Notes under the pieces: generated by a model
The model's input: only the letters and a program-made list of their open reading frames with translations
What the model was told of the DNA's origin: nothing
Databases searched by the model: none
Part shown: one piece after another, positions 1-51,282 of the stretch
How positions within the stretch are numbered: the stretch's first letter is position 1
Layout of the letters: the number at the start of each line of letters is the position of its first letter
Virus record (IMG/VR): IMGVR_UViG_3300028610_001208
Location: 1-51,282 of that record
Direction: 5' to 3' (one strand)
Source: a virus
Taxonomy: Duplodnaviria > Caudoviricetes
Length of the DNA: 51,282 bases
Position numbers and translations under genes: made by a program

Positions 1-57
1 GGCTGGGAGGGGTTTTTCGCCCGCGACTTCGAGACCATGAACAGTGGGGCCAAGCAG
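1..57. repeat. Terminal direct repeat (identical to 51226-51282); marks a circular or circularly permuted assembly
   Basis: First 57 nt are identical to the last 57 nt; an ORF reads in frame across the junction. Confidence 0.97.
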
Positions 58-193
58 GTCGCAGCGAGCCATGAAGTGATCAAGATGGCGTTGCTGCTCG
101 CGCTCGTGGCCAAGGATCTGATTGACGCGGGCGCCGTGTTCTGCGTACCGGACAATACAAATGACGAGGCGCCGAAACAAGGAGAATCGACCA

Positions 194-520
194 ATGCCTG
201 AGGCAATCCCCGAGTTCATTTCGAGAGTGCAGGCGTACTGCGATGCGGCGAATGTGCAAGCGCCGATGCCTTGGATTCCGATCGGCCTTGAGGGTGGCTG
301 GGACGGAATCGGCGATGCAGATAAGCGAGGTTTATTCGCTAGGCGTTTGAGCGACGACACCCCAAGCGAGTTCGTCCTTGGCGCTAGCGCCGACCTCCCG
401 CGGGCGCTGAAGGCACTGGAATTTCTCGACGAATACGTGGTTCCGTTTGTCCGCTTACCAAAGGATAAGCGTGACGAGTTTGCCCGCATCCTCAACGGCG
501 AAGAGGTGGACGATGGCTAG
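194..520 (+). CDS. Hypothetical protein
   Basis: GGAG upstream of ATG 194; tightly packed with both neighbours. Confidence 0.75.
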   Translation: MPEAIPEFISRVQAYCDAANVQAPMPWIPIGLEGGWDGIGDADKRGLFARRLSDDTPSEFVLGASADLPRALKALEFLDEYVVPFVRLPKDKRDEFARILNGEEVDDG

Positions 521-896
521 ACGAACATTCAACCGACCGATCGCACGCTCAGCCCGCGAGGACCGCACATACCTCGACGTCGTGTACGACTCGAAGTTGG
601 AGATGCGGCGTGCCGCCGAACTCGAGGTGCTCAGGCGCGCCGGGCACATTCGAGCGTGGTACCGACAGGTTCCGGTGCAACTCGGACGCGACACGAGCAC
701 GCGCATCGACTTCCTGGTCATCGGACTGGAGTACAACTGGTTCGAAGAGCCCAAGGGCTTCGACACCCCCGCTTTTCGCAGCATCAAGGGCCTTTGGCTG
801 AAATACGGGCCCACGAAGTTGCACATTTTCTACCCCAAGGGTAAATCGAACTGGAGAATTGAAGTCTTGGCCCGCGGATCAGAGGCCAGGGCATGA
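513..896 (+). CDS. DUF1064-like PD-(D/E)XK nuclease-fold protein
   Basis: YDSKLE.RR..EL, RQVP.QL, IDFLV and EEPKGFDT pattern typical of phage DUF1064 proteins. Confidence 0.75.
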   Translation: MARRTFNRPIARSAREDRTYLDVVYDSKLEMRRAAELEVLRRAGHIRAWYRQVPVQLGRDTSTRIDFLVIGLEYNWFEEPKGFDTPAFRSIKGLWLKYGPTKLHIFYPKGKSNWRIEVLARGSEARA

Positions 897-923
897 CACA
901 GGTCTTTGAAGGAGGATGACGCT

Positions 924-1391
924 ATGGATCGGAATAAAGAGTTCAAGTGGTCCGGCGTAGGCATGGTCGCCTTGGTCTTGATCGGGCTGGGTTCGCTTAT
1001 GTGTAACGGCTGCGGCTCCGGCCTCGGCTCGGTGTTCAGCGGTGAGGCGGGTTTCGGTAACTTCGTGAACGGCGCGGGGCTGTTTCTGCCTCGTCCGGTA
1101 GCGGGAGAGGACGGTCAAGATGGGATGGATGGTGCTGACGGTCTGGACGGTATCGACGGCGTGGCTGGTGTGGGTGGCGCTGAGGGTCCGGAGGGACCGC
1201 AGGGTAGCCCGGGAGTGGACGGCAGCGATGGAGCGCAAGGCGACAGAGGGTCGCCAGGCGATACTGGACCGCCGGGATCGTGCGGCTCGGGATGCGTCAC
1301 GTTCTGCCACTACCACGAGACCATCGACGACCCCGGGGATCCGCACAACTCAATAACCGGGCCGGCGATTCCGTGCGGGCGCGGGCGATAG
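924..1391 (+). CDS. Collagen-like (Gly-X-Y) predicted lipoprotein or exported protein
   Basis: GGAGG RBS; hydrophobic N-terminus ending in CNGC; about 20 contiguous G-X-Y triplets (GEDGQDGMD...GPPGSC). Confidence 0.8.
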   Translation: MDRNKEFKWSGVGMVALVLIGLGSLMCNGCGSGLGSVFSGEAGFGNFVNGAGLFLPRPVAGEDGQDGMDGADGLDGIDGVAGVGGAEGPEGPQGSPGVDGSDGAQGDRGSPGDTGPPGSCGSGCVTFCHYHETIDDPGDPHNSITGPAIPCGRGR

Positions 1392-1406
1392 CGAAAGGAC
1401 TGACTG

Positions 1407-1826
1407 ATGCCACAGGTACAGATCGTTGACAAATCGGGGGCGGACCCGAAAAAGTGGAAGCTGGTTCCCATGATGGTCACGCCCGCGGCGCGTACGCTAC
1501 TCAAGAAGCTAGCTGCGGAGCGCCATCGGAAGATGTACCAGCAGTTCGCGTGGATGATGGAGCAGTTCGCGGGCCTGGGCGACGTCGCCAACATGAGCGT
1601 GCCCGTACGCTTGGTCGAGAAGCTGACTCGCGTCGCCCAGGCGTTCAACCGCTCGCCGATGGACCAATTCGAGTGGATGATCGATCAGGAGCTGCGCAAG
1701 CGCGAGGATCTGATCCATCGCATCGAGCGAGGCAAGACGAACACCGCCGACCTGCCGCGTCTCGAGCTGGTGATTGGAGGGCCTGAAGATGAAGACCACC
1801 GCCAGGCAGCCGGACACGGAGCGTAA
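1407..1826 (+). CDS. Putative DNA-binding protein with two tandem ribbon-helix-helix-like units
   Basis: Internal repeat LKKLAAERHRKMYQQFAWMMEQ / LTRVAQAFNRSPMDQFEWMIDQ, each preceded by a beta-strand-like segment. Confidence 0.55.
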   Translation: MPQVQIVDKSGADPKKWKLVPMMVTPAARTLLKKLAAERHRKMYQQFAWMMEQFAGLGDVANMSVPVRLVEKLTRVAQAFNRSPMDQFEWMIDQELRKREDLIHRIERGKTNTADLPRLELVIGGPEDEDHRQAAGHGA

Positions 1827-1867
1827 ACGCGATGTCAAAAAACTGTGACGATTTCTTAGAGGGAGAA

Positions 1868-1927
1868 ATGTTCCGGGCGGCAGTGGCCATACTGGCGATC
1901 CTGTGTTTGTGGGCTTGGCTCGCATAG
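1868..1927 (+). CDS. 19-aa hydrophobic peptide MFRAAVAILAILCLWAWLA
   Basis: GAGGGAG RBS close to ATG 1868; TAG at 1925-1927; below the ORF-track length cutoff. Confidence 0.45.
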   Translation: MFRAAVAILAILCLWAWLA

Positions 1928-1959
1928 CACATTGAGGCCCGGCAAGAAAGGAACACACG

Positions 1960-2214
1960 ATGCGCGAGACGACCCTGTGGCCGAAGTTCCTGGCCAGAGA
2001 CGAGCGGAGGCTGGCACTCGAGAAGCGGCGCCGGACACTGGCGTTGCTCGATCCGAAAGGCCGAATCTCGGAGGCTGAGCGGCTGGCGGAAGTGCTGGAG
2101 AACGACGGCGAAGTCAAGACCTGGCGTTGGATCCGCATGAGAGCGCAGGCGACCGACCGACGCCTTAGGCGCTGCCTCGTCTGGCTGTACGGCAACACGA
2201 TCGGGAGGATTTGA
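1960..2214 (+). CDS. Hypothetical basic protein
   Basis: AAGGA RBS; adjacent to next gene. Confidence 0.7.
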   Translation: MRETTLWPKFLARDERRLALEKRRRTLALLDPKGRISEAERLAEVLENDGEVKTWRWIRMRAQATDRRLRRCLVWLYGNTIGRI

Positions 2215-2215
2215 C

Positions 2216-2635
2216 ATGCCGTTCCTGAGCAACAAGCACGTAGTGACACTGGAGACGGCGGAGCGCCCAGTGACGTTCGTGGACACGATCGCCAAGCTAC
2301 TGGAGGAGGAACCCGACTTCTTCGCCGACGAATGGGTTAAGGCCAAGCACTTCAATTTCTTTTCGAGGATAATCCAAGTTCGGGCGACAGTCGTCACAGA
2401 CGAAGCGGAAGTTCTCAAGTACGCGTCCACCGGCGAACTAGCCCGCTGGGCCGAGCACCGACAGCTCATGGCACTGTGGGGCATCTGGCAGCAGATCGGG
2501 TCGTTCCTCGGTAAGCACGAGAAGTTCATGCAGGAGCGAGCAACGTACGAGGCTGAGGCCCGCGGCGAATCCGAGCTGGTCGGCAAGGCACACGCGAAGG
2601 GCACGCAGGAACATTTCAACGAAGGAGCTCAGTGA
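2216..2635 (+). CDS. Hypothetical protein
   Basis: GGAGG RBS; operon packing. Confidence 0.75.
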   Translation: MPFLSNKHVVTLETAERPVTFVDTIAKLLEEEPDFFADEWVKAKHFNFFSRIIQVRATVVTDEAEVLKYASTGELARWAEHRQLMALWGIWQQIGSFLGKHEKFMQERATYEAEARGESELVGKAHAKGTQEHFNEGAQ

Positions 2636-2636
2636 G

Positions 2637-3266
2637 ATGACAGAGCAAGGGCAAGACAAGGTGTATGTGCCGCCGGAAACCGAGGACTCACCATTCCTGA
2701 GTGATCTTCAAAGGGCGCATGGTATACAGCCTCAAAGCAATAACGGATTCGCGCAGATCGTCCACCTGATCGAAGCCGGATGCCTCCAGAAAGGCAACGG
2801 AGTGCGTACGATCGAGTTCACGCCCGACGCGGTCGAGAAGTTCGCGGAGCTGTATCTGTCCGATCCGGAGCCGAGGCACGAAGTTCTCCTCGACATCGAT
2901 CCTCCGTCGGAGCCTGTCGCCCAGGAGCCGTGCCAAGCCGGCAACTGCACAAACCGGTCGCGCCACAAATGCCGTATTTGCGGACGACGGCTTTGCCGTC
3001 GGCACGCGGCCATCGACTCTGACCGCGGCGTTCAATACGCGTCCTGCCTCGGAGATTGCGGATCAGATTCGGCGATTGTGCCTAGCGACGCACTGCTCGA
3101 CCCGGTTGCCAACCCGCCGGTGCCGGATCCAGTATTCCAGGAATGCGATGAAGATGGATGCGACTCCACTGCCCATGGGTTCTGTATGATGTGTGGAAAA
3201 ACGCTATGCCGTGATCACACCGCCTACGGGGCTACGAACCTGTGCAGGCCGTGCTCAGGAACGTAA
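2637..3266 (+). CDS. Hypothetical protein with two Cys/His zinc-finger (B-box-like) units
   Basis: CQAGNC..CRICGRRLCRRH and CDEDGC..CMMCGKTLCRDH. Confidence 0.7.
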   Translation: MTEQGQDKVYVPPETEDSPFLSDLQRAHGIQPQSNNGFAQIVHLIEAGCLQKGNGVRTIEFTPDAVEKFAELYLSDPEPRHEVLLDIDPPSEPVAQEPCQAGNCTNRSRHKCRICGRRLCRRHAAIDSDRGVQYASCLGDCGSDSAIVPSDALLDPVANPPVPDPVFQECDEDGCDSTAHGFCMMCGKTLCRDHTAYGATNLCRPCSGT

Positions 3267-3289
3267 TCCGCAGCCGCTAAGACTCCGTG

Positions 3290-3675
3290 AAGAGGTTTAA
3301 GGCGCTCTGACCGCACCTACCTGCGTTCGCTACGCTAACCGCCGGCTGGTACTGAGCTTCGCTGGGGCTCAGCCAGCCGGCGGGCTTCGCTCACTCCGAC
3401 ACGGTGCTAGGCGTGTTGCAGGCGCAGACCCGGCGTTTCACCGAGCCCGCTGGTCTCGACACTGGCGCTGAGGCCGTGAGACAAACGCCCGCGATCCACT
3501 GCCATCCTCCTCCAGGCGCCTCACGCGGTTCGACCCGGCGCCCCGATGCGTGTTACTCCGCGCCGCCATCCATTGCGGCACACATCGGTATTACAGACAG
3601 CCCTCGAACGAAGCCGGAGGGCGTGGCTCGCCGTGTCCCCTATGAAGGGGCACTACGCACGGTCGCGGCGCACTG
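3290..3675 (-). ncRNA. Candidate large structured non-coding RNA or structured origin element
   Basis: At least 8 nested or adjacent stems; G-U wobble pairs favour the minus strand; no convincing ORF. Confidence 0.5.
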
Positions 3676-3680
3676 AATTG

Positions 3681-3887
3681 TTATGCGAGATTCGCCCACC
3701 GCGGTGCCTCGGTCCATTTGCGGTGCTTTTCAAGTTCGTCGGGTGCATTGGCTTCCATCCAACACAAGTGGCACGACTCGGTTCCACGGTGGAAGCCGCA
3801 AATCGGGCGACCGCATTCGTTACATGGCCGAAGCGTCGACCTGCACGAATCGCAGTTGGGGTATCTACAGTCTTGCGCCGTATTCAT
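3681..3887 (-). CDS. Small Cys-rich zinc-binding protein
   Basis: AGGAG RBS; CRYPNCDSC..CNECGRPICGFH..CHLC. Confidence 0.65.
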   Translation of the reverse strand: MNTAQDCRYPNCDSCRSTLRPCNECGRPICGFHRGTESCHLCWMEANAPDELEKHRKWTEAPRWANLA

Positions 3888-3904
3888 CGCTCCACTCCTA
3901 CGAG

Positions 3905-3969
3905 AAAAGGCGGCGCCGCGCTCGGTGGAAGTTAGCTCCCGAGCACGGAACACCCGCTTACGGCGCCGC
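3905..3969 (-). terminator. Stem with U-tract between two small genes
   Basis: GCGGCGC...GCGCCGC closing stem, inner CGTGCTCGG/CCGAGCGCG, followed by CTTTTC. Confidence 0.45.
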
Positions 3970-3971
3970 GT

Positions 3972-4259
3972 TTATTCGGCGATTTCGTACGTTGCCTCGA
4001 AGATGTCCGGCTTGCATGGGTACAGCTCGCCCTTGACGCCCTGGATGATCCAGTCTCCGAGGCTGACCTGCATGATTCCCTCAAGCGTGGACACCGCGAG
4101 CATGGCTGGCGCCGCCTCGAACGGGAACACCCGCCCCGGCGCGCCATCGGGTAGATTCCACGCATCGTGCAGCCACTGCGGCCAGCCGACGTTGCTCGCG
4201 CGGTTTTTTGACGTCAACTGCCATGCTTCTACAACAATCGGCCTCTTGCGAAATTTCAT
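3972..4259 (-). CDS. Conserved phage protein (TLEG..GDWII.G..GE.YPCKPDIF..TYE family)
   Basis: MKFRKRPIVVEAWQ...STLEGIM...GDWIIQGVKGELYPCKPDIFEATYE is a widespread phage family signature. Confidence 0.85.
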   Translation of the reverse strand: MKFRKRPIVVEAWQLTSKNRASNVGWPQWLHDAWNLPDGAPGRVFPFEAAPAMLAVSTLEGIMQVSLGDWIIQGVKGELYPCKPDIFEATYEIAE

Positions 4260-4280
4260 TGGGGTTCCCTTCGTGAATTG

Positions 4281-4584
4281 AAAAAGGCGGCGGCTAGCTG
4301 TAGGTCGATCGCCAAACAGCGGGCAGCGGCACACAGTTTCCCGGCCTCTCTGCTTTTCGCCGCCAATCTTAGGAACAAAAAAGCCCGCGGGGTCTCGGCG
4401 AGGGTGGTTGTGCTCAGCGAACCAGGCACCGGCAAGTGTCTGACTTGTTGTCCAATCTCTATCGAGACCCGCGGGCAAATGAAAAACCCGAGGCGCGTGC
4501 CCTCGGGTCTATCGAGTCGTGCGGCGTTGAGTTGGTGAACCGTACCGCCACACGCGAGTTCTAATTGTATCGTACGGTTCACCA
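4281..4584 (-). ncRNA. Structured leader of four tandem stem elements, three followed by U-tracts
   Basis: Inverted repeats 4533-4545/4572-4584 (perfect 13 bp), 4486-4508, 4383-4476 and 4286-4364; plus-strand A5-6 runs lie beside the last three. Confidence 0.55.
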
Positions 4585-4592
4585 TGCGGCAA

Positions 4593-4621
4593 ATCATCCG
4601 CGCACCAGGCTCCGCTGTCAA
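4593..4621 (-). promoter_or_regulatory. Sigma70-type promoter TTGACA-17-GATGAT
   Basis: Perfect -35, 17-nt spacer, 4/6 -10; predicted start coincides with the 5' end of the 13-bp hairpin. Confidence 0.6.
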
Positions 4622-5193
4622 GGCAATTTCTCGACCCATTTGATCGGCTTTCCGTGCAGCGTTGGGTTCTCGATCTCTTTGAGGAGGTCCGATAACGGGC
4701 GCAGCTTCGACTGCGGGCAGCTCCAGGTGTGCCAGCCGCCCAGATCGCGGATGTGCGAGCCCTCGCCGCGGGTCGCCATTTCAGTCCCGAATACGAATCC
4801 GGGGCTGGAGAAGCGGGTGGGTCCGTGCGGGTTCATGACCACGAACGGACGGTGCAGCTTCCATTTCTCGTTGGAGAAGACCTGGAGGTCTCCACCTCGC
4901 CCGTCGCCAATCATCGATCTATCCGCCGGCAGGCATCGCACCTCGATGAAGACGCCGCGGTCCTCCTTGTTGTTGAGGCGCTCGCCCTGGTCGTCGAACC
5001 GCGGATCCCGCCAGCCCAAGAGGCCCATGCACGCGATCTCCGCCGCCGCCTCCATGATCCTGGCCTCCCAGCCGTACGGCTCACGTAGATCGGTCTCGAG
5101 CCTCTGGATCCGCAGAAAGTTCCGGCGCGAGCCCACGCACGCCGCGGTCCACAGTTGCTCGGGGCTGAGTTCGATGATGGACTTGGTTTTCAA
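4618..5193 (-). CDS. Hypothetical protein (possible nuclease fold)
   Basis: 191-aa ORF overlapping the upstream stop; EAAAEIAC and IEVR motifs give only a weak nuclease hint. Confidence 0.65.
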   Translation of the reverse strand: MKTKSIIELSPEQLWTAACVGSRRNFLRIQRLETDLREPYGWEARIMEAAAEIACMGLLGWRDPRFDDQGERLNNKEDRGVFIEVRCLPADRSMIGDGRGGDLQVFSNEKWKLHRPFVVMNPHGPTRFSSPGFVFGTEMATRGEGSHIRDLGGWHTWSCPQSKLRPLSDLLKEIENPTLHGKPIKWVEKLP

Positions 5194-5534
5194 ACGCCTT
5201 CGGTAGCCTCCTCAGTTGTTGCAGATTCTGCAACAGGTCGAGCCTCCGTGTCGAGCTTAGCGATAAGGTCTTCAATCTTGTAGGCTGCCAATGAAAGGGT
5301 ATTGTCGTGGTCTGGCATGTCCAGATAACACCCCGTATTAGCCGCAACCTCTGCTGTTCTCATATCCCGAACTGCCTTCACCGCATCCACCAGTGCCTGT
5401 CGACGGACTTGGCGGGCGTAGGATTCGATCGCCTTCAGCTTGCGTCGCACACGCTGCCTTGGCGGCATCTTCGTAGAGTCGATGTGCAGCAAGGCTCGCT
5501 CTAGCTGTTCCGCCGTCTCAATCTGTCCGGGCAT
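5190..5534 (-). CDS. Hypothetical protein
   Basis: GAGGAG RBS before ATG 5534; operon packing. Confidence 0.6.
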   Translation of the reverse strand: MPGQIETAEQLERALLHIDSTKMPPRQRVRRKLKAIESYARQVRRQALVDAVKAVRDMRTAEVAANTGCYLDMPDHDNTLSLAAYKIEDLIAKLDTEARPVAESATTEEATEGV

Positions 5535-5634
5535 CGCGTTTCTCCTCTGCCACCAGCCGCCACTCATGCTCAGTCGGTTGCCGTTCGGCCATCCTCAACC
5601 TCCCTTTCTCAACCGTTGCAGAATCTGCAAGGGT

Positions 5635-6087
5635 TCACTTGCCGGACGCCAGGGCGGCGCGAAGACGACCCATCTTGCACAAGAACTCTTCTGGTTTATC
5701 GCCGGCAGTCTTAGAGGCTTCCTCGACCTCCCTCGCCGCCCGCTCGATAGCCTCAAGGCGGTCGATGTAATCCTGATCCTGGCCTTCGAATGCCTTCAGC
5801 CGGTCGACCTCGGCACGAAGTCGTACGTTGCGGAGAGACGACGACGTTATCAATGAATCAATAGCAGACCTAAGATTGCAGCGTTCGTACGGGCGTATAG
5901 TTTGGCTGTGGTCAAGATTCGCCTCGCGAAGCCCCGTGTTGACGAAGTCGGCGGCGCAGGCAATCTCTGACCGTAACGCATCCCGCTCTGCCCGGACGGC
6001 TGCGAGCTTGGTCGTTAGCTTCGCCCGCAGCTCTTCTGACACCTCCAACAGTGGTTGCCGCAGGTCTTCGTTGATTCCTTCACTCAT
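5635..6087 (-). CDS. Hypothetical coiled-coil protein
   Basis: Heptad-rich ORF (VRAERDALRSEI, LRAEVDRLK). Confidence 0.65.
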   Translation of the reverse strand: MSEGINEDLRQPLLEVSEELRAKLTTKLAAVRAERDALRSEIACAADFVNTGLREANLDHSQTIRPYERCNLRSAIDSLITSSSLRNVRLRAEVDRLKAFEGQDQDYIDRLEAIERAAREVEEASKTAGDKPEEFLCKMGRLRAALASGK

Positions 6088-6115
6088 CTCATCCGCCTTC
6101 CGTCGTTGGGTTTCA

Positions 6116-6415
6116 TCATTCCTCCGTCCGGGCCGGGCTAGCATTGGCCAGTAATTCGGCAATCCTCTCATTCGTGACCCAGTGTTTCGTCTGTAGCTGG
6201 GTCTTCTTGCCCAACTCCTGGCGCATATACTCTCCAAGCAACTCCCGCGCGTGATGGTATCCACCGGCGTACGCGCGCCACACCTCGCCGAAGGCAGTAT
6301 CAAGGGAAAGGCAGACGAACCCACGGGGGTCCGGCCACAGGACTCGGCAGTCCAGGTCTCGCAAGTAGATCCTCCATGGATCTGGTTCGACCACGGCATT
6401 TCCTGAATACGACAT
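6116..6415 (-). CDS. Hypothetical protein
   Basis: AAGGAAGG RBS before ATG 6415. Confidence 0.65.
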   Translation of the reverse strand: MSYSGNAVVEPDPWRIYLRDLDCRVLWPDPRGFVCLSLDTAFGEVWRAYAGGYHHARELLGEYMRQELGKKTQLQTKHWVTNERIAELLANASPARTEE

Positions 6416-6423
6416 AACCTTCC

Positions 6424-7515
6424 TTATGGGGCGTCGGCCGTCTCCAACTCCCCAGAGGTCGTCCAAGCATGGGACGACTCGACGATCGATTTCAATTCGG
6501 CCTTGGCCTCCGCATCATAGATCAGGTGGCCGAACTGCTCCTGAAACCGCTTCAGCCGCTCCGTAGGTGTTCCCGCCCTGTTGAACACAAACGTATGAAC
6601 TCTGCGAATCAAGTCCCTCAGTGCCGTAGGTACTCGCCGAACCCGGTGCCCGGTAGCGAGTAGTTGCTGTGCTTCGCGGTCAGTGCTCACAGGGATAGCG
6701 TCCGGGGTCTCGCACATGTACTGCTCGACGAAGTATTTCTGAACCTTCGGCCTGTCTACGCGGCAATACGACGTATCAAGAGCGCCTTCCGCCATGCTCG
6801 CATACAACGCCTCGTCATCGCCAGACTTGTCCCACAGCCGCGACGTCGCACACGATACGTCGAACGTCTTGGCGGTCATGCGGTCGCGGTCCAGTCGCAG
6901 ATTCTTCGGCGAGAAGTTGTAGCCGTATGTCAACTCCTCGATCAGACACACGAACAGACCACCGACAAACACGCGACGCCGCAGATGCTCTTCAGTGAGG
7001 ATGTAGTCTATCGCCAACCCGGGCGCGTAGTTCTCTGCAACCTCGTCAAACATGTGCTTCGGGAAACCGTCGATGTCAAAATAGACGCCGTCGGACGGGT
7101 CACCGGAAACGAACCTCTCCACGGTCAATACGTGTGCGCCGTATTCTTCTGACCGCTCAAGCTTCGCAACCCAGGTCTCCGCCCCGTTCCTGATCGTCAC
7201 GTCCATCTGAAGCCGCAAGAGGACCAATATCGCGAGCTTGTAGCCCTCCCCGAACTCACCGATAGCACCCGCGTCCTCGGCCTTGTCTGTCTCACCGAGA
7301 AGTAGGGTTTTGGGCGTCAAGAATGCGTTCGTTGTTCCGATCGTAAGGCGTTCGATGTGCGGCGAGTAGGCGAAGACAACGCCTGACTGTGCATCGGCAT
7401 GGTGTTGGTCTATTGCGTTTTGCAACAACTCGCGCACGGCTTGCCATGCCCCCCAGTGTGCCACGTATTTCGCCGACAGGCTCAGTATGTGCTTTGCAAT
7501 CGATTCCTTTTCCAC
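6424..7515 (-). CDS. GHKL (HATPase_c) ATPase domain protein
   Basis: AVRELLQNAID (N box) and IGEFGEGYKLA (G box); AAGGAGG RBS before GTG 7515. Confidence 0.85.
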   Translation of the reverse strand: MEKESIAKHILSLSAKYVAHWGAWQAVRELLQNAIDQHHADAQSGVVFAYSPHIERLTIGTTNAFLTPKTLLLGETDKAEDAGAIGEFGEGYKLAILVLLRLQMDVTIRNGAETWVAKLERSEEYGAHVLTVERFVSGDPSDGVYFDIDGFPKHMFDEVAENYAPGLAIDYILTEEHLRRRVFVGGLFVCLIEELTYGYNFSPKNLRLDRDRMTAKTFDVSCATSRLWDKSGDDEALYASMAEGALDTSYCRVDRPKVQKYFVEQYMCETPDAIPVSTDREAQQLLATGHRVRRVPTALRDLIRRVHTFVFNRAGTPTERLKRFQEQFGHLIYDAEAKAELKSIVESSHAWTTSGELETADAP

Positions 7516-7564
7516 GTGCAAATCCTCCTTTCAATGCAACATAACGTTTATTATCGGCGGCACC

Positions 7565-7831
7565 TCAAACCGTGGCGACCGCGTGGAACTCGGGAACCGT
7601 CTCCCGATACACCGTGAAGCGTCCGACCCTGGCACCGCCTTCGAGCACGTAGATGTCATAGACCATCGGCCACGACGCTTCCCATCCGCCATGCGCATGA
7701 TGCCAGTCCGCGGCGTCTACGGCGATTAGCTCCCCGCTGTGGTGGCGACTCTGAAACGCCACTGCATCATCAATGCCCTCGTCGTGCTCGACTCGCGCGT
7801 ATTTGTACCAAATCAATTTATTCGCCATCAC
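7565..7831 (-). CDS. Hypothetical protein
   Basis: GAGG RBS; operon packing. Confidence 0.65.
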   Translation of the reverse strand: MMANKLIWYKYARVEHDEGIDDAVAFQSRHHSGELIAVDAADWHHAHGGWEASWPMVYDIYVLEGGARVGRFTVYRETVPEFHAVATV

Positions 7832-7849
7832 GTCCTCGGGGTTAGGGGC

Positions 7850-8581
7850 CTACTCCAATCCGCCGCCCGGTGGTGGCAGGGTAAACGGCGGATCAACCTC
7901 GAAGGCAAAGATACCGATTACGCTTTGTCGGCCGCCTTCGGTCTGGAACCGTATATACCAGACTCTCTTCACTTGTCCGGTTAGCGGGTTTACTTCGGAC
8001 TGGCAGAAAAACCATTGAATGATGGCATTCAGGCCAGAGCAATACGGTTCAGCCGGGCCGTACGTCCCACAACCTAGAGGCGTATTGTACTTGCAGTCTC
8101 CGGAGAAATGATATCCGTTTTCGGGAATAGGCATCCCTGGAGCACCGATGTCGAAACAGTACAACCCCGCGACGTCCGTGCTGCACTCCAGTCCCGTGAT
8201 ATTCATCTGCACGTTATCAACCGGCTGGACCACCCAGTCGTCATGCAGTGTCACGACAATCTCGATGACGCCGCCGTCTGCCGTCAAGCCAATGTGGCCG
8301 AGTAGCTTCTCGTCGTACATCCACGGCCATAGGTCCACGAACCGCAAGCCAACGCCGTAGAAGTATACATCGTACAGTACGCCGTCGATTTCGTGAGTGA
8401 TGATCAGCGGTGACACGATGATGTCCGTCGTGCAGAACGACTCGAAATTGATATGGCTACCGAGAAATTGGTACTCCACATCCGTCGCGTCCCACCACGG
8501 TGTCTTGTCACACGGATCAGGCAACGGCGTTGCGTTCGCTCCTGCCACCATCACAGCCAACAGCATGCACAGTTTCTTCAG
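7850..8581 (-). CDS. Predicted secreted Cys-rich protein (start CTG 8581 or ATG 8566)
   Basis: KKLCMLLAVMVAGANA signal peptide with an AxA cleavage site. Confidence 0.7.
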   Translation of the reverse strand: MKKLCMLLAVMVAGANATPLPDPCDKTPWWDATDVEYQFLGSHINFESFCTTDIIVSPLIITHEIDGVLYDVYFYGVGLRFVDLWPWMYDEKLLGHIGLTADGGVIEIVVTLHDDWVVQPVDNVQMNITGLECSTDVAGLYCFDIGAPGMPIPENGYHFSGDCKYNTPLGCGTYGPAEPYCSGLNAIIQWFFCQSEVNPLTGQVKRVWYIRFQTEGGRQSVIGIFAFEVDPPFTLPPPGGGLE

Positions 8582-8605
8582 CGTCGTTTCTTCCTTTCGT
8601 TTGAC

Positions 8606-8633
8606 TCAAAACGTGACGCCCACGCGAGCGTCA
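8606..8633 (-). terminator. Possible intrinsic terminator
   Basis: TGACGCTC-GCGT-GGGCGTCA followed by CGTTTT. Confidence 0.4.
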
Positions 8634-8653
8634 TTCATTCACGTACTCCGGGG

Positions 8654-9037
8654 CTAGTCGACTTTGATTGGCACGCCAAGCACGTCCCGCGCAGCCTGAA
8701 GCTCAGGGCAGTTGTCGCGGTAAATCGGCCACGCCACCTTGCCGTGGTAGCCGCGCACCACTTTGACTGTTGCGAGTAGTGCGACCTTCAGCCGCTCGAC
8801 CTCGGCCTCGGCTTTGTGAACCTTTGGCCACCAATCGGTTGTTTCGAGTTCTTGATTTAGAAGCTCGATCTCGGCGGTGGCGGCTTCGATGATCGCGCCC
8901 TGGGCCTTAACGCAATCGTGAACGGTATCGTGTGGACAGTCGCCCGTTGAACACCCATCACAGCCGATGAACGATCGCATCCGCGCGATCTCGGCCTCCA
9001 ACTCTTCGATCTTCTGAAACAGGGTTTCCGTTACCAT
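8654..9037 (-). CDS. Hypothetical coiled-coil protein with a Cys/His cluster
   Basis: LEAEIAR/AEAEVERLK heptads; CDGCSTGDCPH. Confidence 0.7.
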   Translation of the reverse strand: MVTETLFQKIEELEAEIARMRSFIGCDGCSTGDCPHDTVHDCVKAQGAIIEAATAEIELLNQELETTDWWPKVHKAEAEVERLKVALLATVKVVRGYHGKVAWPIYRDNCPELQAARDVLGVPIKVD

Positions 9038-9169
9038 CTCAACCGCCTTTCAATGCGACGTATCTAGCCTTTTCGGACGGTCGCCGCGTCGAGCCGCTTC
9101 TCCGTACTTCGGATTCGTTCCTCATCGTCGTGCGCTCCAAGGTAAGAAACATAAGATGCATGATCGGAC

Positions 9170-9562
9170 CTACTCTTTCCGCCAGTCCTCGACAGCCTGC
9201 TCAAGTGTCGGGTGTCGTTGGCTCATCCCCCCCCTCCGCTTGCGCTTGTGGAACGCCAACTCAAGCACGCCCTTGCTTACGGCGCTCACGCTGACCCGAA
9301 TGCAACGGTCATGCGCCAGAAACACCAGTCGTGTCATTTCATTGAAATCCCACGTCGCAAGCTCGTTTCTGAATCGCACGGAACAGAAGAGATCGCGGTC
9401 CCAGATGTTCGCCTTAGTGGTCGTAATCTTGACGATCTCGACGACATGGTGGGGGCCGTGCCACAATTCGGACAGTAAATCGAACGCCTCGTAGGCGATC
9501 GGGGACGGGTTGTCGAAGTAGTAGTCCAGGTAGTGCTTTCCTGTTTCAGTCGCTTCTGCCAT
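9170..9562 (-). CDS. Hypothetical protein
   Basis: GGAG RBS; LATWDFNEMTRLVFLAHDRCIRVSV resembles a recurrent phage family. Confidence 0.75.
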   Translation of the reverse strand: MAEATETGKHYLDYYFDNPSPIAYEAFDLLSELWHGPHHVVEIVKITTTKANIWDRDLFCSVRFRNELATWDFNEMTRLVFLAHDRCIRVSVSAVSKGVLELAFHKRKRRGGMSQRHPTLEQAVEDWRKE

Positions 9563-9609
9563 CGTTCGTCACTCCAAAGTCCGGATAATTCGGCGCCACA
9601 TATCTACTT

Positions 9610-10341
9610 TTATCGCTCGTTCCCGCTCAGCAGCTCCCATGCGCGTCGTACCACTGCTGGTACTTGTCCATTGCCAACGGCTCTAAGTCGGTCCACCCGA
9701 TGGGCCACGCCATCAGATACTCCACCGCTCTTACCGGCGGGTACAGAAAGCCGTGATTCATCCTGAACCAGTCTCGCAAATTCTGTTGATGACCACGGGT
9801 GAAGGCGCTCATGCCCGACCCCTTGCCGTCGCACGCGGTCGGCGTTGGAATAAGCGAGCCCGAACCATCGATTCCGGCGGTGGAAGGCGCCAACCTCTGC
9901 TGCTGAAACACTTTCCCATCCGATTGCACGATACCCCGTTTCGGCCAACCCTCGGAGTACGCGGGCCACGTATCCTGTTTGAACAATGGCAGGCACGTTC
10001 TCCAAGAACGTGACTGCCGGTCGTACTTCGCGAACGATTCGCAAGGTCGCTGGCCACAGGTTTCTAGGGTCTGCACCGGCAAGACGTCGGCCCCCGCAAC
10101 TGAACGGCTGGCACGGGAAGCCCGCAGTGACGACATCCACTTTTCCCCGCCAGGCGTATCCGTCAAACGTTCGCACGTCACCCCAAATCGGGAATGGATC
10201 GAGCACTCCGTCGTTCTGTCTTTGCATGAGCACTCGCCGGCAGTAGGGGTCGATCTCGACGGCGCAGACTGTTCGCCACCCGAGCAGCTTTGCCCCGAGA
10301 ATTCCGCCACCAGCGCCTGCGAACAATGCCAGCTCATTCAT
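9610..10341 (-). CDS. DNA (cytosine-5)-methyltransferase, catalytic (alpha) chain
   Basis: Motif I LFAGAGG, IV GFPCQPFS, VI ENV, VIII H.RNRWF and X LRAVGNGQVP; motif IX is absent from this frame. Confidence 0.92.
   Translation of the reverse strand: MNELALFAGAGGGILGAKLLGWRTVCAVEIDPYCRRVLMQRQNDGVLDPFPIWGDVRTFDGYAWRGKVDVVTAGFPCQPFSCGGRRLAGADPRNLWPATLRIVREVRPAVTFLENVPAIVQTGYVARVLRGLAETGYRAIGWESVSAAEVGAFHRRNRWFGLAYSNADRVRRQGVGHERLHPWSSTEFARLVQDESRLSVPAGKSGGVSDGVAHRVDRLRAVGNGQVPAVVRRAWELLSGNER
9627..10337 (-). CDS. Overprinted second (beta-like) chain of the C5-methyltransferase
   Basis: Alternative frame open for 236 aa with LIPTPTACDGKG and VEYLMAWPIGWT (motif IX-like E.LMG.P..WT). Confidence 0.7.
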   Translation of the reverse strand: MSWHCSQALVAEFSGQSCSGGEQSAPSRSTPTAGECSCKDRTTECSIHSRFGVTCERLTDTPGGEKWMSSLRASRASRSVAGADVLPVQTLETCGQRPCESFAKYDRQSRSWRTCLPLFKQDTWPAYSEGWPKRGIVQSDGKVFQQQRLAPSTAGIDGSGSLIPTPTACDGKGSGMSAFTRGHQQNLRDWFRMNHGFLYPPVRAVEYLMAWPIGWTDLEPLAMDKYQQWYDAHGSC

Positions 10342-10387
10342 CCAACGTCCCAATAATCGAGTAATTCATAATCGTCCTTTTCGGACG

Positions 10388-10906
10388 TTAGTCAGGCAGC
10401 CGCCGGTGTCCGCCCCACTCCGCGAAGCGATCCACGGCTGACGACGTCTCACGAAGAAAGTCCCCAGAGCAACCAAACCGTCTCGCCTGTTCGCAATAGT
10501 GACGCAACGTCTCCAGTGCAAGAACATCTTTGCCGCGCAGAACAAACACGGGTTCGTCCTCTCTGGGGAACTCCCCACGCTCTGTGGTAATCTTCCCGTA
10601 CTTCAAATCCCTAGCCATGACTCGTCCTTTCCGTATGCACCCGTTCGCCTTCGCCACGTCATCCTCGCTTCCGTTCGACCTGTTGAGGGCGTCCGCCGTC
10701 CGATTGTCCGGATCGGTTTTCTGAAAAAGAGTAATCCCGAGCAGCGCAGGCATGAGCGGACATCCGCTTTTGTGTAGCCCCGCACCCTGGCGACACTCCG
10801 GGCAATCGTGCGACTGAAACCACTCGGCCAACGCACAAGCCGCCCAAATGACCAAGCGCTCTTGGCATATGATACAGCTACACATCGTGTCTTTGCTCTT
10901 CGCCAC
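10388..10906 (-). CDS. Hypothetical protein: Cys-rich N-half plus a conserved DEPVFVLR.KD.LA C-half; internal in-frame start likely at ~10619
   Basis: GGAGG before GTG 10906; AAAGGA RBS before the internal MARDLKYG. Confidence 0.65.
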   Translation of the reverse strand: MAKSKDTMCSCIICQERLVIWAACALAEWFQSHDCPECRQGAGLHKSGCPLMPALLGITLFQKTDPDNRTADALNRSNGSEDDVAKANGCIRKGRVMARDLKYGKITTERGEFPREDEPVFVLRGKDVLALETLRHYCEQARRFGCSGDFLRETSSAVDRFAEWGGHRRLPD

Positions 10907-10922
10907 GTCAGCCTCCCACCGA

Positions 10923-11333
10923 TTACTTCAGCTCATTCGACACGAACTGCCAGTCCCGTAGGTCGATATCACCGTCGCTGTCCCTGTCCATCACCTCGCC
11001 CCATTTCAATGCGGCAGGTGTCACCTCGACTGACCGGATCGATCTCCCAGACACGAGCGAAACAACCGTCCGTCCGCCTGGTCCGTTCTGGTAACGATGC
11101 CAGTGGGTGTACCTCTCCAACGCCTCGCAGTGTTCACGAACATGCCAACAGTCGCGACCGGGCCGCCACACCGAATCCGGTGCTGTACCGATGCAGGGGT
11201 ACAGCTCGAGCAGGTGACACATTTCAATCACGCGCCAGCATTCTCGCCCCGGCGACCATACCGGCACGTCGCACACGTCGGCGCGAACGGAGCAGCAGAC
11301 CAAGGATAGGGCTATGATCCGTGCCGCCTTCAT
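10923..11333 (-). CDS. Predicted secreted protein with a duplicated Cys motif and a C-terminal dockerin/EF-hand-like motif
   Basis: Signal peptide; VW.PGR.CW.V.E.C..LE.Y twice; DRDSDGDIDLRDW. Confidence 0.75.
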   Translation of the reverse strand: MKAARIIALSLVCCSVRADVCDVPVWSPGRECWRVIEMCHLLELYPCIGTAPDSVWRPGRDCWHVREHCEALERYTHWHRYQNGPGGRTVVSLVSGRSIRSVEVTPAALKWGEVMDRDSDGDIDLRDWQFVSNELK

Positions 11334-11466
11334 CCGAGTTCTCCTTTAAGCCCGCACGACGCCGGCGCGACCAGATCAACTCCAGAGGGAGGCATTCTGA
11401 CCGACGCCGCACGGGCACCTGGGAGGGGCTCCGGCGCTAACCGGAGCCGTCAAACGAACGTAACAC

Positions 11467-11587
11467 TAGGCTCGGTGGGACTTGAACCCACGTTCGCGAT
11501 CGCATCCGAGAGGCGGGGAGAGTGATAGCCGCCACCGAAAACTCTCGCTACCTCCTTAGCCGCACCCCCAAAGTGCGACTCGAGCCT
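11467..11587 (-). ncRNA. tRNA-like RNA 2 (acceptor stem and T-arm, non-tRNA core)
   Basis: AGGCTCG/CGAGCCT acceptor; GTGGG-TTCAAGT-CCCAC T-arm; D and anticodon regions replaced by other hairpins. Confidence 0.65.
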
Positions 11588-11614
11588 ACCTCATCGCTTG
11601 GTGAGGCGTTGAAC

Positions 11615-11719
11615 AGGGCGGGGCAGGACTCGAACCTGCGACCCCCCGGTCTTGCGACAGCCGCTCACGCTAAACTGCCTCACCGGTGCCAGGTGCTCTA
11701 CCAACTGAGCTACCCGCCC
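11615..11719 (-). tRNA. tRNA-like RNA 1 with a 39-nt anticodon loop (no assignable anticodon)
   Basis: GGGCGGG-TA-GCTC-AGTTGGTA-GAGC-A-CCTGG-[39 nt]-CCGGG-GGGTC-GCAGG-TTCGAGT-CCTGC-CCCGCCC-T; no encoded CCA. Confidence 0.8.
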
Positions 11720-11849
11720 TTACGCCGCCGACCGACTAGGGTACGGCCGGCGGCTCTGTCGATAGTACAATCAGCGCATGGCCACTCCTTTCCGACAAGT
11801 TGAAAGGTTCGACTACCACGACGCGACGAAGTTGCCGCGCCCGAGGGTG

Positions 11850-12047
11850 CTATTTTTCTGCATCACGCAATTGTTCCGCCGCCTCTTCGAGCTTCTCTTG
11901 CAGATCGTCTCGCTCGGCGGTCATCGCCTCGAGTTCTTCTTGTAGCGCGTCAACGCGAGTTTCAATGTCTTTCCCTATCCCACCAAGCGCTCCGCACGCA
12001 TCATCTATCACGCCGCGCCAGGCCGCCGTATCGTCTGGGTCGATCAT
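11850..12047 (-). CDS. Small coiled-coil protein
   Basis: TGATG coupling to the upstream gene; heptad pattern. Confidence 0.7.
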   Translation of the reverse strand: MIDPDDTAAWRGVIDDACGALGGIGKDIETRVDALQEELEAMTAERDDLQEKLEEAAEQLRDAEK

Positions 12048-13147
12048 CACGCAGCTCCCGCGGTCGAGGCACGAGACAGCGCCCCATCCAGCTCGCCCCA
12101 CCGCCCCGGACCAAGCTTCATCACCTCGGGTTGCGACAGCATTCCGAGGCCGAACTGTTTGCGGATCGCCTCCTGTTGTCCGTGCGTCAGGTCGCGGTAG
12201 ATGTCCACCATCTCCCGGAACCGCTCCAGCGTCATGACCTCTTCCGGGGCCTCCTCTTCCGGGGGATCAGTTGCCTTCTTCTTGGCCTTCGGCTCCGGTT
12301 TCGGCTTCTCGGGTGGCGCCTCCACGGGCTTCCTCCCTGCCGCTTGGGCTGCTGCGGCGCCCACCTTGCTGGCCTTGCTGGCGTTCTTGCCGTCCGAATC
12401 GTCTCCGTCGTCTCGAAGCGCCGGGAACGCCGTGTCGACACTGAGCGTGCCGTCCCGGATCGCATTGAACATGCCGCCCAGTTCAGCCAGGACTTCGAGC
12501 GTTATCTCCTCGACCGACGATTTATCGATGCCGGACAGCAATCGCTCTTCGAACACGCCCATTTTCTGGAAGCTGCCAAGCATGGAGGTTCGACGCTCGA
12601 CCAGCGTAGTCGCGTCACCGATGGCCTTGCGCTTGCACGCCTCGTAGATGGGCGCCCACATGGGTTTCGGTACGACGCGGAACATGCCGTCGCGCATGGC
12701 GATTGAGGCCGCGGCGTTGCAGGTCGTGACGATCATGTCTTCGTTGTATCGCCGTCCGTCGCGGCCCGTGATCCGCCGCTGCTTCTCGACGGAAACCGCG
12801 AGGTTCGTCTCCAGGTCCCACACCGTAGACTGTGCCGTGACCGTAGTCGCGCCGACGTTCGTGATCCGCGTCTGCACCCGAAGGTTGCCCCATGAATGCG
12901 CGAGGATTTCCGCTAGGCGAATGCTTCCGCCCTCGATCTTCTTCCCGGCGCGGGGCAGTGCGTAGAGGCACGACTCGGCGGTGGCCACGTCCATGGTCGC
13001 GAGTTGCGTACACCTCTTGAGCGACTTAACCATGTCGCGCGGAAACTGCTTCGCCGTTCGCACCTGCATGTCCGTCTCGGCGGTCACGATCGACCGAATG
13101 GCGTCCTGGTCGACGATCTCGACTACTAATTGCGGTTCGTCGCTCAC
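12047..13147 (-). CDS. Putative ssDNA-annealing or recombination protein (exonuclease partner)
   Basis: AETDMQVRTAKQFPRD...Y.LPRAGKKIEGGSIRLAE...WGN family pattern usually found near YqaJ genes; AGGAG RBS; low-complexity C-terminal linker. Confidence 0.65.
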   Translation of the reverse strand: MSDEPQLVVEIVDQDAIRSIVTAETDMQVRTAKQFPRDMVKSLKRCTQLATMDVATAESCLYALPRAGKKIEGGSIRLAEILAHSWGNLRVQTRITNVGATTVTAQSTVWDLETNLAVSVEKQRRITGRDGRRYNEDMIVTTCNAAASIAMRDGMFRVVPKPMWAPIYEACKRKAIGDATTLVERRTSMLGSFQKMGVFEERLLSGIDKSSVEEITLEVLAELGGMFNAIRDGTLSVDTAFPALRDDGDDSDGKNASKASKVGAAAAQAAGRKPVEAPPEKPKPEPKAKKKATDPPEEEAPEEVMTLERFREMVDIYRDLTHGQQEAIRKQFGLGMLSQPEVMKLGPGRWGELDGALSRASTAGAA

Positions 13148-13161
13148 TATGTTTTCTCCTT

Positions 13162-13479
13162 TTAGAGTTTTTCCAGTTCCTTCCGTAGCACGGCGACGCT
13201 GTCGTGGATGCCGCTCGCGAAACACCGGCAAGGCATTCGCGTTGTCGCGTGCATCCCTTCCGCTTCCTTGTGGAGCCACCTCTCGCCTTCTTTTACTGGT
13301 ACGGTTGTGCGGCTGAGTTCGCAAGCAATGCATGCCAGCTTTGCCGCCCCTTCCAGCACCTCGATCTGAAAGGCGAGGATTGACCGCAACACATTGGTGC
13401 CAAGCTGTGGGTCGTTAGCATGCTGGCCAGAGTGAATGATGTTGTTGAGTTCCCATAGGTATTTTTCCGCAGTAGTCAT
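13162..13479 (-). CDS. Hypothetical protein
   Basis: ATGA overlap with the exonuclease stop. Confidence 0.6.
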   Translation of the reverse strand: MTTAEKYLWELNNIIHSGQHANDPQLGTNVLRSILAFQIEVLEGAAKLACIACELSRTTVPVKEGERWLHKEAEGMHATTRMPCRCFASGIHDSVAVLRKELEKL

Positions 13480-14402
13480 GGCTTCGCCTCCAGCTCCGGT
13501 TTCGGCTCCACGATCTCGCCCTTGGTGTACGGGTTCGCGTTCGTGTACTGCTTGACGAAACCCGGATGATCGGCATCCAGGCGAGCTTTGTCGAACTTCG
13601 TGCCCTTAATCGGCTTCAGCCAGTAACGACGCCCGTCCGGAAACTCCAGCGTGTCGCCGTCGCCCATGGCAGCCATCATCCGCGCCTTGAGTGCATCCTT
13701 CTCCGCCTTGCAGAATGCCTCTAATTGCTTGACCAGCTCGAATCGCGGCAGGATCTTCTCATCGACGCACTGCACGATCTTTCCCGGCTCTCGTATGACG
13801 CGCTGCAAGTCTTTGAGTGCAGGCGCCGTGCTGATCGTCCACGAGTCGTCCGGCTCACGGCGCGGCACGACGTACTCGTGCCAGAAGACATTCGACCGAT
13901 CCATGAGCACCTGCGCCAACTGGTCGTCGCGTTCGACGTGGAACATGGCGAACTTCAGATGTCCCGACACCAAGCACGCCGGGACGTGGCATAGCTTCTT
14001 ACCTGTGGCCAGCATGTGGCCATGGCCCTGTACGATGACGCGCGTCGGCATTTCGTCGGTACCCGGCTCGCCCCAGCCCCTGGCTGTCGCGCAGTTCAAG
14101 GCGCCCTTGCCCTCGACTGGGTTGCCGGACTCGTTCACGATGGCGTCGATGTTCACCCCGATGGGCGCGCCGTCGACTTTGCGGTACTGATTCTGCGTGA
14201 TCGGCCCCAGCTCGTCGCGGCAATACTCCATGAGCGCCTTCTCGATGTAGTTGCCGGCCTTGAGGTAGCTGTGGTCCAGGTCTTCCATCGCCTGGACCTT
14301 GGACAGCCACACTGCGTACGCGTTGCCGAACAGCATTTCGTACAGGTCGCTCGAGCCGAGATGATTGACCCGGCGCTTGCGCTGCGATTCAGTGATCGGC
14401 AT
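13476..14402 (-). CDS. YqaJ/lambda-exonuclease family recombination nuclease
   Basis: R...LGSSD, Y.VWLSK, GN.IE, NIDAIV, VEGK and Q..GHM motifs. Confidence 0.88.
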   Translation of the reverse strand: MPITESQRKRRVNHLGSSDLYEMLFGNAYAVWLSKVQAMEDLDHSYLKAGNYIEKALMEYCRDELGPITQNQYRKVDGAPIGVNIDAIVNESGNPVEGKGALNCATARGWGEPGTDEMPTRVIVQGHGHMLATGKKLCHVPACLVSGHLKFAMFHVERDDQLAQVLMDRSNVFWHEYVVPRREPDDSWTISTAPALKDLQRVIREPGKIVQCVDEKILPRFELVKQLEAFCKAEKDALKARMMAAMGDGDTLEFPDGRRYWLKPIKGTKFDKARLDADHPGFVKQYTNANPYTKGEIVEPKPELEAKP

Positions 14403-14404
14403 AG

Positions 14405-14560
14405 CTACGCCTCCTCTATGGTCGCTTCCTGTAGCGAATCGTCTGGCTGGTCGCGATTACATTCCGCGCATTGAACCGGGTAGCCGTGCTCTGCTTTGAA
14501 GTACGTCCCGCACGTGGAGCAGGAGCGCCCGGAAACCATGTCGTCAGAAATCTCGCCCAT
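14405..14560 (-). CDS. 51-aa zinc-ribbon protein (MGEISDDMVSGRSCSTCG...GYPVQCAEC)
   Basis: GGAGGT RBS; two CxxC pairs; below the ORF-track cutoff. Confidence 0.75.
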   Translation of the reverse strand: MGEISDDMVSGRSCSTCGTYFKAEHGYPVQCAECNRDQPDDSLQEATIEEA

Positions 14561-14661
14561 AGCAACACCTCCCAAGATGGTCCGCCCGGCCCGCCAGCCT
14601 GTGCGGCGTTGTGGCGACCGTCAGAAAAACGGGCGGGCGAACACTTCTTCGTGTTTACTTC

Positions 14662-14713
14662 TTGCAAAGGGCCGCCACATGAGGTAGTATACACCAGTGG
14701 CGGCTTGTTGCAA
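14662..14713. promoter_or_regulatory. Symmetric overlapping bidirectional promoter
   Basis: Plus: TTGCAA-17-TAGTAT. Minus: TTGCAA-16-TATACT. Inverted repeat GCCGCCAC/GTGGCGGC in the spacers; sits at the strand switch. Confidence 0.7.
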
Positions 14714-14746
14714 ATGAATTCTGTGAACCTTTTTGGAGATCAAACT

Positions 14747-14980
14747 ATGAGGGTGTCAATCAGGCTTCTCGCTGTCGTTCTGGTTCTCGTGGTCCTCTTG
14801 CCGTGCACCGGATGCGTGTTCGACAACCTGCTTGCGGTGGCGATGAACCCAGAGTTTGCCGGCGAGTGGGTCAACACGAGACTGGACCAGGTGGACGAGC
14901 GAGTGGACCAGGGGGAAGTTATCGGCGCACGGTGGCTCGTTATCGTCGACCAGATTCTCAGCCGAATCACCCCTGGCTAA
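14747..14980 (+). CDS. Small predicted lipoprotein
   Basis: GGAG RBS; MRVSIRLLAVVLVLVVLLPCTG/C lipobox-like signal. Confidence 0.75.
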   Translation: MRVSIRLLAVVLVLVVLLPCTGCVFDNLLAVAMNPEFAGEWVNTRLDQVDERVDQGEVIGARWLVIVDQILSRITPG

Positions 14981-15025
14981 AAACTCCAGTTGGTCGCGTT
15001 GCCTACCGTGGCCAAGTGTAGCTCC

Positions 15026-15067
15026 GGGCGTCACGTCTCAAGACGGCGTGGCGTCCATCTTTATTTT
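15026..15067 (+). terminator. Probable intrinsic terminator or attenuator
   Basis: 12-bp stem with three G-U pairs followed by ATCTTTATTTT. Confidence 0.5.
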
Positions 15068-15078
15068 CGTTGGAGATA

Positions 15079-15522
15079 ATGATGACGCAAACCATGACCA
15101 GCACGGGCGTTACCCTGCAGGTGACAAGCTGCTGTGTGTGTGGCACGGAGTTCGCGGTGCCTCTCGCCATGCTCAGGGCCAGACAAGAATCGGGGGGTGA
15201 TCTGTACTGCCCCAGCGGCCACTGTCTCACATGGAACGAGACGGAAGTGAAGGAGCTGCGCCGCCAGCTCGCGGGCGAGCAGCAAAAGGTCAACATGGAA
15301 CGTGAATATGTGCGTTGTGAGCGCCTACGACGCATGGCTGAACAAGAGCGCCACGAACATACGAAGCGTCGACTATCTGCCACGCAGGGCGTTGTCACCA
15401 AGACCAAGAAGCGGGTCGGCGGCGGGGCGTGCCCATGCTGTAATCGGTTCTTCCCGAAGCTGCGTAAGCACATGAAGTCGAAGCACCCCGAGTACGCTGC
15501 GGATGTCAGTCTTCCAGCGTAA
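15079..15522 (+). CDS. Zinc-finger/coiled-coil protein
   Basis: CCVCG..F, YCPSGH and a C-terminal CPCC...HMKSKH (C2H2). Confidence 0.8.
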   Translation: MMTQTMTSTGVTLQVTSCCVCGTEFAVPLAMLRARQESGGDLYCPSGHCLTWNETEVKELRRQLAGEQQKVNMEREYVRCERLRRMAEQERHEHTKRRLSATQGVVTKTKKRVGGGACPCCNRFFPKLRKHMKSKHPEYAADVSLPA

Positions 15523-18500
15523 GCTCGTCGCCGAAGTGCTCCATGGCCTGATAGAACGTGTTGCGGCTGCGAATGAATGACGTGGTCATGCGCAGCGGGT
15601 TGCTCTTCTGGTAGATGCGGCGCCCGGAGTCGCGCCAGTCCTGTCGGTGCTTGTCGAGTAGCGCCTTCTTTCCGGTGACGCCCTTCTGCTTCCACTTCTG
15701 GAGTAGTGCGCCCTCTTTGGAGATCGTACCGGACCGCAGGTTGCGTTTCTTGCGCGTCTCACCGCGATCGAAGTGGTCCATGGCGTCCACGACGTCGGAC
15801 AGCGCCTCGTCTTGGATCTGTTCGCGCGTCGCGGTCTTCGGCGTGAACAGCATCATATCGAGAGCGATAGACCACAGCCGTGCAGAGCCCTCCAGCATGA
15901 GTCGTTGCTCGCGCTGCAACTCGGTTTCGTCCACTCGGTCGCTCGCTGCGATCTCCTGAAGCTCGCCCAGCTTGTCGTACATGCGGTCGACGATGCGCGG
16001 AGACGGTCCGGGGCGACGGTGTACGATGCGCCCGATGACCGCGGTGTTCGACCATTGCGGCTCCAGCAGGATCTCTTCGGAGCCCAGGCCCAGTAGTTCG
16101 AGCAGGTCTCTCGAGACTCCGCCGAACGTCCCCTTGATCGCGTTGTCCAGCTTCTTGGGAGACAGTCCCGTGAGTGCTCCCAGGTTGACGGAGAAGCGAG
16201 TCGTGTACTCGCTGTACTGTTCTTCCGTCGGCTTGCGGGCCAGGGCGTCGCTCACGATCGGACGGTCGGAGAAGAAGTTCTTATTCATGCCCCATTCCAT
16301 GGGCACCAACGCGACAGTGGGCAACACCTGCTGGAGCGCCGACATCATAGCGCCATTGGGCGACTCGCCGAGCAGCGCCTGCGACGTGAAGTTCACCGGG
16401 GTCATGAATCCCAGCGTCTCACCGAACCAACGCTCCATGGTCTCCGGATCCTGCCGGTACGCGAGGTTCGCGAACCGCTCCGGGATGCTGGCGAACAACT
16501 GGCCGAACTCGAAGGCACGCGGGATGCGCAGAATCTCTTTCGTGAACGGGATCTCGACGTGCCAGTACAGCGACCGTTCGTCGTCGGTGAGCTGCTTGTA
16601 CCATTCCTTGTCCCGGTTCGCCCACCACAGGGCCATGGTCGGGATCGTGAACGCCGAGATTCCTCGCATGTAAGCGCGCAGCCGTTGCTTGCGCGTGCCC
16701 GTGAACAGGCTGCGGGCGAACAGGCGGGCACCTTGGAGTGTCGCGTTGAAGAACGGCACGATCTGATTGATGGACCGCGACAAGTCCCCGGCGGCCGTGA
16801 AATCGACGGTCGCCCGCTTGCCGGCCAGGACGATTTTGACCATCTGGTCGAACGAGATCGGCGTACCCGGCTGCCAGCCGACGTCCTTGGCCACCTGAGT
16901 CATTTCCGCGACTCGAGCCGCCGTCTCGGGGAACTGGATCAGGTCGACGTAAGTCGACAGCACTTTTCCGGCAGCGTTCTTGGCTGTCCGAGGCCCGTGC
17001 TGGAGACTCCACAGGTCACGCGTCGAGAATCCCGCGATCTGACGGGTGAGCCGACGCGTGTCCGAAAGCTCCTGGCCGAGCCGCTGCATGGTGATCCGGG
17101 CGCCCAGGCTCTCGTACAGCTCCCGGACCGGTGCGGTCTTCGTCTTGAGCGGCAGTGCGCCTAGGAACCCGTCTTGCATGCCCGCCATCCAGCCGGTGAA
17201 TAGTTGGAACGCGTTTCCGTGGGCCTGGCTGTTGATGAGCAGTGTCTGGACGTCTCGGAATGTGTTGGTCACCAAGCCGAATGAAGCACGGTACGCGGTG
17301 TTTCCGAGACGTGCCCACTTGGCCGGCTTCCCCGCCCAGCGCATGAACTTGCCGGTGCCGAGTAGATTCTCGGGGGAGACGCCGCGAATGGCGTCGTAGA
17401 GTGCCGGGTCGAACTCGTAGAACTGGATCTCATTGTTGCGGTAGACGGCGACCCGCGGCCGGCCGTCCGGATCGGTCCGCGGCTGGAGCGCGGGCGAGAA
17501 GAAGGCGACCATTTCCTCGAGCAGCGCCTGATCGCCGCCCTCCTGTACCGCTGTGATCGCCTCTTCGAGCTGCTCGGCGTCCGGGCTCTTGCTGGCGGTC
17601 CGACCCAGCTCGCTCTTGACGCGCTGCAGCAGGTTGTCCAGGTCGGTCCGGAAAGCGACGGCTTGGTGGCGTGGGATCCGCTCGACGAACGCACCGAGGC
17701 CGGGGATCGTGTTGGCCATGGAGATCAGGTGCTCGACGATGAGCGCCTGCTGGGCCGACTGCACCATCTTGACCGCGTTGTTCACCGTGGTTTCGAGCGG
17801 CGCCACGATCCGCCGACTGCTCCCGCGGAGGCTCTTGATGATGTCCGCGCCGTCGATCGAGCCCTGCGTGCGGTGGTACGCGCTCGTAATCGTGTCAAGT
17901 TCCCGGGCGAGCGGCATGTAGTGGCCCGGGTCGGCCTCTCGGATACGCTGGACCATGTGCGCCATGCTCGGCGACGCCTGGGCCAGATAGTCCAGAACCC
18001 CCTCGTTCCAGCGGTAGAAGATCGAGGCGGCTCGCTTGAAATCCCGTAGCTCCGGGTCTCTGTACTTGTTCTGAAGCTCCTGCATCAGCCCGTCGACCTG
18101 CGGCATGGTCACCCCAGCGTCGCGGCCCCCGGGGTGCCTCGGCGTGGGCCGGGACAGCGCCCTTGCCCGCTGTCCGTGCAGAAAGCTCACCCAGTCGGAG
18201 AGCATATCCTGGCCCTTGATGATCGTGTTGATTGTCTCCAGGGCCTCGATCCCTGTGCGCTGGCCAACTAGGTCAGTCATCCCTTTCTTGGCCCACGCCT
18301 CGACGATCCCCTGCGAGGAGCCACGGAACGTCGACGCGATATCGAACAGGTCGGTGCCGCGGAGCCGCTTGTCGACGCCGCCGGCTCGGACGTACGCGGT
18401 GTCCATGAACTGCTGGAGCGGGACCAGCGACTCGAACCACGTCCGCTTCATCCAGGGCAGCGCCTTGTACTTGAGATCGCGAGCCGCCTTCTTGGCTTTT

Positions 18501-21500
18501 TCGGCGAGCGAACTTGGATCCACTCTCGACCGCTCGATCTGCTGACTGGCGGTCATGGCCTGCCAGCGCTCGACTAGTTTCGTGGCCCGTTCGAGCGCTT
18601 TGCGGCCCTTGGGATGCTGGCCGAGCACCGTCGTATCGAAGTAGTCGTAGAAATTGGGGGCCAGGAGCTTGGCCTCGTCCCGGTTCTCGACCCAGAGCCG
18701 CACGAACTCCGCGAACCCCTCGCGCTGGTACCCCCCAGTGGGCACCTTCTCGCCGTACAGCGCCTTGCCGAGTGCGACCAGCTCAGACTTGGCGTTAGCG
18801 TCCTTGACTGACCGGAAAAATCTCCTGTTGCTCTTGTCGACGAACGAGTTACCCCAGACCAATGCCTCCAGGGCGTGGGCGACCTCATGGGCGGCGGTCG
18901 CGAAGTCGTCGGAGTTCCGAACGCGAGTCACCTCGTAGGGACTGATGAAGTATCCGAGCACCTGGCGGCTGAAGACGCCTTTCTTGATGCGCGATACCTG
19001 TTGCATCGAGCTGCTTCGGAACGCGAGCAGCACGTCCTCCAGGGCGTGGAATATGTCGGTTACAGACGTCGTACGCAGCTTTTTGTGGTTCTCTGGTACC
19101 GGACTCGGGTCGGGTCCGCCGATCGGATTGATCGTGCTTCCGGACGCACCACTGTATGGCGGGAGCAGCGATTGGTTGATCGAACCGGTAGTCGGAGGCG
19201 ACTGGCTGGCCGGATCGTCGCCGTAGCCTTTCAGTGGCGCGTCGAACAGTCCAAGCTGGCCCGATTCTTGGTCGATCTTTCGCTGCCTGGCCCCGGCTTT
19301 GGACGCCTCAACATCCTCGCCGAACTTCAAATTTTCCTCGCCTAATTTTAACTGGCGCCCGGCAGTGCCCGCTTTCGACTCGCCCTCTTCCCGCTGGCCA
19401 AGCAGATCGGCCTCTGCCGGCGGAAGGCCCTTCGTCATTTCCTCGGTTACGGACTCCGGAACCTCGCTTTTGATGGCCTCAAGGGCGTTTCTGACGTTCT
19501 GAGCGTCTTCCGGGCGGCCCTGCTTCACTCGGGCGATCATGGCGCCCTCGTCCACGATCGTACCCAGCGACTTGGCCGCGGCCGTGATGGCCGCCGAGCT
19601 CTCGTTCGCCTTGTTGACGACCAGTGCCCGCTGGAACGCTTCGACCATTTGGGCCTGCTGCTGCTTCGTGAACCGAGGAGCCGGCGTGAACGGCACCTCG
19701 GCGGCCTCTGAGAGCCCCGGGTTCTGGGAGGCGCCAGCATCCACCCGATAGCCGCGATTGCCCAGAGGCGCCTCCTGTGACTCCGTGGGCAACCCTGAGA
19801 CGGAATCTACGACCTCGTCCAGGTGCCGGAACGGGAAGGGTCCGCGTACGTTCTCGCCGTTGGCGTCCGACAGGTATGCCTCGTACCCCTCCTGGGTCTG
19901 GAATACGTCGAATCGCTGGCCCTCCGAGTCGCTGGTAAAGACCAGCGCCTCGTTCTGCGGTCCGAACTTGTGGCGGCTCGCCTGCTCCCTGTTGAATTCG
20001 GCGATCTTCCGCGCGATACCCAAATCGACGATTCCGGACACTTCCCGGTCGGTCTTCGCCGACTGGACGAAGCTGCCGGCGTCGTAGCTGATGACGAAAT
20101 CCGGCCCCACCACCAGTTCCGGCTCACCCTCGCCGTCGACCAGTTCGATCCGATCGTCGGCGGCCGTGACGATGTACTCGATGCCGTTGAACTCGATCGA
20201 GTCGCCGACCTTGAGCTTTCCGCCCGTGATCTGCTCGTGCGCGCCGCTGTTGAGCACCTGCCAACTGAGCAGCGACGCCGCGTCCTTGGGCGTGTAGGTG
20301 CTGTACGGATTCGACTGATTGTCGTCGTAGTCGCGCCGCAACTGAGCTAGGGCTCGATTGATCTGGGCCGCGCCCGCCTTTGAGCCTTTGTCGGCGACCT
20401 CGCGTACGGCCTGAAACTCCAGAGTGTTGACGATGAACTCGTTCAGGCCTACTCCTGGCAGGATGACGTCCAGGTAGGGCTGCAACTCGTCGGCCAGGAT
20501 GTTGATCCGTCCACGATTCTCGGCCGACAGATCGCCCACCCAGCGGACCTGGTTTCTGAGGTTCTTGGGCAGATTCTCGCGGAGCGACTCGACCTCGCCA
20601 TTGCCCTCCAGCGTGTACGGGGGCAGAAACTCGTTGTGTGCGATCGGCGTCAGGTCTTCCAGGGCCTCGATCGTCCCGTCATCGAACGTATCGACCATCG
20701 ACCGCAGCTCGCCGCTGGCCGATCGGTCCTGGATCATGGCGACGAGTGCGTTTCGAAGCTCGGCCGCGCCACGCTTCGGCCCCTCCCTCGTTCGCCGGTC
20801 CGGTCGGACCTGCTCTCGGGAGACCTTGATCTGCTGACGGCTCTTCGGCCCGCCGATTTGGACCTGAAACCCGTCCTCCTCGACCGCCACTATGGTGCCC
20901 TTGACTGTCCGAGACTTAGCCGGGTCCGGGCGGACGTGGACGCGTACGCCCTCTTGGAGCGACTCGACGCCCTGTTCTCGGTCCTTCCGCTCGGCCTCCT
21001 GCTCTCGCCTGACGGTTTCGGGGATGTGCTTGCCGAGCTTGACCTGGGCCGCGTAGGTCTGCGCCGCCTCGGGATCGTACTGAGCCCAGATTTCGAATGC
21101 CTCTTGTGCCCGCTCGTTCAGCCCTGTAGCGATGTATCCGTTGACCGCATGCCTGAATCGCTTGTTCCCGTCCTCTGTGAAGTTCGGGTTGCCCGTCTCG
21201 TAGTGGGCGACCGCCGAGGCGAGCGACAGGTTCGGATAGTCCATGTGCTGGCCGTCAGAGTCGAACCAAAACGCCGCTGCGAACTTCTCATCGTTCTGAT
21301 CGACGCCCTGTAGGCCCTTGGCGATGACTCTCGGCCGCGACGTGTTGAGGGCCTGTTGTGACCGATTAAGCCCCGCCGACGGGGCTGGTGCGCGCTCGGC
21401 CTCAATCTTGGACAGCGACAACAGCCGTCGCAGGTCTTTGATGTACTGCTTGCGTGGGTCGTTATCGAACATCCGGGCGCCCGACGTGTACACCGCGGGC

Positions 21501-23569
21501 CCGAAGACTTCGCGCAGGCTTTCTTCTAGCGCCCGCACCCGATTGGTCGCCGACAGGCTCGGATTCGATTCGATCTCCTCCAGCCCAGCCAGCGTATCCT
21601 CCAGTAGCGTGCGCTGTGCGTTGGATTTCGGGTTGTAGCCGGAGTAGCCTAACTTGTCGGCCTTGTTCAGTGCCGGACCGCGCTGATTTTTGAGGATTCC
21701 GACGTGCTGCTCGACGATGTTGGCCATCCGCTGCCGGTCCATCGGGGTGATCGGATCGTTGTCGCCGGCCTTGCCGCTCTGGTGTGCGGCGGTGTGCGAC
21801 TCCGGAACGAAGCGGTAGAGATTCCTGCGGCTCGGGTTCCGCATGAACTCCATAGCCTCGACCATCCGGCCTTTCATCGCGTGCATGACGATCGGAGATG
21901 ACGTCAGTGCGGCGCGCATGGGCGAATTGCCGCCGAGCGCCACGTCGGCAAGCGACCCCGCTCCGCCCTCCTTGGCTTGGAGCAGGGCCGTGGCGTCCTT
22001 TTGGTTCACGGCGTACGCCATACCGAGCGGAACACCTTGGAACAACGCGAACGAGACGCCCATTTGCAGCGCCTCTTTGAACGTCGGGTAGTGAGGATAC
22101 AGCTCGAGCCGGTCGTCGCTCATCCACATGGCCATTTGTTTGAGCGCTGGCGCGATAAACTCCTCGGCGATCTCCGGAACCGGGCCGTTGAACAGGATCA
22201 TGTTGCGCGAGAAGTCCGCGAAGCTCATGCGGGTGCGCAGCTGCTTCTTAGTCGCCTCCTCGACGCCTCGGGCGACGGCTCCGGTTCGGGCGCCGGCCTT
22301 GCCGAGCGCCGGAACCTTCTTCGCAAGCCAGCCGATCGCTGGTTTCGAGAGTCCGCGCAGCATGAACGCCAGTGGGCGGCCGGTGTTCTCGGAGAATATC
22401 TCCAAGACCTGGCCGACGTAGTGATTGCGAAACGCCTCGTCGAATCCGACACCCGACCGAGTTGAGACCAGTTGAAACGCCCCACTCTCCTTGTCGAACC
22501 GGCCATGTACGGTCGGCAGCGAATCCTGCACTGCGCCTGCCGTGATATTAGGGATCCACACGGATGAACTGCCGACGACCCCGACGCCAATCGAGTCCGC
22601 GAGCCATGTCGCGACCTTGGCTCCGACCGAACGAGCCCTCTTGCGTGCCATTGTTTTCGCGGTGTTTTTCGAGACCTGGCCGAGCAGCATCTTCGCCGTC
22701 AACTCGCCCTGCCGCTTGGCGATCGCCTTGGCGAAAGCCTTTTTAGCGGCAACCTTTCCGCCTTTGAGGAGGGCCTGCTTTCCTGCCTGATACAGCCCCA
22801 TGCTCGCGCCGATCTCGATCGCGTAGGCCGGCAGCTCGCTCGTTAAATCGGCGATCGCCCCCGGCCATGTTCGTCCGCGAATGTCGGCGATCATTTCGTC
22901 CTGCATCGCGACGATCACAGAGAGGTCCGCGCCATTCTCTTCGCCGGCCAGGATTCGACTGTTGGCCTCGAGCATGTCGAACATGGATCCGAACGCCATC
23001 GCGTCGCGGAGGAACGGGAACACCTCTAGTTTGGCGGTCTTGTTCGTCAGAACCTCGACGACTCCTCGCTCGCCGGGAAGTTTCTCTGGGGCAGGCGCAT
23101 CGATCCCCTGCGCTGATAGTCCGGCCTCGTCGTATAGTTCTTGGAGGGCAGCGTGCCGATCTTCTGGTCGACCGGAGATGAATTCGGGATCCTGCGCGGC
23201 CATCATCCAGAGCGAGTTTTCGGTGATGCGGCGACGCAGTGCCCGCACGTCCGGATCCCCTGGTCGCTTGCCTGGAGCACCGAGGGCAAACTCGAGAGGG
23301 TCATCTTGTTTCGGAAACTCCGTTTTGGATGTCGCCTGGTAGTCCCACCAGTTCGTAATCGGACGCGACTCCAGCTTGTCGAGGGTCTCGCGCACGTTGG
23401 GGTCAAGCTGGGAGAACGGACTGAACGCCGCGGCCAGTGCGCCGCCGACGCCGCCACCCTTATCGAGCCGCTGCTGCGCGTCGAAGCGCTGAGCCATGGC
23501 GTCGAGTGAGGTTTCGACATCGGGCAGGAGTTCGTCCGTGAGCGGCGGCGGTGTGGCGAATCGCGTCAT
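15506..23569 (-). CDS. Large polyvalent protein / internal virion (ejection) protein with zincin-like peptidase and LPD38-like domains
   Basis: 2687 aa; last gene of the virion operon; HEVAH...EGFAEF; C-terminal PFFNA..QG, RIPRAFEFG, NKNFFSDRPIV and SPKKLD pattern. Confidence 0.8.
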   Translation of the reverse strand: MTRFATPPPLTDELLPDVETSLDAMAQRFDAQQRLDKGGGVGGALAAAFSPFSQLDPNVRETLDKLESRPITNWWDYQATSKTEFPKQDDPLEFALGAPGKRPGDPDVRALRRRITENSLWMMAAQDPEFISGRPEDRHAALQELYDEAGLSAQGIDAPAPEKLPGERGVVEVLTNKTAKLEVFPFLRDAMAFGSMFDMLEANSRILAGEENGADLSVIVAMQDEMIADIRGRTWPGAIADLTSELPAYAIEIGASMGLYQAGKQALLKGGKVAAKKAFAKAIAKRQGELTAKMLLGQVSKNTAKTMARKRARSVGAKVATWLADSIGVGVVGSSSVWIPNITAGAVQDSLPTVHGRFDKESGAFQLVSTRSGVGFDEAFRNHYVGQVLEIFSENTGRPLAFMLRGLSKPAIGWLAKKVPALGKAGARTGAVARGVEEATKKQLRTRMSFADFSRNMILFNGPVPEIAEEFIAPALKQMAMWMSDDRLELYPHYPTFKEALQMGVSFALFQGVPLGMAYAVNQKDATALLQAKEGGAGSLADVALGGNSPMRAALTSSPIVMHAMKGRMVEAMEFMRNPSRRNLYRFVPESHTAAHQSGKAGDNDPITPMDRQRMANIVEQHVGILKNQRGPALNKADKLGYSGYNPKSNAQRTLLEDTLAGLEEIESNPSLSATNRVRALEESLREVFGPAVYTSGARMFDNDPRKQYIKDLRRLLSLSKIEAERAPAPSAGLNRSQQALNTSRPRVIAKGLQGVDQNDEKFAAAFWFDSDGQHMDYPNLSLASAVAHYETGNPNFTEDGNKRFRHAVNGYIATGLNERAQEAFEIWAQYDPEAAQTYAAQVKLGKHIPETVRREQEAERKDREQGVESLQEGVRVHVRPDPAKSRTVKGTIVAVEEDGFQVQIGGPKSRQQIKVSREQVRPDRRTREGPKRGAAELRNALVAMIQDRSASGELRSMVDTFDDGTIEALEDLTPIAHNEFLPPYTLEGNGEVESLRENLPKNLRNQVRWVGDLSAENRGRINILADELQPYLDVILPGVGLNEFIVNTLEFQAVREVADKGSKAGAAQINRALAQLRRDYDDNQSNPYSTYTPKDAASLLSWQVLNSGAHEQITGGKLKVGDSIEFNGIEYIVTAADDRIELVDGEGEPELVVGPDFVISYDAGSFVQSAKTDREVSGIVDLGIARKIAEFNREQASRHKFGPQNEALVFTSDSEGQRFDVFQTQEGYEAYLSDANGENVRGPFPFRHLDEVVDSVSGLPTESQEAPLGNRGYRVDAGASQNPGLSEAAEVPFTPAPRFTKQQQAQMVEAFQRALVVNKANESSAAITAAAKSLGTIVDEGAMIARVKQGRPEDAQNVRNALEAIKSEVPESVTEEMTKGLPPAEADLLGQREEGESKAGTAGRQLKLGEENLKFGEDVEASKAGARQRKIDQESGQLGLFDAPLKGYGDDPASQSPPTTGSINQSLLPPYSGASGSTINPIGGPDPSPVPENHKKLRTTSVTDIFHALEDVLLAFRSSSMQQVSRIKKGVFSRQVLGYFISPYEVTRVRNSDDFATAAHEVAHALEALVWGNSFVDKSNRRFFRSVKDANAKSELVALGKALYGEKVPTGGYQREGFAEFVRLWVENRDEAKLLAPNFYDYFDTTVLGQHPKGRKALERATKLVERWQAMTASQQIERSRVDPSSLAEKAKKAARDLKYKALPWMKRTWFESLVPLQQFMDTAYVRAGGVDKRLRGTDLFDIASTFRGSSQGIVEAWAKKGMTDLVGQRTGIEALETINTIIKGQDMLSDWVSFLHGQRARALSRPTPRHPGGRDAGVTMPQVDGLMQELQNKYRDPELRDFKRAASIFYRWNEGVLDYLAQASPSMAHMVQRIREADPGHYMPLARELDTITSAYHRTQGSIDGADIIKSLRGSSRRIVAPLETTVNNAVKMVQSAQQALIVEHLISMANTIPGLGAFVERIPRHQAVAFRTDLDNLLQRVKSELGRTASKSPDAEQLEEAITAVQEGGDQALLEEMVAFFSPALQPRTDPDGRPRVAVYRNNEIQFYEFDPALYDAIRGVSPENLLGTGKFMRWAGKPAKWARLGNTAYRASFGLVTNTFRDVQTLLINSQAHGNAFQLFTGWMAGMQDGFLGALPLKTKTAPVRELYESLGARITMQRLGQELSDTRRLTRQIAGFSTRDLWSLQHGPRTAKNAAGKVLSTYVDLIQFPETAARVAEMTQVAKDVGWQPGTPISFDQMVKIVLAGKRATVDFTAAGDLSRSINQIVPFFNATLQGARLFARSLFTGTRKQRLRAYMRGISAFTIPTMALWWANRDKEWYKQLTDDERSLYWHVEIPFTKEILRIPRAFEFGQLFASIPERFANLAYRQDPETMERWFGETLGFMTPVNFTSQALLGESPNGAMMSALQQVLPTVALVPMEWGMNKNFFSDRPIVSDALARKPTEEQYSEYTTRFSVNLGALTGLSPKKLDNAIKGTFGGVSRDLLELLGLGSEEILLEPQWSNTAVIGRIVHRRPGPSPRIVDRMYDKLGELQEIAASDRVDETELQREQRLMLEGSARLWSIALDMMLFTPKTATREQIQDEALSDVVDAMDHFDRGETRKKRNLRSGTISKEGALLQKWKQKGVTGKKALLDKHRQDWRDSGRRIYQKSNPLRMTTSFIRSRNTFYQAMEHFGDELTLED

Positions 23570-25515
23570 GGGGCAACCGCCGCTTCTCGGGCCGACCTCT
23601 GCCGCTGTTCGCCTTGGGCCTGGGCCCGTTGCACCACAGCGAAGAGCCGTCGGATGCGGAACGAGTCTTGTTCGTTGAGGTCGCTCACGTTACCGCCGGC
23701 AGCTTCGATTTCACTCACGATCCTGTTGAGCGCCGTGGCCGCCGCGTTCGGATTAGACTGGGGATTGGCTTCAAATCGCTGGAACACTGTATCCAATATT
23801 CGCTGCTGGTCCTGATTGAGCTTGCCTGTGCGCCCTGTAGCGGCCCCGATGCTGTCCGGCGAGCCATCTGGTACCGCGGGTGCGGGCGGAGCCGGTGCGG
23901 ACGGCGCAACAGGGTCGTTCCTACGCTTCATGAAATTCGGATCGCGGAACGTGTCGATGTACTTCTGGTGTAGTCGGTCAGGCAGGTCGTCCGGGAAGAC
24001 TTCCCGGCGAATTCGAGCGAGTTCGCTCACTCGTTCCTCTTGGCCAAGAGACTCGTCTAGCAGTGATTTCTCGAAATCGGAGCGAATCTTGATCAACGCC
24101 GTCTGATCGTCCATCCAGTCTTTGAACGCCGGGATGTTCCCCGGCAGGCTTCCGTCTCGCATGAGCGGGATACCCTCGCGCGAGTATCGGTCGGCCTCGA
24201 ACTGTTCGTTCGTGCCCTGGCGTAGCGGCTTGCCCTGGGTGACGCCGATCTTAGTGCCGTCCGGCATTGTGATGGATGACGGAAACAGCCCTGTCGACGT
24301 ATCGAAGTTCTTGACCACGTCGTCCATGATCTGAGTGACCGCACTACGCCCGTCTTGCTTGGGGCCGGACGGCGTGATGGCCCGCGTCTCCTCAAGCAAG
24401 CTCTGTAGAAAACGACCCTTCGGAACGTTCGGAAGCGGCCCGTTGAATACCTCGCCGGCTCCGATCACGTTGCGGGTGATGTCTCGGATTTGCTCCCCGC
24501 TGAAGCCGTTGGCGGCCGTCGCACTCTTACCGAGCTGCTGCATGTGCATTAACAGCTCTTCATTGCTCCGGCCTGTGGTCACTGAACCCGCGTCGTGCGC
24601 CAGCTTCGCGAGCTTCCCGGGTTCACCGGCGAACGCCAGCGCCCGTCCGCTGGTCGCAGTTGCTTGGCGACGACGCTTGTTGATACCGGCCGACATGTCC
24701 CTGGCGAACTGCTCTGGGTCGTCAGCCATTCTGCGGCGGTAGATGCCCATCAGGTTGTCGAGTTCCGCGCCCTGGCTCTTGCTGATCTTTCCGTTCGTCT
24801 CGAGTACTTCGCGCTGCATTTCGGCCAAATCGAAGGCGCGGTCGAAGACCTGCTTCGGCGATCCGCCCATCTGCGCGAGGAGCTCCATGACCTCTGTGGG
24901 CGACTCCGTGTTCGCAATCCCGGTCAGAAAGTCCTCGAATTTGGCGGATTCCTCTTCGGTAAGGGATTTTCCCTTCTTGCTGGCGCTCTTGATGTCCGCG
25001 AACGTCACCTCGGACGCCAGGTTGACGATATTGCCGAGCGCCTTTTGCTGGATCTCAGGGCCGAGATCGCCCCGCGCCGCCGCGGCCTCGAACGCGGACA
25101 GCCTCTCCTCCGGCTTCATGTCTTTCGTTGCCTCGGCGAGACTCCTGACGTTGTCGGTTACGACTTTTTCCTGCTCCATTTGGGCTGCGACCTGCGCGAT
25201 CGAGCCAATGGCGCCCCCGACGGTGTTCAAAGTCTGCGCGTTCTGCCCGCTGGTTTTGATGAACGCGCCGCCGACCCCACCTACAGCACCGCCGATGGCG
25301 GCCCCGGCCGCGATCGAAAGCCCGCCCGTAGGGATGGCGAGTATAGCTCCGAGTGCGGTTCCGACGCCCGAGCCGAGGCCAGCCATATTGCCTTCGTTGG
25401 CCTCCTCTGCCTTCTTCTCGGCGTCCTCGCGACGCTTCTTCTCCTGCCTGCCGAGCACAAAGCCCGTAATCGTGGCCAGCACCGGGTCTTGATCGAATCG
25501 CTTGACGATTGGCAT
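23566..25515 (-). CDS. Putative internal virion/DNA-ejection protein
   Basis: Gly/Ala-rich hydrophobic N-terminal hairpin (GTALGAILAIPTGGLSIAAGAAIGGAVG); position before the largest gene. Confidence 0.6.
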   Translation of the reverse strand: MPIVKRFDQDPVLATITGFVLGRQEKKRREDAEKKAEEANEGNMAGLGSGVGTALGAILAIPTGGLSIAAGAAIGGAVGGVGGAFIKTSGQNAQTLNTVGGAIGSIAQVAAQMEQEKVVTDNVRSLAEATKDMKPEERLSAFEAAAARGDLGPEIQQKALGNIVNLASEVTFADIKSASKKGKSLTEEESAKFEDFLTGIANTESPTEVMELLAQMGGSPKQVFDRAFDLAEMQREVLETNGKISKSQGAELDNLMGIYRRRMADDPEQFARDMSAGINKRRRQATATSGRALAFAGEPGKLAKLAHDAGSVTTGRSNEELLMHMQQLGKSATAANGFSGEQIRDITRNVIGAGEVFNGPLPNVPKGRFLQSLLEETRAITPSGPKQDGRSAVTQIMDDVVKNFDTSTGLFPSSITMPDGTKIGVTQGKPLRQGTNEQFEADRYSREGIPLMRDGSLPGNIPAFKDWMDDQTALIKIRSDFEKSLLDESLGQEERVSELARIRREVFPDDLPDRLHQKYIDTFRDPNFMKRRNDPVAPSAPAPPAPAVPDGSPDSIGAATGRTGKLNQDQQRILDTVFQRFEANPQSNPNAAATALNRIVSEIEAAGGNVSDLNEQDSFRIRRLFAVVQRAQAQGEQRQRSAREAAVAP

Positions 25516-25529
25516 TTATCGGCTCCCGG

Positions 25530-26294
25530 TTAGTTGTTGCCCGCGCCACGTCCGATGTTGAAAGCTTGAATGGGGTCAGGCGGCGGCGTCTGGACGATGC
25601 TGTTGACGACGAAATTGAGTTCGTCGGCGGAAAAGCCAGCAAGAAGATCGGCCCTGTTCGCGGAGAGGTCGCCAATGAGCTGGGCGAATCCCAGGTCGAA
25701 CCCGCTCTGAAGCTCTATGCCAGCGAATCCGAGCCTTTCGATTGCTGACGTACGCTGGCCCTCGACCTCCAGTCGCTCGCCGCGCAGTCGCTCTTCGAGT
25801 CGTCCGATTTGGCCCGAGCGCTCCCTGGAGATCCCCTGCGAGACAGTCGGAAGGATGCTTGCCCCGGAGAGTCCGCGTGCCGCCAAGTCGCCTCGCGCAG
25901 TGCTTCGCGCCTGCGTCGCCTGCTCCTCGATGTCCAGCCGCTCCTGGTCTCCGCCCTCCGAGATGATCTGATTGAGCACGTCGAAGCCGCCCAGTGTTTC
26001 ACGCCGAGTGTCCGCAAAGCTGGCAAATGCCGTTTCGCGCGCTTCGGAGAATAGCCGCGTTTGCTCTGCCGCGCCCGCCTCGAATGTTCCACCAACTTCG
26101 ACCCGTTGATCTGCTAGGATGCCGCGCGCCTCGGCCTCACGGGCGTCCGCCTCGGCCTTGAATTCCTCTTGCAGCTCCCTCGCCTCGTCGGCTTGGAAAA
26201 AGGCGAGCACCAAGCCGAGTAGCGACGACCCTGAGACCAGATTTCCTAGCTTGAGGACGTCTTTGAGCCCTTGGAATGCTTGTCCGGCTGGCAT
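25530..26294 (-). CDS. Putative small internal virion/pilot protein
   Basis: Helical, with LAARGLSGAS motif; first of a three-gene ejection-like block. Confidence 0.55.
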   Translation of the reverse strand: MPAGQAFQGLKDVLKLGNLVSGSSLLGLVLAFFQADEARELQEEFKAEADAREAEARGILADQRVEVGGTFEAGAAEQTRLFSEARETAFASFADTRRETLGGFDVLNQIISEGGDQERLDIEEQATQARSTARGDLAARGLSGASILPTVSQGISRERSGQIGRLEERLRGERLEVEGQRTSAIERLGFAGIELQSGFDLGFAQLIGDLSANRADLLAGFSADELNFVVNSIVQTPPPDPIQAFNIGRGAGNN

Positions 26295-26306
26295 CGTTCT
26301 ATCCTT

Positions 26307-26792
26307 TCACGCTCGCTCTACGTGGAATCCAAGTATAGACAGTTTCGGGGCCGGGGTCACCGGAGTAACCGTGGCAGCCACATGGTACGCCCACGCCGCG
26401 ATAAACGGCCCTGATGACGTCAGAACGGACCGAAGGAAGGTCTTCGACACGACCTGGAGGTCGAACCCCTCGAGCGGTGCCACGGCGTCGATCTGGGTCG
26501 CAACGATGCGGGCCCCCTCGGTCACATCGAACAGGCAGACGCCGATCCAGTATTCGTCCGGATCAGACGGCTCTATGTTCCTCAGCGTCGCCTGGATCTT
26601 CAGGCTTGTCGAGCCCCAACTCGTGAGCACGGACTTCGATACCCGATCACCTTGGGCCGGGAAGTAAAACCAGCCGGGGCTGGATGAGGGCGGCACCTCG
26701 CCCGCGATCCCCCCGAAGCTCGGGTAGGAGGCCGGGTGGGCGGGAAAGCCCATCGGCGAACTGTTGCGAACAGTAGATATCGTGATTGCCAT
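26307..26792 (-). CDS. Hypothetical virion-associated protein
   Basis: Beta-rich ORF packed in the tail module. Confidence 0.6.
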   Translation of the reverse strand: MAITISTVRNSSPMGFPAHPASYPSFGGIAGEVPPSSSPGWFYFPAQGDRVSKSVLTSWGSTSLKIQATLRNIEPSDPDEYWIGVCLFDVTEGARIVATQIDAVAPLEGFDLQVVSKTFLRSVLTSSGPFIAAWAYHVAATVTPVTPAPKLSILGFHVERA

Positions 26793-26795
26793 GGC

Positions 26796-27470
26796 TTACC
26801 ACACTACAAATGTGTCATTGTTGGCAGGGGCGAACGGGAAAGCGACCTGCATCGTGAACTGGGCGATCCCGCCGACCGTCGTGTAGGCAGAGATCACGCG
26901 CGACTCCTTGGCGTTGGCGCCGGTCCTGAACGCCAGTGCCCGACCGATCAGGTAGTCGGCGTGGGCCACCACGATATCGTCAGCCTGGAACACCGTCGTA
27001 GTCGGCGTGTGGCCGTTGGTCACCGTGTCGACAGTCCCAGTCTCGATGGTCTCACCGGACGCCTCCAGGTTGTCTGCAACCGTGGCGTCGCCATTGATCG
27101 AGGCAATGTCGACAGTCGGGTTCGTTTCGACCAGCGGGAAGTAGCAGCCGTGAATCAGCATGCCCGTCGCCGTACCGCCGATCACTACGCCGTCGACACC
27201 CGTAGCAAACGCCGCGTCCGGAACGTCGAAACGGTAGTAGCCGTCGTCGATATGCTCGATGCCGCCGTCGCTGTGGGCGTCGGTAAGTGCCGCGAGCGCC
27301 ACCAACGGCGTGATCGAACTCTTGAGCCCGCCCTCGCGCCGATACCACAGCGCCAGCCCGGTCGTCGTGTGCTCGACCGCCTCTTCGGGCAGGAACGTGG
27401 TCGAGTCAACGATCCGGATTACGGCCGAGACGTTCACACTGTCTTTGACTACTGTCCGCTGTTGGAACAT
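26796..27470 (-). CDS. Tail/virion-associated protein
   Basis: Thr-rich, beta-rich; GYYRFDVPDAAFATG; tail-module context. Confidence 0.65.
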   Translation of the reverse strand: MFQQRTVVKDSVNVSAVIRIVDSTTFLPEEAVEHTTTGLALWYRREGGLKSSITPLVALAALTDAHSDGGIEHIDDGYYRFDVPDAAFATGVDGVVIGGTATGMLIHGCYFPLVETNPTVDIASINGDATVADNLEASGETIETGTVDTVTNGHTPTTTVFQADDIVVAHADYLIGRALAFRTGANAKESRVISAYTTVGGIAQFTMQVAFPFAPANNDTFVVW

Positions 27471-27482
27471 GGCTGATTCCCT

Positions 27483-29303
27483 TTAGAGGTCGACTTCCTC
27501 AAAAACCGACACCGAACTGATTGTACCGCCGAAGGTGAGGTCTGTACCGCGAAGGTTTCGGTCCCTGAATCGCAGGGCGAGCCCGTCCTTCAGCAACGGA
27601 GCGTCGCCGCCGACCGACAGGGTGGCCGTATCGTTCCCCATCGCTACGATTTGTACGGCCCGGCACTTTGCGTTCAATGTGTGCGTTCCAGCGCCCGTGA
27701 TCTTGGTCATCACGATCGTTGCGGGGACGACCGCCTGCGAACCTGCCGCCGCGACCTCGTAGGCGCCAATGTCTCCCCCATCCTTCGTTCTTGCGGTCTG
27801 GTCCGGGTCGAGCGGCGCGCTGGGCATCGACGTCATTCTGGTGGCCAGCGACGGATCGCCCGTATCGTTGCACACCGAATCGGTTGTGATCGTGAAATCG
27901 AAGGTCGTCGCAGAGCTGCCGGTGTAATCGGTGAACGGGTTGGCCACGCCGTCTTCGGAGTTGGCGCCGTGCCCGCCAGCCGTGAACTTGGTATACCCGC
28001 CGCATCGCGAGTAGTCCCAGTCGAGAATGCTCGCACCGCCGTCCGACAGTTCAGCTCCGGCCCCGACCCGATCGGTCCAGAAGCAGTTGTTGCCACCCTT
28101 TGCGCTCGTGATGTCACCGGTGCCGTTCGGCGACGTGATTTTCAGAACGACCGGAGACTGCACGCCCCCGAGGTCTCCGGCGGTACACCAATAGATTTCC
28201 AGGTCGCACGTTGACCTCGGCGATCCACCACCAGTATCCTTCCCGACGTCGATGAAGATGAGCGGCATAGTGCCGCCGGCCCAGCCGTCCGTGACGTAGC
28301 CGCGGGCGCCTCGAATAACCAGCCCGGTGGTTGCCGAAACCTCTGCGTTGGCGCCCACGTAGATGCCCTGCGTGTAGTCCCACATCAGGCAGTTGTCGAG
28401 AATGCAATTCGTCGACCCGGTGACAACGTACGCATCACCATGACCCTCGGAGCCGACACGGGTCCGCGCCACATCACCAGCCTCGCAGCGAACACAGGTC
28501 ACATCTACGGCGTCGTGCAACACGAACCCGTCTCCGTCTATGTCGGTGATCACGCAGTCGGTGATCGAGAGGTTCTGCAGCGAAGAGCCGCCGATTCCGC
28601 CGACGCAGCGTACGCACTGCGTGAGAGTCACGTCGCTGATCTCGGAAGCGGCGTCAGTCGTATTGATCTCGATGTGCGTGCCGTTCGCCAAGCGGAAATT
28701 ACTGCAAGCGCTGTTCTTGAGCTTGGTCTCCGCCTTGTTGCCAAGCGCGAGCCCGGCACAATCGTCGAAGTCGATCCCGTCTATCGTAATGAACGAGCGA
28801 GCGGCCAGATTGATGCCGAGTTCGGACGTCGTGTAGAGCTTGCACGTCTGGGTCGACGCCAACGAGAAGTCTCCGGCGATGAGAACCTCGGTATCGCTGT
28901 TCACCGTCTTGATGATGGTCGCATTGTCTTCGGCCGGGAAGTAGAGAGACTGGTTTGCCGTACCCGTGAAGCCGCCACCGACCGCGGTGATCGTCGTTCG
29001 ATCCGTGCCGCTGTCGTAGGCGCCAACGGTAGTCACCGCAATGGTGGCGTTGTGCTGCGGGCTCACGATCGGGTTGGCCCCTGTCCCGTAGGCCCCAAAC
29101 GTGATGGCCTCTGATGTCTGAGTCGGCGACGGACCGCCGGCCATCGTGAGCTGCTCGCCGGCCCAGGTGTCGCCCTTGTTGAGAAGGATCGAACCGCCCA
29201 CAGTAACAACGCCCGGCCCGGCCGCGAGCGTCAGCTTGGGCGCACCACTAGAAAGCCCGTCGTTCACGTCGCTGCCCGCCTTGGAAATAAAGCAATCGGC
29301 CAT
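27483..29303 (-). CDS. Right-handed beta-helix (pectate-lyase-like) spike/depolymerase with a C-terminal ~85-aa module
   Basis: GSDVNDGLS..APKLTL, ILLNKGDTW, ITFGAYGTGANPIV, helix repeats and DIGAYE; GAGG RBS before ATG 29303. Confidence 0.8.
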   Translation of the reverse strand: MADCFISKAGSDVNDGLSSGAPKLTLAAGPGVVTVGGSILLNKGDTWAGEQLTMAGGPSPTQTSEAITFGAYGTGANPIVSPQHNATIAVTTVGAYDSGTDRTTITAVGGGFTGTANQSLYFPAEDNATIIKTVNSDTEVLIAGDFSLASTQTCKLYTTSELGINLAARSFITIDGIDFDDCAGLALGNKAETKLKNSACSNFRLANGTHIEINTTDAASEISDVTLTQCVRCVGGIGGSSLQNLSITDCVITDIDGDGFVLHDAVDVTCVRCEAGDVARTRVGSEGHGDAYVVTGSTNCILDNCLMWDYTQGIYVGANAEVSATTGLVIRGARGYVTDGWAGGTMPLIFIDVGKDTGGGSPRSTCDLEIYWCTAGDLGGVQSPVVLKITSPNGTGDITSAKGGNNCFWTDRVGAGAELSDGGASILDWDYSRCGGYTKFTAGGHGANSEDGVANPFTDYTGSSATTFDFTITTDSVCNDTGDPSLATRMTSMPSAPLDPDQTARTKDGGDIGAYEVAAAGSQAVVPATIVMTKITGAGTHTLNAKCRAVQIVAMGNDTATLSVGGDAPLLKDGLALRFRDRNLRGTDLTFGGTISSVSVFEEVDL

Positions 29304-29304
29304 G

Positions 29305-29568
29305 TCAATTTCCTCGCCACGCTGCAATGAGCGCCGGAATCACGGAAGAGATCACGATGCAAATCAGCGTGCCTGCGACCATGGCGTAGGACTTGGCCGC
29401 CGCACCCTGTTTCTCCAGTTTTCCGATCCGACCCCCGTGCTCTTTGACTTTCATTTCTATTCTCGAATTTACGCCGTCTTGCGCATGCGCCCTCTCTGTA
29501 GACGAGGCATCATGTGCAATCGCCCAACCCGGCAGGTTCTCTGCCGGCGAGATCGTGCCGTTTGACAT
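29305..29568 (-). CDS. Small membrane protein (holin-like candidate)
   Basis: H.GRIGKLE coiled coil followed by one C-terminal TM helix. Confidence 0.55.
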   Translation of the reverse strand: MSNGTISPAENLPGWAIAHDASSTERAHAQDGVNSRIEMKVKEHGGRIGKLEKQGAAAKSYAMVAGTLICIVISSVIPALIAAWRGN

Positions 29569-29631
29569 AGGTACTGCTCCGCTCCCGATAGTAACTACCG
29601 GCCCGCCGAGGCCAGTTTGTATTAACTGCTG

Positions 29632-30864
29632 TCACCCTGCATACATGGTCCTCAAATCAGAGAACGACTCTCCTAACGAAACGCGGCGCGACGTGGCCGC
29701 CTCCGCAAGCTCAATCACGCATATCGTCGCGTGCTCAATGCCGTTGGCCCCCGGTGTACCTCCATTGCGTTTGATGTCCATTGTCCAGGTGTTCGCGTCA
29801 GACGCACCAGCCAGCAAGTCCTCCAGCCGGAACATCCGTAGCGCGTAGTCGTCTCGACCGATGCTGTTGCGTGGAAATACGATCGATTCTAGTAGGGTCG
29901 TTGGGCTGCTGATGCCCTTAACGATTTGACCCGCATTGGTTATGCCCGATCCACTTGACCCGTCAATATGAGCGTCAGCAAATACTAGGTGATTGCCTGC
30001 GTTTGCGAGCGTCGGAGCACCTGTCAATTTTGTGACGTAGGACGTAGAAGTAGTTGTCTGTCGGGCCCGGTTCGTATTCTCAAAGTAGTAGAAGTTCTTG
30101 AACGTGTCGAGGCGCAGGATCGTCAGTCGCGCCCGCTTGATAGATGCGGTCGTCACACCGCCTTGACTGCGGAATTCGATAGCAAACGTGTGAGAAGCCG
30201 CCGTAAGCTGGCCCGCTGTCTCGCCGCTGATGAATCCCACCACGCATGACCATGGCACCCACTCGGACGCACTTGCAGGCTGGTGCCGCATCGTGTTGAA
30301 AATCGTGCCCGAGTCGAAGTTCAGTCGACACTCAATGTCTGTCGACGTGCTTGCGTGGTTGAGTAACGCCTCTCCGATAACGAGATAGTCGCCTGCCGTA
30401 GCTGGCGTGAATGTCCGTGTAGCCTTCACCTGGAACGTCGCCGACGTCGTCGTGCTGGTGCCGAGGGAATTGGTCTCTTGGTCAACCGTACCGACGTCAA
30501 GTAGCTCAAGGCTCAGCGTATGGCTGTGCTTCGCCTTAGCACCTCCCGATGAGCCAACGATAAAATGACTCAGCTTCTCGCTTGCTGCTGGCGATGCGCC
30601 GAAAATGTCCCGCTGACAAGCTGCCATTAGCCGGTAGTCGAGGTTATCGAAGACGTTGCCGCCGTCGCTAAAGGGCACGTCGTCGATCGCACCAAACGGG
30701 TCGGCGGTAGCCCCGCCATTCAGAGACGCGACACCGCACACCCAGTTTATCACGCTCTCATTGGCAGGTGGCGTAAACGTGTGGTTCGCACCCTCAAGCG
30801 CAACGCCGCTTGCCCAAGCCTGCTCGGTGAGATCGGTGTCTGAAGCTGCAAGGCGGGTGGCCAT
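29632..30864 (-). CDS. Tail fibre/receptor-binding-like protein with repeated beta-sandwich units
   Basis: Repeats STTTSATFQVK..TFTPATAGDYLV / QTTTSTSYVTK...TLANAGNHLV; TAATG coupling. Confidence 0.6.
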   Translation of the reverse strand: MATRLAASDTDLTEQAWASGVALEGANHTFTPPANESVINWVCGVASLNGGATADPFGAIDDVPFSDGGNVFDNLDYRLMAACQRDIFGASPAASEKLSHFIVGSSGGAKAKHSHTLSLELLDVGTVDQETNSLGTSTTTSATFQVKATRTFTPATAGDYLVIGEALLNHASTSTDIECRLNFDSGTIFNTMRHQPASASEWVPWSCVVGFISGETAGQLTAASHTFAIEFRSQGGVTTASIKRARLTILRLDTFKNFYYFENTNRARQTTTSTSYVTKLTGAPTLANAGNHLVFADAHIDGSSGSGITNAGQIVKGISSPTTLLESIVFPRNSIGRDDYALRMFRLEDLLAGASDANTWTMDIKRNGGTPGANGIEHATICVIELAEAATSRRVSLGESFSDLRTMYAG

Positions 30865-32507
30865 TAGTCGATCGTTGCCTCCCAGGCGACCCACGCCTTC
30901 GTCGGGCCAGAAGCAACCGCGACGACTACACCCACGAGCCACTGATCCGCCGCAACGGCTCCGGAGGCCGCAAAAGAAGTCGTGGCCTCGCCCGTAGCGT
31001 CGATCAGTAGATCGGGATCTTCCGCAGTACCGCTGTCGATGACATCCGTTCCCGTTACGTCTGGAGTCGTCTTGGCTCGACGTTCAATGTTGAACGTCAT
31101 CGTGCCAGTGTCCGTCACGCCGTGAACCTCTACCATCGTAGCGGCGTAGGGCAGGAAATGTAACGGGAACTCCAGGCCGGCCACCGGGTTTTCGAGATAC
31201 CAAATCTTCGAAATCGTCCGAAGCTCATCGCCGGTCACGTCGGTCAGATCGGCCAACGCCGTCCCGTGCGGATTGGCGCCGTCGTCGAGGTTCAGCGCGC
31301 TATGGTCCGTTACTGCTGAAGCCGCGAACATAGTTTCGAACACGCTCTCGATGCTCGTCGCAGTGCCCGCGGACTTTTGAAAAACGATCCGCCCGATGAG
31401 CTTCCCGTGTGCTACGAGACGGGGCGGCAAGGTGGCCGGCGCCCCTTCGGCTTCCGCCGATGCAAGATTCGAATGCTCGGCCTGCGGATAGAGCATGACC
31501 ATTTCGTCATCCAGCTCGATGTAGAACCACAGGCTTGCGTAACGATTGTTCGTCATCGTCTGAAGCGTGCCGCTGTTGTCGTCCCATTCCGTGTTCGGCC
31601 ACTGACTTTGAGCAGCGACAAGAGTCCATCCACCCGCCCCGTCCCGGTAGTAGGCGTCGAAGGTGTCGGAGCCACTCGTGTCTATGGCAGCGATCGGGAA
31701 TACATTCAGCTTTTCCCAGATCGATCCGGCTGACATGGTAACGTTTCGGGTTCCAGTCTCACCTATGATAAGACCACCCTGACGTCTGTCGCGAGCCAGA
31801 GGCAGTGTTGCGTATAAGCGCAGAATCATCATAGCCGCATGATCGCCGACCGCGTGCTCTTCTCGTTGAATGTGCATGGCTCCGCCGGCTTCGTTAACCA
31901 CGGTGGCCAGCACAAAGTCGGTGAAGAAGTCGAAATCCGAATGGTTCGACTTGACCGCGAATCTTGGGCTGCCAGCGTTGTATTCGATGCCGATGAAACG
32001 GGTCGTTCCCGAAGGAACACTCAGTCCAGTCTCGGCTGCCCAATCAAAGAACAGTAGCTCACTGGTGGCCGTGGCCGCGGAACGTATTGCGCCTGCCCCG
32101 GCGCTGCCGTCCACGGTGTCACTTCCGCCGTCGGTGATCGTGCCACCAGATATCCAGCCGGCGCTATGGAACACGTCCTGGAGGTGCTGGACCGTCGAGA
32201 ACGTGGGATCGTCGATGCGGGCCAAGACTACTTCGGAGCCTTCAATCGTCCTCTCTATGACGGTCCGACCATCGCCGGTAAAGCGCGGATATTTACCGGA
32301 CGTGATGTTGCCGCTGTCGATCACGACCGCCTTGTCGATCGCGTCCTGCTGCGGGGAGCCGATCAGACTCACGGAATGCGTACCGACGCCGATCGGCTCC
32401 TCGTTGCTTCCGAACTGCTCTTGAAACAGCAGTGCGACCTGCTGGAACGTCCTTCGGCATTCGGCGAACGACGTCACCCCGACGTGCAGTTCTCGGGGCT
32501 CAGCCAT
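30864..32507 (-). CDS. Tail fibre/tail-associated protein
   Basis: 547 aa, Gly/Thr-rich, directly after the tail tubular B-like gene. Confidence 0.6.
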   Translation of the reverse strand: MAEPRELHVGVTSFAECRRTFQQVALLFQEQFGSNEEPIGVGTHSVSLIGSPQQDAIDKAVVIDSGNITSGKYPRFTGDGRTVIERTIEGSEVVLARIDDPTFSTVQHLQDVFHSAGWISGGTITDGGSDTVDGSAGAGAIRSAATATSELLFFDWAAETGLSVPSGTTRFIGIEYNAGSPRFAVKSNHSDFDFFTDFVLATVVNEAGGAMHIQREEHAVGDHAAMMILRLYATLPLARDRRQGGLIIGETGTRNVTMSAGSIWEKLNVFPIAAIDTSGSDTFDAYYRDGAGGWTLVAAQSQWPNTEWDDNSGTLQTMTNNRYASLWFYIELDDEMVMLYPQAEHSNLASAEAEGAPATLPPRLVAHGKLIGRIVFQKSAGTATSIESVFETMFAASAVTDHSALNLDDGANPHGTALADLTDVTGDELRTISKIWYLENPVAGLEFPLHFLPYAATMVEVHGVTDTGTMTFNIERRAKTTPDVTGTDVIDSGTAEDPDLLIDATGEATTSFAASGAVAADQWLVGVVVAVASGPTKAWVAWEATID

Positions 32508-35290
32508 TAGAGTCGCCGCCTTCCGCCCCGCTTAACGCGGATGAGCAAGTGCTCCAGCGACCAGGCCGCAGCGTTGTTGCTCGACAGCTTCACGAAGGCG
32601 GCCATGCCCCGTGCCCGCGGTCGAAACCGAGGGTTGTTGCCGGCCGTGAACTGTCCGGTGGCAATCGCCGGGGCCGTGAACGCCGTTTCCGCCCAGTCTC
32701 CGACGTGCAGCGACCAGTCGACCGGCCCGGAACTGAGCGGCAGTACGGCGCCCAACTCGGTGATGACGCCCTCCATGTCTCCGTCGGGTGAGATGTTTAG
32801 CGGGCCGATCCATACGTGCTGATCGAAATCAGCGCCGGTGTCCGAACCGGACGGCGCGTCGCGCCGGAAGCGCCTCAAGAACCCGTCCCGAGAGCCGAGA
32901 ATGACGTCGGAGTCCTCGGCCTTGAACGCTCGATAGCGGTGCGTCATGGTCGGTTGGAATTCGCTGTTACCCAGCCGTGCCGGCCAGAGGGATTCGGTAT
33001 TCAGGTCCACGGCCCACACGGACGACGTCGCTCCGGACAGCGACTTGATGAACAGGTGGAACACGCTGTCGCGATTGTCGTAGACCAGCGCCACCTCGCT
33101 CTTGGCTGAGTCGAACTCGATCAGCTCGCGCGGGAGGCGTCGCTTCGAGAACTGCTGCGGTCGACCCGTCAGGCCCGGCGGCTGCACATACAGGCCTTCT
33201 CGAGAGAGGAATAGCAGCCTGCCGTCCGGATCATGCGCCCATGCCTGCCGGGAGACGATGCCGATGGGCGACAGCTCCTCCATGTAACCGTTCTGGCGCG
33301 GATGACCGATGAGCACGACAATGCTCTCCAGTGAGGCGAAGAACAGGTAGTCTTTCGTGTGCGGGACTACGGCGGTAATCGGGAGTCCGATCGACCCGCG
33401 ATCGAATGTGATGTCGGCCACCGCCGCCGCGACGTCGACCTGGCCGTAGTCGAAGTCGGTCCATACCCCCTGTCTCGACATGAACCACGCATGAGGCGCG
33501 TAAGACGGTCCGGCGAGAACCACGGTGCCCAGCCAGGGCACGAGTATCGGGCATCCGGCCGGAACTAATCCGGCGGTCGCCTTCCAGCGATGGAGCTTCG
33601 ACGTCGCCTGAATCGTGTCGCCGTCCGTCTCGCCCAAATCGACGCCCGGCCGCTGGGGGTCGTACAGCTTCGGCGCTCGCTCGATACGGAAGTTCGCCTG
33701 GTTCGCCGGAATGTCCACGGTCGTCGGCAATCCGCGCGGGTAGTCGGTCAGCGTCATCGTCTGAGGCGACGTACCGGTCAGCGTGAAGCTGTAGCTACCG
33801 TCCTGAGTCTCCGGGTCCGGCGTGTCGAACAGGACGCAAATATGGTCGTTGGCGTCGAGAGCGAACGACGAGAAGTCGATGGCCGTGCCGTTGAATTGGA
33901 TCTCGCTGGACGCCACCTGGCAAGTGCCCTCAGTGATCCGACCGTAGTCCGAAATGTACAACCTTTGGAGCCAGGGCCCCGACGGACAGTCGTGATCGAG
34001 CGCTATGTCGACCGGGCTGTTTACGTCCGTATCCGCCATCACTAACGAGGCGTTCTTGCCAAATATGCGTCCGTTCGCGCCGGCGAGAATCAGGTTCTCG
34101 GCCGTCTCGAAGGTCGTTGACGCGCTACTCCATTGGAGTTTGGTATTCGTGATGTACGATCGGTAGGTGAACCCCTCGATTGCCCCGAGGTTGTTGGTCA
34201 CAGAGAACCCGAATCGCCGTGCGTTCGACGCCAACCCGGGCAGAAAATCCGGAATCGCCAGCGTTCCAACGAGTTCGCCGTGGTAGTTAATCCGCAGTTC
34301 CGCACCGGTCGTCAGGTAGCCGATTGTCGCCGTGAACCAGCCCGGTGCCGCTACTCCGCCCGGCTGCGGATCGGTCACCTCTCCAAAACTGTTCCCGTCG
34401 AATGTCGCCTTCCTCGTAATAACACCCGCGACGCACTCGTCGACGCGAACCTGGAATAATCCAAGAGCGATGATCTTGTCGAACCTTGGATTTCCGAGGT
34501 CGTCGCGCAGGTCGTACGGGTCTTGGACCGTCCCGTACACGCCCTCCGGCTTCACCGATCGGACCAGCGTAATGACGAGACCGGTGAATCGCGGCGAAGT
34601 CTGGGGGAGCTTGTCGTTCTGCGTGAATGGCGTGGTGCCTTCTGCTGCCACGCGCGTCAGTGTAGCATCGTCCGTAATATAGAGGCGCACCGTATCGCAG
34701 TAACTATTGACTCCGTTCGTGTGAAGGAATGGAGCGGTCTTGACTCCGAACACGGTCGTGGCGCTTCCGGCAGTAACCACTATCGGCGGCTGGAACTCTT
34801 CGAGCCAGTATCCGCCGGGACGTCGCGACAAGGGTGCTGGCGCAGTGTTGCTGCCCGGCGGCGAACCCTTGAAGACGCCACCGAGTCCGCCGATTACGTC
34901 TTCGGTGAGGCCCAGCTCGGTATTGAAGAACACGCCCACGTCGGCAGTTTCGTACCGAAAGTAGTGGCCGAAAGACAGGTTGTCTGTGGGCGGATTGGGG
35001 TCGCCGAAGTCGTCCAGGAACTCATTCCGATGCGTCGGAGTCGCGGAGAGCGGAACGACGTTGACCGAATTGAGCAGGCGGATTTCTCGATTGTCTGCCG
35101 ACCCGAGCTGGGTGGTGTCGAATTTCTCGAGCCCGGGGCGAGTGCCGCCTATCATTCGGCCGTCTTCCTGGTCGACGGCGCGCACGTTCATCGCGTCCGG
35201 GGTCGTGAAGGGCCGCTGCTTCTGGAAGCCAAGAGCCCGATCCACGCCGGCCAGCGGAAACTCTACGCGCACCGTGCGACCAGAGGCCAT
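32507..35290 (-). CDS. Tail tubular protein B / stabilisation (nozzle) protein
   Basis: 927 aa; N-terminal FPLAGVD...TPDAMNVR...GGTRPGL; beta-propeller-like repeats; position after the adaptor. Confidence 0.7.
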   Translation of the reverse strand: MASGRTVRVEFPLAGVDRALGFQKQRPFTTPDAMNVRAVDQEDGRMIGGTRPGLEKFDTTQLGSADNREIRLLNSVNVVPLSATPTHRNEFLDDFGDPNPPTDNLSFGHYFRYETADVGVFFNTELGLTEDVIGGLGGVFKGSPPGSNTAPAPLSRRPGGYWLEEFQPPIVVTAGSATTVFGVKTAPFLHTNGVNSYCDTVRLYITDDATLTRVAAEGTTPFTQNDKLPQTSPRFTGLVITLVRSVKPEGVYGTVQDPYDLRDDLGNPRFDKIIALGLFQVRVDECVAGVITRKATFDGNSFGEVTDPQPGGVAAPGWFTATIGYLTTGAELRINYHGELVGTLAIPDFLPGLASNARRFGFSVTNNLGAIEGFTYRSYITNTKLQWSSASTTFETAENLILAGANGRIFGKNASLVMADTDVNSPVDIALDHDCPSGPWLQRLYISDYGRITEGTCQVASSEIQFNGTAIDFSSFALDANDHICVLFDTPDPETQDGSYSFTLTGTSPQTMTLTDYPRGLPTTVDIPANQANFRIERAPKLYDPQRPGVDLGETDGDTIQATSKLHRWKATAGLVPAGCPILVPWLGTVVLAGPSYAPHAWFMSRQGVWTDFDYGQVDVAAAVADITFDRGSIGLPITAVVPHTKDYLFFASLESIVVLIGHPRQNGYMEELSPIGIVSRQAWAHDPDGRLLFLSREGLYVQPPGLTGRPQQFSKRRLPRELIEFDSAKSEVALVYDNRDSVFHLFIKSLSGATSSVWAVDLNTESLWPARLGNSEFQPTMTHRYRAFKAEDSDVILGSRDGFLRRFRRDAPSGSDTGADFDQHVWIGPLNISPDGDMEGVITELGAVLPLSSGPVDWSLHVGDWAETAFTAPAIATGQFTAGNNPRFRPRARGMAAFVKLSSNNAAAWSLEHLLIRVKRGGRRRL

Positions 35291-35311
35291 GATCGTGGAC
35301 TCCCGTCGGTG

Positions 35312-35551
35312 CTAGGTGATGGCCGTCCACGTCGGCGAAGCCTTGGTCCCGGAGTTGTACTTGGGTGTTCCGCCGACGTTGACTCGGGCTCCGGGCGCAA
35401 AACCGTCGGCGGCCACCGGATCGGCCGCGGACCAGCCGAATTGGAATCCGTCGTCAGTGGCGAACAGGGCCATGACGTTTCCGGTCTGTGTCTGGTCCGG
35501 AAGAACGTCTTGCTCCAAGTGGCGTGCCGTGTTACTTGCGTGCGCGGTCAT
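35312..35551 (-). CDS. Small virion-associated protein
   Basis: AAGGAG RBS; GFAPGA..YNSGTKASPTWTAIT. Confidence 0.7.
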   Translation of the reverse strand: MTAHASNTARHLEQDVLPDQTQTGNVMALFATDDGFQFGWSAADPVAADGFAPGARVNVGGTPKYNSGTKASPTWTAIT

Positions 35552-35563
35552 ATCATTTTCTCC

Positions 35564-37126
35564 TTAGGGGGTAACGGGTCCACGGTAGGTCACCGTCAGC
35601 CCCGGGTGGATAACTCGATCTCCGAACCTGCCCCTCCTGGACCTGTCCGTCATTATGCCTAGCGAGTCGGGCTCGGTGCGCAGCCGGTCGGCGAAGACAG
35701 ACGCCGTGAGTGCTTGCATGAACCGCGCGTGCTGGACCCCCTGAGACTCTTCCTCGATCCCCTCGACGACCTGTAGGATCGACTGCTTGATCAGTTCGGT
35801 GTGCTCCATGCCGAGGCGTGCGTATCGCTGCGTCGACCCGAGCGCGTCCGGGATCGCATGGTAGGGTATCGCCAGTGTGTACGTGCCGTCCGGCTTAGGG
35901 TAGACCATCATGGACATACGAACGCCCACCATTGGGTCGAAAGGTCGGGGGACGATGGCTATTTGTCTTGGGCGGCCAGTGCGTTCCGTCACGCTCTGCC
36001 GCAACTGGCGTATCGTGCCTTCGGACGTGAGCGGGATCGGACCGAACGTCGGGCGGTCGCCGACCATGGTCACCGGCCCCGACAGTCCGCCGTAGTCGTC
36101 CGGCAGGTCGTAGTCGGCCTTCAGCGTAGACGGTCGAGCGATAGACACGGCGGCCCCGGCGACGTTCGAACGGGCGTCGCCGACGACCTGGCACTGAGTA
36201 CCAGAGACCACGGCCTCGATCACGTACGCGACACTGTCGATCGTCAGCTCCTCGCCGACGTTACTGTCCGAGAGGATCGACGTGGTGAGCACGACCGTGG
36301 AGGCGCTGGTCGAGAGAACAGAACTGACGACCGCAATCTCCGGAGAGTACACGAAGAACTCATGCCCGTTTACGTCCCAGCTCTGCGGTATGGCGGGCAA
36401 GTCGTCTGTAAGGAGTGTCGCCGATTGGGCCTCGTGGCCATCCAGTCTTATTTCGAATATCGGCCACTTCGTTCTCGGGATCGCTAGGTCCATCTGGAAT
36501 TCAACGTCCCACACCGAGGTGGGGAACACGCCGCCGGCCGCCCGCATGTAATGTTTCCAGAAGTCGAGCGACGGATCCTGCCCGAGTAGCGCGAAAGTTC
36601 CCGGCTCACCTCCTAAAATAGCGAGCGCGGACTGAATGATCCCCTTCCGCTTGACTCTGAACGTTCCGGTCTCACCCGTGGCGTCGCCATGGACGATGGC
36701 CTTCTCGAACGATACGCGGGTCTTGATCAGGTATTCTTTGCCGCTGGTGACGAACTGGATCAGATCGGCGATGAATGGATTGCCCGGTCCGATCGCCATT
36801 TCCGGCTGAAACGTGCCGCGCCCCGGCGCCACGTTGATCGTCGTCTCGTCGTTCGCCAGCGACGGTGCCTCGGCCAGCGTAGACGACAGCAGATTACTAA
36901 CCACGATCTCGGCCACCGGCTTGATGTGCCGCCATACGTGGGGAACGTTCTCGCCGGGTAGCGGCGGCGGTATGTACACCTGCCGAATCGCGGAGTCGAG
37001 CGTGTCCTGGATCAACGCCGACTGATTGGCCGTCCACGCCAGGTCCACGCCGGGTCCGTAGCCAAGGCGCTGCGCAGAAAAGCGGCGCAGTGCCTCGTAG
37101 GCCATTGTCAATGTCGATTCGGCCAT
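35564..37126 (-). CDS. Head-tail adaptor / tail tubular protein A-like with a large insertion
   Basis: DYDLPDDY, TGRPRQIAI and VYPKPDGTYTL.IPY motifs of podoviral adaptors. Confidence 0.7.
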   Translation of the reverse strand: MAESTLTMAYEALRRFSAQRLGYGPGVDLAWTANQSALIQDTLDSAIRQVYIPPPLPGENVPHVWRHIKPVAEIVVSNLLSSTLAEAPSLANDETTINVAPGRGTFQPEMAIGPGNPFIADLIQFVTSGKEYLIKTRVSFEKAIVHGDATGETGTFRVKRKGIIQSALAILGGEPGTFALLGQDPSLDFWKHYMRAAGGVFPTSVWDVEFQMDLAIPRTKWPIFEIRLDGHEAQSATLLTDDLPAIPQSWDVNGHEFFVYSPEIAVVSSVLSTSASTVVLTTSILSDSNVGEELTIDSVAYVIEAVVSGTQCQVVGDARSNVAGAAVSIARPSTLKADYDLPDDYGGLSGPVTMVGDRPTFGPIPLTSEGTIRQLRQSVTERTGRPRQIAIVPRPFDPMVGVRMSMMVYPKPDGTYTLAIPYHAIPDALGSTQRYARLGMEHTELIKQSILQVVEGIEEESQGVQHARFMQALTASVFADRLRTEPDSLGIMTDRSRRGRFGDRVIHPGLTVTYRGPVTP

Positions 37127-37138
37127 AACTCATTCTCA

Positions 37139-37179
37139 CGAGCTGGGCGTCGAGCGCTGGCACGCTCGACGCCCGCTCG
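37139..37179 (-). terminator. Strong hairpin after the capsid genes
   Basis: GGGCGTCGAGCG/CGCTCGACGCCC 12-bp stem extended by CGAGC/GCTCG; no U-tract. Confidence 0.5.
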
Positions 37180-37230
37180 GGCAAGAAGGCCAGTCAGCGA
37201 CGTTGCGCGATCGCCGACCGTCCACACGTC

Positions 37231-38058
37231 TTACGCATTCAGCTCGCTCATGCACGCGATCCAGTCGATCGCGCCGCCGGTGTCGGGCGTGCCGTTGATC
37301 TTCATCGTGAAGGTCGGCGTCAGCAACTCGTCTTCGGGGAACGTCGCGGCCTCGATGTTCGCCTGAGTGATCTCGCGGTCCGCCTTGAGCGTTCCGTCGA
37401 TCCAGATCGAGACCCGGCCGTCGGCTCCGTACTTACCCTTGTCGTACTTGAAGCCGAGCTTGATGTAGGTGTCCGCGACCATCGTGGCGATCCCGGCCTG
37501 CGCAATTTGCGCCGCTTGGCCTTCGGCGCCGTAGACGAAGTCCACGGTAGCCGCCGCCGCGATGTCGACGTGGAATCCGATGTACGACATACCGGTGGCG
37601 CCGGTGATAATCCCGCCGGTGTCGTCGATCAGGAATCCCGCCGGGACGGGCCGGTTGCCTCCGGCGTCCCACGCCATACCGACGAACATCGCCGTATCGT
37701 CGGTGATGTCCGCCTTCTTGACGCGGGCCTCGAACCAGAGCTTGCGCTCCTGCTCCATCTTGTGGAACGCGAGATCCCGAGCCAGGATGAACTCGTCGTT
37801 GTCGGCGTCCATGCCGGCCGCTTCCAGTTCTCCGATGTCGTCGTCGTTCGCCCCGATGAGCGTCACGCCGGTGTCCTGGGTCGTGATCCAACCTTGATCG
37901 GCGACCTGCGTCACCATCGTCAGCCCTGCTAGGGCCTCGAAGTCATCGAAGAAATACCGATACTTCGCCTGCCCGATCATGTCCGTATAGTTCGCCTGAT
38001 CCCACCAGAGTCCCGGCGAGTGAAGGCGAAGCGATTCGCCTCGATATATTGGATTCAT
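37231..38058 (-). CDS. Putative capsid decoration/minor capsid protein (lectin-like beta sandwich)
   Basis: Follows MCP; strong RBS; FFDDF, KLWFEARVK and YIKLGFKYD pattern. Confidence 0.6.
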   Translation of the reverse strand: MNPIYRGESLRLHSPGLWWDQANYTDMIGQAKYRYFFDDFEALAGLTMVTQVADQGWITTQDTGVTLIGANDDDIGELEAAGMDADNDEFILARDLAFHKMEQERKLWFEARVKKADITDDTAMFVGMAWDAGGNRPVPAGFLIDDTGGIITGATGMSYIGFHVDIAAAATVDFVYGAEGQAAQIAQAGIATMVADTYIKLGFKYDKGKYGADGRVSIWIDGTLKADREITQANIEAATFPEDELLTPTFTMKINGTPDTGGAIDWIACMSELNA

Positions 38059-38122
38059 TGTCTTTTCTCCTTGTCAGGTCAGTTTGAACCGTTGCGTATC
38101 TTCCCTATCAGGTTCGCTCGCC

Positions 38123-39169
38123 CTACGTCACCTTTGCGTAGACCTGCTGTCGGCGCCGGTCGTCGCAATAGATGTTCCAGGAGAGGTCGACCCATACCAC
38201 GAACGCGTTGTGCATGCTCGGGACGATCGCCGGGTCCGTCTCACGCATGAAGTTCCCGCGCAGGAACACGGGGTAGAAGAAGTCGAGATTGATCCCGTAC
38301 AGCGGCTCCTCGGCGTCGGTGTTGAGCTTGGGCACGTGGATGACCGCCGCGCCCTTGAGCGTGGTGATGCCGTCCATGGACGCCACGTCGCGGCCCAGGT
38401 TCTCGTTCTGCGACTCGCCGATCGTATCGATCGCCAGTCGCGTATCGATGTTGCAGTACCAGCGGTTGGTCTGGCCGATACCCATTCGGAAGTCGTCCAC
38501 GCCCACCGGCGACTTGAACTGCGTGAGTTCGACGCCCTTTCGCACCTTGGCGATCAGGTCAGTCTTGCTGACCGCCGCGTAGTCTGCGGCGTAGTGTTGC
38601 CAGCCGGTCTTCACCGCCGGGTCAAGCCCCCCGATGTCCGTGAACCCGGTGGGCAGGTTGGCGACGAAGCCCTCCTGGCCGGTCGTCGGCTTGGGCAGCC
38701 AATAGCCGATCGGAAAGATCGACTTCTGGTCGGCGGCGTCCGGCGAAGTATCCCAGAACTTGTCTTCCATGTGCGCCGCCAGCGACAGGAAGCCGTCGGT
38801 ACGCCGCACCCGGAGAAGGTCCACGATCTCCGACTCGCCGTCGTTCTCGAGCATCTCCCGGCGGTCCCACGCATAGTGAGTCTGCGTGTGTCGCCAGGGG
38901 ACGTCCACGAACGACAGGGTGTCCTTGATTTGGACCGTGTCTTCCTCGAAGAACCCGACGTCCGTCGCGGCGTCCGAGTGGTCGGTCATCACCCGCTGCT
39001 GGATGCCCTTGCCGCCCTGGAAGACGACCCGGTCGGATCGGATGATCCGACTCATGACCTCGTAATGCTGCAACTTCTGCGCGAACTGAACCAGTCGCCC
39101 TTTGCGCAACTGATTCAGGGTGGACGTCGAGAGATCAAGAATCTCTCGATCGGTCAATGTCAATGCCAT
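38123..39169 (-). CDS. Major capsid protein
   Basis: 348 aa after the scaffold; GGKGIQ, ENDGESEIVDLL and LYGINLDFF pattern of HK97-fold MCPs; AGGAG RBS. Confidence 0.85.
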   Translation of the reverse strand: MALTLTDREILDLSTSTLNQLRKGRLVQFAQKLQHYEVMSRIIRSDRVVFQGGKGIQQRVMTDHSDAATDVGFFEEDTVQIKDTLSFVDVPWRHTQTHYAWDRREMLENDGESEIVDLLRVRRTDGFLSLAAHMEDKFWDTSPDAADQKSIFPIGYWLPKPTTGQEGFVANLPTGFTDIGGLDPAVKTGWQHYAADYAAVSKTDLIAKVRKGVELTQFKSPVGVDDFRMGIGQTNRWYCNIDTRLAIDTIGESQNENLGRDVASMDGITTLKGAAVIHVPKLNTDAEEPLYGINLDFFYPVFLRGNFMRETDPAIVPSMHNAFVVWVDLSWNIYCDDRRRQQVYAKVT

Positions 39170-39197
39170 ATCTACTTACTCCTGAGCGGAACCCGCT

Positions 39198-40397
39198 TCA
39201 GAGTCCGATCGTCGCAAGGTCTTCTTCGCGCTGATCCGCGGTCGAGGGCTTCGATGCGCCCTTCCGCTTCATGAATTCCCGCACGACGGCGTGGGCGGCG
39301 GAGACCGAGTCTTCAGGATTGATCTTGGTCGGAATGCTTCGCCCTCGCGTTTTAATTACCCCGCGTCGTTTCGAAACCTCTGTAGTGGCTTTTCCGCGAG
39401 CCATTTTTTCAACCTGCTCGGGCCAGTTGCCCGCAGCTGCGCGCCTCAGAATCTCTTGTTGAGACAGGCTTTCTCCGCCCTCGAGCACGCCCGGCAGTCG
39501 CACGGCCGTTCTCGCGAGTTCGTGTCTCGCCTTGAATGCGTCTGAGTCACGGCTGAGATCGCGCAATGAGCCCTTGCCCAGTACGTCCTCCCATTCTGGT
39601 CCCATGCCCGAGATCATGTGGTCGAACTGCTGAGCGGCATACTCGCTCCGCATTTGCGCCACCTGCTCGCGCATGACCTCCAGATCGTTCCGAAGCAGTT
39701 TAGACTCACGCAACGCCGTATTCGCGACCTTGACGAGCTGCTCGGTGACCTGGCGGCTCTCGCCGTCGCCGTACAGTGAATCCTCGTCGCCCGTAGGCAT
39801 CTTGAATTCGCCGACTTCATCGGACGACGGTTCCTTGGCAGCGGGTTTCGCGCTGCCGTTTTTCTTTGTCTCATCCCCTTCGTCGGTCTCTGCGCCGCCG
39901 CCCTTAGCCTGAAGCTCCCCGAATCGCTTGGCCATACGGACCTCGGCGACGTTCAGGAATGATTCGAGTGCCCCGGGCGTGGCGAATTTGTCCAGCGTCT
40001 CGGCGTCGAGGCCCATGTGTGCCCCGCGCAGTGCGAGCGCCTCCCACTCGCCGCCTTCTGTGTCCGCGTCCTCGCCGGTCGTGGCCTCTCCGCCGCCGGC
40101 CGCCGCATCGACGATCTCGACGATCGGTCCGTCTTCGGCGTCGGTCGCGGCGCCGTCGCCCTCCGTGCTGGGCCCGAAAAGAGCATTGGCGATGTCCTCC
40201 GATCGCCCGGCCGCGAAGTCGGCCGCCGACTTGCCGTCCGACGATCCGCCGCGAGCGCTGTCCAGGTCTTCCTCGAATGCGCCCGGAACGGTCTTGAAGT
40301 CCGATTCTTTCGGGGCCGTGACAGTAGCCGCGGCCTTCGGGGGATCCTTTGCTGCCGCGGGCTTGGCGGCCGGTTTCTTCGCTGCCTTCTTTGCCAT
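39198..40397 (-). CDS. Putative capsid scaffolding protein
   Basis: Acidic, low-complexity, helical protein directly upstream of MCP; Lys/Ala/Pro-rich N-terminus. Confidence 0.65.
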   Translation of the reverse strand: MAKKAAKKPAAKPAAAKDPPKAAATVTAPKESDFKTVPGAFEEDLDSARGGSSDGKSAADFAAGRSEDIANALFGPSTEGDGAATDAEDGPIVEIVDAAAGGGEATTGEDADTEGGEWEALALRGAHMGLDAETLDKFATPGALESFLNVAEVRMAKRFGELQAKGGGAETDEGDETKKNGSAKPAAKEPSSDEVGEFKMPTGDEDSLYGDGESRQVTEQLVKVANTALRESKLLRNDLEVMREQVAQMRSEYAAQQFDHMISGMGPEWEDVLGKGSLRDLSRDSDAFKARHELARTAVRLPGVLEGGESLSQQEILRRAAAGNWPEQVEKMARGKATTEVSKRRGVIKTRGRSIPTKINPEDSVSAAHAVVREFMKRKGASKPSTADQREEDLATIGL

Positions 40398-40414
40398 AGT
40401 CGTGTTCCTTCTTG

Positions 40415-40687
40415 CTATGATCCTGCGCCCAGTTCCTCAAATACGGAGACCGAAGACACGGTCCCACCGAACGCGATCGTCCGTAGCGATGGTGCGCCCA
40501 GCTCCCGATCCTCGAATACCATCGGGCTGCCGTCCTTCATGAGTATCTCGTCTGTCCCGACGCCTAACCGCACGGTCGCCGTATCGTTGCCCATGGCCAC
40601 CAGCGTCGCGCGGCGGCACGTCGCCGCAAAGGTGTGACTGCTTCCCCCTGTGACCTTCGTCAATTTGATCGTTGTCGGTGCCGCCAT
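40415..40687 (-). CDS. Small virion protein, module copy 2
   Basis: CRRATLVAMGNDTAT...KDG...FEDREL...FGGTVSSVSVFEE. Confidence 0.8.
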   Translation of the reverse strand: MAAPTTIKLTKVTGGSSHTFAATCRRATLVAMGNDTATVRLGVGTDEILMKDGSPMVFEDRELGAPSLRTIAFGGTVSSVSVFEELGAGS

Positions 40688-40690
40688 GAT

Positions 40691-40957
40691 CTATGCTCCC
40701 GCCCCGAGGTGCTCGACGACCGAGATCGTGGCCGCGGTGAACGTTCCGCCGAAGGTCAGCGTCTTGCCGCCAAGTTCACGGTCTTCGAAGCTAATCGGCG
40801 TCCCGTCCTTGAGCAACGGAGCGTCGCCGCCGATGCTGATCGTCATCGTGTCGTTGCCGACTGCGGTGATCGTGACCTTTCGGCAGGTGTCCTGCAGTAC
40901 ATGAGCCCCGCCCGCGGTCACGGTCGTAAAGAACAGATTTGCCGGAACTGTTGCCAC
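40691..40957 (-). CDS. Small virion protein, module copy 1
   Basis: CRKVTITAVGNDTMT..GGDAPLLKDG...FEDREL...FGGT; AGGAG RBS. Confidence 0.8.
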   Translation of the reverse strand: MATVPANLFFTTVTAGGAHVLQDTCRKVTITAVGNDTMTISIGGDAPLLKDGTPISFEDRELGGKTLTFGGTFTAATISVVEHLGAGA

Positions 40958-40966
40958 GACGTACTC

Positions 40967-41410
40967 CTATTTGTTCCGCGGCGACGCGGTCACCGACTGC
41001 TTGTTGAACAGGCCCATGGCGCGGCAGTACTGATCCTGATGCCGCTGCGACGTAAACTTCGGCTCGCCGTGACGATCGAAATCACAGCTCACCCCATGCT
41101 TGGCGAGCAGCTTCTGGGCATCTGGAACCTGTGACGCCAGCACGCCGCTCATCGTGGCCTGCATCGGCCAGAGCTTCTCGCGACGGATACGAGGCGCAGC
41201 CGCATTCCACTCCTCCATTGGATCCGGCGCCATGGGCTCGGTGGCGGGAGACGTCGGAACGCCGAGTTCGCCGCCCTCTGCGCAGTAGTTCCTGTAGAGC
41301 CGAACCCTTCCGTCGGCGACAGACTTCACGAACTGCGGAGCGCGGCCCAGCGGGAATTCGTGTTCCTCCAGGTCGCTGCCGTCCGTTCTGGTGTAGCAAT
41401 AGGTGCTCAT
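40967..41410 (-). CDS. Hypothetical protein of the head module
   Basis: ATGA overlap with the portal stop; WP......GV...QV and G.P.F.S..H...YC.A.G pattern. Confidence 0.7.
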   Translation of the reverse strand: MSTYCYTRTDGSDLEEHEFPLGRAPQFVKSVADGRVRLYRNYCAEGGELGVPTSPATEPMAPDPMEEWNAAAPRIRREKLWPMQATMSGVLASQVPDAQKLLAKHGVSCDFDRHGEPKFTSQRHQDQYCRAMGLFNKQSVTASPRNK

Positions 41411-43194
41411 GCCGACAACCTCGCTCCGCCGGTTGATCGTGTCAAGGCCGCTTGCTCCGACGGTTGGGGATTTCCGCCCAGCAGCGTGTTCGACAGGATT
41501 CCGACGTTATTAGACTTCGAGGCCCCGGGTAGCGATGTCCGTATTTCCCGCCGGGTCGTGGTCGGGCTCTTGGCCGGCAGCTCGCCGTGCGGCTTCTGGT
41601 CGAAGCGGCCGGGCTCTTGGAACTTGATGATCTCCAGCAGCTCCGGTGTGTTCGTGTATTCGGCTATAACCTCGAACAGTCGCTGCGTGTCGATCCTGAA
41701 ACTCGGGTCGACCGCGGAGAGCTGAATGGCCTTGTCGACGGCCTTCATGACGATGTCGACGGTCTGGGCCGGGCTCTTGTCGCGGGTACTGAACGACACG
41801 ACGTCGATGTTGTGTTGGTAGAACTTGCCGACCTGCTCTGACGCCTTCCAGCGGAAACTCACCGTTCGATCGTCGAATCCGGATTCGAGCTGCAAGAGTA
41901 TGTCGCGGTTGGGGTCGGAGTAGAGAATGAATCCGACGTCGTTCACGACCTGCTTCACGAAGCTCTCGTACTTCTCCATCATGGCCTCGGCGCGGCGAGA
42001 GGCGTTCACGTTGAGGATCTGATCCTGGGTCGCGGTGTCGGACTGCGGAGAGATCCCGCCGAGTAGATCGAGGTTACCCGCGTTGTCACTGAACATCTGC
42101 TTGATCTGCAGGAACATGACCAGCGACTCCTGGGCTATACCCCCGAGCTTCGCCTCGCGCGTGGACTCGGGTCGATCGCTGCGTATCATTTCGCCGTCCA
42201 CGGCGTCGACAATGCGCTTGGCGTCGTCCCCGGCCCCGGGCGCGAAGACCCCGATGGTTTTCTGTCGCTCCGCCTGATCAATGATCTTGTTCAGCAGGCG
42301 ATTCGCCACATGGTGCAGGTCGAGCCACAGCGAGGCCGGCGGCAGGGGCATGACCTGATCCGGGACGTCGTTGAAAAACAGACGCCGGTACGGTCCGCCC
42401 TCAAGGCCCTCCCACTTGTAGGAGTCCAGTTCCTCGTCGTCGAACCCCTCTTCGACTTCGGGGATGGTCACGATCGTGTTGATCGACGTGATGTAGACGT
42501 CCCACAGATCGATGAACTTGCGGTAGGGCTCGATGTATCCCTGGCCCCTGGAAAGCGTTGACGGGTCTTGCACGCCGCCTCGGGACAGGTCTTTGTGTTC
42601 TGTAGGCTTCAGTCGGTGCGTCTTGCGCCCGAACAGCTTCGAGTCCATCAGCTCCTCGAAGTCCATTCGGTACTTGTTGGCGAACCACGAGCACTGGTTC
42701 CATCGCTTGGCCGTCATGTCCTGGCACCAGTCGTGGGCGCCGATACGCTGAACGAACGGCGCACCGCCGTTACGGAACATGCCGGACAGGTGCTCTTCGA
42801 CCGCGGGGTTCGCCCCGACCTGGACGATGCCCTGCGACATGAGTGCGTCCTTCGCCACCATCTCGAATTCGGCGCCGATGTCCATCTCCTTATTGGCCGC
42901 GAGGATCGACTGCTTAAGCAGGTAGCCCTCCGTCACCAGCCTCTTGTCCAGGCTCTGCGGGGTCTTGACTACGATCCCAGGCGGGCGCGCGGCCATGAGC
43001 CGGGTGTAGATGCCGATCGCCTCTTCGATCAGATTGAGCGGCACCGCCTCGCGGCGCTCATTGCCGTACCACTGGCCGACGTATTCGGACAAGGTCTCGA
43101 GCTGCACGGCCCGAAACGGCGCCAGGACGTGAAAGGATTCGCGGATGGCGTTCCGCAATCGCTTGACGTGTACTTTGATTCTCTTGCGGGGCAC
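41407..43194 (-). CDS. Portal protein
   Basis: 595 aa between terminase and capsid genes; GNLDLLGG...SDTATQDQIL pattern of podoviral portals. Confidence 0.8.
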   Translation of the reverse strand: MPRKRIKVHVKRLRNAIRESFHVLAPFRAVQLETLSEYVGQWYGNERREAVPLNLIEEAIGIYTRLMAARPPGIVVKTPQSLDKRLVTEGYLLKQSILAANKEMDIGAEFEMVAKDALMSQGIVQVGANPAVEEHLSGMFRNGGAPFVQRIGAHDWCQDMTAKRWNQCSWFANKYRMDFEELMDSKLFGRKTHRLKPTEHKDLSRGGVQDPSTLSRGQGYIEPYRKFIDLWDVYITSINTIVTIPEVEEGFDDEELDSYKWEGLEGGPYRRLFFNDVPDQVMPLPPASLWLDLHHVANRLLNKIIDQAERQKTIGVFAPGAGDDAKRIVDAVDGEMIRSDRPESTREAKLGGIAQESLVMFLQIKQMFSDNAGNLDLLGGISPQSDTATQDQILNVNASRRAEAMMEKYESFVKQVVNDVGFILYSDPNRDILLQLESGFDDRTVSFRWKASEQVGKFYQHNIDVVSFSTRDKSPAQTVDIVMKAVDKAIQLSAVDPSFRIDTQRLFEVIAEYTNTPELLEIIKFQEPGRFDQKPHGELPAKSPTTTRREIRTSLPGASKSNNVGILSNTLLGGNPQPSEQAALTRSTGGARLSA

Positions 43195-43197
43195 GGT

Positions 43198-43566
43198 CTA
43201 TGCCTCGTACAGGAACCATCTCAGGGCGCAGGCGGCGGTATCAGCCTTGGCGGTCGGGGCCACTGCCGATAGCTTGCCCATGATGAACTCGCCGGGCAGC
43301 AGTTTGGCGAACGCAGTCTCCACTGTCGCGGCGAACAGCTCGATGAAGTTCGTGGCGTCCAGGTTCTTGGCGAAGAACCAGCCGGGGCTGGCGACGTCCC
43401 CCATGTCGATCGCCGTCTCCGTGGTAGCGATATCCTGGACCCCGTCGACGTACTTGGTCACCGCGGTGTTGGCTAAGTCGAACGTGACGCCGGCCTCGCT
43501 GATCGCCTGGACGATCGACGATTCATCAACGGAGATGCTCGCTGTGACTGTGACTTCGTTGGCCAT
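43198..43566 (-). CDS. Hypothetical (probably structural) protein
   Basis: AGGAG RBS; beta-rich, with KNLDATNFI..KLLPGE. Confidence 0.7.
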   Translation of the reverse strand: MANEVTVTASISVDESSIVQAISEAGVTFDLANTAVTKYVDGVQDIATTETAIDMGDVASPGWFFAKNLDATNFIELFAATVETAFAKLLPGEFIMGKLSAVAPTAKADTAACALRWFLYEA

Positions 43567-45373
43567 TTGATCCGCTCCTGATTCCCGGTCGTTGAGTCCA
43601 AGATCGTCCACTCGCCAGCCGTTGCGCAGCCGAGCGCGCCGCTTGTCGGCCGGCCATACTGAGCACCGAGAGCCCGCTGGTCGAGCCGTCGGTCCCGGTT
43701 GTATCGTTTCCCAAGTCCCGTTGCAAGCACAAATTAGCTAAGGCGGCGCCGATCACGCGGTCGCCGTGTGATTCTCGGGCCTGGGACGGGTCTTCGGCGT
43801 CCTCGGCCCGGGAGTGACTGACCTTGTCGCCCTTCTCGTGGCGGTAGTACCGAAGCTCCTCGATGGCCGCGCGGTCGCGCATGATGAAGGTTCGAAGCAT
43901 CAGAGCCTCGGCCAGTTGAAGCAGCAGGCTCCGCTTGGTGGTCGGGCTGCTCCACCAGCCCGGGACTTGTAACATGCGCTTATGCCTAGACTTATCGTCC
44001 TCCTTCTGACGCATGTACATGCGGTGGTAGCCTAGTGTGGCGACCGAGTCGATGAACATACCGCCGGCGCCGTTGGCCTCGGGGACGATCAAAGCCCCCT
44101 CTTCTCCTGGGACTCTGAACCAGCGGGCGAGCGCGACCACGATTCGGGCGAAATCCCCGGGCTGCACGCCGTTGACGGCGAGTGCCAGTACCTGATCACC
44201 GGTGACCAGGTCGGTACCGACGATGGTGGAGTTGCTGGCCCCGGTCCCCGACGGGTCTTTGGTGCCCAAGGCGATGTCACATCCGAACGCAATGTCGTGC
44301 CCGACGGGCGGTCGGTCGGCGTAGAGGTTGACCCAGAGCTTGACCATGCCGTCGGGGTGGGCCACGAACCGCTTGGGCTCGGCCGTGATGTTGTCGAATT
44401 CGAGGTTCCCGGTCAGCCAGGGCGGGTGCGCGGTGTTCTCGAGCAGGTCGGCCACCATATCCGGGTCGAAGAACGAGAAATCTGAGCCGTGGAAGTCGAT
44501 GTCCAGTTCCTGGGCGATCTCCTGAACGCTGCCGGCACGCTTGCACTCGCCGTCGTACCAGGGTGACCGCGGCTTGCCCGCGGCGTCGTGGTACAGGCCC
44601 TCCGCCTTCCGCGGATGGTTGATCCAGTGGACCTTGCGAACGAATCGCTCTGAGTCGTGCGAGATGTCGAAAAACGCGTTTCCGGCCCCCTTGGGCGTAC
44701 TCGGCATGAGCCGGCACGGGGTGTTGTCGCGGGTGGCGCGCAGCACCTCGTACGCGTTCTTCACCGCCGCCAGTTCGTCGAGCAAATGGGCCGTGCGCCG
44801 CCCACCACGTCCCAGGTCGCCGTTGGTCGACTCGCCGTCGATCACACAGCCGTTGCGCGGGTTGCCAAAATGCAGGTTGGCGCGGTTGTAGACCGGACGC
44901 AGCCACTTCGGCTGCTTCTCGAACAGGTAGTCGAGCTTCCACATCAGCGAGTCGGGGTCGTCCGTCTTGTCGACCAGCGCCTCTTTTCGAGAGGCGAGCA
45001 TGAACGACTTCTCGTCCGCGAATTGGAAGAAATGGGCGATTCCCAGCAGGCAGATCCAGGTGAGGCCCATATCGCGCGACTTCGGCCAGATCCCGTCGTG
45101 GTGGCCGATGCAGTTGAATACGTCGGCGAATATCTGATCTTGGAACCCGTAGGTCACGAACGGCTGACGGCTCGACTCGCGGCGGGGGTCGAAGGTGAAG
45201 ACGAAGGTGTTGATCCAGAACAGGGGGTCGCGCTTGCACGCGATCCACAGCTCCTCGGCGGCGCTCGACGACTCGTAGCCGCGGGCGGTGACGGCCTTGC
45301 GGTACCGGACGTTAGCCTCGTAGTCCTTGGGCACCCGGCGGTAGTACGGCAGATTATCGAGGGTGAGGATCAC
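43526..45373 (-). CDS. terL: Terminase large subunit
   Basis: Walker A KSRDMGLTW, Walker B LLDE, coupling motif STP; RNase H-like GCDIALG, EANG and HGDRVIG. Confidence 0.93.
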   Translation of the reverse strand: MILTLDNLPYYRRVPKDYEANVRYRKAVTARGYESSSAAEELWIACKRDPLFWINTFVFTFDPRRESSRQPFVTYGFQDQIFADVFNCIGHHDGIWPKSRDMGLTWICLLGIAHFFQFADEKSFMLASRKEALVDKTDDPDSLMWKLDYLFEKQPKWLRPVYNRANLHFGNPRNGCVIDGESTNGDLGRGGRRTAHLLDELAAVKNAYEVLRATRDNTPCRLMPSTPKGAGNAFFDISHDSERFVRKVHWINHPRKAEGLYHDAAGKPRSPWYDGECKRAGSVQEIAQELDIDFHGSDFSFFDPDMVADLLENTAHPPWLTGNLEFDNITAEPKRFVAHPDGMVKLWVNLYADRPPVGHDIAFGCDIALGTKDPSGTGASNSTIVGTDLVTGDQVLALAVNGVQPGDFARIVVALARWFRVPGEEGALIVPEANGAGGMFIDSVATLGYHRMYMRQKEDDKSRHKRMLQVPGWWSSPTTKRSLLLQLAEALMLRTFIMRDRAAIEELRYYRHEKGDKVSHSRAEDAEDPSQARESHGDRVIGAALANLCLQRDLGNDTTGTDGSTSGLSVLSMAGRQAARSAAQRLASGRSWTQRPGIRSGSNGQRSHSHSEHLR

Positions 45374-45551
45374 AGGGGGCCACTTCCGTCATGGTGTCGA
45401 CCTCGATCGTGCCCGTATTGCCGCAGAGCCCGCAGTCGAGAGCGGCGTTTTCGCGCGTGGAGAGCCCCATGCACCTGGGGCACACGCGGTCCTGCCGGTC
45501 GTGGACGAAGGCCCGCGTCTCGCTCTCGTGTGGTTCGATGTGGATGATCAT
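45354..45551 (-). CDS. Small zinc-binding protein
   Basis: CPRCMG...CGLCGNTG; GGAAGTGGG upstream; ATGA coupling. Confidence 0.65.
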   Translation of the reverse strand: MIIHIEPHESETRAFVHDRQDRVCPRCMGLSTRENAALDCGLCGNTGTIEVDTMTEVAPCDPHPR

Positions 45552-45817
45552 ACGTCGCCCACTTCCTGGAGATCGACGATCCTGAGAACGCACGGCGTGG
45601 GGATCGTCATGTCGCCGCAGCCTTGTTCTTCCGTGTGTTTCGTGGCCTTTGCAACGTGCGGCACGATCACTTTTGAATTCTCATCGTCGACTACGAGCCA
45701 CCCAACTGACCGGCACACTTGTCGCTCCGGGCTCTCCACATGCCCTATTTCTTCCCAGTTGGATGCACAACCAAAACTGTCCACCCACTCAATTAGGACG
45801 AGCCGCTGTGTCGTCAT
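45548..45817 (-). CDS. Conserved phage hypothetical protein
   Basis: LVLIEWVDS...CRSVGWLV...IP..CV..I family pattern. Confidence 0.8.
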   Translation of the reverse strand: MTTQRLVLIEWVDSFGCASNWEEIGHVESPERQVCRSVGWLVVDDENSKVIVPHVAKATKHTEEQGCGDMTIPTPCVLRIVDLQEVGDV

Positions 45818-46512
45818 GCTTCCCAGTCCTCGTCCGGCTCATCGTGGGAGCCGGGGACCGCCGGAACCAGATCCGGTGTCCGGTCTATTGCCGACCTAAG
45901 TCTATCCTCCGCCTGCTGTTGCGTCTCTTCCTCTCCGAATTTGTCCAGAATCTTGTCCAGCTCCGCCAGTTCCTCGCGGCCGTCGTCGTTGCCGCCCACG
46001 CCGTCCTCGACCTGGGTGCGGCTCGGAAGCCGCTTCGGCCAGATCGTGCGCATGAACTCCGTCAGGTTGCCGACGCTCAATCTTACCCAGCATAACAACC
46101 CCCAGGCCCCGGGGCTAGGTGCGTCGGTGGCCACCAGGTCACTCAGTGCGAAATTGTCGAACACCCAGTCGACGGCCCTGGCACTGGTACAGCTCTGCCG
46201 GTCCTCGAAATCCGACTTCTCGCAGGTCGGAAACTTGTATAGGAACGTCGAACCGCGTCCTGGCGGCGGCTTATCCTTGGCCTCGGAGGCTCGGGCCTCA
46301 ATCTGCAACGCCCCGTCCTCAATGTGGTACCGGTACTCTTCGCACGCTATTTCGTGGGCCTGCTGAGAGGTCTTGCCCTCCAGCTTCTCAATCAGGGTCC
46401 GGCGCTTCGCGAAGTCGTGGAAGAGCGTACCGCCGCAGGCCACGATCCGGGCTCGGACGTCCCCGCGAGAGAGCTTAGTCAGGTCTTCGGTTTGCGTCTC
46501 GCTTTCGGTCAT
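45814..46512 (-). CDS. Hypothetical protein, candidate terminase small subunit
   Basis: Helical 232-aa ORF upstream of terL; the function is a positional inference only. Confidence 0.5.
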   Translation of the reverse strand: MTESETQTEDLTKLSRGDVRARIVACGGTLFHDFAKRRTLIEKLEGKTSQQAHEIACEEYRYHIEDGALQIEARASEAKDKPPPGRGSTFLYKFPTCEKSDFEDRQSCTSARAVDWVFDNFALSDLVATDAPSPGAWGLLCWVRLSVGNLTEFMRTIWPKRLPSRTQVEDGVGGNDDGREELAELDKILDKFGEEETQQQAEDRLRSAIDRTPDLVPAVPGSHDEPDEDWEA

Positions 46513-46706
46513 CGGCCCAATGCCTCGCGGAAACCAGCAATGTCCGGAACCGGAACGGTATCAAGCTCGTCGCTCGGGCAACAGGCCAAACAAAGCCCCG
46601 TGAGAGAAACCGGTATTCCGTCCTCATCGTATCCGACCCGTGACCGGCCAAAGTCGTCGGCGCCATCCAGGACCATGCCGCACTGTTCGCATCGTAATTC
46701 AGCCAT
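46509..46706 (-). CDS. Small zinc-ribbon protein
   Basis: CEQCG...CLACC; AAGGAG RBS. Confidence 0.65.
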   Translation of the reverse strand: MAELRCEQCGMVLDGADDFGRSRVGYDEDGIPVSLTGLCLACCPSDELDTVPVPDIAGFREALGR

Positions 46707-46711
46707 AGGCT

Positions 46712-46822
46712 TTACTCCTTCGCCGACCTCTTCTTCCTGGCCGCCTGCTTGACGACCGCGGCCTTCCGGGCCTTTCGAGCCTTTCGAGCCTTCACTCGTT
46801 TTGCTTTGGTGTGCACTGGCAT
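46712..46822 (-). CDS. 36-aa highly basic peptide MPVHTKAKRVKARKARKARKAAVVKQAARKKRSAKE
   Basis: AAGGAG RBS; fills the gap between neighbours; tandem 9-nt repeat encoding KAR. Confidence 0.75.
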   Translation of the reverse strand: MPVHTKAKRVKARKARKARKAAVVKQAARKKRSAKE

Positions 46823-46863
46823 AGCGATCTCTCCTTTTTGTGAGGTCTTCTGCAGCAATCGTT

Positions 46864-47103
46864 TCACATCTTCAGAAGCCTCGCGCCAACGACGTTTTCC
46901 ATGCTCATCACCAGATCACACTCAGACCGAGCCGCGTCGTCCCAAAAACCCACTAGCTTGATTGACCGCGGCCCGGTCCCCTCGAGGACCTGCCCTAAAG
47001 AATCCCAGACCATGTCGAACCCGAGACGCATCGTTTCCTCAGGACCGCATATCTCGGCCACGCCCTCGGTCTTGGTCCACAACTGTAGCTTCCACACTTC
47101 CAT
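46864..47103 (-). CDS. Hypothetical protein
   Basis: GAGGGTG RBS; operon packing. Confidence 0.65.
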   Translation of the reverse strand: MEVWKLQLWTKTEGVAEICGPEETMRLGFDMVWDSLGQVLEGTGPRSIKLVGFWDDAARSECDLVMSMENVVGARLLKM

Positions 47104-47115
47104 TGTCTCACACCC

Positions 47116-48168
47116 TCATGGCAGGATGACCCCACCTACGCCCTCGCCGCGCCCGACGTCCATACTGGGATCTCCGCCGGCCTCGATCTTACCACCCTTG
47201 TTCGGAACCTCTCCGCCGGGTTCGCTAGACTGCGGGTTACCGGCCTCGGCCTGGCTCTTCAGTCCTGGCGGCAGCTCGAGCTGTTTTAGCTCTCCCACGC
47301 CTGGCGCCGAGAAGTCCGACGGGTGCTTCATGCCCATCTGGCGATGCAGCTTCTCCAGTACGTCGTTCCGCTGGCGCTTCATCATGCCCATGAGTTGCAG
47401 CATGTCCAACTCATGCCAGTGGCTGCACACGCAGTCGAAGTCCGCCCACAGCTCGATCCCGGCCTCGCGGCAGCGCCGGCAGAACGCCACGTCGTTGCCC
47501 TCGACCTGAACGCCGCGGTCGTCGAATACGCGGGAGAAGGGGCCGCATTTCTCTGAGAAGCTCATACCGCGGGGCGTGGCTTGAGCGTGAAGCCACTGCT
47601 TCAGCTTCTCCAGCACCGGCACCCGAATCAGAAACGAACCGGTTCCGAACATGTCGACGCGGTGCATGCCCTTCTGGGCGACGAACAGGCTGAATCGGTC
47701 CCCGTGCTCATCCGAGTCGACGTAGCCCAAGTCGACCTCTTGAGCCAACCGGAACGTATTGAAACCGAACACCGCACCGAGATCCGTCGTACCCCCCGGC
47801 CGGAACACTGGGGTGGGGAACACCACCACGTCCTTCATGGCGCCAATGGCATTCAGCGGGTCCGAATTCCAGCTCTGGTCATCGTCCGTATGCAGCCACC
47901 AGTCGAACTCGCCCTTCTGAGCCTGATGGGCGATCTCATTCAGCACGCTCTCGTAGGGCTTGCCCTCGACCAACGCCAGCTCCATGCGGTACTTCTGGCC
48001 GGCCGCCTGCAACACCGTGGCCAACGCCCGAGCCGTCTCCTTGCGCATCGAGCCCTGAGTCGTGCAGCTCACCAGCACCTTCTGGCGGGGGTCGATTATC
48101 GCCCCGCCAGACGACGCCTGCTGGATCCGCTCCGCACGGCGATCCGCCCGCCTGTTACGATTGGACAT
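47116..48168 (-). CDS. GT-A fold (family 2-like) glycosyltransferase
   Basis: WWLHTDDD (DxD), GTGSFLIRVPVLEKL and GNDVAFCRRCREAGIELWAD....SH. Confidence 0.85.
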   Translation of the reverse strand: MSNRNRRADRRAERIQQASSGGAIIDPRQKVLVSCTTQGSMRKETARALATVLQAAGQKYRMELALVEGKPYESVLNEIAHQAQKGEFDWWLHTDDDQSWNSDPLNAIGAMKDVVVFPTPVFRPGGTTDLGAVFGFNTFRLAQEVDLGYVDSDEHGDRFSLFVAQKGMHRVDMFGTGSFLIRVPVLEKLKQWLHAQATPRGMSFSEKCGPFSRVFDDRGVQVEGNDVAFCRRCREAGIELWADFDCVCSHWHELDMLQLMGMMKRQRNDVLEKLHRQMGMKHPSDFSAPGVGELKQLELPPGLKSQAEAGNPQSSEPGGEVPNKGGKIEAGGDPSMDVGRGEGVGGVILP

Positions 48169-48207
48169 CCGAAAACCTTCCCTTCTTGCCTGTAAAGCTC
48201 GATTCCG

Positions 48208-48522
48208 TCAAACGAAGACCGCGAGGATGCAATCCTCCTTCATGATCAGATAGTTGACGTCCCCCACCTTGATCACGCAGTCCGCGTACGGAGCGAAAGA
48301 CACCTCGTCGCCCGCCTTGACCTGCGCCTCCGCGAAACTACCGTCCTCCAGGCGAGGGCCGGGGCCAGCCGCCAGCACCAGCCCGCGACGAGGACTGGCC
48401 GGGCCGTCATCCCGGATGATCATTCCGTAAACACTCAGGGGCCAAGCGTCTTCATGCCTCGGAGCGGGACCAAGGATCACGTAACCAGCCAACGGTATCG
48501 CACTACAGCCACTCTCAGCCAT
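48208..48522 (-). CDS. groES: Co-chaperonin GroES/Cpn10-like protein
   Basis: PL.GYVI..., GLVLAAGPG, VKAGDEV.F..Y, IKV....YLIMKEDCILAV. Confidence 0.88.
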   Translation of the reverse strand: MAESGCSAIPLAGYVILGPAPRHEDAWPLSVYGMIIRDDGPASPRRGLVLAAGPGPRLEDGSFAEAQVKAGDEVSFAPYADCVIKVGDVNYLIMKEDCILAVFV

Positions 48523-49071
48523 CAGAAACACACTCCTTCTCATGGATCAGGGGTACACAGAGCCGCCACACACGAAGAGTACAACACTCCGACAAATAAT
48601 CCAGCCTTTTCTTGGTGCGATATGGCGATTCCTGCGAGATTCACCGTAGGGAGAGGAGAACGTGTCACGGAGCTCCGTATTACCCTACAGAGGGCTTGAG
48701 CCGAGTGACAGATACTGATCGCGGGCTCATGGTATATAGCGTACAGCACGGCTTTAGTTGGTACTGGAGACTACAGGCCGGAGGGTAACAGGATACGGGT
48801 CGCATGCGAGGCCGGGGGGTCCGGGGGAAATCTGAGAGGGGGAAACGGAATCGAGAGGCCTACTGCGCGCTGTACCGTCCGATAATGGATAGTATGTTGC
48901 ATTCGATCGGCCTTGGCGCCCCCATGAGCACCTGATTAGCGCTGCAACGCCCACTCCCTGCGCTTCTACTGCGCATGTACTGCGCCAAGCACCACAACTC
49001 GAGCACCATCGGACCACTAACGCACCATTGTGTCCCATTATCAACACGAAGTGGTCAGATATTGGCCACTT

Positions 49072-49099
49072 TGGACAGAAGTTGCCCACCCCATATAAT
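49072..49099 (+). promoter_or_regulatory. Strong sigma70-type early promoter TGGACA-16-TATAAT
   Basis: Perfect -10 in an AT-rich patch at the strand switch, upstream of the plus-strand genes. Confidence 0.7.
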
Positions 49100-49246
49100 A
49101 TTATTTTTCATTGGCCGACAGTGATTTCCTGGGGTACGGTTCACTCGACAAGCATCCATCTATTGCGGGTGCGGATCAGGAGTCTTGGACCTGGTTCGAC
49201 TGGACACCGCTAGGAGGCTGCCTCGCATCGTTCAGGAGCTACAGTG

Positions 49247-49528
49247 ATGTCTCACCCCTCTGAGTACCCGCCGACGCTGTCGGCGTTCTCTGCGTCTCCC
49301 TGTGGGCTTGTGGCGTGTCTTGCTGGACTTGGTGAGGTACGCGTGGAGGCTGTGTGTGCCTCATGCCATTGCCACGAGCTGATTGACGAGTCTGAGCGTT
49401 GCTACGCCTGTGGTGGCTGGGAGTGCTCTGACTGCGATCCTCGCGGCGATGAGGACAATCCCCTGGCTTACCACTGCGGGGCGTGTGATCCGGAGCGGCA
49501 TGAGCCGCTGGCGGAGGGCTCACTGTGA
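49247..49528 (+). CDS. Cys-rich hypothetical protein
   Basis: AGGAG RBS; several CxxC motifs; GTGA overlap with the next gene. Confidence 0.6.
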   Translation: MSHPSEYPPTLSAFSASPCGLVACLAGLGEVRVEAVCASCHCHELIDESERCYACGGWECSDCDPRGDEDNPLAYHCGACDPERHEPLAEGSL

Positions 49529-49887
49529 CCGCAACCTTCAACGATTATCGCGAGATCGCAGCGAAACACCCCGGAGTAGCGACCGACTGCGGGACAGTAT
49601 CCGGACAGACAGAGGTGCACCGCATCGAGGTCGGTGACCGTATCGGCTACATCCGCACCGGGAAGCGTCGGCCGGGACGCACGATCTGCGCTGGCTGCTG
49701 GGACACCTGGAAGCAGGAGAACGCCTCGGAGCGGTTCGAGCTGGACGAGAATCGGTGCAGCTACGCCAACTGCAACGTGCCGGCAACACGCCGGACGACC
49801 GTGGGCGGGCTCGACGGATACACTTGCGGCAATCACAGTTCCGACAAGCCAAGGCGGAAGGAGGCAGCTACACCTAATGCCACATGA
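49525..49887 (+). CDS. Cys-rich hypothetical protein
   Basis: GGAGG RBS; I.AK.PG...CG...I..GD.I pattern. Confidence 0.7.
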   Translation: MTATFNDYREIAAKHPGVATDCGTVSGQTEVHRIEVGDRIGYIRTGKRRPGRTICAGCWDTWKQENASERFELDENRCSYANCNVPATRRTTVGGLDGYTCGNHSSDKPRRKEAATPNAT

Positions 49888-50119
49888 ACCAGGATTCACC
49901 TACGCACAGAGCGTGCTGCTTAAATGGTACACCAAGACCCCTAAGTGGGTGCTGGCCAACGCGCTAGCGGAGGCCCTGCGTGGACGCGATCCGAATATGG
50001 ACGCACTACTGATACGGATCACCGAGGCCACTTACGAGGCCAAGAAAGCGGGCGACACCTGCCACGCACGCTGGGTCAAGGATGGGCGGCCGAAGTACGG
50101 GAAAGGACAAACGCAATGA
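49877..50119 (+). CDS. Hypothetical protein
   Basis: AAGGAGG RBS; coupled to the next gene. Confidence 0.65.
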   Translation: MPHEPGFTYAQSVLLKWYTKTPKWVLANALAEALRGRDPNMDALLIRITEATYEAKKAGDTCHARWVKDGRPKYGKGQTQ

Positions 50120-50463
50120 GTGGCGCGAAGCACAGTCCGACGCCCTACCGAATGGATAGCGGCGGGACCATGCGTGACGCACGCGGCGTGGTCATCGCGG
50201 GCGTCTATGGACCGCTGCACGCCATACAGCTCGCAAACGCCCAATTCATCGTCCGCGCCTGCAACTCGCATGACGACCTATTGGCGGCGTGCAAGGCTGC
50301 GAAGTTGTACTTTGAGCCGGGGCCGAAGTGTCCACCTGAGCACCACGAGTGGTTCCGAAAACTGATGAAGAACGATCCGATTTGGAAGCTATTGACCGCA
50401 GCCATCGCCCGAGCCCAGCCCGAAAAGGAGACCGTGACCGATGCAGAACCAGAATCCAGGTGA
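50116..50463 (+). CDS. Conserved phage early protein (H.P.P...ANA.FIV.ACN.HD.LL family)
   Basis: KHSPTPY...ANAQFIVRACNSHDDLLAACK. Confidence 0.8.
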   Translation: MSGAKHSPTPYRMDSGGTMRDARGVVIAGVYGPLHAIQLANAQFIVRACNSHDDLLAACKAAKLYFEPGPKCPPEHHEWFRKLMKNDPIWKLLTAAIARAQPEKETVTDAEPESR

Positions 50464-50545
50464 CTTGACGTGGTCTGCGGTCGTCGTCTGCGTCTCTATC
50501 GCGGGCGTGATGCTGACCGCGCTCGTGGCCGCGATCTTGAACTGA
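50441..50545 (+). CDS. 34-aa single-TM peptide
   Basis: AAGGAG RBS; MQNQNPGDLTWSAVVVCVSIAGVMLTALVAAILN. Confidence 0.55.
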   Translation: MQNQNPGDLTWSAVVVCVSIAGVMLTALVAAILN

Positions 50546-50568
50546 CCTTGCAAGAACAGGAGCGTGAG

Positions 50569-50793
50569 ATGATAGAAGGCAGCCTTGCTCGAATCCTCAG
50601 AATGCCGAACTCGGTATCACGAACAGATATTCCTAGTGACGCCAACCGCCTCCATGAGTCGTGCCTGTTTTCGTATGCCCGGCTTGAGTATCTCATGGAG
50701 CTAGCTGAGGCTGGGGTTCCGTCGGAAGTTCTGGTCGATTTGAACAACCAGATCATCAATGCGTGGATTGGGCCAGACGAGCCCACGAATTAG
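50569..50793 (+). CDS. Hypothetical protein
   Basis: AGGAG RBS before ATG 50569. Confidence 0.65.
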   Translation: MIEGSLARILRMPNSVSRTDIPSDANRLHESCLFSYARLEYLMELAEAGVPSEVLVDLNNQIINAWIGPDEPTN

Positions 50794-50804
50794 GAGTCTG
50801 AGGC

Positions 50805-51125
50805 ATGTCCATTCCGTGCACTGTGAGTCAGTTCTTCAAGCAGGTGCGGCGGAAGCCCGGTCCGCTCAACGTGCTTGCCGACGCCGAGTTCTCGGCCGTC
50901 CGCTGCCGAGACGAGGTCGTGCTCGTGGCCACCGTCACCGACGAACGAACGACACTGGCGGGTAAGCGCTCCGTGACTATTGTCCCGCTCGCGTTGGTGC
51001 CGGAGCTGATCGCGTCGCTGCAGGCGGCCACGAAGGACGGGGCAGACTGCGACGAGTCGGCGCGTGACTGGATTCGAGTCAAGCGCGCGCCTGCGCCGGA
51101 AAGGAGCAGGCATGGCGGATCTTGA
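50805..51125 (+). CDS. Hypothetical protein
   Basis: AGGAG RBS; overlaps the next gene start. Confidence 0.65.
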   Translation: MSIPCTVSQFFKQVRRKPGPLNVLADAEFSAVRCRDEVVLVATVTDERTTLAGKRSVTIVPLALVPELIASLQAATKDGADCDESARDWIRVKRAPAPERSRHGGS

Positions 51126-51282
51126 CGTGAACGTGGGGCTCATCGCTGATTTCTGCATGGACCCTAAGGTGCCGCTGGCCAAGCGGGCTAAGAACTTCAC
51201 TACGGTTCTACGGGCAATGCCCGCCGGCTGGGAGGGGTTTTTCGCCCGCGACTTCGAGACCATGAACAGTGGGGCCAAGCAG
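51112..51282 (+). CDS. Hypothetical protein, 5' part; continues across the junction to the TGA at 199-201 (104 aa, MADLDVNVGL...GESTNA)
   Basis: AAGGAG upstream of ATG 51112; open frame through the repeat to 201; stop overlaps the next gene start (ATG 194). Confidence 0.8.
   Translation, partial: MADLDVNVGLIADFCMDPKVPLAKRAKNFTTVLRAMPAGWEGFFARDFETMNSGAKQ
51226..51282. repeat. Terminal direct repeat (copy of 1-57)
   Basis: Exact match to 1-57. Confidence 0.97.

What the first reader, a model, noticed from the sequence alone, without database searches (positions are those of the whole stretch)
11346..11791. Cluster of non-decoding tRNA-scaffold RNAs inside the early operon
Seen: a ~440-nt gap with no convincing protein gene holds, in transcript order (minus strand), an RBS-led minigene, a hairpin (11724-11754), tRNA-like RNA 1, a small hairpin, tRNA-like RNA 2 and two more stems (11427-11448, 11350-11416). 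Both tRNA-like elements keep perfect acceptor stems and T-arms but have lost a normal anticodon loop. Known: acceptor plus T-arm is what RNase P, RNase Z and the CCA-adding enzyme read, and P1 c4, P4 CI and YrlA RNAs use tRNA-like processing or structure for non-decoding roles. Inference: the phage may release stable effector RNAs from tRNA scaffolds, acting as antisense guides, decoys for anticodon nucleases or other tRNA-sensing defences, or ribosome-binding RNAs.
Basis: partly seen in the sequence, partly recalled or inferred. Interest (0 to 1): 0.85.

Follow-up and report, generated by a model that had tools for sequence, protein, structure and literature searches.

The report
Non-decoding tRNA-shaped RNAs after phage recombination genes
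A small uncultured phage carries two tRNA-shaped RNA elements that cannot read codons, placed just after its DNA-recombination genes; distantly related phages have similar elements at the same spot, so they probably work as RNA cutting and stabilising signals or as tRNA look-alikes, not as broken tRNA genes.

Summary
The window is a complete 51,282-bp phage genome. The gap 11334-11849 (minus strand) holds two tRNA-shaped elements and four hairpins.

T1 (11615-11719) is a true tRNA body. It scores 53 bits on Rfam tRNA against a cut-off of 29. About 39 nt stand where the 7-nt anticodon loop should be.

T2 (11467-11587) keeps only a 7-bp acceptor stem and a T-arm. It scores 18.7 bits.

New here: tRNA-shaped elements lie on the coding strand just after the same gene, a Red-beta-like annealing protein next to a RecE-like exonuclease, in 8 of 83 other loci. 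Of 27 T-arm motifs, 12 fall in that 10% of the search space (P 4e-6). The four strongest elements at this position all lack a usable anticodon arm. The five strongest elsewhere are all ordinary tRNAs.

The cores range from a bare tetraloop to about 150 nt, so the scaffold itself looks like the working part. No antisense target, Ro60 gene, splicing enzyme or significant intron motif was found.

My best reading (0.4) is that these are RNase P/Z processing and stability signals, like plant-mitochondrial t-elements. Decoys for tRNA-cutting defences remain possible. No expression data exist.

This scan has noted non-decoding tRNA-shaped phage RNAs before on other DNA. The link to recombination genes is new.

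The parts
13476..14402 (-). RecE-like recombination exonuclease gene (308 aa), first gene of the recombination module
   Evidence: phrog_434, E 4.1e-32. Homologues lie next to the anchor gene in 19 of 118 related loci.
12047..13333 (-). Anchor gene: probable single-strand annealing protein. The longest ORF is 428 aa; the database gene call is 366 aa, so the true start is probably nearer 13147.
   Evidence: phrog_3657, E 7.3e-50. No Pfam or PDB sequence match. AlphaFold model with mean pLDDT 73. Top Foldseek hit is the lambda Red-beta N-terminal domain, 7ujl_A, E 0.045, probability 0.92, which is weak. 541 relatives in metagenomes.
11850..12101 (-). Small coiled-coil ORF (83 aa) overlapping the anchor's 3' end; last ORF before the RNA cluster
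   Evidence: ORF list. Only weak coiled-coil-type matches.
11771..11791 (-). AAGGAG-N5-AUG-CGC-UGA minigene; probably fortuitous
   Evidence: Read in the sequence. No counterpart before the elements of the other loci.
11724..11754 (-). 11-bp G+C-rich hairpin ending 4 nt before the 5' end of T1; candidate protective 3' end of the upstream mRNA after RNase P cleavage
   Evidence: Fold. The 36 nt upstream of T1 fold at -25.5 kcal/mol, and none of 564 background windows is as stable.
11615..11719 (-). T1: complete tRNA body (acceptor, D-arm, variable loop, T-arm) with a 39-nt structured region in place of the 7-nt anticodon loop
   Evidence: Rfam tRNA 53 bits. R1 78.1 bits, but T1 is in that model's seed. 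ARAGORN finds it only with intron search on, as Arg(CCG) with a 32-nt insert. The loop starts CA, so U33 is missing.
11589..11606 (-). Small hairpin CCUCA-N8-UGAGG between T1 and T2
   Evidence: Sequence and fold of the 60 nt upstream of T2. Its stability is not unusual.
11467..11587 (-). T2: 7-bp acceptor stem and T-arm closing a non-tRNA core. The core has a 10-bp hairpin in the D-arm position, then an exposed UAAGGAGGU and a branched region.
   Evidence: Rfam tRNA 18.7 bits, E 0.78. R1 17.7 bits, E 0.07. Its 3' 23-mer equals the 3' ends of ordinary phage tRNAs.
11427..11448 (-). 8-bp hairpin GGCUCCGG-N6-CCGGAGCC
   Evidence: Fold. No U tract follows, and it is not called as a terminator.
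11350..11416 (-). Long hairpin directly before the ribosome-binding site of the next gene
   Evidence: Fold of 11346-11466, z-score -3.48.
10923..11333 (-). Next gene downstream (136 aa, signal-peptide-like N-terminus), preceded by AAAGGAG
   Evidence: ORF list and sequence. No family match. No homologue in the related loci.

Best explanation
T1 and T2 are transcribed as part of the minus-strand early operon and fold into tRNA-shaped modules, with the acceptor stem stacked on the T-arm and, in T1, a normal D-arm. They do not decode. The host's tRNA-end enzymes are expected to recognise them: RNase P at the 5' side, RNase Z or exonucleases at the 3' side, then the CCA-adding enzyme.

They would therefore act as punctuation. 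RNase P cleavage gives the recombination-gene mRNA a 3' end that stops just after a strong hairpin. The downstream mRNA starts with two hairpins. Two stable tRNA-shaped small RNAs are released as products.

Shown here: the structures, their non-decoding nature, and their recurrence at this position. Inferred: transcription, cleavage by RNase P and RNase Z, and the effect on mRNA stability.
For: 1. T1 is a genuine tRNA body without an anticodon loop. T2 has the 12-bp acceptor/T-stem stack that RNase P and RNase Z read.
2. There is a position effect. Of 27 T-arm motifs in 118 loci that encode the anchor protein, 12 lie on the coding strand 0-1800 nt after it. That zone is 9.9% of the search space (binomial P 3.8e-6). 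They lie in 8 of the 83 loci with at least 800 nt downstream.
3. The elements often come in pairs, as in the window: L143, L226, L215 and L179.
4. Under one scaffold model, the four strongest hits in the zone are W_T1, L141, L195 and L143a. W_T1, L141 and L143a are in the model's seed; L195 (41.1 bits) is not. None of the four is called a tRNA by default ARAGORN. The five strongest hits outside the zone are all ordinary tRNAs. My own Fisher count from these two tallies gives 1 in 126.
5. The cores are unrelated and vary from a 4-bp stem with a GGCA loop (L143a, Rfam tRNA 43.4 bits) to about 150 nt (L139, L179). That fits a function of the scaffold, not of a payload.
6. L143a starts 5 nt after the anchor gene's stop codon. 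All elements fill 250-450-nt intergenic gaps on the coding strand.
7. The base before the 5' end is U in 6 of 11 elements. By my own rough estimate, assuming about 22% T, P is about 0.02. An unusually stable hairpin ends 2-4 nt before W_T1, L139 and L141.
8. There is a precedent. Plant-mitochondrial t-elements are tRNA-like structures with the GGTTCRANYCC motif that define mRNA 5' and 3' ends through RNase P and RNase Z (PMC1920247, passages read). M. smegmatis YrlA is cut by RNase P and receives CCA (PMC4201824, passages read).
Against: - There is no expression or end-mapping data of any kind.
- The elements are present in only about 10% of loci with the anchor gene.
- They are absent from the closest sister loci (L216, L236, L152) and from the whole 51-kb relative G001.
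- Their presence needs 7 changes on the anchor tree, no fewer than shuffled labels (mean 7.7). They are therefore dispensable and gained or lost often.
- An upstream hairpin is stable in only 3-4 of 11 cases.
- A plain processing signal would not need T1's perfect D-arm or a tandem pair.
- My detection requires intact acceptor and T stems, so decayed copies would be missed.
- W_T2 and several partner elements score weakly (14-21 bits).
Confidence: 0.4

Rival explanations
1. tRNA-body decoys or sponges. The released RNAs mimic the acceptor/T-arm/elbow half of a tRNA and titrate a host factor that reads it. Such a factor could be a tRNA-cutting or tRNA-modifying defence protein that is switched on when phage recombination or anti-RecBCD functions are sensed. 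The decoys would themselves be immune because the target anticodon arm is gone.
For: - The scaffold is what is kept, not the core, and T1, L141, L143a and L195 keep a full D/T elbow.
- The elements sit directly after an exonuclease-annealase module.
- P2 OLD is triggered by inhibition of RecBCD by lambda Gam and cuts off the anticodon stem of tRNAs. Phage tRNAs with altered anticodon stems resist it (PMC12445682; abstract, introduction and discussion read).
- The pairs and the hairpin-protected ends fit stable, abundant RNAs.
Against: - No defence system, Gam homologue or binding partner was identified here.
- Anticodon nucleases need the loop that is missing.
- A sponge must be very abundant, which was not tested.
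- Weak elements such as T2, L139 and L179 lack a D-arm elbow.
- The distribution is patchy.
Confidence: 0.2
2. tRNA scaffolds that carry phage-specific effector RNAs. The inserted cores would be the active parts (antisense, aptamer or ribosome-binding RNA). The tRNA frame would only give processing and stability, as in engineered tRNA-scaffold RNAs.
For: - The T1 insert folds into a hairpin capped by a GUGA tetraloop.
- T2 displays a 9-nt perfect Shine-Dalgarno sequence.
- Large structured cores occur in L139 and L179.
- Many other phage contigs carry tRNA bodies with 10-30 extra nt in the anticodon region.
Against: - The longest complementarity to the phage's own transcripts is 10 nt (T1 core) and 12 nt (T2 core). 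Shuffled cores give 9-14 nt.
- L143a and L226b have almost no core.
- No core sequence is shared between loci.
- AAGGAGG without a start codon is common in this genome, 5 of 6 occurrences on this strand.
- Host targets could not be tested.
Confidence: 0.12
3. Decaying or hitch-hiking tRNA genes with no present function. Phage tRNA genes tend to land at module boundaries, and what is seen are remnants on their way out.
For: - Patchy distribution, and absence in sister loci and in the nearest full-length relative.
- DNA similarity between sister loci stops before the elements, so they lie at a mosaic junction.
- T2's 3' 23-mer is identical to the 3' ends of ordinary phage tRNA-Ile, tRNA-Leu and tRNA-Lys.
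- T2 scores poorly as a tRNA.
Against: - No intact tRNA was seen at this position, 0 of the 4 strong in-zone hits, against 5 of 5 elsewhere.
- By my own count, acceptor, D and T stems are intact in 62 of 64 pairs across W_T1, L141, L143a and L195, while the anticodon arm is abnormal in all four. This count is biased by how the elements were found.
- T2 has acquired a new, perfectly complementary 5' strand.
- The elements are enriched on the coding strand only.
Confidence: 0.15
4. T1 is a working tRNA-Arg(CCG) with a 32-nt intron after position 37 that is spliced out.
For: - With intron search on, ARAGORN calls tRNA-Arg(CCG) with a 32-nt intron at the canonical 37/38 site.
- The spliced loop would read CACCGGA, one base away from my recalled CUCCGGA of bacterial tRNA-Arg(CCG).
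- One full bulge-helix-bulge-like arrangement can be drawn at positions 28-38/59-69.
Against: - No combination of loop prefix and suffix gives U33, by my reading of the sequence.
- The bulge-helix-bulge-like motif is not coaxial with the anticodon stem, would leave an 8-nt loop, and appears in 23% of 2000 shuffles.
- The phage encodes no splicing endonuclease or RtcB.
- 32 nt is far too short for a group I intron, and Rfam reports none.
- Relatives of the anchor gene are found in bacterial, not archaeal, genomes.
- The sister elements L141, L143a and L195 have no anticodon at all.
Confidence: 0.04
5. A DNA-level role. The conserved about 20-bp T-arm sequence would serve as a short homology patch, or as an old attachment site, that promotes module exchange next to the recombination genes.
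For: - The elements lie exactly where similarity between related phages breaks off.
- The T-arm and acceptor 3' strand is shared word for word with unrelated phage tRNAs.
- Bacteroidales relatives have tRNA-Arg genes or tRNA fragments 3.5-5 kb upstream, typical of attachment sites.
Against: - Such a role needs neither a complementary 5' acceptor strand nor a D-arm, yet both are kept.
- The strand bias toward the coding strand is unexplained.
- No integrase was found among the ORFs scanned, though not every ORF was scanned.
Confidence: 0.05

Closest known systems
t-elements of plant mitochondria (Hanic-Joyce 1990; Forner 2007, PMC1920247, passages read)
   Same: Both are non-canonical tRNA-like structures with a well-kept T-arm (GGTTCRANYCC) and an acceptor-like stem, embedded in mRNA precursors. 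In t-elements the ends coincide with mRNA 5' and 3' ends made by RNase P and RNase Z, and stable t-element RNA with added C or CCA is observed. I used the same motif to find the phage elements.
   Different: t-elements are organellar, not viral or bacterial. The two have no common descent. Processing is mapped for t-elements and untested here. The phage elements come in tandem pairs after one particular gene module.
Phage T4 stable RNAs C and D (species 1 and 2 RNAs, rnaC/rnaD). This is recalled, not seen in any call; earlier notes of this scan name them too.
   Same: Both are phage-encoded, tRNA-processed small RNAs that do not decode and have no known function.
   Different: The T4 RNAs lie inside a cluster of eight real tRNA genes, whereas this phage has no ordinary tRNA gene. 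No sequence comparison was made, because I had no T4 sequence from a tool.
YrlA / bacterial Y RNAs (Rfam RF02553; Chen 2014, PMC4201824, passages read)
   Same: Both have a tRNA-like domain with T-arm, D-arm and acceptor-like stem. Some YrlA RNAs are cut by RNase P and receive CCA, and YrlA RNAs also occur in phages.
   Different: YrlA scores only 18.4 bits here against a cut-off of 69, and that match spans T1 and T2 out of register. The phage has no Ro60/TROVE gene. YrlA has the T-arm before the D-arm in the sequence, while T1 has the normal order.
Phage tRNAs that evade tRNA-cutting defences (P2 OLD-resistant tRNA-Thr, PMC12445682; titles and abstract openings of PMC10264068 and PMC11555353 seen in the listing)
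   Same: Both are phage-encoded tRNA-type genes whose anticodon arm differs from the host's. Both have a link to defences triggered by phage recombination or anti-RecBCD functions.
   Different: Those tRNAs still decode and replace the cut host tRNA. T1 and T2 have no anticodon loop and cannot do that.
Other non-decoding tRNA-shaped phage RNAs noted earlier in this scan (e1-5391835, e1-5967310, e1-5651874, e1-5380939)
   Same: All keep the acceptor and T-arm top half of a tRNA and have the anticodon region replaced. They are phage-borne and apparently undescribed.
   Different: Most of those lie in tRNA arrays of large phages and form sequence families. Here the elements are the only tRNA-like genes of a 51-kb phage. 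They are tied to a gene-order position after the annealase gene, not to a conserved sequence.

Membership tests
Canonical decoding tRNA (Rfam RF00005) | Score at or above the Rfam gathering threshold (29 bits) | tested here: met
   T1 scores 53 bits. T2 does not pass: 18.7 bits, E 0.78.
Canonical decoding tRNA (Rfam RF00005) | 5-bp anticodon stem closing a 7-nt loop with U33 and a readable anticodon | tested here: not met
   T1 has 38 nt where 6 loop positions are expected and its loop starts CA. Default ARAGORN finds no tRNA in the window. T2 has no anticodon arm in its lowest-energy fold.
Canonical decoding tRNA (Rfam RF00005) | 7-bp acceptor stem, T-arm with a TTCRANY loop, and D-arm with GG | tested here: met
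   T1 has all three, 16 of 16 pairs. T2 has the acceptor and T-arm only; a 10-bp hairpin with a UGG loop stands in the D-arm position.
Intron-bearing tRNA (bulge-helix-bulge type, or group I) | Bulge-helix-bulge motif continuous with the anticodon stem, and a canonical 32-37 loop prefix | tested here: not met
   One such arrangement exists at 28-38/59-69, but it is not coaxial with the stem. An arrangement of this kind occurs in 23% of 2000 shuffles. No prefix-suffix combination restores U33 (my reading of the sequence).
Intron-bearing tRNA (bulge-helix-bulge type, or group I) | Splicing machinery available (endonuclease and ligase), or a self-splicing intron fold | tested here: not met
   The phage has no tRNA_int_endo and no RtcB. 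There is no group I intron match, and the insert is only 32 nt. The host's machinery is unknown; relatives of the anchor gene are in bacterial genomes.
YrlA / Y RNA (RF02553) | Covariance-model score at or above 69 bits | tested here: not met
   18.4 bits, E 0.78.
YrlA / Y RNA (RF02553) | An adjacent Ro60 (TROVE) gene | tested here: not met
   No PF05731 match in the whole genome at E up to 1.
tmRNA | tRNA-like domain together with a tag reading frame and pseudoknots | tested here: not met
   ARAGORN finds no tmRNA. There is no Rfam tmRNA match in the window.
P1 c4 / P4 CI antisense RNAs | Match to the described Rfam family | tested here: not met
   No such family appears among the matches up to E 10 in 11000-12200.
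t-element-like processing signal (a functional class, not a lineage) | tRNA-like fold with the GGTTCRANYCC motif and a closing stem, inside a transcription unit | tested here: met
   T1 has GGTTCGAGTCC and T2 has GGTTCAAGTCC, each with a 7-bp closing stem, on the coding strand between genes.
t-element-like processing signal (a functional class, not a lineage) | RNA ends that coincide with the element borders, and dependence on RNase P and RNase Z | not testable with these tools
   No RNA data are available. This needs end mapping or in-vitro cleavage.
T4 rnaC/rnaD-type stable RNAs | Location within a phage tRNA gene cluster | tested here: not met
   The genome has no ordinary tRNA gene.
T4 rnaC/rnaD-type stable RNAs | Sequence or structure homology to rnaC or rnaD | not tested

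The most novel reading that the evidence does not exclude
The tandem tRNA-shaped RNAs are a counter-defence carried together with the recombination module. The exonuclease-annealase functions, or a linked anti-RecBCD activity, risk setting off host or prophage systems that kill by cutting tRNAs in the anticodon arm, as P2 OLD does. The phage would then co-transcribe abundant, RNase P-processed tRNA bodies that have no anticodon arm to cut. These would occupy or jam the nuclease. That would make them natural RNA inhibitors of tRNA-targeting immunity, distinct from the known strategy of supplying replacement tRNAs.
Probability: 0.12. Interest if true: 0.85.

Novelty: new variant of a known kind. 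Interest (0 to 1): 0.6.

Why it matters
Phage tRNA genes are usually explained by codon supply or, more recently, by replacement of tRNAs cut by host defences. Elements that keep the top half of a tRNA and have lost the decoding half fit neither explanation.

These elements recur at one gene-order position, after an exonuclease-annealase module, in phages of different bacterial phyla. That turns a curiosity into a testable class.

- If they are processing and stability signals, bacterial viruses use the tRNA punctuation known from organelles to shape operon expression.
- If they are decoys, they are a new kind of RNA anti-defence.

Either way they are natural counterparts of the engineered tRNA scaffold used to express stable RNAs. 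They are also invisible to standard tRNA finders, so phage annotation misses them. The anchor protein is itself an unannotated, very widespread Red-beta-like family.

Tried and rejected
**Closer relatives for covariation**
- An exact 37-mer of T1 found nothing in viral contigs.
- The nearest viral relative, L002/G001 (41% identity on the anchor), has no tRNA-like element in its whole record.
- No orthologous alignment of T1 or T2 exists, so no covariation test was run.

**Other checks that led nowhere**
- Expression: the look-up of sequencing runs listed one DNA run, which may be the source sample. No RNA holder is listed.
- Blastn of the region against cultured phages found no match.
- A tblastn search with the anchor found 18 cultured-phage records, all below 60% identity. 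The best, Microcystis phage Mae-JY30, has no gap after the gene.
- MAFFT misaligned the 5' ends of nine heterogeneous elements (A2), so that alignment was dropped. The model R1 was built from A3 instead.
- Parent tRNA of T1: in five bacterial genomes that carry anchor relatives, the two halves of T1 match different isotypes (Phe, Ala, Lys, Val). No single parent could be named.
- No sigma-70-like promoter was found in 10800-12300. The only terminator-like site found is on the plus strand.
- No integrase, RNA ligase, CCA-adding enzyme, Ro60 or splicing endonuclease was found. Not every small ORF was scanned.

**Elements set aside**
- L173 (63 nt) was dropped as doubtful. It lies inside a 168-aa ORF and does not fold as a cloverleaf. 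It is still counted among the 12 motifs and 8 loci.
- L153 and L163, which ARAGORN called with 267- and 357-nt introns, were not followed up.
- L233 (262 nt, minus strand) was taken as a chance hit of the strict scanner.

**Literature**
- Six searches found no description of tRNA-like elements next to phage annealase or recombination genes, or of insert-bearing non-decoding phage tRNA bodies.
A description may therefore exist that I could not see.
Full report
**What the window is**

The window is a complete virus record of 51,282 bp with direct terminal repeats and an estimated completeness of 100%. G+C is about 60%. Nearly all genes are on the minus strand.

Few proteins can be named:
- a large terminase, a major head protein and a tail fibre;
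- a DNA methyltransferase;
- a 2687-aa giant protein;
- a RecE-like exonuclease at 13476-14402, phrog_434, E 4e-32.

The exonuclease is followed by a 105-aa ORF and then the gene I used as an anchor, 12047-13333. Its longest ORF is 428 aa and the database gene call is 366 aa. It belongs to phrog_3657, of unknown function. It has no Pfam or PDB sequence match. An AlphaFold model built from a 14-sequence alignment has mean pLDDT 73. The model's best Foldseek hit is the lambda Red-beta N-terminal domain, 7ujl_A, with E 0.045 and probability 0.92. None of the 1217 listed matches reaches E 0.001. With the exonuclease next door, I read the anchor as a probable single-strand annealing protein, but the fold evidence is weak.

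**Checking the observation**

Between the stop of an 83-aa ORF (11850) and the start of the next gene (11333) lie 516 nt on the coding strand.

T1:
- Rfam at gathering thresholds finds exactly one RNA in the whole genome: a tRNA at 11615-11719(-), 53 bits against a threshold of 29.
- The alignment covers model positions 1-71. It puts 38 nt where 6 central anticodon-loop positions belong.
- Acceptor, D and T stems are perfect, 16 of 16 pairs.
- Default ARAGORN finds nothing in the window. With intron search on, it calls tRNA-Arg(CCG) with a 32-nt insert after position 37.

T2, 11467-11587:
- It has a perfect 7-bp closing stem and a T-arm (GUGGG-UUCAAGU-CCCAC).
- It scores only 18.7 bits on Rfam tRNA, E 0.78.
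- In its lowest-energy fold a 10-bp hairpin replaces the D-arm and no anticodon arm exists.
- Both covariance models prefer a second, poorer internal 5' strand.
- Its 3' 23-mer is identical to the 3' ends of ordinary tRNA-Ile, tRNA-Leu and tRNA-Lys genes in 10 of 11 viral stretches that hold it. The eleventh is cut by the locus edge. T2 therefore derives from a real tRNA 3' half.

The five ORFs that overlap the gap match no PHROG or Pfam family. Only T1 and T2, of the three T-arm motifs in the genome, have a 7-bp closing stem.

**Relatives**

DNA searches found nothing close. The nearest viral contig, at 41% identity on the anchor, has no tRNA-like element anywhere in its 51,379 bp.

I therefore collected loci through the anchor protein:
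- 6 from viral contigs;
- 80 from metagenomes, the best of 541 relatives;
- 32 from genomes of Acidobacteriota, Planctomycetota, Gemmatimonadota, Bacteroidota, Pseudomonadota and other phyla.

Only the exonuclease (19 loci) and the anchor (118 loci) are shared with the window. None of the 11 other window proteins tested has a homologue there.

**Recurrence at one position**

A strict scanner required a T-arm, a 7-bp closing stem and a D-stem. In 735,544 nt it found 6 elements; five block-shuffled copies gave 0, 0, 2, 1 and 2. Three of the six (L139, L141, L179) lie on the coding strand within about 750 nt after the anchor.

With only the T-arm motif required, 12 of 27 hits fall on the coding strand 0-1800 nt after the anchor. 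That zone is 9.9% of the search space, which gives a binomial P of 3.8e-6. The 12 hits lie in 8 of the 83 loci that have at least 800 nt downstream. One of the eight, L173, is doubtful.

Several loci have two elements in tandem, as in the window: L143, L226, L215 and L179.

The elements fill intergenic gaps of about 250-450 nt. L143a begins 5 nt after the anchor's stop codon.

Three elements pass the Rfam tRNA threshold, each with an abnormal anticodon arm:
- T1, 53 bits, about 32 nt extra;
- L143a, 43.4 bits, a 4-bp stem with a GGCA loop;
- L141, 39 bits, 41 nt where 15 positions belong.

I built a covariance model of the acceptor, D and T stems only (R1, from 18 sequences) and searched all 118 loci and the window with it.

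| Element | R1 score | Note |
|---|---|---|
| W_T1, L141, L143a | 78.1, 64, 36.8 bits | seed members of the model |
| L195 | 41.1 bits, E 1e-8 | independent hit; its anticodon position holds a 7-bp stem with a 3-nt loop |
| L179 | 20.6 bits | weaker |
| L226b | 18.2 bits | weaker |
| L215 | 18.4 and 15.9 bits | weaker |
| W_T2 | 17.7 bits | weaker |
| L139 | 14 bits | weaker |

No further locus turned up. Of the strong hits (34 bits or more), the four in the zone are never called tRNA by default ARAGORN. The five outside the zone are all ordinary tRNAs: Ile, Leu, Met and two Arg. My own Fisher count from these tallies is 1 in 126.

**Evidence against strict conservation**

- On a FastTree of 83 anchor sequences, the window is sister to L141 (support 94) and close to L143 and L215. 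The label as a whole needs 7 changes, against a mean of 7.7 for shuffled labels; 115 of 500 shuffles need as few.
- The sister loci L216, L236 and L152 have no element even under relaxed criteria.
- DNA similarity between sisters stops before the elements.
- A cultured relative, Microcystis phage Mae-JY30, has no gap after the gene.

The elements are therefore an optional, often exchanged fitting at a mosaic junction.

**Excluding the other readings**

Decoding:
- No 7-nt loop with U33 can be made from T1 by any cut.
- A bulge-helix-bulge-like arrangement exists. It is off-axis, would leave 8 nt in the loop, and an arrangement of this kind appears in 23% of 2000 shuffles.
- The phage has no splicing endonuclease, RtcB or CCA-adding enzyme.

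Described RNA families:
- YrlA scores 18.4 bits against a cut-off of 69, and the phage has no Ro60 gene.
- There is no tmRNA or c4 match.

Antisense guide:
- The longest complementarity of the cores to the phage's own transcripts is 10 and 12 nt. Shuffled cores give 9-14 nt.

Ribosome binding:
- The 9-nt Shine-Dalgarno word in T2 is unique in the genome. Its 7-nt core occurs 6 times on this strand, 5 of them without a start codon.

**Mechanism**

The acceptor stem stacked on the T-arm is the only constant feature, often joined by a D-arm elbow. The cores vary from almost nothing to about 150 nt. So the scaffold is the functional part.

By established knowledge, that scaffold is what RNase P, RNase Z and the CCA-adding enzyme recognise. 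Plant-mitochondrial t-elements use it to set mRNA ends (PMC1920247, passages read). A mycobacterial Y RNA with a 7-bp acceptor stem is cut by RNase P and receives CCA (PMC4201824, passages read).

Two small observations fit this reading:
- The base before the 5' end is U in 6 of 11 elements.
- An unusually stable hairpin ends 2-4 nt before T1, L139 and L141. For T1, none of 564 background windows is as stable. Only 3-4 of 11 elements show such a hairpin.

I therefore favour a punctuation and stability role, with confidence 0.4.

The main rival, at 0.2, is a decoy for proteins that read the tRNA body. It is made attractive by the finding that P2 OLD is triggered by lambda Gam's inhibition of RecBCD and amputates tRNA anticodon stems (PMC12445682; abstract, introduction and discussion read). 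Nothing in this genome ties the elements to such a system. Neutral remnants (0.15), payload scaffolds (0.12), a DNA-level role (0.05) and a spliced tRNA-Arg (0.04) follow.

**Novelty**

Six full-text searches found no description of such elements next to phage recombination genes.

Earlier notes of this scan report non-decoding tRNA-shaped RNAs in other phages, mostly inside tRNA arrays. So the kind has been seen before on other DNA. No note links it to an annealase module.

My own pattern scan also shows many phage contigs with tRNA bodies that carry 10-30 extra nt in the anticodon region.

I rate this a new variant of a known kind, with moderate to high interest. It is limited by the lack of any expression data and by the patchy distribution.

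Noticed in passing
L008-L126 (viral contigs); for example L016 944-1041 and 1346-1439, L036 1107-1200 and 1205-1305, L098 667-761, L116 1965-2064, L123 3236-3329: Many phage contigs carry tRNA bodies of 89-101 nt that pass the Rfam tRNA threshold but have 10-30 extra nt in the anticodon region. Some are in tandem, and most sit among ordinary tRNA genes. None is near a homologue of the anchor protein.
   Followed up: partly
L107 418-515, L035 2548-2647, L120 8358-8456 (L114 is identical), L075 2375-2473: These form a conserved sequence family of about 99-nt tRNA-like genes. They share a fixed motif in the expanded anticodon region (CTCCCTCAWGG..AAGGGCCAAAAYGCCGGGA). Some have an encoded CCA.
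   Followed up: no
L244 3784-3898, L246 7172-7308, L247 2564-2700, L252 8450-8585 and 8973-9070: With intron search on, ARAGORN calls long insert-bearing tRNAs inside large phage tRNA arrays, among them a 'tRNA-Stop(tta)' with a 36-nt insert.
   Followed up: no
L004 and L005, 1719-1884 (-): FuFi-1 RNA (RF02986) matches at 90.4 bits in two low-G+C viral contigs that also encode a distant relative of the anchor protein.
   Followed up: no
L098 50-133 (-) and 2896-2977 (-): A viral contig has a bacterial small SRP RNA match (41.9 bits, cut-off 40) and a tRNA-Sec match (48.6 bits, cut-off 47) beside its tRNA genes.
   Followed up: no
L179 3150-3162: The 201-nt tRNA-shaped element ends with its acceptor stem followed by C-A-U8. 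The closing stem could therefore double as an intrinsic terminator.
   Followed up: no
window 12047-13333 (-) and alignment A1: The anchor protein belongs to a very widespread family with no Pfam model. It has 541 relatives in one metagenome scan and prophage copies in at least ten bacterial phyla. It shows only a weak fold resemblance to Red-beta, and one cultured-phage record names its homologue 'RecE-linked protein'.
   Followed up: partly
L228 2150-2224, L229 2142-2216; partial hits at L223 99-173, L225 1113-1170, L227 547-627 (all minus strand): Bacteroidales prophage relatives have a tRNA-Arg(TCT) gene or a tRNA fragment 3.5-5 kb upstream of the anchor on the opposite strand. These are probably integration sites.
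   Followed up: no
window 15506-23569 (-): A single 2687-aa ORF takes up 16% of the genome. It was not analysed here.
   Followed up: no
window 11564-11587 (-): T2 has two mutually exclusive 5' acceptor strands. The outer one pairs in 7 of 7 positions. The inner one pairs in 5 of 7 and would give a more cloverleaf-like fold with AAGGAGG as the D-loop. This could be an RNA switch or the trace of a 5' extension.
   Followed up: partly
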